Shown here in pieces: positions 1 to 42,368 of a stretch of 42,368 nt of DNA (position 1 is the first letter of the stretch; the number at the start of each line of letters is the position of its first letter). The DNA is from Candidatus Hydrothermarchaeales archaeon (GTDB lineage: Archaea > Hydrothermarchaeota > Hydrothermarchaeia > Hydrothermarchaeales > SZUA-236), in assembly GCA_046761145.1 (NCBI GenBank), contig JBHIFP010000002.1:1-42368 (forward strand), read 5' to 3'. The position numbers and the translations under genes were made by a program. The notes under the pieces were generated by a model, which was not told the origin of the DNA, searched no databases, and saw nothing but the letters and a program-made list of their open reading frames with translations.

Positions 1-107
1 TTGTATTGGATTGTTGCCAATTGCAAAGAATATGGGAAATAGTTTCCCGATAGATTTGAAAGGAAACTCTAAAAAGCATGATAACGGAACAGGGGAAAAC
101 CACAACA

Positions 108-154
108 TTAATATACCTCTTTCTCAAAAATGATTAGCTACCAAAAAATGAGTT
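108..154 (+). promoter_or_regulatory. TATA box followed by two tandem 16-bp imperfect palindromes (candidate operators of the HTH-riboflavin kinase)
   Basis: TTAATATA at 108-115; TTCTCAAAAATGATTA (121-136) and TACCAAAAAATGAGTT (139-154) both fit TACTCA-N4-TGAGTA with 2-3 mismatches; 18-bp period; directly upstream of HTH-ribK. Confidence 0.55.
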
Positions 155-174
155 GATTTTTCAAGATAGTTGGA

Positions 175-849
175 GTGTCCAACATGGATCTAGTCACGCT
201 GATCACCCTCGCGAAGATAGGCGCCTACGAAAAGATGGTGGAGATATCCTCCAGCAAACTTGCATCGAAACTCGGAACCTCGCAACAAACCGCCTCGAGG
301 AAGGTGAAGGAACTCGAAGAAGAGGGTTACATAGAGCGCGAGATTTTGCCCAGAGGTCAGAGGGTCAAAATCACTCAGAAGGGAAACGATGCCTTGATGC
401 AGATATACAACGACTTGGACTGCGCCTTCGGAGAGAAGAGGGCCCAGACATACACGATCCAAGGCGTCCTCACCTCTGGTATAGAGGAGGGCAGGTACTA
501 CATGGAGAGAGAGGGCTACAGAAGGCAATTTATAGAGAAGCTCGGCTTCGACCCTTATCCCGGGACTTTGAATTTGAGGTTAAAGAGGGAGGACGATATC
601 AGGGCCAGGCGGAAACTCCAAACCTTGGAAGGCATAACCATAGAGGGCTTCACCCAAGACCACAGAACCTTCGGCTCAGCAAAATGTTTCAAAGCAAAGA
701 TTGAGGACGTTAACGGCGCCGTAATAATCCCGAAGAGGACCCACCATGGCTTCAACACCTTGGAGGTCATCGCCCCTGAAAAGATCAGGGATAAGATAAA
801 CGCCAAAGACGGAGACATCGTTACCGTAAGGGTCTCGATAGGTGAATGA
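175..849 (+). CDS. ribK: CTP-dependent riboflavin kinase with N-terminal winged-HTH (RbkR-type bifunctional regulator)
   Basis: N-terminal HTH ([24 protein letters not shown]); kinase motifs [29 protein letters not shown]; adjacent to ribB. Confidence 0.93.
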
Positions 850-850
850 T

Positions 851-1564
851 ATGAACAGAGTAGAACGAGCAATGGAGGCATTGAGAGGAGGAGAGATCAT
901 CCTAATCTACGATGGGGAAGGCAGGGAAGAGGAGACCGACCTAGTTGTGGCAGGAGAATTTGCAACCCCCGAGCACATAAGGACTATGAGGAGGGATGGT
1001 GGAGGCCTCATCTGCACGGCGATACACCCAAAGATAGCCAAAGGGCTCAAGATACCCTTCTTGGTAGACGTCTGGAGGTATGCCACCCCGCATTACGACG
1101 TATTCGAAGGGTTGAAACCGAACGATATCCCCTACGATGAAAAGTCAGCATTCTCGATAACCATCAACCACAGGAAGACCTTCACCGGTATAACGGACAA
1201 TGATCGCTCCTTGACGATTAGAGAGTTCGCGAGGGTATCAGAGAACTCCTTGAACGGTTATGACCCCGAGGAGTTCGGGAGGAATTTTAGGTCCCCCGGA
1301 CACGTGGTGTTGCTCAGAGCTGCGGATGGTCTGTTGGATAGCAGGAAGGGCCATACCGAGCTCAGCGTAGCCATGGTGGAGATGGCGGGCCTGACGCCCG
1401 TGGCGGCGATCTGCGAGATGCTCGGCGATGATGGCAACTCCCTCAAAAAAGCGGATGCAGAGAGGTATGCCAGAGAGCGCGGCTTGGTCGCCCTCGAGGG
1501 CAAAGAGGTAATAGAAGAGTTTCTGAACGGGAAGAACGGGATAAGCGAAATGCGCCGATATTGA
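851..1564 (+). CDS. ribB: 3,4-dihydroxy-2-butanone 4-phosphate synthase, archaeal type
   Basis: [43 protein letters not shown]; ATG at 851 behind GGTGA. Confidence 0.95.
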
Positions 1565-1578
1565 TCATTTGATTGGCC

Positions 1579-3258
1579 CTATTTTTCTTCCACGAAGATC
1601 GGGCTTTCGCTCAGAACGAGAATCACCTTTCCATCCTCTGCCTTCTTCGTTGTCTGGCTACCCGAGATGTCAGTGATCGAGACCTCGGTTGTGCTCACTC
1701 CCAACTCCATTGTTTCTCCGATATCGCCCCATAAAACGAAGACCGTTTTTCCGTCCACTATGAATCTGTATCGACCTTCTGCGATCTTCTCGACCGAGGT
1801 GAAGTGGTCTATCTTCTCGACCATCGTTTTAAAAGCGTAGAAGGTCGCCTGCTTTTCGTACTCGATGACCTCTGGCAGGAACTCCTTCGATTTGAACCCT
1901 CCCTTTGGGATGAGGAGCCAAGATTCGGGGTCGCCGGGGCTCATATCCAGCCCCACATAGAACAGCTTATCCACCCCTTCACCGAAGGCATAGACGAAAG
2001 CCCTCACTATGACCTCGGACCACTCCTCCGGAGAGAGGCTATCCCTTCCGAGCCCCCACGCCTTGAACTCCACCTCTGGTATCCAGATCGGCTTCTCTAT
2101 CTTGTTCCTCGTTAGGAAGGATTTCATCGAGGGTACTTGCAACTCCTCTCTACCGCTGATGGAGTGGTGGTTCATCACGTCTATATAAGATGCCCCTCCC
2201 ATGTCCATGACCTTCTGCCAAAATGCCTCCGCCTCGGGATCGAACCCAGCTATGCCTCCGTTCAATACCCTCGCCTCCGAATCGGCCTCCTTCACGGCCT
2301 CGTAGGTCGCCCTGAGCACATCAAAGTACTCCTCCGGGGTGCCATAGAAGAAGACGAGCTCCTTCATCGCCGGCTCATTTATGACCTCCCAATATTTTAC
2401 GGGATACTTCAATCCGGGCATGTCGTCCACGCCATCGCCGTCGTACCTCTCCACTATGCCTATAACGAAGTTTTTGTACGCCTCCATGTCGCAGGGTTTT
2501 TGTCTGTAATCCCCAAGCTCCCTGAAATCCTGGACCTTCGAGTACTCGAGCCTCGAATGGCATGCGCCCTGATCCCAATCGACGTAGGGCCATATCGTGG
2601 CCACCATGGTGATGTCGTAATCCTGCAAGAGCTTTACCTCATCATCGGCCTCCTTGAAATCCAGCATTCCTTTCTCGGGCTCGATCCTGGACCAGATGAA
2701 GGGGCCCGGATGGGGCCTCGCCCAGTGGACGTTGAGCTCCATCGCCTCTTTCAAGGCCTTCTCGGGATGCATGAAACCGAAGTGCGACCCCTCGAATTCC
2801 GATGCCTTGACGTTTAGGTAAACCTTCTCCCTATTATCCACATGCGCCTGCTTCGTTTGATCCCTGTCCGAACCGGCTATGATGGAGACCCTCTGCCCCG
2901 ACAGTAGCCCCCATGGATCTATTTTTACGTACATCATCCTGTTGCCTTCAACTCTGAGATATTCCTGCTCCTCGAGCGAAAGGAGCTGTTGCACTATCTC
3001 GCCGACGCCTTCATACGCATCTGGTCCACCGAGTATCACGATGAACTTCTCGTTCTTGTATTGCTCGAAATCAGCTGCTGTAACATGTATAGTTTCCATG
3101 CCCTTATTCTTCAAAAATTCAAAAAAATCCGGGGCCAGATCGTGGTCGATGGAATTTGCGAGAACCGCTATCCTGGGTTTATTCTGTAGCGCTGTTACAG
3201 CGCTAGGCGCGTTCAACAATATCAAGGCCAATAGAACAAGATATTTTATACCTCTCAT
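1579..3258 (-). CDS. Secreted clan GH-A (GH39/GH5-like) glycoside hydrolase with an N-terminal S-layer-like domain
   Basis: Signal peptide; N-terminal LANSID...IVILGGPDAYEG domain; VERYDGDG, YWEVINEP (acid/base), KPIWIPE (nucleophile). Confidence 0.7.
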   Translation of the reverse strand: MRGIKYLVLLALILLNAPSAVTALQNKPRIAVLANSIDHDLAPDFFEFLKNKGMETIHVTAADFEQYKNEKFIVILGGPDAYEGVGEIVQQLLSLEEQEYLRVEGNRMMYVKIDPWGLLSGQRVSIIAGSDRDQTKQAHVDNREKVYLNVKASEFEGSHFGFMHPEKALKEAMELNVHWARPHPGPFIWSRIEPEKGMLDFKEADDEVKLLQDYDITMVATIWPYVDWDQGACHSRLEYSKVQDFRELGDYRQKPCDMEAYKNFVIGIVERYDGDGVDDMPGLKYPVKYWEVINEPAMKELVFFYGTPEEYFDVLRATYEAVKEADSEARVLNGGIAGFDPEAEAFWQKVMDMGGASYIDVMNHHSISGREELQVPSMKSFLTRNKIEKPIWIPEVEFKAWGLGRDSLSPEEWSEVIVRAFVYAFGEGVDKLFYVGLDMSPGDPESWLLIPKGGFKSKEFLPEVIEYEKQATFYAFKTMVEKIDHFTSVEKIAEGRYRFIVDGKTVFVLWGDIGETMELGVSTTEVSITDISGSQTTKKAEDGKVILVLSESPIFVEEK

Positions 3259-3387
3259 TTTACCTCCTTCTTAATAATGAGATGCCTAAATATTTAATAT
3301 TGTCCTTCTTGTGGATCCCATGCCCTCTGGAAAAACTTTATATTTGAGCATCTTTAGAGTAGAACTAAATTTATTTAGGGTGGTCAT

Positions 3388-4302
3388 ATGCCGATTGAGA
3401 AGGTCGACAAAATCTGGATGAATGGAGGGCTCATCGATTGGGACGACGCCAAGATACACATCTTGACCCATGCCTTGCATTATGGTTCGGGCGTTTTTGA
3501 GGGTATCAGGTGCTATAAGACCAAAGATGGACCTGCCGTTTTTAGGCACAAAGAGCACATGCAGCGCCTCCACAACAGCGCCAAGATATACTACATGGAG
3601 ATCCCATACTCCGTGGACGAGTTACGCGACGCTACGAAAGATTTGATCCGGGCCAATAAATTGGAGGAATGCTACATAAGGCCCATAGTCTATAGGGGTT
3701 ATGGCGAGATGGGCCTCAACCCACTGAACGCCCCCATCGACGTCGCCATAGCCGTCTGGCCATGGGGCGCCTATCTGGGAGAAGAGGGGATAAGGAAGGG
3801 CATAAGGGCCAAGATCTCTTCCTTCCAGAGGATAACTCCGAACACCTTTCCCCCTCTAGCAAAGTGCACAGGACAGTACGTGAATTCCATCCTCGCGAAG
3901 TTGGAATCCCTGCAGGCGGGCTTTGACGAGGCCATAGTGCTGGATTATCGGGGCTTCATCTCCGAAGGTCCGGGGGAGAACATCTTCATGGTGAAGGACG
4001 GGAAGATCTTTACCACGCCCGAGCACGCCAGCATCCTCGTGGGTATCACCAGGGATACCGTCATAAAGATAGCGACGGACTTGGGTTATGAGGTTAAGGA
4101 AACCGACATAACGAGGGGGCAACTTTACTTGGCGGACGAGGTCTTCTTCACCGGCACGGCTGCCGAGATCACCCCGATAAGGGAGATAGATGGGATAGAG
4201 ATAGGGAAGCCAGGGCCCATAACCAGGGCCATCCAGGATAAGTTCTATACCATAATAAAGGGCGATGACGATAACTACAAAGATTGGTTGGATTACGTGT
4301 AG
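3388..4302 (+). CDS. ilvE: Branched-chain amino acid aminotransferase
   Basis: HALHYGSGVFEGIRCY, YIRP, EGPGENIF, ILVGITR, FFTGTAAEITP. Confidence 0.96.
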   Translation: MPIEKVDKIWMNGGLIDWDDAKIHILTHALHYGSGVFEGIRCYKTKDGPAVFRHKEHMQRLHNSAKIYYMEIPYSVDELRDATKDLIRANKLEECYIRPIVYRGYGEMGLNPLNAPIDVAIAVWPWGAYLGEEGIRKGIRAKISSFQRITPNTFPPLAKCTGQYVNSILAKLESLQAGFDEAIVLDYRGFISEGPGENIFMVKDGKIFTTPEHASILVGITRDTVIKIATDLGYEVKETDITRGQLYLADEVFFTGTAAEITPIREIDGIEIGKPGPITRAIQDKFYTIIKGDDDNYKDWLDYV

Positions 4303-4317
4303 TCTCGCTTTGGATCC

Positions 4318-5016
4318 TTACCCCCGCTCCAACACCCCGGATTTGATCAAGATAATAGAAGCGGCTATCGACAACACTACTACGAGAATCAAGGTCCGAG
4401 GGGCTTTCCACAACGATTCGGGTTGAGCCTCTGTTACTGGGGGGGTTGTCGTGGCGGGAGGGGTGGTTGTTGAGGGAGGAGCTGTAGGAGCTATAGCCGT
4501 CGTCGTAGGTGGAGAAGTGGCCGCCATTAGTGGAGGAGGAGTGGTCGTCGGAGCGCTGGTCGCCGGAGGAGCTGTCGAGGGCTGGCTCGCCTTACTTGGC
4601 TCTACGAACAACGTTATGAAGGCCTTTCCATAACCTCCCGCGGCTATGCTCTTGTTGTAGTCGAATACCACGCTGTTCTCCTTGATCTCCTTGGGCTCGA
4701 TGATGTCGTTCCCCAACGCAACCAGAGTTAGATCGTCGAAGCTCGACCGGAACCTCACCTCCACGTCATAAACTCCGGATATATTGTAGGGATTGTTGTT
4801 CCCAAAGGAGACGATGTATTGGTCCGAGTTCGGCCATGAGAGGAACATCGTGACGTTGTTCGGTAGCTCTTTCCTACAGATGTTGAAATTCTCCTTGCAT
4901 ATGTCGAAGAAAGATACGAATGTCGGTGGCAGCCCTTGAGTCGAGAATGCATCGATCGGTTGGACATTCAGAATTCCCAGACAAAGGATAACCAATAGAA
5001 AAGCCATTCCCTTCAT
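4318..5016 (-). CDS. Secreted/membrane-anchored surface protein with Pro/Thr-rich stalk
   Basis: Signal peptide, beta-rich core, P/T/A low-complexity linker, C-terminal hydrophobic helix. Confidence 0.75.
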   Translation of the reverse strand: MKGMAFLLVILCLGILNVQPIDAFSTQGLPPTFVSFFDICKENFNICRKELPNNVTMFLSWPNSDQYIVSFGNNNPYNISGVYDVEVRFRSSFDDLTLVALGNDIIEPKEIKENSVVFDYNKSIAAGGYGKAFITLFVEPSKASQPSTAPPATSAPTTTPPPLMAATSPPTTTAIAPTAPPSTTTPPATTTPPVTEAQPESLWKAPRTLILVVVLSIAASIILIKSGVLERG

Positions 5017-5073
5017 TTGCTCTCTCTCCTGCGCATCGATTAAAATGAGGTCGAAAGGGCAACCTCCTATGCC

Positions 5074-5487
5074 CTATGATCTCCTCAGAGGACTTGGTCC
5101 GAGTTTCTTGACGGTATCCGTCAGCTCTCTCACAGTATTTGCAAAATCCTCGCCTTCAGAAGCGGAGATCCACGTCAAGAGTAGCCTCTCCTTCTCTATA
5201 CCGAGGTCTTCCAGCACTTCCTTTATCAACTTGACCCTTCGCTCTGCTTTGTAATTCCCCGTCGCGTAGTGGCAATCCCCGGGATGGCACCCAGCCACGA
5301 GCACGCCATCTGCACCCTCTGCAAAGGCCTTGAGGATGAAGGCCGGGCTTATCCTGCCCGTACACATGAGCCTTATGATGCGTATGCCAGGGGGGTACTG
5401 CATCCTGCTCGTCCCTGCCATATCCGCCCCTGCGTAAGAACACCAGTTGCACAAAAATCCAATGATCTTTGGTTCGAAATCCGCCAA
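5074..5487 (-). CDS. mvhD: F420-non-reducing hydrogenase iron-sulfur subunit D (MvhD/FlpD, 2Fe-2S)
   Basis: [42 protein letters not shown]; start TTG 5487 (or GTG 5496 overlapping the hdrA stop). Confidence 0.93.
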
Positions 5488-5492
5488 GAACT

Positions 5493-7472
5493 TCACTCCT
5501 CCAACTCTTCGACAAATGCCGCGCGTATCTGGGGGTATATCTGATCGTCTTTGAAATGCCTTATCTGAATCGCCCCGGTCGGGCAACCGCCGGCACAAGA
5601 ACCGCAACCTTTACATAAGGCCTCATTCACCCTGGCTATACGATCTTTGATCTCTATTGCGCCGAAATCGCACACCCGCTCGCAGATCCTACATCCGATG
5701 CAGATATCTTCATCCACAGTCGCCACGATGGGTTCTATCTCGATCTCCCTCCGGCTCAGGGGTATACTCGCCCTAGAGGCGGCGGCGCTGCCTTGGGCAA
5801 CTACGTCTGGGATATCCTTGGGGCCTTGTGCGGTGCCTGCCAGATAGACGCCATCGATCAGAGTATCCACGGGTCTCAATTTCGGATGGGCCTCCAAGAA
5901 AAAGCCATCTGCGCTCCTGGAAAGCCCCAGCAATTTCTGGGTAACATCGACGTCGCGAGGAGGCTCCATTCCCACCGAGAGCACGACCAGATCGAGGTTC
6001 ACCTCTATGACCTTGCCGAGCAAGCTGTCCTCGACCACCATCCTGAGGTTCTTCGTCTCTTGGTCTTCCAAGATTTCTGCAGGCCTGCCCCTGACGAACT
6101 TGATGCCGTATTCCTCTTGGGCGGCCTTATAAAACTCCTCGTAACCCTTTCCGAAGGTGCGGATATCCATGTAGAAGATGTAAATCTCGGCATCTGGATG
6201 CTTCTCTTTATAGAGGCGGGCGTTCTTTATGGCGTACATACAGCATACGCGAGAGCAGTACCTATTCGTCTTCTCATCCCTAGAACCAACGCACTGGATA
6301 AAGCCCATGCTCTTCGGTTCTTTGCCATCCGATGGCCTCAGGAGTTTGCCGCCTGTCGGACCGGAGGCGCTGATGAACCTCTCGAATTCCAGACCATCGA
6401 TGATGTTGTCGTAAATGCCATAACCGTACTCTTCCTTTCTCGCGGCATCGAAGACCCCATAACCGGTGGCCACGATTATCGTCCCGACTTCCAAATCCAC
6501 CTCTTCCGGCTCTTGATCGAAGTCTATCGCCTCGAGCTCGCATACCGCAGTACACATCCCGCACCCTATACAACGATCCTTGTCTATAGTATAAGTCAAG
6601 GGAACGGCCTGGGGAAATGGAACGTAGATCGCCTTTCTTATACCCAACCCTAGATCGAATTCATTTGGGGCCTCGATGGGACAAGGAGATACGCATAGTT
6701 CACATGCGGTGCATTTCTCCTCTATGACGAATCTCGGCTTCTTCTCAACCTTGACCTTGAAATTTCCTATGTATCCCTCGACGGATTTGACCTCGGAATA
6801 GGTGAGCAGCTCGATATTCGGGTGCCTCGAGACATCCACCATCTTCGGAGTTAGAATACATGACGAACAGTCCATGGTGGGGAAGGTCTTGTCGAGGCGC
6901 GCCATATTCCCCCCGATGGAGAGATCCTTCTCCACCAGATAGACCTTGAAGCCCATATCCGCGAGGTCCAATGCCGCCTGGATTCCGGCTATCCCTGCGC
7001 CTATAACAAGGGCGTTGGTGATGACCCTCGCCTTGGCCTTCTCCTGAGGTTCCAAACCCCTAGCCCTAGCTACCGCCATCCTTATGAGATCTTTTGACTT
7101 TTTCGCCGCTTTCTTCGGCTCTTTCATGTGGACCCAAGTGCAGTGCTCCCTGATATTCGCCATATCGCAGAGGTACGGATTTAGATCAGCTTCCCTACAA
7201 GCCTTCCTGAATGTGGGCTCGTGCAACCTCGGCGAACAGGCGGCCACCACGATTCTATTCAAGCCGTGCTCCTCAATGGCCTCCTTTATCATGCTTTGTC
7301 CGGGTTCGGAGCAGACATAGCGATAATCCGTGGCAAAGACCACGTTCTTCAATCTCTTGGAATACTCGGTGACCTCCTTGACATCTATCACGCCGGCGAT
7401 GTTGGTGCCACAATGACAGACGAATACGCCGATTCTGGGCTCTTCTTCTCGGTGCACTTCCTCCTCGACCAT
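5493..7472 (-). CDS. hdrA: Heterodisulfide reductase flavoprotein subunit A
   Basis: [61 protein letters not shown], ferredoxin CxxCxxC motifs; ATG 7472 behind GGAGG. Confidence 0.96.
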
Positions 7473-7954
7473 TATGTATCCTCCACAACTAGATGACAAA
7501 GTTGGCAAACTATTTTAAGTTTTTCTATTATCTCTATAAATTTGCCATGAAGAACCAAACCTTAAAAATGCACCAAAGTTTTTATTCAGAAAATTTTAAA
7601 TACCAGAAAAGAACAATAGCGGTCGGGAAAGTGGGATATAGAGTCAGGAGAGAGAAAGGTGGTAGTCCCACGTAGCAAAGAGGGCCTCATAATAGGATTA
7701 GTGATAGGGCTGTTGTTTCTGATATTGGCGTCGAGGTTCACATAGATCCGTATCCCACTGAATATCTGGCTTCTATCCATGCTATCTTACTTTACCGGCC
7801 CTCTCGATATTGGGCTCTCACGATCTCTTTGGGCGCTTTACGGAAAATCGTCCGTGTTTTGGGTTGTTGCACTTTCATAGCGACGCCGCAAAATTATTAG
7901 TAAAGTAAAGGTCATACCAGTAATGAACGTAGAAGAATGTGAAGGAGGGATAGT

Positions 7955-8479
7955 ATGTCCTTTTCCTCGCGCCTAAATAGAGTCGGGCAGTTGTGGTTTG
8001 CGACCATGAAGATGGCAACAGAACTGAAAAGAGAAGGCATCGAAACGGACCTTTCTAAGTTGAAAATGTCGAAGATGATCTTGAACCAGTGTAAGAGCGA
8101 TCGCCACCCCCACATGGATGCATTGATGGATGCCGACGAGATGATAACCGATGTCCAAAAAGATCTATTCATCGCCGCAGAGCCCCTCGGTCGCGATTTT
8201 ATATCCAAGTGGGAGGAAGAGTTCAAGGAGGTCAGGGAGGGGAGGAGCTCATATATATTTCCGACCCCGAGTAGCAGGTTCATTCCAGGACTGCCGCGGG
8301 ATAAGAATTGGGTGAGGGTAGATATATCCGGTATCCTTGAACCAGATGAGATGGAGGATATCGCCAGATCGTGTGGAACAAAGATCCAAAGACGAGATGG
8401 AGGATATGTACTCATTACAGGATCAAGAGCGGCGATGAAGAAGACCTTGGATGCGATTTCTGAAAAGTTGAAGGAGTAA
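7955..8479 (+). CDS. Conserved archaeal protein, DUF2096-like
   Basis: N-terminal W..M..EL..EG helix and FIPGLPR-D-WVRV motif; RBS GGAGG. Confidence 0.65.
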   Translation: MSFSSRLNRVGQLWFATMKMATELKREGIETDLSKLKMSKMILNQCKSDRHPHMDALMDADEMITDVQKDLFIAAEPLGRDFISKWEEEFKEVREGRSSYIFPTPSSRFIPGLPRDKNWVRVDISGILEPDEMEDIARSCGTKIQRRDGGYVLITGSRAAMKKTLDAISEKLKE

Positions 8480-8491
8480 TGGAAAAGATCA

Positions 8492-9523
8492 TCAGTATTT
8501 CCTCCTGACCAAAAACATCGCGAGTTCTGTAAGTTTGTCCATGGCCTCATTTTTTATCCCGACGTTGGACAACTCCTTCAAGGCTTCATCCTCGTATCTT
8601 TTTGCCATATCTTGGGAATATTCGTACGATCCCACACCGTGAAGAATGTCGAGCACGGCCTTGACATCGTCGTCGTCCAATCCCTCTTTTTTGTATATCC
8701 CTTGCATGACCTTGCATTGTTCTTTTGAGGATTTTTCAAAGGCGTAAATTACCGGAAGGGTCTTCTTTTTATTCCTGATATCGCTCGCCTTCGGCTTGCC
8801 CGTGCTCTCGGATTTCTCCCAGACGCCTATGATATCATCTCTGATCTGAAATGCTATACCTATCCTTCTCCCAAAGTTTTTGAAGTGCTTTATGACCCCT
8901 TCATCCTCGGTTGCGAGGAGCGCGCCGATATGAGTCGATGCCTCGATCAAAGTAGCGGTCTTTCTGGAGATCATGTCGAGGTACATGTCCGTGGTTACGT
9001 CCATCGCGTCTTCGAAACTCATGTCCAGGTGTTGCCCCTCGCACAGCGCCATAACGGTCTCATTCAGGATCTTGAGTACATCGACTATCCTAGAATCGCT
9101 TACGTTTCTGTCCCTTAGGCGGAGAGCCGCCAGATTTGCAAGGACGTGCATCCCGTCCCCGGTATTGATCCCCTGTGCCTCCCCCCATAGCTTCCAAACG
9201 GCGGGTTTATGCCTCCTGGTGGTATCCCTATCCTCTATATCGTCGTGGATTAGAGAGAAGTTGTGTATCAGTTCTATCGCCGCAGCAGCCGGCAGGGCTT
9301 TGTCATATACGCCGCTCAATGCATTATAAGTCAGAAGACAGAGGGTGGGCCTAAAGCGCTTCCCCCCATACTGCCTTGTTCGTTTAAAATCTTCATCTAG
9401 CCAACCAAGGTGATACTGCATCATATTATAGAGTTGTGATGGAAATTGGTAACCCTTGAAGAGTTCCTTGATCTCCCCATCGATCATCTCTAAATGCTCA
9501 TTTAGAATCTCTTCAACCTTCAT
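8492..9523 (-). CDS. idsA: Short-chain polyprenyl diphosphate (GGPP) synthase
   Basis: GGKRFRP, FSLIHDDIED...RR (aromatic at -5 of FARM), GQHLD, KTA, FQIRDD. Confidence 0.88.
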   Translation of the reverse strand: MKVEEILNEHLEMIDGEIKELFKGYQFPSQLYNMMQYHLGWLDEDFKRTRQYGGKRFRPTLCLLTYNALSGVYDKALPAAAAIELIHNFSLIHDDIEDRDTTRRHKPAVWKLWGEAQGINTGDGMHVLANLAALRLRDRNVSDSRIVDVLKILNETVMALCEGQHLDMSFEDAMDVTTDMYLDMISRKTATLIEASTHIGALLATEDEGVIKHFKNFGRRIGIAFQIRDDIIGVWEKSESTGKPKASDIRNKKKTLPVIYAFEKSSKEQCKVMQGIYKKEGLDDDDVKAVLDILHGVGSYEYSQDMAKRYEDEALKELSNVGIKNEAMDKLTELAMFLVRRKY

Positions 9524-9533
9524 AGCTATACCG

Positions 9534-10523
9534 CTAAAATTTCCTACTTATGATATAATCGGCGATCTTCTCCAAGGCCTCTTTGGCTTCAGACTCCTTC
9601 AAGGGCTTCAACTCTTTTTTGGCCCTTTCAACAAAGGATTTCGCTCTCTCCAAGGCATAATCGATGGATTTCGTCTTTTCGATTATCTCTAGGACAGTTT
9701 GGATCTCTTCTTCACTATTCCCGCCCTTTCGTACGATCTCCTCCAATCGCCTTCTATTATCGTCACTGGAATTCTTGAGGGCGTGGAGGGTAGGGAGGGT
9801 TACCTTTCCCAAGCTAATGTCCATGCCTACCCGCTTTCCCAACTTCTTCTCATCGGCAACTACGTCGAGCACATCATCCGTAATCTGAAACCCTATTCCA
9901 AGGAGGTATCCAAATCTCGAGAGGGCGTCTATTTCCCCTTTCGATCCATTGCCCAGTATTGCGCCGCATTTGGTACACGCTCCAAAAAGGGAGGCGGTCT
10001 TCCTTTCGATTATCTCGAGATAGACCTCTTCGGTCATGGTCGTGTCGTTGATATGGATCGCCTCCAGTAGTTCTCCCTCTGAAAGCTTCATACAGGTATC
10101 AAATATAATCCTGCTCATCTCCCGATTCTCATGGGTACCTACCAACCCAAAGGCCTTTGAGAAGATGAGATCCCCTGCCAATATTGCCGTGTCGTCCCCC
10201 CACTTCGCGTTGACGGTCTTGACCCCCCTCCTGATGGAACTCTTATCGATGATATCGTCGTGTATCATCGTTGCGGTGTGTATCAATTCCACGGCGATTG
10301 CAATGGGGGCTACATATCCGATGTCCCCACTGTTGTGATCCGTTGCGGCGAAAGAGAGGGCGACGAGGGTGGGTCTGATGCGCTTTCCTCCCGTCTTTGT
10401 GAGGTGTCTGGATGCATCGTACAAAGATGTGGGATGGGATCTAGGGATGCTTGAAGCCAGCTCCTTGTTGAGAAGATCAATATCCTTTTTAAAACCTCCA
10501 AGGAACTCCCAGAATTTTTCCAT
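9534..10523 (-). CDS. Long-chain trans-polyprenyl diphosphate synthase
   Basis: GGKRIRP, ATMIHDDIID...RRG (Ala at -5 of FARM), KTASLF, FQITDDVLD. Confidence 0.88.
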   Translation of the reverse strand: MEKFWEFLGGFKKDIDLLNKELASSIPRSHPTSLYDASRHLTKTGGKRIRPTLVALSFAATDHNSGDIGYVAPIAIAVELIHTATMIHDDIIDKSSIRRGVKTVNAKWGDDTAILAGDLIFSKAFGLVGTHENREMSRIIFDTCMKLSEGELLEAIHINDTTMTEEVYLEIIERKTASLFGACTKCGAILGNGSKGEIDALSRFGYLLGIGFQITDDVLDVVADEKKLGKRVGMDISLGKVTLPTLHALKNSSDDNRRRLEEIVRKGGNSEEEIQTVLEIIEKTKSIDYALERAKSFVERAKKELKPLKESEAKEALEKIADYIISRKF

Positions 10524-10647
10524 GATCTTGCCCCTAAGGCTCTCTGATATTTTCGCTCATATATGCCATACCATATTTAAATATTCCTTGTCTCGGTAAG
10601 ACTTAAGTACCATCAAAACACGATAAGATGTCCCCAGGAGACGAGAG

Positions 10648-11361
10648 ATGGCAGAGCGCGAGATAAGCATCGTCGGGATATTGGACGCATTGAAGAAGAA
10701 ATTCAAAAAGATAGCGATCATCCTTGTAATCGGTTTTGGGGTCTCGTGGTTCATCGCGGAGTACATAATAAGGCAGGTCAAAAATGACCTATTGGGTGGT
10801 TTAGAAGGCGCGGAGTTGATCGCAACAAGTCCCATAGAGTACGTTTTGGTCCAGATAGAGATAGCATTGGTCCTAGCGATATTCTTTGCCTTGCCCGTAA
10901 TGGTCTACTGGGTATTGAAGAGATACAGGAGGAGGATCCATGGAAAAACCTTATCGATTCTCATATGGTGTGCCGCGGCGGTCGTCTTATTCCTCATAGG
11001 GTTTGGATTCACATATTTCCTAATCCTTCCCAAAGCAATTTGGATACTTACCGTCCTCGTGACAAATGCGGACATCGCGCCTTATTATTCCGTCAGTTCT
11101 TTCATGACTTTCACGTTGTTATCGATCGTAGTCTTCAGCATAGTCTTCGAGTTGCCCCTCGTCGTTACGTGGCTTTCCATCAATGGCCTCGTATCTGTGG
11201 ATACGCTCAAAGCAAGGAGGAAACACGTGATCGTCGCCATCTTTATCATCACCGGTATAATAACGCCGGACCCCACGCCATTCAGCCAACTCCTGTTGTC
11301 CGTCCCATTGATACTCTTGTATGAGGCCAGCATCATATCCGCAAAGATGTTCACGAAGTGA
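10648..11361 (+). CDS. tatC: Twin-arginine translocase subunit TatC
   Basis: Six hydrophobic segments, TSPIEY, FELP, IITPDPTPFSQ..LLYE; upstream of tatA genes. Confidence 0.93.
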   Translation: MAEREISIVGILDALKKKFKKIAIILVIGFGVSWFIAEYIIRQVKNDLLGGLEGAELIATSPIEYVLVQIEIALVLAIFFALPVMVYWVLKRYRRRIHGKTLSILIWCAAAVVLFLIGFGFTYFLILPKAIWILTVLVTNADIAPYYSVSSFMTFTLLSIVVFSIVFELPLVVTWLSINGLVSVDTLKARRKHVIVAIFIITGIITPDPTPFSQLLLSVPLILLYEASIISAKMFTK

Positions 11362-11560
11362 ACTACCACCCTTTGAAAAGGGTGGCTTCCTGTTTCAACG
11401 GCGTTCCCAACGGAAGGCCTCCGACAGGCATCAAATCGGGCCGTTCCAGCCCTACAGACTTAAGCCCACGCAGCAAGATGTTCACGGCGGCGTTAACGTC
11501 CCTGTCGAGGACGAGCCCGCAGCCGCACCTGTGGACCCTCGTGGATAATGACTTTGGCAC
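11358..11560 (-). ncRNA. Predicted omegaRNA/reRNA scaffold overlapping the tnpB 3' end; the guide would be read from flanking DNA below 11358
   Basis: Established TnpB architecture plus the right-end hairpin seen here; the 5' boundary is a guess. Confidence 0.5.
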
Positions 11561-12538
11561 ACGGGCACCGCAGCGACAGCAGAGCTGAGAGGTGCCGTTG
11601 CAGTCGACGATGGATACCCAAGTCCCAGCCTCCTCCGCTTTGAACCTGGTGAAGGTTATGAGGGCAGACCAGCCTGCATCCTGGATGGATTTGGCCAGGC
11701 GGCTTTGCATCATCCCCCCGATGTTGAGGTCCTCGAAGGCTATGAGGTCGTAGCTATCGACGAGCTTTCTGGAGAGCTTGTGCAGGAAGTCCGAACGCTG
11801 GTTTCTTACCTTTCTGTAGACCCTGGCGATCTTCAATTTTTGCCTCCTTCGGTTGTTGGAGCCCTTCTTCTTTTTTGACAACCTCCTCTGCTCCTTGGCG
11901 AGTTTCTCCTCAGATTTCCTGAGGTACTTGGGCGGGGCGATGGCCTCTCCTGTGCTCAGGGTAACGAGTTCTTTCAGGCCTAGGTCAACGCCGATGGCAG
12001 AGGCTATTTCCTCCTTGGCCTTCCTGGGCACGTCGGGAAGCTCAACGGAGAAGCAGGCGTACCAGTGGTCGGCATCCCTGCGAAGGGTGCAGGTCCTCAC
12101 CTCGCCCTCTATGGGTCTGTGGAGCTTGATGTTGACTTCGCCTATCTTGGAGAGGCGGAGTTTTTTGCCCACGATGGCAAATCCAAATTGCGGGTAGGTG
12201 AAGCTATCATACCTACCTCGGCCCCTGAATCTCGGGTGGCCGGGCTTCCCTCCATTCTTGACCCTGCGGAAGAAGTTTTGGAAGGCCTTGTCGACCCTCC
12301 TTAAGACATCCTGCAACACCTGGGAGTGGACCTCTTGCAGGCGTGGGTCGGATTCCTTCTGCGAGGGCAGGACCACCGCCTGTTCGTGATAGCTCACAGA
12401 ACGCCTCTCCTCCTTCCAGGCTGCTCTGCGCTCGGCCAGGGAGTTGTTGTAGAGGATGCGGCAGGTCTCAAGGGTCTGCTCCAATTTAGCTCTCTGCCCC
12501 CTATTCGGATACAGGCGGAATTTGAAGGCCTTTCTCAT
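11363..12538 (-). CDS. tnpB: RNA-guided endonuclease TnpB
   Basis: KAFKFRLYPN, YNNSLAER, SQVLQ, PRFR, RuvC GVDLG / AFEDL / DRDVNAA, Zn finger CCRC...CGC; true start ATG 12538 (391 aa). Confidence 0.96.
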   Translation of the reverse strand: MRKAFKFRLYPNRGQRAKLEQTLETCRILYNNSLAERRAAWKEERRSVSYHEQAVVLPSQKESDPRLQEVHSQVLQDVLRRVDKAFQNFFRRVKNGGKPGHPRFRGRGRYDSFTYPQFGFAIVGKKLRLSKIGEVNIKLHRPIEGEVRTCTLRRDADHWYACFSVELPDVPRKAKEEIASAIGVDLGLKELVTLSTGEAIAPPKYLRKSEEKLAKEQRRLSKKKKGSNNRRRQKLKIARVYRKVRNQRSDFLHKLSRKLVDSYDLIAFEDLNIGGMMQSRLAKSIQDAGWSALITFTRFKAEEAGTWVSIVDCNGTSQLCCRCGARVPKSLSTRVHRCGCGLVLDRDVNAAVNILLRGLKSVGLERPDLMPVGGLPLGTPLKQEATLFKGW

Positions 12539-12653
12539 GTTACTATTTCTCTTCTCAGGGGGACATATGTATTGTCCTAGAGCGCAGGAAAAGTATTGCG
12601 GCTGTATCCCCTTCCATGAAGGGAGGGGTTTTGACCGTGAGCCGATTAATAAA

Positions 12654-12671
12654 GGACGAAAAATATATAAG
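12654..12671 (+). promoter_or_regulatory. BRE/TATA promoter of the tatA pair
   Basis: GGACGAAAAATATATAAG about 45 bp upstream of tatA; GGAGGTG RBS at 12700-12706. Confidence 0.55.
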
Positions 12672-12715
12672 AGACAAATCAAAATGTGTTCCAAAAAATG
12701 GAGGTGTAGAAGAAG

Positions 12716-12988
12716 ATGATTTCGTTGATGGTACTGGGTCAACCAGAGCTCTTGATTATCCTTTTCATAATCCTGATACTCTTCGGAAGTTCGAAGTTAC
12801 CAGAGCTCGCTAGATCGATGGGCAGGGCAAAGAGCGAATTCAAGAAAGGTATGGAGGAGGACACAGAAGAAGAGAAGAAGAAGCTGGAAGCGCAGAAGGT
12901 CGAGGCCGCGCCAGAAGCTCCAGCACCAGCTCCCGAAGCGCCCACCACACCACCTGAAGAACCACCCGCTACACCGAAGGAAGAATAG
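12716..12988 (+). CDS. tatA: Tat translocase TatA
   Basis: LGQPELLIILFIILILFGSSKLPELARSMGRAKSEFKKG, acidic/Pro tail. Confidence 0.93.
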   Translation: MISLMVLGQPELLIILFIILILFGSSKLPELARSMGRAKSEFKKGMEEDTEEEKKKLEAQKVEAAPEAPAPAPEAPTTPPEEPPATPKEE

Positions 12989-12996
12989 GTGAGGAT

Positions 12997-13425
12997 ATGG
13001 CACTCGGTGGGCCCGAGGTGGCGGTCATCGTCATTATCGGGCTTTTGCTTTTTGGACCAAAGAAATTACCAGAGTTGGCGAGGGCAGTAGGCCGAGCAGT
13101 AGGGGAATATCAGAAGGCGGTAAGGGAATTCGAGAACGAAGCCGATAAGGTCAGGAAGGACGTCCTTGAAGAGAAACCCCAACCATCCGCGATCACGCCA
13201 TCGAGAACGAAGACTTCGGGGCCCTCCCCACAGTTGAAGAAGATCGCCAAAAATTTGGGGATTGATCCAGCAGGTAAATCCGAGGCCCAACTCTTGGCCG
13301 AGATCAATCGGAAAACCAAGCTGGCAGAGAAGAAATTGGCGGAGAAAGAGTCCGCCAAAACTCCCAGTAAAGAGAAAGAAACCGGATCGAAGACGGAAGC
13401 AATGGAATCGGCTTCTAAGACCTGA
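12997..13425 (+). CDS. tatA: Tat translocase TatA/TatB-family paralogue
   Basis: LGGPE...LLFGPKKLPELARAVGRAVGEY; C-terminal IAKNLGIDPAGKSEAQL. Confidence 0.88.
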   Translation: MALGGPEVAVIVIIGLLLFGPKKLPELARAVGRAVGEYQKAVREFENEADKVRKDVLEEKPQPSAITPSRTKTSGPSPQLKKIAKNLGIDPAGKSEAQLLAEINRKTKLAEKKLAEKESAKTPSKEKETGSKTEAMESASKT

Positions 13426-14149
13426 GCTCTCTATGTATCCTCCACTCCCTCAATGCCCGATATGTGTCCGTCTTATGAAGGTCCGCAAACAAGATCTTTT
13501 TCAACCCGATCTTTATCAATATGGGGGGCATTATCTCGTTGGGGATATTCAAGAGGAATAGAGCAGATAAGAGCAGATAAGACCAAGTCGGAGCCCCATA
13601 TGCAAAGGCCATAATCCCCGTCGCCAACAGAACCGATGTAGACACTATAGGCCCGATGGCATGCATCATGGCCCTTGATCTTGGGGAAGACTTTAGATAC
13701 GACGCATAGTCCGTCTTCAATGTGGGTTCTATCATCGCTGGCCCGTCGGGGAAATAGAAAGTAAATCCGATGCCGAAATATCTGCCAACGATGTAATGAG
13801 ATAGGGGGTGGAGGGTGGTCATGAGTACGAAGGCACTCAAGACGAAAGATACGCCCATAACGGTTCCGGGATTTTGCAGACCATAGAATATTAGGGCTAC
13901 GCCGAAGATCGTCCCGATCAACTCCACAACGTGCCCCAATCTTGCATCGACCGCCAGCCATGCACTCTCCCTGAAGACCTTCTGATCGATCCTCCCGATT
14001 TGATCCCCAAACTTCTCTATAAGTGAAGGATCTCTTTTGACACTTGAGACGATCTTCCAAAATCCCAACTCTCTGAGCGCGTAATTTTCTTTAGAAACCT
14101 CCCCTTCTATGCGGTCAAGTATCTCTTGGATCTCACCGGCTTCGGGCAT
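13415..14149 (-). CDS. Membrane protein, remote M50/site-2-protease-like
   Basis: About 4 TM segments; LHPLSHYIVG and AIGPIVS resemble the HExxH and AGP motifs. Confidence 0.55.
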   Translation of the reverse strand: MPEAGEIQEILDRIEGEVSKENYALRELGFWKIVSSVKRDPSLIEKFGDQIGRIDQKVFRESAWLAVDARLGHVVELIGTIFGVALIFYGLQNPGTVMGVSFVLSAFVLMTTLHPLSHYIVGRYFGIGFTFYFPDGPAMIEPTLKTDYASYLKSSPRSRAMMHAIGPIVSTSVLLATGIMAFAYGAPTWSYLLLSALFLLNIPNEIMPPILIKIGLKKILFADLHKTDTYRALREWRIHRELRS

Positions 14150-14204
14150 TTTTATCCCGGTTAAGGGGGTACTATCTATTCATTTAAAAAGATTTCTAAT
14201 GCGT

Positions 14205-14543
14205 TCAATGATGGTGCTCCATTATGTGTCCTCCGGCAAGCACATAGTGGCTCACTTCATCGGCATCGTTCTCCAGGTAAAATACATCTTCTTCATGGAG
14301 GTGTATGGCCTCGCCTTCCTCCATGGAAAATGTTTCATGGCCGGAGTTGGCCCTCAATTTTCCTTTGGCGATGCACAAGATCTCTTCATGGCCCCTTCCG
14401 GGATGGACTTTCCTACCCTTTTCCCCGGGGTGCAATACCCCGTAAATCAGGTATACTGCGTGGGTATGGAGTTCCTCTAAGCCGAGGATATATTCCCCTG
14501 CCTCAGAACTCTTGGCCGCTCCTTTCAATTGAAAAACCCTCAT
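14205..14543 (-). CDS. Cupin-fold protein
   Basis: HPGRGHEEILCIAKG...MEEGEAIHL beta-barrel pattern; RBS GGAGG. Confidence 0.75.
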   Translation of the reverse strand: MRVFQLKGAAKSSEAGEYILGLEELHTHAVYLIYGVLHPGEKGRKVHPGRGHEEILCIAKGKLRANSGHETFSMEEGEAIHLHEEDVFYLENDADEVSHYVLAGGHIMEHHH

Positions 14544-14619
14544 ATCGAATCCTCCTTCTACCTGAAATCGTTAAAAGATAGAAGAACATATCCCTAATCG
14601 ACTTAAAATCTTTCGGGGA

Positions 14620-15273
14620 ATGGATGAGATGAACGCTCAGAAGCGCGTCAATGAAACCCTGCTAGATCTCATCAGGGGAGAGTCCATAAGGGATATGTGC
14701 CTCTTGGATGTGGGTTGTGGTTCTGGCGCCCTAACCTTTGCCATAGCCCCAGAGGCAAGATATGTGGTAGGGATAGACATCTCGAAGGAGCGGGTGGAGG
14801 AGGCCAAGAGGCATGCGATGATGGATAAGGTTGGGAACGTGAGCTTCCATGTGAGAGATGCCTACACCACCGATTATAGAAGCTTAGGGGATATAGATAT
14901 GGTCATCTCCAATCTCTGTATGTCCGATGAGATAATAACACGATCTTATGAGGCCTTGAGGGAGGGTTCCCCTCTTGCCTTCGCCTGTTTCCACTCGGAA
15001 AACCTAAAAGAACTCGGCCGAAGATCGAGGTTTTCGTACACCAAGTCCGAGATGAAAAAGGTCCTTGAAAGGACGGGTTTTGTGACGGAGTACCTAGAAG
15101 TGGAGAAAGAGAAAGTGGAGTTCGATTCTAAAGATGAGGCATTGGATTACTTCTCTGATTCGATCAGATGTAAGTGGCAAAGAAACGGGCGCTGGGACAA
15201 TTTTCTTTCCTATCTTGAGGGGGGAGGTAGGAGCATCACAAAGAGCATACTCGTCGTCAAAGCAAGGAGATGA
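14620..15273 (+). CDS. Class I SAM-dependent methyltransferase
   Basis: LLDVGCGSG, VVGIDIS, DMVISN. Confidence 0.9.
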   Translation: MDEMNAQKRVNETLLDLIRGESIRDMCLLDVGCGSGALTFAIAPEARYVVGIDISKERVEEAKRHAMMDKVGNVSFHVRDAYTTDYRSLGDIDMVISNLCMSDEIITRSYEALREGSPLAFACFHSENLKELGRRSRFSYTKSEMKKVLERTGFVTEYLEVEKEKVEFDSKDEALDYFSDSIRCKWQRNGRWDNFLSYLEGGGRSITKSILVVKARR

Positions 15274-15582
15274 GTGATATCGAAAACTATATGGCCTCGA
15301 AGGCCTTGGCCAAGTCTGGCTAGGAGGGGTACTATATATAAAAAAGTGAGTAGGGTGATGCAGAAATATCGCGTGTTCTCATAAAATCGTTAAAATCGGT
15401 TATTTTTAAAGGTTATATTTTTCTGTATTTATTATTTAATTGCGTTTCATCGCCTATTTTATTCAAAACTGTCCATATCTTGCGATTTTATTAAAATCCT
15501 ACGATGATAAACGTCCGGCTATTGTCGATTTTTCCTCCATATTTTCGGCTACACACAAATTTTCTACATGACCCGGTGAAAT

Positions 15583-17145
15583 TTAGAAAGTATGTGGTAA
15601 AGCATTGCTCAACTCATCGTATCTTTTTTTGACCAAATCCCATAGTAGTCTTTGCGCCTCGGTGGGACCAAAAGACCCCTCTTTCAATCCCCTAACTTCG
15701 TCTGCCAATTTGCCATCGCCGATCGTAAAACGGATCCAGTTCTCGAAGTGATCGCTCATGAGGTGAAATTTGATGGCCTTTGGAGAGACCAGGGGGATCG
15801 TCTCTTTGAATTCCCCCAAGCTGTGCGCAGAAATTCCTATATAATCGCCGTCTTCGTGGTAGTGCATCGCCCTCTCTGGCGGTAAGACTCTGAGGAGAAG
15901 AGCCGATGTCTTTTCCGGTGCAGGGAGTTGCTCCGAGACGCGTTCTTGAAAGTCCGACAAGATCGCGGTAAAGGCATGGAATACCTCGATGGGCGTCTGT
16001 TGGCTAAAATAACCATGAACGATACCCGGGCCCCCGCCCGCGATAAACATATAGTAAAGGTGATCGCTTATCTGCAAATTGCGCCAGATCTTCAAAGTTG
16101 TTTCATCGTTGGTCTCTTTGACAAAGGGCTCCAACCTTCTTATGGCATCATAGCAAGTGCGCTGCATATCGTTGCTCAGCCATGCGCCGGTGTCGCGCTC
16201 GATGTCCGCCCAAGAGATCGTATCGAAATCGTCGACATCGATCTCGTCCTTGGGTCCATAACGATCAACCAATTCGGATGGAGTTGCGAAATTCAAGTGC
16301 TCGTACTTCAAGACCTCACCGGGCAACCAAGAGAAGAACTCGAAGATCCCGGTCTCTGCCCACTGGTGCTCCCCTATCGTCTCGTAGTCCAAGAAAATGT
16401 TTATGCAGTCCCCTTGCATCGCGGCGAGCCAAGAGGAGTATTTCTCCGCAGTCAGAGGAAATTCGCTCCACCACCTAGCCGAGAATCGAAATCCGACGTC
16501 GTCAGTCATTCTGTAATTTCTCAGAAGGATTCTCAGATCGCCATCCTTGCTTCTATACACATAATTTGGGGACCTCCACCCGAGCACGCGCTCGATACCC
16601 TCGGTGAAGATCGCCTTGTAGCCCAGAGATTCCACCACCTTTGCGATGGAATTGTTGAAGATGAATTCCGTGTTTTCGAAAGCCATAGGGCTATAACCCA
16701 GGAGGTCTTTCATAGCTCGCCTGTGCATCTCTATCTGGTCGATGAATTCACCTCGGTCTGGAAATAGGCTGACGAGGGAATGATAATACGTCTGATCCAA
16801 GAATTCCACCCTTCCAGTCTCCGCGAGTTGTTTGAAGGACTCGAGCAGATCCGGGAACCATGCCTCGAACTGATCGATCAAAAGGCCTGAGATGCTGTAG
16901 GAAACCTTGAACTCTTTTTTACCTCCCTTGTGACGATCGATATTCTCCAACATGAGATCGTTGGCCGGAAAGTAGCACTTCTCGGCCACTCGTTTCAAAA
17001 TCGTGCGGTTCCAAGTGTTGTTGAAATAGACATCGAAGAGTTCGTCCATAGACTTCCCTTCCGCGAAATCCCTGTTGAACCCCCTGCTCAGCCTCATGGG
17101 CTGATGCGCCTCAAATCCCAAACAGATATCCGTCACCTTCAGCAC
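15583..17145 (-). CDS. GH57 alpha-amylase with C-terminal DUF5752-like domain
   Basis: FEAHQP, YYHSL, NTE, LRNYRMTDD.GFRFS, DYETIGEHQW, SWADIERD, SDHLYYM. Confidence 0.92.
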   Translation of the reverse strand: MLKVTDICLGFEAHQPMRLSRGFNRDFAEGKSMDELFDVYFNNTWNRTILKRVAEKCYFPANDLMLENIDRHKGGKKEFKVSYSISGLLIDQFEAWFPDLLESFKQLAETGRVEFLDQTYYHSLVSLFPDRGEFIDQIEMHRRAMKDLLGYSPMAFENTEFIFNNSIAKVVESLGYKAIFTEGIERVLGWRSPNYVYRSKDGDLRILLRNYRMTDDVGFRFSARWWSEFPLTAEKYSSWLAAMQGDCINIFLDYETIGEHQWAETGIFEFFSWLPGEVLKYEHLNFATPSELVDRYGPKDEIDVDDFDTISWADIERDTGAWLSNDMQRTCYDAIRRLEPFVKETNDETTLKIWRNLQISDHLYYMFIAGGGPGIVHGYFSQQTPIEVFHAFTAILSDFQERVSEQLPAPEKTSALLLRVLPPERAMHYHEDGDYIGISAHSLGEFKETIPLVSPKAIKFHLMSDHFENWIRFTIGDGKLADEVRGLKEGSFGPTEAQRLLWDLVKKRYDELSNALPHTF

Positions 17146-17226
17146 CCTACCCTCCTCTACCTACCCACGAATAAAAAAGTTTCCATAAAATTATATAATG
17201 CAACATACTGCACTATACCGATAAAC

Positions 17227-18399
17227 ATGAAAGCCCTCAAGATCAGCCAATTCTCATGGGAATCCATCTACTCGGTTCGAACTGGTGGCTTGGCCCAAGC
17301 AGTGACCGAACTCGCGGAGACCCTCGCGAGGAAGGGGCACGAGGTTCACATTTTTACTAGGATGGGGGAAGGGCAAAGGGATCGCGACGAGGTAAATGGG
17401 GTCCATTACCACCGTTGTGCCTTTGATCCCGGTACCAACATCATGGAGTACGCCGAAAATATGTGCAGGGCGATGGTACATAGTTTTTCCCAAATCGAAG
17501 AAGATGAGGGCAGATTCGACGTAATCCATGGACACGACTGGCACGTAGTAAATGCATTGAACGAGATCAAAGACTCTTACGGTTATCCGATTTTTTTATC
17601 TTATCACTCTACAGAATACGGCAGAAATGGTGGTTTCTTTGGGGATTGGTGGGAGTATCGCGAGATCTCCGGGAGGGAATGGTACGGGGGTCTAATTTCC
17701 GATCGAATAATCACGGTCTCGCATACCATGAAAGATGAGTTGATGTGGCTGTACGATATCCCGGATTGGAAGATAGATGTGATACCCAACGGGATCCACG
17801 CCGAGAGATATCGAAGGAACGTCGATCCAGGAAGGGTAAAGGAGAGGTATGGGATACATCCTCTGGCTCCCGTCATATTATTCATCGGCAGATTGGTTCA
17901 ACAGAAAGGCCCGGATCTGCTCATCGAGGCGATTCCCCACGTACTCGCGCATAGATGGGACGCCAAATTCGTGATCGCGGGGGAGGGGGGGCTGAGAGGT
18001 CAGCTTGAGCATAGGGCCAGTGAATTGGGAGTTTCCCATGCAGTAAGGTTTTTGGGTTATATACCCGACGAGGAATATCTCGATATCCTCAACGCTTGCG
18101 ATATCGTTTGCATCCCAAGTCGGAATGAACCCTTCGGCATAGTGTTGCTCGAGGCATGGGGGGCCGGGAAACCGGTCATTGCTACCGATATAGGCGGCCC
18201 GAGCGAGAACATAACCAACTTCAAGGATGGGATAAAGGTCAATCATCGACCCGAATCCATCGCTTGGGGTATAAACTACATAATAGATGACGCGGAGGGC
18301 GTCAAGATGATGGGAAAGGAGGGACGAAAGGTCGCTCAAACACTCTTCAACTGGAATTACATCGCCAGAAAAACCATCGAGAGTTATGAGAGACTTTAG
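17227..18399 (+). CDS. GT4 glycosyltransferase (probable archaeal glycogen synthase)
   Basis: FSWES..GGL, HGHDW, HSTEYGR, GRLVQQKG, PSRNEPFGIVLLEAW; start ATG 17227; lies between GH57 and the nucleotidyltransferase. Confidence 0.88.
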   Translation: MKALKISQFSWESIYSVRTGGLAQAVTELAETLARKGHEVHIFTRMGEGQRDRDEVNGVHYHRCAFDPGTNIMEYAENMCRAMVHSFSQIEEDEGRFDVIHGHDWHVVNALNEIKDSYGYPIFLSYHSTEYGRNGGFFGDWWEYREISGREWYGGLISDRIITVSHTMKDELMWLYDIPDWKIDVIPNGIHAERYRRNVDPGRVKERYGIHPLAPVILFIGRLVQQKGPDLLIEAIPHVLAHRWDAKFVIAGEGGLRGQLEHRASELGVSHAVRFLGYIPDEEYLDILNACDIVCIPSRNEPFGIVLLEAWGAGKPVIATDIGGPSENITNFKDGIKVNHRPESIAWGINYIIDDAEGVKMMGKEGRKVAQTLFNWNYIARKTIESYERL

Positions 18400-19884
18400 T
18401 CAGCCTCCATGAGTATAGTATCTCCCCAAATATTCGCGAAGCCTAGTGCACCTTTTATCGGTCTCTTGAATGAGGGCCTCTCTCAAAATTTCCCCTCTGA
18501 GATTCCTATCCCCGATCAATCTGTATTGACTCATGAGTATCGAGTCCCGGATTACCAATTTTACCCAAGCCTCGAAATCGTTTATCGCCCCTTCTATGTG
18601 GTGCTCCAAGGATTCGACTTCGACGCTCCTCAAAACGCTCAAGAACTGGTCGAGATTTTTGGCAACCATGCCAGTGAATACCACATCATTTCCCATCTGT
18701 TTATTGAAGTAGAACGCCTCTTCGTCGCTTACGGTCCTTAAGATAAAAGACGGACCGCATTTATCTCCTTCGTGGTACTCCCCCCCATGAGAGATAAATC
18801 TCCTGAGCTCGCCTCTTACTATGGAATTGGAGATCAAGGTGGTATTGGGCCAGATCCTCGAATTATCGCCTATCTCGACTCCACGTCCAAATCTACACGA
18901 ACCCCCAATGACCGAACCCATTATCTTTGCGTTGTCTCTTATAACGACGTTTTCCCCGATTATGCTCGATGATATGTGCGAATCTCCACCCAAACTCGAA
19001 TTCTCAAAGATGGTCGTTTTCGTAATCCTCGCACCCTCGTGGATGATGGAGTTATCGCCGATGACCGAATAAGGACCTATCTCCGCCCCATCCTCTATCA
19101 TACATACATCTCCTATCAAAGAGGGGGGTTGAACTTCTACATCATCCCCTATAAACGTCGTTTCGCTGAATTGGACGTCATTGAGGTTATCCAACATCCA
19201 CTCGTTTGCCGCATAATATCCGGCTGGAGAGCCAATGTCGGTCCAGAATCCCTCTGCGCAGTAACCATGAATATCGACGCCCTCTCTGAGCAAATGTGGA
19301 AATAGGTCCTTTGCAAAATCGTAAGGTTCATTTTCAGGGATGTAACCAAGGACCTCGGGTTCGAGTACATAGATACCAGAATTGACGAGGTTGCTCGGCT
19401 CCTCTCCTTGCTCTGGCTTCTCGACGAAATCTTTGATTCTCTGATCTCTCAATTCCGCAACGCCAAACTCCCATGGTTCATCCACTTCCACGAGGGTTAT
19501 CGTACAGATCAAACCCTCCTTTTTATGAGACCTGTATACATCGCTCAAATCGATGTCAGTAATGTTATCTCCTTGGATCACAACAAAAGTGCCGTCTATC
19601 AGCTCTTCGGTATTCTTCACAGAGCCAGCAGTGTCTAGTGGTATATCCTCCAAAGGATAATCGATCTCGACGCCGAACCCTTCGCCATCTCCGAAATGCC
19701 CTTGAATCACATCCTTGAGATAGTTCGTCGTGATCAAGATTTTTCCAAAGCCCTGCCCCTTCAAATACTCTATGATGTGGTGGAGGATGGGTTTGTTAGC
19801 CAGAGAGATCATGGGTTTTGGCTTTGTCAACGATAAGGGCCAAAGCCTCGTTCCTTGCCCCCCAGCAAGTACCACAGCTTGCAC
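18400..19884 (-). CDS. NDP-sugar pyrophosphorylase with left-handed beta-helix and C-terminal DUF5752-like domain
   Basis: LAGGQGTRLWPL...PKPM, FVEKP, NSGIY, WTDIG, hexapeptide repeats. Confidence 0.9.
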   Translation of the reverse strand: MQAVVLAGGQGTRLWPLSLTKPKPMISLANKPILHHIIEYLKGQGFGKILITTNYLKDVIQGHFGDGEGFGVEIDYPLEDIPLDTAGSVKNTEELIDGTFVVIQGDNITDIDLSDVYRSHKKEGLICTITLVEVDEPWEFGVAELRDQRIKDFVEKPEQGEEPSNLVNSGIYVLEPEVLGYIPENEPYDFAKDLFPHLLREGVDIHGYCAEGFWTDIGSPAGYYAANEWMLDNLNDVQFSETTFIGDDVEVQPPSLIGDVCMIEDGAEIGPYSVIGDNSIIHEGARITKTTIFENSSLGGDSHISSSIIGENVVIRDNAKIMGSVIGGSCRFGRGVEIGDNSRIWPNTTLISNSIVRGELRRFISHGGEYHEGDKCGPSFILRTVSDEEAFYFNKQMGNDVVFTGMVAKNLDQFLSVLRSVEVESLEHHIEGAINDFEAWVKLVIRDSILMSQYRLIGDRNLRGEILREALIQETDKRCTRLREYLGRYYTHGG

Positions 19885-20067
19885 TTCCTCCGCCTCCTTT
19901 ATTTTATTGTCTCTTCTATTATATAAATTGATGCGTTATAGCAAAACTATGATAGTGAATTTATGGGAAAAATCACGAAAAAATCCTCGACACGTCCCAA
20001 CCTCCGTCAAACTTAAATACTATGTCAAAATCATTTGAATTCGTGAAGCCTCCTACAACAAATAGCG

Positions 20068-21504
20068 GTGTCAGTTGTGGTAGATAAAACCGATGACGAT
20101 GGACGTTTAAAGGACCAGTGTGGGGTTGTGGGGCTCTATTCTCACGATAAGAAGGACGTCTCTCCTTACATGTTCTATGCCTTGTTTTCTCTACAACATC
20201 GGGGCCAAGAATCCTGTGGGATGACCACCCGGGATGAGAAATTCCACACCGAGAAGGACATGGGGCTGGTACCGGAGGTATTCGATCTAGACAAATTGGA
20301 GAAATTGCAGGGATACATGGGCATAGGGCATGTGAGGTACTCGACCACAGGCGAGTCAAAACTCGAGAATGCACAACCCTTTGTCGTCGCTCATTCGAAG
20401 TGCACGATGGCCATAGGGCATAATGGCAATATCATAAATTCGTTCGAGTTGAGAAAAAAGCTAGAGGCGAGTGGCCAAGCGTTTGTATCGACGACGGATA
20501 CGGAGGTAATTGCCCAGTTGATAATAAGGGAATTTTTGAAGAACAACGACATCGTCGCATCCATAGCAGAGGTGATGAAAACCCTCGTCGGTTCGTACTC
20601 CTTGACCATCTTGACTGACAATACCCTGATCGGAGTTAGAGATCCTTTGGGTATAAGGCCGTTATGCTTGGGAAGGGTAGACGATACCTACATTCTTGCA
20701 TCCGAATCCGTGGCCCTAGATGCGATAAGCGCTGAATATATAAAAGACATAGCACCTGGGGAGATCGTGGTAATAGATGATCGAGGCGTCAAGAGTTATA
20801 AACCCTTCAAGCTCAATAGGAAGGCCCACTGCATGTTCGAGTACGTCTACTTCGCTAGACCGGATTCCGCCTTGAATAAAGTCCAAGTTTATAATGTAAG
20901 AGAAAGGATAGGGCAGATCCTAGGAGAGTCGGATGGCATTGAGGCGGATTTCGTTACTGCAATTCCGGACTCTGCGATCCCTTTTGCTCTGGGCTACTCG
21001 AGAAGCTCGGGAATTCCTTACCGCGAAGGTCTGATAAAGAATAGGTATGTGGGCAGAACTTTCATATTACCAAGTCAAAAAGCGAGGGAACTGGCGGTAA
21101 GATTCAAGCTCAATCCCATGAGCTCCGAAGTCAAAGGGAAAAGAATTGTACTGTTCGACGATAGTATAGTAAGGGGGACGACGTCCAGTAGAGTGATCGG
21201 GATACTCAAGGCTTCTGGAGCGAAAGAGGTGCATATGAGGGTTGGATGTCCTCCAATAAAATCCCCCTGCCAACTGGGCATAGACATGCCAACTCCAGAG
21301 GAGTTAATAGCCTCCGATAAAAGCGTCGAAGAAATAAGGAGATATATAGGAGCGGATTCGCTGAGATATTCGTCCATCGAAGAACTGGAGGAGGCCATTG
21401 GGATGGACGAAGATGAACTTTGTCTTGGGTGTCTGACCGGCGATTATCCAGTTGATATGTCGAAGTACGAGCAGGTTTTATTGTCGTCCTTTATCAGTCG
21501 TTAA
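20068..21504 (+). CDS. purF: Amidophosphoribosyltransferase
   Basis: Propeptide + CGVVG, LQHRGQES, GHVRYST, CMFEYVYFARPDS, DDSIVRGTT, CLGC. Confidence 0.97.
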   Translation: MSVVVDKTDDDGRLKDQCGVVGLYSHDKKDVSPYMFYALFSLQHRGQESCGMTTRDEKFHTEKDMGLVPEVFDLDKLEKLQGYMGIGHVRYSTTGESKLENAQPFVVAHSKCTMAIGHNGNIINSFELRKKLEASGQAFVSTTDTEVIAQLIIREFLKNNDIVASIAEVMKTLVGSYSLTILTDNTLIGVRDPLGIRPLCLGRVDDTYILASESVALDAISAEYIKDIAPGEIVVIDDRGVKSYKPFKLNRKAHCMFEYVYFARPDSALNKVQVYNVRERIGQILGESDGIEADFVTAIPDSAIPFALGYSRSSGIPYREGLIKNRYVGRTFILPSQKARELAVRFKLNPMSSEVKGKRIVLFDDSIVRGTTSSRVIGILKASGAKEVHMRVGCPPIKSPCQLGIDMPTPEELIASDKSVEEIRRYIGADSLRYSSIEELEEAIGMDEDELCLGCLTGDYPVDMSKYEQVLLSSFISR

Positions 21505-21526
21505 AATTCATCGAACAACAAAATGA

Positions 21527-21600
<74 letters not shown>

Positions 21601-21884
21601 TTTTATTTCTCTGTTCCGATCTTCTTTTATGTGAATCTCATTTAAACAGTTTTTATTTACTTGATAAACACCTTGGGATTTCAAGGCGAGTGAACTTCCC
21701 TTAGAAATGCGAAAAGGCGAAAGATTAAATAAGTGGAGAGAAGATTTGCTTTGGTGTAGATCGATAGCATGTCACAACTCCTGTGAAGCCACAAAAGGCC
21801 TTAGCAGACCCTAAGTATTATATATGGGCGGAAAAAATAATTAATAAAATACGGGTTTAGAAAAAACCCAAAGGTAGGAGAGCC

Positions 21885-23618
21885 ATGAAAAGGATATCGG
21901 CATATTTGATGATTTTGATGCTACTTTTGGTGTTCACCCCCTCTCCAGCAACTTCGGAAGAGAGCGCATATGTCGATATTCTGCATTACGACCTAAACGT
22001 ACAAGTATCCCCCGAGGGACACGAACTATATGTTGTAGCCTCTCTCCACTTAAAGGCATTGAAGGATGGGGTATCGAGTGTCTCTTTCTTGCTGAACAAT
22101 GGTTTGGAACTGAGTAGCGTAAAAGATGGAAAAGGGGAGTCTTTGAGTTTCGACCGGGACGGGAACGACGTTATCGTGTTTTTGAATGATCCCTTAAACG
22201 AAGGTGAGGAGAGAGTAATAAAGTTCGAGTACTCTGGCATTTTGAAGATCGAAGAAAAAATTGGTCGCTACGGTTTTTGGGGGTATATAGGTCCAGAAGG
22301 CAGTTATATGATATACGAGTCCGTATGGTACCCGATGATCTGGGGGGAAAGGTCGACGGCCGAGATCTCCATCAGAGTTCCAAAAGGCCAGACCGCAATA
22401 TCTGTCGGCGAATTGAGGGAGATAAAAGACGATGGCGAATACTCCACCTTTGTATGGCAGGCGTATATACCCACAAGGGGGATCTCTTTCACGGCGGCGG
22501 AGTATAAACTGAAGTCGACACAGTATAAGCATACCGACGTAAAATGTTATATCTTTTCAAAGGCGCCCTACATAGCAAATAAATGCCTACAGATATCGAT
22601 CGATATCCTGGACTTTTACTCTTCGAAATTTGGCGAATACCCCTATTCAAAATTTGCAGTGACCGAGATACCGGAATTCTTCTCCGGAGGGCACGGAGAT
22701 CAAGGATTTATCATGATGGACTCGAACTTATTCAGATCATCTTTACCGCCGGAATTTTTGGCTCATGAGATTGCACACAATTGGTGGGGGGCATTGGTCT
22801 TTGCTGAGGGGGAGAACAGTCTGCGCTCGGTCAAAGGATTTTGGAATTTCCCAGAGGCGCAATCGAGAACAGAGGGCGAAGAGTACAATTATTGGTTACT
22901 GGAGGGTTTTGCGACGTACTCCGGCTTGTTGTACATCGAGCACGAAGACGGGAGGAAAAAGATGATCGATTCGCTGGAAGACAAGAGGAAGGAGTACCTC
23001 GATAAAATTAAAGAATATTCAGACGAACCCATATTGGGGGTAGAGGAGGAGTACGGAGAAGGCAGATACCACGCCATCGTTTACAGCAAAGGTGCTTGGG
23101 TCCTCCACATGTTGAGGTACGTGGTGGGCGACCAAATCTACTTCGATATAATGAGGAATTACGCCCGACAATTCGAGGGGAAGAGCGCGAACATCGAGGA
23201 CTTTCAGGAGATAAGCGAGGGGGTATACGGCCGAGATATGGATTGGTTCTTCGATCAGTGGATAAGAGGAACTGCCTTGCCTGATTACGCAATAGGCGAC
23301 GTGGCGGTTACGGAGAATTCGGGTAGATACTCCATCAAGGCCAGTATCTTACAGAGAGGGGATATGACCCAAATGCCCGTAGATATAACCTTACACACCA
23401 AGGGATTGGAGGTAACCAAAAGGGTTTGGATCGACGAACCCGTAGAGTCCGTTACCTTCACTGCGTATGCACAACCGGGTTATCTCGAGATCGACCAAGA
23501 TTATTGGATATTGGAATCCAACAAATTCAATAACATATACTTCTTTGAGTACTCCCCAACTTTGAAGACGTTAAAGTCGATCATCTTGCGATTAAAGAGG
23601 ATACTCTATCTATTCTAA
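21885..23618 (+). CDS. Secreted M1-family zinc aminopeptidase-like protein
   Basis: Signal peptide, FGEYPYSK, AHEIAHNWWG, WLLEGFATY, YSKGAWVLHML, WFFDQW. Confidence 0.88.
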   Translation: MKRISAYLMILMLLLVFTPSPATSEESAYVDILHYDLNVQVSPEGHELYVVASLHLKALKDGVSSVSFLLNNGLELSSVKDGKGESLSFDRDGNDVIVFLNDPLNEGEERVIKFEYSGILKIEEKIGRYGFWGYIGPEGSYMIYESVWYPMIWGERSTAEISIRVPKGQTAISVGELREIKDDGEYSTFVWQAYIPTRGISFTAAEYKLKSTQYKHTDVKCYIFSKAPYIANKCLQISIDILDFYSSKFGEYPYSKFAVTEIPEFFSGGHGDQGFIMMDSNLFRSSLPPEFLAHEIAHNWWGALVFAEGENSLRSVKGFWNFPEAQSRTEGEEYNYWLLEGFATYSGLLYIEHEDGRKKMIDSLEDKRKEYLDKIKEYSDEPILGVEEEYGEGRYHAIVYSKGAWVLHMLRYVVGDQIYFDIMRNYARQFEGKSANIEDFQEISEGVYGRDMDWFFDQWIRGTALPDYAIGDVAVTENSGRYSIKASILQRGDMTQMPVDITLHTKGLEVTKRVWIDEPVESVTFTAYAQPGYLEIDQDYWILESNKFNNIYFFEYSPTLKTLKSIILRLKRILYLF

Positions 23619-24004
23619 CCTCCTTCTTCAGGTCCGAAAGATGGGAGCACTACGGGTGATGGCAGCCCCATATGTTTTGAGATGTCGAATATCATCGCTA
23701 AGATGTTTCTGAAGATAGTATTGACGACCTGCTTCTGAATTTTCTTCTTTTCGTTCCAGTTTTCGTCGATATCTTTGAGCTTTTTTAAGGTGTCGGAATA
23801 ATATATCTCTCCATCGACTCTGATGTGACCTATCCCCTCCAGGTAGGATATGGTAAATGAATAAGGTATTTCCAATACCCTCTCTTTCTCATTTATCTTT
23901 CTCTCACCCAATTGAATATTGTAATCCAAGCGATACTCTTCGATTTTGTCCGGAGGGATATTTCTCTTGCATTCGACGCTATCTACTCGGTACCTTGTTA
24001 TCAT
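23615..24004 (-). CDS. Conserved archaeal protein, SecB/arcadin-1-like fold
   Basis: beta-beta-beta-alpha pattern (FTISY..IG.I..DGEI) and C-terminal GLPSPV.LP. Confidence 0.5.
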   Translation of the reverse strand: MITRYRVDSVECKRNIPPDKIEEYRLDYNIQLGERKINEKERVLEIPYSFTISYLEGIGHIRVDGEIYYSDTLKKLKDIDENWNEKKKIQKQVVNTIFRNILAMIFDISKHMGLPSPVVLPSFGPEEGG

Positions 24005-24121
24005 ATAACCGCCCTTGGCTTACGGTGAACTGCCATTCTTACCCTACACGGGGCTACCTTATATAAAATCTTTGCTGAAATTGTTGGAACTAGGTACCGG
24101 ATATATGTGAATCTTTTACCT

Positions 24122-24481
24122 TTATACTGCCAGTATCTCCACATCAACGCCGTGGATGATATCGTTAAATTCGTCGAAGTCGCATTTGGCGTCATTCCCC
24201 ACACGGGTGACTATCGTCCATCCATACTGCTCTTCCACACCAATAGTCAATCTTCTATCCCTATTTCGCCGATAGTATATGAGGTATACGATCGCCCCGA
24301 GGAAGATGTAAAGAAAACCCGAAAGAAAGATGAACCAGTTGAACTTCCTCCGCTTCATAAAGGATACCCTCGTCTCAAACTCCAAAGTTTTATCGTATTT
24401 ATCTTTATAATATTCCACCGCCTTCTCTATTACCTCTCTTTGGGGGAGTTTTGTCTTGCGTCTAATCAACATGATATCCAC
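24122..24481 (-). CDS. Hypothetical membrane protein
   Basis: Central hydrophobic stretch FNWFIFLSGFLYIFLGAIVYLIYY flanked by basic residues. Confidence 0.6.
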   Translation of the reverse strand: MDIMLIRRKTKLPQREVIEKAVEYYKDKYDKTLEFETRVSFMKRRKFNWFIFLSGFLYIFLGAIVYLIYYRRNRDRRLTIGVEEQYGWTIVTRVGNDAKCDFDEFNDIIHGVDVEILAV

Positions 24482-24546
24482 ATTTCAGGGGATACAAAGG
24501 AATATAAAGGTTATGCCAGATTAAAGGTACTGCGCTCGGTGATTGG

Positions 24547-25350
24547 ATGGATTTGGTCTTTCTGGGTTCTGGTGGCGGTAGATGGGTGACTTTGACTCAA
24601 AGGATGAGAACAGGGGGATTTAGGATCCACGATAACGAGAATATCCACGTAGACCCGGGCCCCGGTGCATTGATAGCTATGCATGAGGAGAGGATCGACC
24701 CTCTAAAGACTGATGCCGTTTTCGTAACGCACTGCCATCCGGATCACTACAACGATGCGGAGATATTGATAGAAGCGATGACTGGGGGAGCGACGAGGAA
24801 GAGGGGGGCCTTGGCCGGAAGCGGAAGTGTCCTCGTTGGTAGCGATACTTTGGGGCCCGCAATCTCCAAATATCACCAGTCGAAGGTCCTAGAGAGATGT
24901 GTATTGAAGCTAGGTCAAAAGGTCGAGGTTGGCGATGTAACCATCGAAGCCCTCCCCACCAAGCACTCCGATCCGAGCACGGTAGGTCTCAAATTTTATA
25001 CCGATGCCGGCACTATAACGTACTCCTCGGATACCGAATATTTTGACGGTTTGTTGGAGGAGTACAGAGATTCGCAGATATTGGTCCTGAATACGATGCG
25101 GCCAGCTAGCAATAGGATACCCTGGCACCTATGTACGGATGATGCAATAACCATATTGAAGGAGGTTAGACCAAAACTGGCGATCTTGAACCACTTTGGG
25201 ATGAAGATGCTGGGCATTAGATATAAGGAGACCAAAAGGGTTGAAGAGGAAAGCGGAGTAAAAACCTTGCCGGCCGATGACGGAATGCGGTTGAATATCT
25301 CAGATATCTTGGAAGGGGTTAGCAGGGAAAAAGGTTTCAGAAAACTTTGA
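24547..25350 (+). CDS. Metallo-beta-lactamase-fold hydrolase
   Basis: FLGSGGGR, VDPGPG, THCHPDH, YSSDT, NHFG. Confidence 0.9.
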   Translation: MDLVFLGSGGGRWVTLTQRMRTGGFRIHDNENIHVDPGPGALIAMHEERIDPLKTDAVFVTHCHPDHYNDAEILIEAMTGGATRKRGALAGSGSVLVGSDTLGPAISKYHQSKVLERCVLKLGQKVEVGDVTIEALPTKHSDPSTVGLKFYTDAGTITYSSDTEYFDGLLEEYRDSQILVLNTMRPASNRIPWHLCTDDAITILKEVRPKLAILNHFGMKMLGIRYKETKRVEEESGVKTLPADDGMRLNISDILEGVSREKGFRKL

Positions 25351-25485
25351 ATACGTTTTAGTTATAGTAGCCCTACCGTAAATTCGATATTTGGTTGATG
25401 CTCTGAAACCACCGTCAGATTTTTAAATAATTTTGACGGATGATACCATGACTACTCGTCATGAGTCTAAAACAACAGTGAAAGT

Positions 25486-28152
25486 ATGATGCCAAGAGAT
25501 TATGACCCGAAAATATCAGAGCCGAAGTGGCAGAAGTTTTGGGAAGATAGAGGAGTGTATAGATTCGATCCCAATAGCGATAAGCCCATCTACAGCGTAG
25601 ATACCCCGCCCCCCACCGTCTCCGGTGGTATGCATCTCGGGCACGCCTTCTCGTATTCCCACGCTGACTTTATAATCAGATTCTGGAGGATGATGGGCTA
25701 CAACGTCTTCTATCCCTTCGGTTTTGACGACAACGGCTTGGCAACGGAGAGGTTCGTCGAAAATAAGTGCAACGTCAGGGCGGTAGATATGCCCAGAAAA
25801 GAGTTCGTGGAGCTCTGTTTGAAGGAGACCGAAGAGTTGGAGGAGGAGATGAAGAAGTCGTGGTCTTCATTGGGCATTTCACCGGACTGGAGCATAAACT
25901 ATAGAACCATAGACGATTGGGTACAGAAGACGAGCCAAAGATCCTTCATCGAACTCTACAAGATGGGTAGGGAATACAGGAAGAAGGCCCCGACCATATG
26001 GTGCCCGACGTGTAGGACCGCCATCGCCCAAGTTGAGCTAGAGGATAGAAGGCTGAGTTCCTATTTCAGCGACATCTATTTTGAACTGGAGGATGGGAAG
26101 AAGATAATCATAGCGACCACAAGACCCGAGTTGTTGCCATCTTGTGTCTCCATCTTCGTCCATCCCGAAGACGAGCGATATAAAGATTTGATCGGGAAGA
26201 AAGCCAAGGTTCCGTTGTTCGGTCAAAAGGTTCTCATCATAGCGGATGAGAGGGTCGACCCCGAGAAAGGAACCGGAATTGTGATGTGCTGTACGTTTGG
26301 AGATTTGACCGACATAGAGTGGTGGCACGCCTATAAACTTCCCCTCAAAATCTCCATAACAAAGGATGGAAGGTTGAACGAGCTGGCGGGAAGATATCAA
26401 GACCTCACCCTAAAAGAAGCTCGAGAAGCGATCGTCGAGGACCTAAAGGCCAACAACCTACTCATAAAGCAGGAGAAGATCACCCACGATGTCAACGTTC
26501 ACGAGAGGTGTGGAACCGAGATAGAATTTCTGGTAACGAAGCAGTGGTTCATCAGGTATCTGGACATGAAAGATGAGTTCATAGAGGCCGGAAAGGAGAT
26601 TAACTGGCATCCGGAGCACATGAGGGCAAGATATGACAACTGGGTAAAGGGTTTGCAATGGGATTGGTGCATCTCCCGCCAGAGGTACTATGGCATTCCC
26701 TTCCCGGTGTGGTACTGTAAAAAATGTGGGGGGGTGATGCTGCCCGACGACGAGGACTTGCCGGTGGACCCCCTACAAGATAAACCGAAAAGGCCGTGCA
26801 GATGTGGTTCTATGGAGTTCGAGGGGGAGAAGGACGTCTTAGATACATGGGCAACTTCCTCTTTAACTCCTCAAATACCCCTGAAGTGGAGAGAGGATGA
26901 CGATTTTTTCGACAAGATGTATCCCATGAGCCTTAGACCCCAAGCCCACGATATCATCACCTTCTGGGCCTTCAACACGGTCGTCAAGAGCTTGCTCCAC
27001 GAAAAGAAGATCCCTTGGACCGACATCATGATCTCGGGTCATGCATTGGACCCGCACGGCAAAAAGATGTCCAAATCAAAAGGCAACATAATCGATCCAG
27101 ATTATGTGATAGGCAAATATTCTGCGGACTGTTTGAGGCTTTGGGCCGCCAAGTCCAAGTTGGGGGAAGACCTGCCATCTCAAGAGAAAGATTGGCAGAC
27201 CGCTGGGAAGTTCATAACCAAGCTCTGGAATGCCTCCAAGTTCGCCATCTCCCATTTGGGAGATTACGACGGTGAAAGAGCAAGACTCAACGCCGTCGAT
27301 AGATGGATCCTCTCAAAACTCCAGAAGGTCATAAAAGAATCCACCGACTTATTCAAAGGCTATGAATATTCGCAAGCCGTAAAGCTCATAAAGCACTTCT
27401 TCTGGCACGATGTCTGCGATAACTATCTAGAAGTGTGCAAGCACCGGCTATACAATCCCGAGATTTATGGAGAAGATGCGAGGAAGGCGGCTCAGTATAC
27501 CCTCTACAGTCTGATCTTAAACTCTCTCAAAATGATGGCCCCCATCATACCCCACATAACAGAGGAGCTTTATCAGATGTACTTCGTAAAACAGGAGAAA
27601 GAGACGAGCATCCACATCTCTCCATGGCCCAGACCCAATGAAAGTTTGATAGATGAAGAAGCGGAACGGCGAGGAGAGCTTGTGATAGACCTAATCTCGC
27701 GGATCAGGCGGTATAAAGCCGGGATCGGGATCCCGTTGAACTACGAACTCGGTAATGTTGGTATCTACGCCGCAAACGAAGTTGCCTCTTTCTTAAAAGA
27801 GGAAAAGGGGACTATAGAAGGTGCCATGAGGATAGGGAAACTTGAGATCTTGACCGGTGCTTTAGATGCAGAAGAGCACGTCCTAGAGATCGTCCCGGAC
27901 TTCTCGACCATAGGCCCCGAGTTCAAGGGAGATACAAGGAAGATCATCGCATTCTTGGAGTCTTGCGATAAAGACAACTTTGCAAAAGAGCTCGGAACCG
28001 CCGGCGAGGTAATCGTTGATAAAGATCATAAGATACTCCCCTGCCACATCAAAAACATCAAGAAAGAAGTCACGAGTGAAGGCAAAAAGGTAGATATCCT
28101 AGAGGTTCCTGAGCAACCCGATATCTCCATTGTGGTGATAAAACCAGATTGA
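25486..28152 (+). CDS. valS: Valine--tRNA ligase, archaeal type
   Basis: DTPPPTVSG, HLGH, IATTRPE, DWCISRQR, DTWATSS, KMSKS. Confidence 0.96.
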   Translation: MMPRDYDPKISEPKWQKFWEDRGVYRFDPNSDKPIYSVDTPPPTVSGGMHLGHAFSYSHADFIIRFWRMMGYNVFYPFGFDDNGLATERFVENKCNVRAVDMPRKEFVELCLKETEELEEEMKKSWSSLGISPDWSINYRTIDDWVQKTSQRSFIELYKMGREYRKKAPTIWCPTCRTAIAQVELEDRRLSSYFSDIYFELEDGKKIIIATTRPELLPSCVSIFVHPEDERYKDLIGKKAKVPLFGQKVLIIADERVDPEKGTGIVMCCTFGDLTDIEWWHAYKLPLKISITKDGRLNELAGRYQDLTLKEAREAIVEDLKANNLLIKQEKITHDVNVHERCGTEIEFLVTKQWFIRYLDMKDEFIEAGKEINWHPEHMRARYDNWVKGLQWDWCISRQRYYGIPFPVWYCKKCGGVMLPDDEDLPVDPLQDKPKRPCRCGSMEFEGEKDVLDTWATSSLTPQIPLKWREDDDFFDKMYPMSLRPQAHDIITFWAFNTVVKSLLHEKKIPWTDIMISGHALDPHGKKMSKSKGNIIDPDYVIGKYSADCLRLWAAKSKLGEDLPSQEKDWQTAGKFITKLWNASKFAISHLGDYDGERARLNAVDRWILSKLQKVIKESTDLFKGYEYSQAVKLIKHFFWHDVCDNYLEVCKHRLYNPEIYGEDARKAAQYTLYSLILNSLKMMAPIIPHITEELYQMYFVKQEKETSIHISPWPRPNESLIDEEAERRGELVIDLISRIRRYKAGIGIPLNYELGNVGIYAANEVASFLKEEKGTIEGAMRIGKLEILTGALDAEEHVLEIVPDFSTIGPEFKGDTRKIIAFLESCDKDNFAKELGTAGEVIVDKDHKILPCHIKNIKKEVTSEGKKVDILEVPEQPDISIVVIKPD

Positions 28153-28250
28153 TCAACCATACTTCTCAAGATTGCTCGGAATCATTTTTCCTGCACGATA
28201 CCCCCATATCCTCAGAATTTGGGATTTGACCGAGTGGAGAAGGAACCATC

Positions 28251-29351
28251 ATGAAGAAGCTCATCGAAGACTTGAGAGACCAGGTATATTCCGAACTGGA
28301 GAGATGCATCGAATGCGAGGAGTGCACAAAGGCTTGTCCTCTACCTGAGAGCGATGAGATCTATATAAAGGACCTAAATCGGGCTACAGCTTCTGAAGAC
28401 GAGCCTCCGAGGAAGTTACTAGAATTCGCCTTCGACTGTTTTGGGTGCGGTGCATGCGTTCCGGTATGCCCCGAAGATTTGAGGCGAGATTTAATGATGA
28501 TTTGGTTGAGATCAAGAGGGAAGTTGCCGAGGGGATATAACGATCTACTTCACTGGAGGGGCCAAGGCCTCTCCATCTCCGAAAATGTTGCCCTTTCTAT
28601 CCTGAGAATGCTCAAACGAAACGTGGTAAAAGGGCTGATAAAGCACGTGGACAATACCGATCTTAAGAAATCCGAAAACCTGTTCTACTTCGGATGTTAC
28701 ATCTTCTCGCCCTCGAGGATATGCCATCCTACCCTCCGTTTGGCAGACCACCTTGGGATGGATTACGAGGTAATGGCGGGGTACCGATATTGCTGCGGAT
28801 ATCCCCACTACTCCGCGGGACAGTTGAATAGGGGAGAAAAACTCCTTTCGGACCTCTATAGAGCAATAAAGAAGGTAAGCCCCAAGTTAGTGATCACAGG
28901 ATGCGCAGAATGCTACGTTGCTTTAAAGATGATAAAAAAGCAATTTGATGCCGATTTTGAACTCATCACGACCAGCGGATGGATCCTTCGGAATCTCGGC
29001 AAATTTGACCTATCGAAAACGGATGAAAAGGTGACTTTTCACGATGCCTGCATGTTGAGTCGCTTGGAAGGGTTATCCGAAACTCCCCGTCGGGTAATCG
29101 ATCAAATGGCCGAGCTCGTCGAAATCTCCGATAATAGGGAAAACTCCCTCTGCTGCGGCGGTATGAGGGCCAAACACAATAGGGAAGGGTTGCTAAAAAT
29201 CCAAGTGAAAAAGTTAGAAGATGCCAAGAAGACCAAAGCAAAAAAGATGATTACGGAGTGCATAACCTGCTGGGAGAAATATCATCCATTGGCCAAAGAA
29301 CACGGGATTGAGGTTGTCGATATCGTCGAGATGGTATACAACGCTATGTGA
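28251..29351 (+). CDS. Fe-S oxidoreductase, HdrD/GlpC-like (ferredoxin + two CCG domains)
   Basis: CIECEECTKACP, CFGCGACVPVCP, YCCG, GCAEC, FHDAC, LCCGG, ECITC. Confidence 0.88.
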   Translation: MKKLIEDLRDQVYSELERCIECEECTKACPLPESDEIYIKDLNRATASEDEPPRKLLEFAFDCFGCGACVPVCPEDLRRDLMMIWLRSRGKLPRGYNDLLHWRGQGLSISENVALSILRMLKRNVVKGLIKHVDNTDLKKSENLFYFGCYIFSPSRICHPTLRLADHLGMDYEVMAGYRYCCGYPHYSAGQLNRGEKLLSDLYRAIKKVSPKLVITGCAECYVALKMIKKQFDADFELITTSGWILRNLGKFDLSKTDEKVTFHDACMLSRLEGLSETPRRVIDQMAELVEISDNRENSLCCGGMRAKHNREGLLKIQVKKLEDAKKTKAKKMITECITCWEKYHPLAKEHGIEVVDIVEMVYNAM

Positions 29352-29751
29352 AATAAGGGTAGTAGCCCGCCTCCGACCTAACCTTCTCTGCCTTCATTAT
29401 GTCCTTCATAGCTATAATGCCTATCAACCCGCCCTCTTCGTCCACTACGGGTAGCCTCCTGATGAGGTGGGCCGCCATGATCTTAGCGGCGTCATCGATT
29501 TTCCTATCCTCCGTAATGGTTCGAAGATCCTTTGACATTATCTCTTCTACCTTGGTATCTACACTCTTCCTCTCTACAACGATCTTGTAGACGATGTCCC
29601 TCTCCGTTATTATGCCGACGGGTTTGTTGCCTTCAACGATGACGAGGCCTCCCACTCTATTCTTCTTCATCGCCTCGGCTGCCTCGGCTACAGTAGCGGA
29701 TGGCCCAACCGTCTTCACATTCTTCGACATGACCTCTTTTACCGTTGTCAT
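29344..29751 (-). CDS. CBS-domain protein (one pair)
   Basis: VKEVMS, VGIITERDIV, IRRLPVV. Confidence 0.92.
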   Translation of the reverse strand: MTTVKEVMSKNVKTVGPSATVAEAAEAMKKNRVGGLVIVEGNKPVGIITERDIVYKIVVERKSVDTKVEEIMSKDLRTITEDRKIDDAAKIMAAHLIRRLPVVDEEGGLIGIIAMKDIMKAEKVRSEAGYYPYFT

Positions 29752-29803
29752 ATTCCTCGAAGATAGATTGTAATTTTTGATACATAAAGTTTGTTATTTC
29801 TCC

Positions 29804-29949
29804 GGCTTTGTCTCAAAACTCCTTCTCAATTCTTAGCACAACTATCCTGAGTATGTTGTAGACAACTAGCTTCAGGAACGGTTCTTTCTTCTTCTGTCCC
29901 TGGTTATTGACATATAATCAGGACTCAAGCCCACTTTTGAGACAAAGCA
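29804..29949. mobile_element. 146-bp MITE / internally deleted IS5-family element
   Basis: Perfect 14-bp TIRs GCTTTGTCTCAAAA (29805-29818) / TTTTGAGACAAAGC (29935-29948); 9-bp direct repeat TATTTCTCC at 29795-29803 and 29950-29958. Confidence 0.9.
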
Positions 29950-30107
29950 TATTTCTCCTTTTTTTACTTAATTTGCCATGTGTAAAAGGCCGGAGTAAAT
30001 AGGATTGTCCTAATTAAGTTGGCATGGAAAGAATGCTTTGCCTAGTTACCAATAAATTTATAATATTTGCTGTGAATATATTTAGTCAGGAAAAGGAGTG
30101 AAATTCT

Positions 30108-30665
30108 ATGGACGTTGAAGTGAGAGTAAAAGAAGTGATGACCCAAAAAGTCATAACCGTTACTCCGAATGAAACTGTAGACAACGCCACGAAGCTGATG
30201 GCAGAAAAGGATATCGGGTGCGTAATCGTCGTCGAGAACGGCAGACCAACGGGGATCGTTACCGAAAGGAACATCTGCTATGGGGTTGCCGCCTCAAACA
30301 GATTGGCAAGCGAAGTAGAGGTAAAGGAGATCATGTCATCGCCTTTACATACCATAGAACAGGACAAGACTTTGATAGAAGCCGCAAAAATTATGGCAAA
30401 GAAGAACTTCAGGAGACTGCCCGTCGTCGAGGGGGAAAAGCTCATCGGCATTATAACGAACAAGGATATAACCGCAATCTCGCCGAGGACTATAGAGATC
30501 CTAAGAGAGATAAATGATATATATGAGAGGGGAGGTCCGTCTACGATGGAGATGCCCGAAAAGGGCATCTGTGAACTCTGCGGGGACTTTACAGTCGCTT
30601 TATATGATGTGGATGGAAAATTCCTCTGTGAAGACTGTAGAGACGACTCCCTTGGAGGAGAATAG
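30108..30665 (+). CDS. CBS-domain protein with C-terminal Zn ribbon
   Basis: CBS pair followed by GICELCG...LCEDC. Confidence 0.9.
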   Translation: MDVEVRVKEVMTQKVITVTPNETVDNATKLMAEKDIGCVIVVENGRPTGIVTERNICYGVAASNRLASEVEVKEIMSSPLHTIEQDKTLIEAAKIMAKKNFRRLPVVEGEKLIGIITNKDITAISPRTIEILREINDIYERGGPSTMEMPEKGICELCGDFTVALYDVDGKFLCEDCRDDSLGGE

Positions 30666-30666
30666 C

Positions 30667-31563
30667 TTGGAAGTATTCGACCGAGTCATCTTTCCATTCA
30701 AGAGGAATGAGATGAAGGGGGCCTTGGACCAAGAAGGTTCGGTTATGGCCCTCTCAAAGACAGAGGTCGTTACAATCCCCCCCACCATGTCCATCAAGGG
30801 TGCCGCGGAGACCATGACGAGGTACAGATTCAGGAGGTTGCCCGTCACAGACCCCGGCACCAATAGACTTTTAGGTATAATCGGGAGTAGTGACATAATC
30901 GACTTCTTAGGAGGGGGGGATAAATTCAAAGTCATCAAGAAGAAACACAAGGGGAATTTCTTGGCGGCTATAAACGAATCGGTCAGGGAGATCATGATGC
31001 AGGATGTGGTCTCGTTAGATGCTAGTGCGACGCTGGACGATGGCCTAAAGACCTTGTTGAGCTCTAGGGTTGGCGGCGTTGTTATAACCCAGAATAATAG
31101 AGTGGTGGGTATACTCACCGAGAAAGATTTCGTATCCCTAATGGCCGAGAAAGTGACGGGAAAGAAAGTTGAAGATTATATGACGAGAAACGTGGTCAGC
31201 GCTACCCTTGGAATGACCCTCGGAGACGTTGCCAAAACCATGACGAGAAACAGCTTCAGGAGGCTACCAGTTCTGAGCAAAGGCGATCTAATCGGTATCA
31301 TAACGACCAGGCATATCGTCGACTTCATCGGAAGAAATAGCGTATTTGCAAAGATCGTGAAGAACGAGGTTCAGGAAGTACTGAAGACTAGGGCAAGAGA
31401 GATAATGGATGAGAACGTCGCGGTGGTTAGTAAGGACACGGACATCGGAGAGGCGGCCAAGATTATGAGAGAGAGAAAGACCGGCACTGTATGTGTCGTC
31501 GATAACGGCAGACTTGTGGGCATCCTCACAGAGAGGGACATAGTTAGAGCGGTGGGCGAGTAG
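30667..31563 (+). CDS. CBS-domain protein (four CBS domains)
   Basis: FRRLPV twice, VGILTEKD, VGILTERD; likely TTG start at 30667 behind GGAGG. Confidence 0.88.
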   Translation: MEVFDRVIFPFKRNEMKGALDQEGSVMALSKTEVVTIPPTMSIKGAAETMTRYRFRRLPVTDPGTNRLLGIIGSSDIIDFLGGGDKFKVIKKKHKGNFLAAINESVREIMMQDVVSLDASATLDDGLKTLLSSRVGGVVITQNNRVVGILTEKDFVSLMAEKVTGKKVEDYMTRNVVSATLGMTLGDVAKTMTRNSFRRLPVLSKGDLIGIITTRHIVDFIGRNSVFAKIVKNEVQEVLKTRAREIMDENVAVVSKDTDIGEAAKIMRERKTGTVCVVDNGRLVGILTERDIVRAVGE

Positions 31564-31569
31564 AGCGGC

Positions 31570-31740
31570 TTATTTCTTCGGCAAATTTACGCCCTTTCTC
31601 TCCTCTATCTCTATAATCTTCTTTGCATTGAATCTTATCACCCCTCCTCCCGCCGGAATGTCCCCGATGTCGAACTCGACTCCATCGATCTTCAAGATTT
31701 TCCCATCCTTGGAATCCACGATTACGGTATACTTCCCCAT
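31570..31740 (-). CDS. Small hypothetical protein (56 aa; below the ORF track cutoff)
   Basis: MGKYTVIVDSKDGKILKIDGVEFDIGDIPAGGGVIRFNAKKIIEIEERKGVNLPKK; fills the gap, GAGGT before ATG, TTTAAATA upstream. Confidence 0.65.
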   Translation of the reverse strand: MGKYTVIVDSKDGKILKIDGVEFDIGDIPAGGGVIRFNAKKIIEIEERKGVNLPKK

Positions 31741-31826
31741 ACCTCTATCTCTTATATCGGAGAATATTTAAATGTGCTCATCTCGGGGTGTAAATCCTTA
31801 AGTATCCGTCGAACTAAGGTAGAGGC

Positions 31827-33092
31827 ATGCTCATAAAAAATTGCAAGATCGTGAGCTCTAGAGGTTTGATAACTGCCGACATTTTAATCGAGAATGGGAG
31901 GATCAAAGAGATCAAAAAGAATCTCAAAAAACGTGGCGGAGATACCTTAAATACGAAAGGCAATCCCGTTATCCCAGGCATCGTGGATGCTCACACTCAT
32001 ATGAGGGACTTCGAGGAGAAGCGAAAAGAGGATTTTACTACTGGCAGTAGAGCTGCCTTAGCGGGCGGGGTAACGACGATCCTCGAAATGCCGAACACAA
32101 AACCCCCGATAACCACCCACCGAATCTTCGAGCGGCGCATCGAGACCGCCGCAGATAAGTCCTTGGTGGACTTCGGCATCCATTTTGGGGTTTCGAACAA
32201 CCTCGACGAGATCGGAAAGGTCTCCCCGGTTTCCTACAAGATCTATATGGACGGGGCATTGGGCAACATCGATGACATCTTTGAGGCGGCATTTGAGCGG
32301 TGTAGTCGAATCTCGGTGCATGCAGAGGATTCGAAGATAATCGAAAGGAATTACAGATACATAAAAAAGAGAGATGATTTTCTCTCGCACGCGGAGCTGA
32401 GGGAACCAAAGGCTGAGGTCGATGCCGTGGATAAAGCATCTGCCTTGGCGAAGAAGTACGGAAGGGAGACCCATCTCTGCCACATCTCCACGAAGAAGTC
32501 GCTGGGATTTTTCAACGAGTATACGACATCAGAAGTTACCCCCCATCACCTCTTTTTGACCGAAAATAGCTTGAGAAAATTCAAAGGCCTTGCAAAGACC
32601 AACCCCCCTCTGAGGACGAAGGTCGACTTATATGCATTATGGAAGGCCTTAAAGAACGGGGAAATCGATATTGTGGCGAGCGATCACGCGCCACATAGGG
32701 CAGAGGAAAAGGAGGAGGATATCTTTAATTGCCCGTCCGGAATCCCGAACCTCGAAGTGATGTTGAAACTTATGCTGACGATAGCCAATAGGGGGACGAT
32801 CTCGCTGATGGATATCGCGAGGTTGATGTGCGAGAACCCCGCGAGGATCTTCGATCTCAAAGGCAAAGGCTCGATCGAAGTGGGGAAAGATGCGGATCTG
32901 GTTATCTTGGACATGAAAAAGGAAGGCAAAATTGATCCAACAGAATTTTACTCAAAGGCGAAGTACTCCCCATTCGAAGGTAGGAAGACTACTGGCGGTG
33001 TGGATACCGTCATACTGAGGGGAGAGATCGCATTTAACGATGGCGACTTTTGGATAAAAAAAGGGTATGGAGAATACGTCGGGCCGACTTAA
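31827..33092 (+). CDS. pyrC: Dihydroorotase
   Basis: PGIVDAHTHMRD, AGGVTT..EMPNT, VHAED, EVTPHHL, NPPLR, SDHAPH. Confidence 0.9.
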   Translation: MLIKNCKIVSSRGLITADILIENGRIKEIKKNLKKRGGDTLNTKGNPVIPGIVDAHTHMRDFEEKRKEDFTTGSRAALAGGVTTILEMPNTKPPITTHRIFERRIETAADKSLVDFGIHFGVSNNLDEIGKVSPVSYKIYMDGALGNIDDIFEAAFERCSRISVHAEDSKIIERNYRYIKKRDDFLSHAELREPKAEVDAVDKASALAKKYGRETHLCHISTKKSLGFFNEYTTSEVTPHHLFLTENSLRKFKGLAKTNPPLRTKVDLYALWKALKNGEIDIVASDHAPHRAEEKEEDIFNCPSGIPNLEVMLKLMLTIANRGTISLMDIARLMCENPARIFDLKGKGSIEVGKDADLVILDMKKEGKIDPTEFYSKAKYSPFEGRKTTGGVDTVILRGEIAFNDGDFWIKKGYGEYVGPT

Positions 33093-33139
33093 TCCTAGAC
33101 CCGACTTCCTGGAAGAGTATAGTTAGTGTCACAAAACTA

Positions 33140-34174
33140 TCAATTAATCTCTTTCTTACCCCTAAATGCCTCCTTTATAGGCTCTTCATAAGGTGGCTTT
33201 AACACACCGACTTCGGTGATGATGGCGGTGATGTATTTGGCTGGAGTGACATCGAAGGCCGGGTTTAGCACATCTGCGCCTTCGGCGACAACCATCTTCT
33301 CGTTAAAGCATCTGACCTCGTCCTCACCCCTAAATTCGATGGGAATTTCATCTCCGGTACGAATATTGATATCGATGGTCGACAGGGGTGCAACGACGTA
33401 GAGGGGCACGGCATGCTCTTTAGCGAGTACTGCCAAACCATAGGTACCGATCTTGTTTACAGTATCACCATTTCTAGCAATCCTGTCAGCACCAACGATG
33501 ACCTTTGTGACGCCATAGTCCCGCATCACAAAACCCGCCATGCTGTCCGTTATCACTGTAACTGGAACCCCTTCCTGAACCATCTCAAAGGCCGTTAATC
33601 TGGCACCTTGTAGCAACGGCCTCGTCTCGTCCACAAAGACTTTTATTTTTTTGCCCTGACGCCATGCCTCTTTTATAACGCCCTGTGCCGTCCCATAACC
33701 AGAAGTCGCCAAGGCACCCGCATTACAGTGCGTTAGGATGACATCTCCATCATCGATCAATTTGGCTCCATTCTTTTCAAGTCTCTTGTTCATCTCCAGG
33801 TCTTCTTGCCAGACCTTCATCGCCTCGTCGAAAGCAACTGTAGAGGGGTCTTCCGATTTCTCGGCCTTTTCCATCACCCTCTCAAGAGCCCAAAACAGGT
33901 TCACCGCAGTGGGTCTCGTCTCCGCCAACAAATCCCTAGCTTTTTTGAGCTCGTCCAAAACCTTATCCCTACTCCTCCTTCTATTCTTTTCCGCAATCAA
34001 CGCCAAGCCCAAAGCCGCTGTAACACCTATAGCTGGGGCTCCCCTCACCCTCAAATTCCTTATCGCCTCCACAACGCATTCGACGTCTTTGCACTCTATG
34101 TATTTCAACTCGGTTGGTAATAGGGTTTGATCTATTAAGATCACCTTCCCCTCTCTGTATTCGACGGTCTTCAT
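33140..34174 (-). CDS. mtnA: S-methyl-5-thioribose-1-phosphate isomerase (eIF-2B-like)
   Basis: IDQTLLP, VRGAPAIG, RPTAVNL, THCNAGALAT, ETRPLLQGARLT, NKIGTY, NPAFDVTP. Confidence 0.93.
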   Translation of the reverse strand: MKTVEYREGKVILIDQTLLPTELKYIECKDVECVVEAIRNLRVRGAPAIGVTAALGLALIAEKNRRRSRDKVLDELKKARDLLAETRPTAVNLFWALERVMEKAEKSEDPSTVAFDEAMKVWQEDLEMNKRLEKNGAKLIDDGDVILTHCNAGALATSGYGTAQGVIKEAWRQGKKIKVFVDETRPLLQGARLTAFEMVQEGVPVTVITDSMAGFVMRDYGVTKVIVGADRIARNGDTVNKIGTYGLAVLAKEHAVPLYVVAPLSTIDINIRTGDEIPIEFRGEDEVRCFNEKMVVAEGADVLNPAFDVTPAKYITAIITEVGVLKPPYEEPIKEAFRGKKEIN

Positions 34175-34242
34175 TTTCCTCGTGGCTATATTGTAAAAGC
34201 ACCTTTATAAAGGATGAAGAGGGATTATTGATCGTGGGCAAA

Positions 34243-34896
34243 ATGACCATCGTCGGGATAATAATAATCGCCAAGGATCGCAAAGGGCTGATGAGGGATG
34301 TCTCTACTATTATAGCCTCCCACGACATAAATATCACCTATATACAACAATTTCTCTTGGGCGGAGAGGCACACCTCTACATGGAACTGGAGGAGGTAAC
34401 CGATGCCAAAGCGCTTTTAAAAGAGCTTAGGGACATTACGGACATCAAATCGATAGAGACCTATAGGCCCTTTGAGCAGATATACGGCAAACGGGTCATA
34501 GTCATAGGCGGGGGGGCACAAGTTACCCAAGTTGTGCACGGAGCGATCAGCGAGGCCGACAGGCACAATTTACGTGGTGAGAGGATAAGTGTCGATACCA
34601 TCCCATTGGTCGGCGAGGAGATATTGGCCGAGGCCATAAGGGCGGTCGGAAGGCTCCATAGGGTCGGGATCTTGGTCCTTGCCGGCTCGCTGATGGGAGG
34701 AGAAGCTGCCCAAGCGGTAAAAGAGTTACGCGAGAAACACGGCATCCCGGTCGTATCGCTAAATATGGCTGGGGGCGTGCCAGATGTCTCGGATCTTGTG
34801 GTCACGGATCCGGTTCAAGCTGGAGTGATGGCGGTGATGGCCATAGCGGATACCGCGAAATTCGACTTGAAGAAGGTTAGTGGGAAGCGATTCTGA
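34243..34896 (+). CDS. ACT-domain protein, DUF5612-like
   Basis: N-terminal ACT (DRKGLMRDVS..IA..DINI); GKRVIVIGGGAQV, EADRHNLRGERISVDTIP, DPVQAG; start ATG 34243. Confidence 0.82.
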   Translation: MTIVGIIIIAKDRKGLMRDVSTIIASHDINITYIQQFLLGGEAHLYMELEEVTDAKALLKELRDITDIKSIETYRPFEQIYGKRVIVIGGGAQVTQVVHGAISEADRHNLRGERISVDTIPLVGEEILAEAIRAVGRLHRVGILVLAGSLMGGEAAQAVKELREKHGIPVVSLNMAGGVPDVSDLVVTDPVQAGVMAVMAIADTAKFDLKKVSGKRF

Positions 34897-34972
34897 TCGT
34901 TCCTTCGGATAATTTTAAATAGTTTTTACATCCAAAGAATAACCATAACAAGACATTGAATTGGGTGATCAT

Positions 34973-35245
34973 ATGAAGAAGAAGATCAAAGGTGAAGTAG
35001 CGGAAAAGTTGGAGAGATATATTCAAGCTACGAGCCAGTACGCTACCCTCGCCGGCGTGAGGAAGGAGAGGATGAACAAATTCATGGACCTCGTCGCCAA
35101 ATCAAAAGGTGGAGCACTGAGCCAAGGGGAAGTGATCTCGGCATTGTACAACATCGTCGAGGTAGATGGGAGGATATTCGAGGTTCTGGATAAATCGAAC
35201 GACGTATTGTTCGAGACCGTAAAATTGGTCTCCGGAGTGGAGTAA
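34973..35245 (+). CDS. Small helical hypothetical protein, first gene of the ATPase operon
   Basis: GGTGA RBS then ATG 34973; ends 4 bp before the ATPase; TTTAAATA at 34914-34921. Confidence 0.7.
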
Positions 35246-35249
35246 GTCC

Positions 35250-36884
35250 ATGAAAGAGAAGTCTAAGTCAGAGGAGATAAGCCCTCTGATGAGGGATGAA
35301 TTGGCACGCGCTGAGGAGAAGCCCAAAGTAGTTGCGCCCAAGGCAGAAGCGGAAATAAAAGTAGAAGAGGGAGTTGGAGCCGTAGCGGTGAGACCCACGG
35401 GGGAATACGAGGTTATAGACTCCTACAAAGTCGGAGACAATGATGTCCAGATAATAACGACCAAAACCCAAGTGTCCCCTACCTATTGCGTCTTATTACC
35501 CGAGTTAAAGGTAGAAGACCATAAAAAGATCAAGGAATTCGTCGATACGATATTGAAGGAATCTAGATTAGATCCGGCCACAATTCTGGACCCAGAAGAA
35601 AGGAAACGCATATTCTCCAGAGAAATCAGAAAGATAATAAAAGATCACGAGCCTACATTACCCGAAAAGAAACTCAAGATTTACTCTGAATACATCCTCA
35701 TGGATATGATTGGGTATGGTCTATTAGATCCTCTTCTATCGGATGATCTACTGGAAGAGGTAATGTTACTTGGGATGGACAAGAGGGTCTATATAGCTCA
35801 TAGAAAACATGGGATGTGTAGCACAAATATAATATTCCACGATGAGGAATTGGCGGAGAATATAATCCAGAGAATGGCTAGGGGCGTGGGCAGAAAGATC
35901 GATACAATGAATCCATTACTAGATGCAAGACTAGCCGATGGCAGTAGGGTCAATGCAACTATCCCTCCAGTAACCACCGATGGTGCTACTTTGACTATCA
36001 GGAAGTTCAGAGAAGACGCGCTTACGGTTGTAGATCTTCTGAATTTCAAGACATTTTCGGTAGATTTTGCAGCGTGGCTCTGGGTCGTTATCGATGGATT
36101 GGGAATAAAGCCGGGCAATGCAATAGTTGCAGGAGGAACTGGTTCCGGGAAGACCACAACATTGAATTCTTTGGCGACGTTCATACCAGAACGCGATAGG
36201 GTCCTGACTATAGAGGATACCCTAGAATTGCAGTTGAAGCCTCATGAGCATTGGATCAGAATGGAGACCAGACCACCGAATGTCGAGGGCAGAGGGGAAG
36301 TGACGATGAACGACCTAGTTGTGAATACTTTGAGGATGAGGCCGGACAGGATAATCTTGGGAGAGGTCAGGGGGCCAGAGGCAGCTACTTTATTCACAGC
36401 GATGAATACTGGACACGATGGATGCATGGGGACTCTACACGCCAATGATGCAAGGGAAACTATAACGAGGCTTACAAATCCCCCAATGAATGTACCTCTG
36501 ATCATGATTCCGGCATTGGATTTAATAATTATGCAAAATAGGTTCAAACACCCGGAGAGGGGTACATTGCGCAGAATAACCGAAGTCGCTGAAATCGCGG
36601 GGATGGAAGGCGACGTAGTGCAACTGAATAGGGTCTTTGAATACAACCCTCAGACGGACGTATTGGAGGAAACTGGAACTCCGAGTCGCATACTACAGGA
36701 TATAGGAGAGCGCTCTGCTAGGTCCGGAAAAGAGATAAATATGGAGATAGCCAAGAGGGCGATGTGCTTGAAATGGATGCAAGACAGCAATATAAGAGCC
36801 CTGACCGATGTCAAAGAGGTCATCCTCACATTTAACAGGGATCCAGATGGGTTTACAGAATCGATTACCGCAGGGGGAATGTAA
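35250..36884 (+). CDS. Type II/IV secretion / pilus assembly ATPase (ArlI/CpaF/VirB11 family)
   Basis: [14 protein letters not shown], Walker [45 protein letters not shown]. Confidence 0.93.
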
Positions 36885-37696
36885 TGGCCGAACAAGCGTT
36901 TATTGTGGATTTGGGGAAGAATGTTGATCTGGATGAAGCTTCGAAGAAGATAGATTATATATCGCCTCCAAAGATGGTGGGGATGTTCAAGGCGGCCGAT
37001 GCCAATTTCGATGGCACAACGGTGCGAATATTCGAGAACGGCTGGATAAGGGTCATGGTCAGAACCGAACTCGAGGCTTATGTAGAGGCCATGTTCAAAG
37101 CGACAGAAAGCCTCGTATATATAAGGAAGGTTGTGACAGATTTGAGATCCGAGCTGGGCATGGATCTGGACTCTGATCGTGTCTTGGCCAGCATCAAACC
37201 CGTCTCGGAAAAACTGAACCTCCATGAAATTTTGGTCATGGATGTTGATTCTGTCCGTCCGACGTATAAGAAGGACATGAATCCCATCTTCTACAGGATG
37301 CTCCACCTCTATATGCTAGAGGAGTATATCGGGGCAGCGACAGCCATCAAAATTTTGTACAATACGGGCGAAGAGGTCGGGAAAGTATTTGCGGGTATAT
37401 ATGCAACAGATACTCTGGAGAGTTTCCTGGACGAATTGAGGAACTTCTTGGATAGGGAGAAAGTGGCAAAAATCAGCGTCGAAAGGATGAACGAAGATGA
37501 GATCGTTATCAAGAGCGAAGAGTCCATGACCTCTTCTGGCATCCCGAGCATAAATAAGCCCGTATGCCACTTCGAGAGGGGACTTATAACGGGGGCTGTA
37601 AAAGAGTTCTTGGGTAAGAATATCCGTTCGGACGAGACGAAGTGTTGGGGCCTAGGAGACCTGTACTGCGAATTTGTCCTCAAGGTGGAGAGTTAA
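36884..37696 (+). CDS. V4R-domain protein with N-terminal TBP-like extension
   Basis: C-terminal V4R: KPVCHFERGLITG...ETKCWGLGDLYCEF; TAATG overlap with the ATPase. Confidence 0.8.
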   Translation: MAEQAFIVDLGKNVDLDEASKKIDYISPPKMVGMFKAADANFDGTTVRIFENGWIRVMVRTELEAYVEAMFKATESLVYIRKVVTDLRSELGMDLDSDRVLASIKPVSEKLNLHEILVMDVDSVRPTYKKDMNPIFYRMLHLYMLEEYIGAATAIKILYNTGEEVGKVFAGIYATDTLESFLDELRNFLDREKVAKISVERMNEDEIVIKSEESMTSSGIPSINKPVCHFERGLITGAVKEFLGKNIRSDETKCWGLGDLYCEFVLKVES

Positions 37697-38559
37697 TGGC
37701 CGTGGTATATGACCAGTCCCACGGGGAACCAAAACTGGAGGAGTATTATTCCAGCTTCAGCCGAAGCATGACGTCCCGTGGGTATAGGGTGGATGTACTC
37801 AACGCGAAGCCATTGAATTTGGATGAACTGAAAGGGTACAAAGTGCTCATGATATCCTTCCCACAGAAAAAATTTTCGGATGAAGAGATAAAGGGGATCA
37901 TCAACTTTGTCGGAGATGGAGGGGGACTATTTGTGGTTGGCGAAGAGGGGAACTGGGGGGGCTTTAAGGAGATACTGAACAGCTTATCAAAAGAGTTCGG
38001 GATCACCTTCAACGACGACGAGGTTCACGACCCCACAGACAGCGTTGGAGAATCGTATTCCGTTATACATACAATGAAGGAACACCCGGTGCTAAATGAG
38101 GTCGAAAAATTCGTTATATATGGGGGCTGCTCCCTGAATGTCAGCGGCGATGCAGAGGCGATAGCCACGGGAGATGACGATACCTTCTCCACAAAAGATT
38201 ATTACAAGGCCGGGGATTACCCCCCAGTACTGGCAGTCTCCGAATATCTGGATGGGCGGGTGCTCTGCATCGGCGATGGAAGCCTCTTCAGGAATAGGTT
38301 TATCAACGAGTTTTACAACAAGCAACTTGCTTTGAACATAATAGAATGGCTTTCAAGGGGCAAAAAAGCGGGTGCGGAAGCTGAGGAGTACACCAAGGAA
38401 GATATATTGAACGAGATCGATGAAATAGAGAAGAAGTACACACAGCTGAGAGACGATTATTCCGAGGGGAAGATAAACGAAGATGAATACCGGGGGAAGA
38501 TAGCGGAGTACGGCGAGAGACTGGAAGAATTGGAGAAGATGCTGGCGGAACTAGAGTGA
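37696..38559 (+). CDS. GIFT (GldG/IFT52/DUF4350-like) domain protein with helical C-terminal tail
   Basis: YDQSHGE, FPQKKFSDEEI..I.NFV..GGGLFVVGE, LNSL...FGITFNDD, HPV, GRVLCIGD..LF.N, N..L..N...WL; TAATG overlap gives start 37696. Confidence 0.8.
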   Translation: MAVVYDQSHGEPKLEEYYSSFSRSMTSRGYRVDVLNAKPLNLDELKGYKVLMISFPQKKFSDEEIKGIINFVGDGGGLFVVGEEGNWGGFKEILNSLSKEFGITFNDDEVHDPTDSVGESYSVIHTMKEHPVLNEVEKFVIYGGCSLNVSGDAEAIATGDDDTFSTKDYYKAGDYPPVLAVSEYLDGRVLCIGDGSLFRNRFINEFYNKQLALNIIEWLSRGKKAGAEAEEYTKEDILNEIDEIEKKYTQLRDDYSEGKINEDEYRGKIAEYGERLEELEKMLAELE

Positions 38560-38832
38560 TCCTTCGCTATGGCGATGTGCTAAAGGGGAGTCTGGGACAG
38601 CGCCTCGATTTATGTTTGTACTCTCAGTATGCCATCCACCACAAAACGATAGCAAGGATGGCTGAGTACCATGATCGTGAATGGGAGAGATCGGAAAGGT
38701 GCGCGAATTTGCCAAATGCATATAAAGGTAGATCATGCCCAAATTTTTTATAAAAGAGCATGAAATTTAAGGGGTAGACCGGATTATCGAATCGGTTAAA
38801 TAGTTGATCAAATATAAAAAAAGTGAGTGGAG

Positions 38833-40863
38833 ATGAATCCGAAGAAACGTCATAAGGGGGGTGCATATCTCAAAAAAATCATTGCATTCATCATAATCAC
38901 TGTTATCCTCATCGCCAATTCCAACACGATTCATGCATCTCCCCAGAATCACGTCTGGGTCGATTTTGCGGGAATTTGGCAAATCGATGCCGATTCGAAC
39001 GAGATCGAGAGTGGAGAGTATACGGCAATCAAGTATTTTAGATTTGGCTTTCATAACTCCCCCGATGATTCGAGGGAAATGGTCAAAGAGATCAGACTCA
39101 TTTTTAGACCAGCTGAAGGTGTGAAGATCGAAGATGCCGATGCCTATCCAAACCTCAAGTTTCAATCGACCGATCCATATATAATAGTCTGTAAAAATCT
39201 AGAAGAATTTGATGGCTGTGGAATGAATTTTCGAACGAATATCGAGGAAAAGATCAAACTTCCATTTTCGATCAAAAGAGAAGCAGATTTCACGTACTTT
39301 GAAACCGTCGGAACCCAGATAATGACGATCAGACTAATCCCGGAATCGAGTTTTGTCGGTGCAGATGTGGGTATAGAGGCACGGTCTACTCCCGATGCAG
39401 ATGTCGAGGTTTTGTCCACGTCGATGAAATACAATCCCGAGGTGAGGGAAAACCGCGTTGATTTCCATCTAGATAACCTCCAGGCGGGGAAAGAGTACAT
39501 ATTCAAGGTCGAACTTCAGATCACGCCAAAAAAAGGAAAGGTGTCCTTTCTCCCTCAATTCAATGTCAATATTTACGAAGCTAGCAAAAGGGCCGATGAT
39601 ATAACTCCCAAAAGTGTATCTGTGAAAACCAAGTTCGGGGCTTCAGAAGCGATATCGTCAGAAGAACTAGCTTTCGATGCGGCAAAAAGAGGAGGTTTTT
39701 CTGTAAATTTTCGTCAAATATCCATGCCCACCAAAATTCTGGTGGAAAGGCCCACCGTTGCTCCAGAACCAGTCGTAGAACCTTTGGAAGCTACTCCAGC
39801 GCCAACCGGAGAACCGACACGAGTTACACAACCCCCGACGTTAGCGCCTCGGGAGGAGGTGGTCGACGGCGATGGCGATGGGTGGAGCGACGAGCTGGAG
39901 AAGAGGATAGGAACCAATCCATTTAACAAGGATACTGATGGCGACGGAGTTATAGACTCAGAAGATCCAAACCCATTGAAATTCGGGGCAGAGAGGGGGG
40001 TAGATTCAGACGGCGATGGATGGAGCGACGAGCTGGAGAAAAAGGCCGGGACCAATCCATTTAACAAGGATACAGATGGCGATGGGTTATGGGATTCTAA
40101 GGATCCAAACCCACTGGCGCCAGAAGGAGAGAAGAAAGAAATCGACTGGGAACAAGTTGGTGTCGTCCTTGTGGTTATGGGTGCTGGAGTTGGATGGTTC
40201 TTGTCGCGAAGAAAGCGGAGTCGCGTAAAGAAACTGTTGGACAATATCGACGAAACATATGCCAGTTTCAAGATGAATGCACGGAGATGCGAGGCAGAGC
40301 TCTACAGACACAGAGACATCGCCTTGGATCACCTCAAGAGAGGCAAGATAGATGATCAAAGCTACGCCATCTTGGACAAGCGAATAGACGATTACTTGGG
40401 TGAAATAAGAGAGCGGATCATGGAGGAGAGATTTGGAGAAGTCCCTGCTCGACTTAAGGACGAGGTCCGTCGAATGCTTCAAGATGGAGAGATAAGCGAG
40501 GACGAGTTCGAGGCATTTGAAAACATTTTAGGGAAATCGAAGGGGATCGGCAGGAAAGAGAAATCGGACCTGAGGGAACTCTTTGGAAAGTGGAAAGAGG
40601 AGGACAAGATAAGCAGTTATTCCGTCCTCGACAAATACGTCGACGAGTACCTCAGGGATATCGGCAAGGTGAAGGGCACAATATCCGGTGAAGAACTCAA
40701 AGTAGAGATAGATAAAATCCTAGAGGACAGGGTGGTCACCCAGGAGGAGTTTGAGGAGTTCTCCGAGATGTTGGAGAGATCTGATTTGAGCGAAGGAGAG
40801 AAAGAGAGGTTGAAGAAGAAGTTGAAGAAGATAAGGGACTTGACCAGTGGACCGAAAAGTTAG
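38833..40863 (+). CDS. Single-pass membrane protein: extracellular beta domain, P/T linker, two Ca-binding TSP3-like repeats, TM helix, cytoplasmic helical tail
   Basis: Signal-like KKIIAFIIITVILIA; DGDGWSDELE..GTNP.NKDTDGDG twice; TM VGVVLVVMGAGVGWFL then RRKRSR; start uncertain. Confidence 0.78.
   Translation: MNPKKRHKGGAYLKKIIAFIIITVILIANSNTIHASPQNHVWVDFAGIWQIDADSNEIESGEYTAIKYFRFGFHNSPDDSREMVKEIRLIFRPAEGVKIEDADAYPNLKFQSTDPYIIVCKNLEEFDGCGMNFRTNIEEKIKLPFSIKREADFTYFETVGTQIMTIRLIPESSFVGADVGIEARSTPDADVEVLSTSMKYNPEVRENRVDFHLDNLQAGKEYIFKVELQITPKKGKVSFLPQFNVNIYEASKRADDITPKSVSVKTKFGASEAISSEELAFDAAKRGGFSVNFRQISMPTKILVERPTVAPEPVVEPLEATPAPTGEPTRVTQPPTLAPREEVVDGDGDGWSDELEKRIGTNPFNKDTDGDGVIDSEDPNPLKFGAERGVDSDGDGWSDELEKKAGTNPFNKDTDGDGLWDSKDPNPLAPEGEKKEIDWEQVGVVLVVMGAGVGWFLSRRKRSRVKKLLDNIDETYASFKMNARRCEAELYRHRDIALDHLKRGKIDDQSYAILDKRIDDYLGEIRERIMEERFGEVPARLKDEVRRMLQDGEISEDEFEAFENILGKSKGIGRKEKSDLRELFGKWKEEDKISSYSVLDKYVDEYLRDIGKVKGTISGEELKVEIDKILEDRVVTQEEFEEFSEMLERSDLSEGEKERLKKKLKKIRDLTSGPKS
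39862..40116 (+). repeat. Intragenic tandem duplication, 138-bp period
   Basis: 39862-39978 and 40000-40116 share TGGAGCGACGAGCTGGAGAA and ACCAATCCATTTAACAAGGATAC exactly. Confidence 0.9.
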
Positions 40864-40917
40864 CCGAAGATAACCATAAATCGATATTTTGAGATAAAAA
40901 ATTTTTGAGGTGTGGTC

Positions 40918-41718
40918 ATGCTCACAAAGAGGATCATTCCTTGCTTGGACGTGGAAGATGGTAGGGTAGTTAAGGGCGTCCACTTTGTAAATCGGAGGGA
41001 TGCCGGGGATCCGGTCGAGCTCGCGAGGATGTACGACGAGCAAGGCGCTGACGAGGTCGTCTTTCTGGACATAAGCGCATCTCCGAGGGGGCACAAGACG
41101 ACGTTGAAAGTTGTAGAAAAGACCGCCGATCAGGTCTTCATACCCCTCACCGTCGGAGGGGGCATTAGATCGATAAAAGACATGCGAAATGTGCTGAAGG
41201 CCGGTGCGGACAAGGTGGGTATAAACACCGCGGCGGTCAGAGATCCAGCGATCATCAGAGAAGGCGCGCGCAAGTTCGGTTCCCAGTGCGTAGTCTCTGC
41301 AATAGATGCAAAACGAATCTATGAGGAGAGGGAGGACCGGATCATGGTAGAGACCACAAAGGGCAGGTGTTGGTTCGAGGTCTACATATATGGCGGTCGA
41401 ACTCCCACCGGCATCGACGCAATAGCGTGGGGCATCGAGGTAGAGGAACTTGGGGCAGGCGAAATATTACTGACAAGCATGGATGCGGACGGAACGAAGA
41501 AGGGCTTCGATCTGGAGCTTACAAGAACCTTTTCCGAAAAGACCAACATACCGATAATCGCATCTGGAGGGGCGGGCAACATGGAGCACTTTTACGATGC
41601 CTTTACCGAAGGCAAAGCCGATGCAGCACTGGCAGCCTCTATCTTCCATTACAAAGAGTACACCGTTGGAAACGTGAAGGAGTACCTCAAGAAGAGGGGG
41701 GTAGCCGTAAGGGTCTAA
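40918..41718 (+). CDS. hisF: Imidazole glycerol phosphate synthase cyclase subunit
   Basis: [58 protein letters not shown]. Confidence 0.97.
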
Positions 41719-41719
41719 A

Positions 41720-41832
41720 ATGAAGCCGAGGATAGCCATTGTAGATTACGGAGTTGCAAATCTGCAGAGTCTCTATCGCGCCTTGGAGCACAATGAAGTA
41801 GAGCCCCCACCATAACCGAAAATAAAAAAGGG
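41720..41832 (+). pseudogene. hisH: Truncated, frameshifted hisH 5' remnant
   Basis: MKPRIAIVDYGVANLQSLYRALE is the HisH N-terminal motif, 1 bp after hisF; stop at 41813-41815 after a C run; no PGVG or GICLG follows. Confidence 0.8.
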
Positions 41833-41904
41833 CAACTTTATCTATATCATCAGTTGCCCCAACTCAATTTTCTGTTCACTTACAGGGCAGGTGGGTAGTT
41901 TTTA

Positions 41905-42108
41905 TTACTTCTGTCCTGGTGGACATTTTGGTTTCATCTGATGGTGCGGGCACTTGGACATCGCGCCTGGCGACTTCGCCATCGCAAGCGGGCATTGGCC
42001 AGCCGGATTATTGTTGTTGGTGTCAGCCAAGACCGGAGCAGTTCCAACGGCTACGAATGCCAGCCCCAAGACCAACAGTACGACCAAAACGATCGCCGAT
42101 CTCTTCAT
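41905..42108 (-). CDS. Small secreted protein with three Cys-Pro motifs
   Basis: Signal peptide ..APVLA; QCPL, KCPHH, KCPP; RBS GGAGGTGA. Confidence 0.7.
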   Translation of the reverse strand: MKRSAIVLVVLLVLGLAFVAVGTAPVLADTNNNNPAGQCPLAMAKSPGAMSKCPHHQMKPKCPPGQK

Positions 42109-42168
42109 TCACACTCACCTCCTTTATTCAGATAAATCCTACTTTGGAAGAATGTTTTCTCAGATCAT

Positions 42169-42368
42169 TTAAACGTGACAATCGAAGCAGTCGTCGTGAC
42201 TACTTATGTGCGCCGAAATCGCCATGACGTCCCTTTTCTTTCCAGAGCCATGACATTTGCCGCAATACAATGTCTTTTCCTCCTTTCCCTTCTGCATGCC
42301 GCCTTTGTGGCATTCGAAGCACTTGTTTGGGTCAATATCTTTTGTTGGAATCTCCACATACCTTACTC
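42169..42368 (-). CDS. Multiheme cytochrome c, 3' part (5' end outside the window)
   Basis: Three CxxCH motifs (CFECH, CGKCH, CFDCH); frame open to the window edge. Confidence 0.85.
   Translation of the reverse strand, partial: VRYVEIPTKDIDPNKCFECHKGGMQKGKEEKTLYCGKCHGSGKKRDVMAISAHISSHDDCFDCHV

Follow-up and report, generated by a model that had tools for sequence, protein, structure and literature searches.

Four tightly coupled genes of a Hydrothermarchaeales archaeon, here called g1 to g4, join an ATPase of the T4F type to a V4R-domain protein and a GIFT-domain protein, and this ATPase-V4R-GIFT order is conserved in relatives. As far as can be judged from the sequences, the ATPase appears to be wired to a V4R sensor and a scaffold-like GIFT protein, as part of a wider and undescribed habit of coupling such ATPases to signalling proteins. 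Our preferred explanation, to which we give slightly less than an even chance, is that g1 to g4 form a lineage-specific cytoplasmic module with a regulatory, sensor-gated function, whose core is a platform-less accessory paralogue of the T4F-type ATPases to which the other proteins presumably bind. Archaeal T4F systems have been catalogued by loci that hold the ATPase, the platform and the pilins together, and platform-less paralogues amid signalling genes fall outside such censuses.

The locus belongs to a Hydrothermarchaeales MAG from a hydrothermal-vent archaeon, and lies in the window, i.e., the whole stretch of 42,368 nucleotides that was analysed. Four co-directional open reading frames, all on the forward strand, stand behind one TATA-like box: g1 (34973..35245; 90 aa), a helical hairpin; g2 (35250..36884; 544 aa), an ATPase of the T2SSE family (CpaF/GspE2/FlaI-like); g3 (36884..37696; 270 aa), with a TBP-fold and a V4R domain; and g4 (37696..38559; 287 aa), with a GIFT/DUF4350 domain and a coiled-coil tail. 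The box, TTTTAAATA (34913..34921, forward strand), was read directly and is a candidate element; it is located approx. 52 nt 5' of the ATG at 34973, within the 76-nt gap 5' of g1 that is the sole intergenic gap of the locus. The sequence GGTGAT precedes the ATG of g1 by 4 nt, g1 and g2 are spaced by 4 bp, and TAATG stop/start overlaps, also read directly, join g2 to g3 (36882-36886) and g3 to g4 (37694-37698), both with a purine-rich Shine-Dalgarno-like run just 5'. This arrangement of one box, a 4-bp gap and two overlaps had been described in the earlier note and was confirmed in full by direct reading; its domain calls were also correct, those of T2SSE, V4R and GIFT by Pfam/NCBIfam and that of a TBP-like domain by fold. 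Four sequencing runs contain more than 90% of the words; all are DNA data from hydrothermal-vent metagenomes of a single study, three of them perhaps the source, and no RNA run is listed.

The proposal that the module is entirely cytoplasmic held as well, since no transmembrane segment was found in g1 to g4: the maximum of the 19-residue Kyte-Doolittle window is at most 1.5 in these proteins, versus 2.17 in the downstream membrane protein. With no hydrophobic segment in g1 to g4, a pilin with a class III signal peptide is absent from the locus, and a profile search of the genome gave no T2SSF platform match in the window, the T2SSF matches being confined to contig C5; the lack of platform and pilin genes at this locus is thus as first described. 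Likewise, arlJ, arlH or archaellin neighbours were not found at g2 by profile search of the window and flank annotation, and the window has no KaiC match (PF06745), the nine PF06745 matches of the genome being all on other contigs. PADLOC reported no defence system, with a weak P-loop match for g2 (mad8, E 1.4e-5) and none for g1, g3 or g4. The downstream gene g5 (38833-40863) was considered as a fifth member and rejected; it has its own AT-rich upstream gap of 270 nt, and it is absent from two related loci, where hisF comes directly after the GIFT gene (L024) or a TrkA-type channel gene follows (G003).

The ATPase-V4R-GIFT order recurs in all three relatives' contigs that could be read, with protein identities of 52-80%. 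It is complete in one genome contig (G003:C5) and in one metagenome locus (L024), and a second genome contig (G002:C272) shows ATPase-V4R and then ends; the gene order on which the earlier note had staked its proposal is therefore kept. In four further cases (3144, 3822, 14166 and 16648 nt), a g3 match and a g4 match come from contigs that agree in length and source, and a g1 match and a g3 match share one contig of 7298 nt. When genome contigs were scanned with the single g3 protein no match was obtained, and the scan with the g3 alignment found only the G002 and G003 contigs. A metagenome scan with the GIFT alignment returned seven loci with the module in L024 alone; L025 is a fragment of 1266 nt and L026 to L030 hold distant GIFT proteins. 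A fortuitous adjacency, or a decaying remnant of genes with unrelated functions, could be suspected from the unrelated housekeeping genes that flank the module, from its restriction to one family, and from another genome of that family (G001) in which the orthologous ATPase gene is directly followed by that of a TrkA-type channel and both the V4R and the GIFT gene are missing, an arrangement which indicates that the ATPase can exist without these partners. We regard this explanation as very improbable, given that the order is kept in three relatives at the identities mentioned above, that no frame is broken and the family alignments of g4 and g3 hold 60 to 80 invariant columns, and that this genome retains the start/stop overlaps.

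The g2 protein matches the T2SSE family (PF00437) with 159.1 bits (E 1.6e-46), well above the Pfam cut-off of 24.9, and has a low-complexity N-terminal extension of approx. 60 residues. Its closest solved structures are CpaF (279 bits), GspE from Archaeoglobus fulgidus (2OAP; 259 bits) and FlaI (188 bits). Against the equivalog of the archaellum ATPase ArlI/FlaI (NF058587) it scores 305.6 bits, short of the cut-off of 550; its scores are 46-52 bits for the PilT/PilU clade and 63.9 versus 319 bits for the NCBIfam model pilT_fam. In an alignment of 15 ATPase sequences, the catalytic residues are invariant in the motifs that we take to be the Walker A, the Asp box, the Walker B and the His box, showing that, at the level of sequence, g2 keeps all the catalytic motifs. 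CpaF/TadA and the A. fulgidus GspE, the closest solved relatives, share this catalytic core; however, they are encoded with a TadB/C-type platform and act on it, whereas g2 is encoded apart from any platform.

The position of g2 among its paralogues was examined in a tree of 77 ATPase rows (quick search with SH-aLRT and no bootstrap) that left out the ArlI, Aap, Ups, Epd and arCOG references. In this tree, g2 and its orthologues from G001, G002 and G003 form one clade (SH-aLRT 100%); for two of the three orthologues the row holds just a C-terminal fragment, which covers 43-46% of the columns. This clade is nested in a group of 22 rows (SH-aLRT 87) that includes no platform-linked row. Its sister, in a relation with an SH-aLRT of only 83%, is a clade of 11 rows in which a KaiC-like ATPase gene adjoins in eight of nine annotated loci. 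The next clade comprises seven rows; in all four of its annotated loci, protoglobin/PAS, GAF-histidine kinase and receiver genes precede the ATPase, which stands at the end of these sensor-histidine kinase-receiver operons. Fused ATPases linked to a platform fall into two clades of their own (SH-aLRT 100 and 99), and no platform gene was found within three ORFs on either side in any of the 13 annotated signalling-linked loci. These results show, as judged from the tree and the gene neighbourhoods, that g2 belongs to a phylum-wide group of platform-less ATPase paralogues amid signalling genes. Of the phylogeny suggested in the earlier note, this separation of g2 from the platform-linked clades was obtained in the 77-row tree; and the absence of a platform, true at the locus, turned out not to be peculiar to it but a trait of the whole paralogue set.

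A platform is nevertheless encoded elsewhere in the genome, as are pilin-like N-termini, both of which had been proposed as something to look for. The sole TadC-like platform locus is on contig C5, beside a fused double ATPase; it codes for two TadC-like proteins (C5:24016-25164 and 25171-26082) and contains the only two T2SSF matches of the genome (C5:24652-25821). In addition, there are two prepilin-peptidase matches, and a heuristic search found pilin-like class III signal peptides, e.g., at C43:446-907. All 20 near-complete genomes of the phylum that have these ATPases also encode a platform. This bears on an explanation that we consider unlikely, according to which the ATPase, the GIFT protein and the V4R protein constitute a cytoplasmic signalling or remodelling ATPase that never contacts the TadC platform and is interchangeable with KaiC-like ATPases. 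Such a non-filament machine would fit the lack of a platform gene in the window and in the signalling-linked loci, the consistent location of the paralogues among KaiC-like and two-component genes, and the pairing of the g3 family with KaiC-like ATPases in other organisms. Against it, g2 is still 50-56% identical to the platform-linked paralogues over approx. 470 residues, N-terminal domain included, and a platform is present in every near-complete genome with such ATPases; moreover, no T2SSE ATPase is known to function in the absence of a membrane platform.

The second gene product of the conserved core, g3, consists of two domains. The N-domain (residues 1-112; 36884..37219) is modelled by AlphaFold as a single TBP-fold (beta-alpha-beta4-alpha), with block pLDDT values of 60-93. 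Its top VIA-align matches are the TBPs from yeast, human and Sulfolobus (Z 10.9, 10.6 and 10.6; rmsd 2.5 A over 89-92 residues). A Pol III fusion chain that contains a TBP ranks fourth (Z 8.6), and among the other matches to this domain the highest Z is 7.3; Foldseek with g3 also found TBP chains, at E values from 1.7e-3 to 3e-3. By sequence, no match of g3 to the TBP family (PF00352) was found at E<=10 in Pfam, nor in a profile search of PDB sequences, so the earlier designation as TBP-like stands for the fold and not for the sequence. The C-domain (residues ~115-270; 37226..37696) is a V4R sensor domain (PF02830; E 6.3e-19, 68.3 bits, cut-off 31) whose fold matches include the sensor domains of MopR, PoxR and DmpR, H-NOX and the TRAPP protein Bet3. 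It carries a Cys-Glu-Cys-Cys cluster (C228, E251, C254 and C262) that aligns with the Cys/Glu cluster of PoxR and MopR and is invariant across 19 members of the g3 family. MsvR and PoxR/MopR/DmpR have a V4R domain with the same cluster, C-terminal to an output domain; in g3, however, the output domain is a TBP fold and not an HTH, as in MsvR, or a sigma-54 AAA+ module.

These features bring up the question of whether g3 is instead a ligand- or redox-responsive transcription factor that does not bind the ATPase. In analogy to MsvR (HTH plus V4R), two copies of its single TBP-fold would pair to form a saddle like that of TBP and attach to DNA, so that g3 would control its own operon or other genes and, in the DPANN-like loci described below, would be the DNA-binding output of a KaiC-like ATPase. 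True TBPs are indeed the top fold matches of the N-domain, and, according to PMC3597702, archaea have single TBP-domain proteins. The same paper also describes the TBP fold in protein binding, in the COPG and AP appendage groups, and AP-2 and AP-4 appendage chains are also among the fold matches of g3. MsvR is the best NCBIfam match of the V4R half (NF053755), with 72.5 bits versus an equivalog cut-off of 220, but this match spans the V4R half only and Pfam gave no HTH family match in g3. V4R is fused to a DNA-binding domain in paralogues from the same order: V4R proteins of 239-282 aa, which were considered as g3 orthologues and rejected, are HTH-V4R proteins in five of six annotated cases, the sixth (L014) having no Pfam match at E<=1e-5. 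Besides the lack of sequence similarity to TBP, the net charge of the N-domain speaks against DNA binding; it ranges from -1 to -5 in five Hydrothermarchaeales-type members and from -11 to +6 across 19, indicating that the family has no consistently basic N-domain. It would also be unusual for a repressor gene to be translationally coupled, both 5' and 3', to genes that are not regulators. Altogether, we consider a transcription factor improbable.

Elsewhere, the g3 family is encoded close to another type of ATPase. Among 401 genomes searched, full-length matches were found in three Hydrothermarchaeales and 13 small genomes, and the full-length homologues outside this Hydrothermarchaeales family belong to small-genome, DPANN-like archaea. 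In 10 of the 14 small-genome loci, the next gene upstream is on the same strand and codes for a KaiC-like ATPase, and a receiver gene is adjacent in three of the other four; this KaiC link is known only from another phylum, at 20-30% identity. According to PMC4858521, the second component has mostly been missing for archaeal KaiC-like systems, and the TBP-fold/V4R family is a predicted candidate for it in DPANN-like archaea. A text search of the literature retrieved no description of a V4R-KaiC pairing, and PMC3597702 mentions neither V4R nor KaiC, although the KaiC-hub paper (mBio 2017) may list such neighbours. A broader idea, which we find rather unlikely, is that a branch of the T4F ATPases in Hydrothermarchaeota has turned into cytoplasmic engines of signal transduction, whose input would come from KaiC-like ATPases, from two-component systems or, within this family, from a ligand sensor of the TBP-fold/V4R type. 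On this view, the TBP-fold/V4R protein would serve hexameric ATPases in general as an adaptor, the KaiC-like ones in DPANN-like archaea and one of the T2SSE type here. Archaea would thereby have a second pilus motor under the control of a sensor, which could be the missing ATPase for retraction or switching, or else an ATPase switch independent of the filament.

The last protein, g4, is formed by a cytoplasmic GIFT/DUF4350 domain (residues 1-225; 37696..38370) and a helical tail with a putative SHOCT-like motif (residues ~232-287; 38389..38559). The domain matches IFT52_GIFT (PF23355; E 3.6e-13, 49.6 bits, cut-off 27.2), although only over profile positions 14-108 of 246, as well as DUF4350 (PF14258; E 2e-9, 38.4 bits, cut-off 30.4), over positions 9-180 of 181, and ABC_transp_aux (PF09822; E 4.4e-10); an Atlas model of g4 has TM values of 0.69-0.79 to GIFT/DUF4350 clusters. 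The family alignment, with 14 homologues, has 60 invariant columns, and the tail is kept in all 14. For the tail, the Pfam match to the SHOCT-like DUF1707 is below the cut-off (E 0.041, 14.3 bits) and matches to coiled-coil families are weak too. By Pfam and predicted structure, the domain is that of GldG and of the N-domains of IFT52 and OST48. Proteins of the GldG type are anchored in the membrane and act together with ABC transporters; in contrast, g4 is small, cytoplasmic and stand-alone, it ends in a helical tail that looks suited to oligomerisation, and its gene is coupled to those of an ATPase operon. Outside this lineage, g4-type GIFT proteins have no link to such ATPases: the distant relatives in six metagenome loci (L025 to L030) showed no ATPase or V4R match.

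Returning to a regulatory module around g2, the V4R domain of g3 would bind a small ligand or sense the redox state, with the Cys/Glu cluster as a probable structural metal site. The TBP-fold domain could dock g3 on the ATPase hexamer, and in this way gate ATP turnover or the choice of partner; g4 may oligomerise through its helical tail and scaffold the complex, and the g1 hairpin may be a further small subunit. A complex prediction for g2 and g3 scored 0.00, with controls not run, and weighs neither for nor against binding. With less weight, it can be proposed that the output acts on the TadC-like platform of contig C5, the only one in the genome, and that g2 might take turns there with the fused double ATPase or compete with it, so that the sensed signal would alter pilus assembly, disassembly or the choice of pilin. 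The analogy here is with the bacterial PilT/PilU, accessory ATPases that share PilC with PilB though encoded elsewhere; g2 may work in the same manner, but it belongs to a different clade. According to PMC13705601, no archaeal retraction ATPase is known. Signal-gated second motors that share a platform would, if this is true, be a concrete candidate for pilus switching or retraction without PilT in archaea, and the partners of the candidate motor are defined and accessible to expression and testing; a motor that works independently of a platform would put the secretion-ATPase fold to a new use.

The closest described arrangement is that of ArlI-ArlH and of the KaiC-like ATPases at archaeal type IV pilus loci (Makarova et al. 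2016, PMC4858521), where a hexameric T2SSE-type ATPase is likewise tied to a cytoplasmic regulatory partner; the KaiC-like genes beside the sister clade of g2 and ahead of the g3 family elsewhere add to this likeness. In contrast, the g1 to g4 locus has no ArlJ/TadC, pilin or KaiC-like gene, g2 is below the FlaI cut-off, and its partners are TBP-fold/V4R and GIFT proteins. The combination had not been recognised as a described system in the earlier note, and it is not mentioned in the main text of two T4F censuses or in the literature retrieved by text searches. The main text of PMC13705601 contains none of the terms V4R, GIFT, DUF4350, orphan, solo or Hydrothermarchae, and that of PMC4858521 has no V4R, orphan or GldG and no GIFT partner; the supplementary tables of both may list such neighbours. 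A text search that combined V4R, archaeal type IV pili and ATPase gave nothing relevant to the module.

The small protein g1 has no match in Pfam, NCBIfam or PADLOC, and it was not found in the other 37 of the 38 genomes of the phylum that were searched. Its model is an antiparallel two-helix hairpin (helices 8-45 and 51-87; pLDDT 87), for which a fold search gave nothing at E<=0.001. Its weak rows show helical hairpins of a generic kind; one of them, the stalk protein CdsO of a type III secretion ATPase (E 0.47), is given no weight. Conservation of g1 is limited to close relatives, with homologues in five clusters at 75-78% identity, each of them 90 aa long.

The four genes under study (g1 to g4; 34973-38559, + strand) encode proteins of 90, 544, 270 and 287 aa, respectively, on contig C2 (the window) of a genome of 1.63 Mb, distributed in 133 contigs and 96.7% complete. 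Named homologues assign this genome to Candidatus Hydrothermarchaeales. A TTTTAAATA motif (34913-34921) lies within the 76-nt gap between the upstream ACT/DUF5612 gene and g1, whose ATG is preceded by GGTGAT. The spacing between g1 and g2 is 4 bp, and the g2/g3 and g3/g4 junctions have TAATG in common, each with a purine-rich run upstream. In 19-residue windows, hydrophobicity does not exceed 1.5 in any of the four products, and reaches 2.17 in that of the gene downstream of g4. The ORFs, the 4-bp gap, the two TAATG junctions and the hydrophobicity windows confirm the coupled four-gene arrangement without transmembrane segments that had been described in the earlier note. The gene downstream (38833-40863, + strand) encodes a protein of 676 aa that has a hydrophobic N-terminal segment, two bacterial TSP3 (calcium-binding) repeats, a second transmembrane segment, and a cytoplasmic tail bearing repeated SHOCT-like motifs. 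It was rejected as a member of the module, since in the metagenome locus L024 hisF comes straight after the GIFT gene, and in genome G003 a TrkA-type channel gene occupies this place; compared with L024, the gene is an insertion between GIFT and hisF. The tail motif of this protein resembles the tail of g4, and because of this likeness a contact between them is conceivable.

The g2 product is an ATPase of the T2SSE family (PF00437, E 1.6e-46). Against the NCBI FlaI model the score is 305.6 bits, under the cut-off of 550. Among solved structures, CpaF (279 bits), GspE from A. fulgidus (2OAP, 259 bits, almost full length) and FlaI (188 bits) are nearest to it; PilT-type ATPases reach about 50 bits. 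Its nucleotide-binding motifs are intact, and invariant across 15 paralogues. According to the family match and to the structural similarity with GIFT/DUF4350 clusters (TM 0.69-0.79), g4 has a GIFT/DUF4350 domain, and it ends in a helical tail, conserved and about 55 residues long, with only a weak SHOCT-like match. For g1 a two-helix hairpin was modelled (pLDDT 87 in two of five models), and a fold search gave no informative match.

The g3 protein carries a V4R domain at its C-terminus (PF02830, 6.3e-19). Residues Cys228, Glu251, Cys254 and Cys262, invariant among 19 members of the g3 family, align with the Cys/Glu cluster of the phenol-sensor domains of PoxR and MopR, which binds zinc. That the Cys cluster is shared is stated in PMC5847659. 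The N-terminal 110 residues were modelled as a TBP fold, beta-alpha-beta4-alpha (pLDDT 69 for the whole model, 60-93 for blocks of the N-domain). Among 48,161 chains, the top structural matches of this domain were three TBP chains (Z 10.9, 10.6 and 10.6; rmsd 2.5 A over 89-92 residues), followed by a TBP-containing Pol III fusion chain (Z 8.6); the best non-TBP match reached 7.3. No TBP similarity of this domain was found at the sequence level; therefore, the description of g3 as TBP-like in the earlier note is right as a statement about the fold only. That g3 binds DNA is a live alternative, against which the net charge of the N-domain, -1 to -5 in the Hydrothermarchaeales-type members and -11 to +6 family-wide, is weak evidence.

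Besides itself, g3 has 8 homologue clusters (52-80% identity, all of 270-274 aa), g4 has 13 (40-70%) and g1 has 5 (75-78%, all of 90 aa). Gene order is conserved in every relative's contig examined, i.e., ATPase-V4R-GIFT in G003:C5 and L024, and ATPase-V4R followed by the contig end in G002:C272. Several g3 and g4 matches, plus one g1 match, are on contigs of the same length and source, and this pairing suggests more cases of conserved order. A search of the other 37 genomes of the phylum detected no g1; in G002 and G003, whose contigs break off within the ATPase gene, g1 may lie beyond the break.

Matches to g2 at E<=1e-30 are present in 36 of the 38 phylum genomes (2-10 per genome), nearly all of them 44-60% identical. 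From a sample of these, a 77-row tree was built (quick IQ-TREE search under LG+G4, with SH-aLRT as the only support measure) that left out high-scoring segments under 330 aa, save four deliberate partial rows (G002:C272, G003:C5, G012:C249 and G021:C102). g2, G002:C272, G003:C5 and G001:C65 form one clade (support 100%). In G001, which lacks V4R and GIFT genes at this locus, the ATPase gene is directly followed by the same TrkA-type channel gene that comes after GIFT in G003; therefore, one family member has the slot without the partners. In the sister clade (11 rows, support 83), a KaiC-like gene (PF06745, about 253-269 aa) adjoins the ATPase gene in 8 of 9 annotated loci, a count that leaves out G021:C102 and G017:C47, with G036:C156 as the exception. 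These loci usually also encode a second, large KaiC/DUF7504 protein, which bears TPR repeats in three of them; hisF also adjoins the G013:C43 locus, as in the window. In all four annotated loci of the next clade of 7 rows (L189-L192, in G028:C11, G029:C1, G014:C8 and G031:C80), the ATPase gene is immediately preceded by genes for a protoglobin/PAS sensor, a GAF-histidine kinase and a receiver. The genes often overlap and the ATPase is platform-less, and the operon looks like a two-component system with a pilus-type ATPase as its last gene. No T2SSF (TadC-like platform) gene was found within three ORFs of the 13 annotated loci of these two clades. KaiC-like genes also adjoin ATPases of a further clade (G001:C160, G004:C70 and G003:C186).

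A profile search with g3 in 1.84 billion representatives yielded 906 proteins at E<=0.001, most of which share the V4R part only; the 150 best include about 14 full-length proteins (254-268 aa), and those named belong to DPANN/Diapherotrites MAGs. Full-length matches among 401 genomes came from a single Hydrothermarchaeales family (three genomes) and from other phyla (13 genomes of 0.6-1.2 Mb each, with 14 loci, L122-L135). No T2SSE or GIFT homologue was found by tblastn within 8 kb of these 14 loci. A single-domain KaiC-like ATPase gene is immediately upstream on the same strand in 10 of them, and a receiver gene adjoins the g3-family gene in three of the remaining four. The surroundings commonly include genes for histidine kinases, PAS proteins and more KaiC/DUF7504 paralogues. 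In one of the 14 loci, L122, the KaiC-like gene has a divergently oriented true TBP gene as its neighbour, probably by chance. Similar-length V4R proteins of other Hydrothermarchaeales families are HTH-V4R (MsvR-like) in 5 of 6 annotated cases.

Two independent lines converge: both the phylum's platform-less ATPases and, in other archaea, the TBP-fold/V4R family are encoded beside KaiC-like or two-component genes. Therefore, we interpret g1-g4 as a regulatory module, gated by a sensor, whose core is an accessory ATPase of the type IV filament kind. Input would come through the V4R domain, while the TBP fold would serve for docking and the GIFT protein for scaffolding; binding between these proteins we infer only from gene coupling and conserved order. 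Direct coupling of a platform-less ATPase with a TBP-fold/V4R protein was seen in one Hydrothermarchaeales family. KaiC-like ATPases near archaeal type IV pilus loci are already known (PMC4858521). The literature searched, with supplements and the mBio 2017 KaiC paper outside its scope, contained no T2SSE ATPase coupled to V4R, GIFT or TBP-fold proteins, no platform-less T2SSE ATPase ending a two-component operon, and no pairing of a KaiC-like ATPase with a TBP-fold/V4R protein.

Outside the window, T2SSE matches occur in three places of the genome, on contigs C5, C49 and, weakly, C15. In C5 (20817-26082), one ORF of 1070 aa with two complete T2SSE units precedes two TadC-like genes, the sole T2SSF matches in the genome. 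This fused arrangement recurs across the phylum (open frames of about 990-1190 aa); the two halves of these platform-linked ATPases form two other, separate clades (support 100 and 99). In C49 (637-2016, - strand), a second platform-less ATPase, of 459 aa and from a separate deep clade of 8 rows, is encoded among unrelated genes, with one for a small membrane protein on one side and a pair of ORFs on the other. Prepilin peptidase matches are on C31 and C95; a heuristic whose 59 matches are mostly unspecific places class III signal peptides of pilin type on C43, C47 and C61. As the output of the module we favour an effect on the one TadC-like platform, that of C5, for two reasons: the ATPase retains about 52% identity to the copies linked to platforms, and all near-complete genomes that encode ATPases of this kind encode a platform too (of 21 genomes, 20 have the two together and G010 lacks both). 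Presence in the same genomes is co-occurrence, not evidence of contact, and a filament-independent role is a live rival to action on this platform.

Elsewhere in the window, an IS605-family OrfB/TnpB-like gene (11363-12742, - strand), with OrfB_IS605, Cas12f1-like TNB and HTH_OrfB_IS605 domains, separates tatC (10648-11361) from a tatA-like gene (12997-13425). Two small ORFs, one of 67 aa in the window (41905-42108, - strand) and one of 66 aa in C8 (30439-30639, - strand), are identical in their first 34 residues, where a run of Asn comes after a signal-like N-terminus; because the one in the window is near the contig end, the pair may represent a repeat at which the assembly broke.
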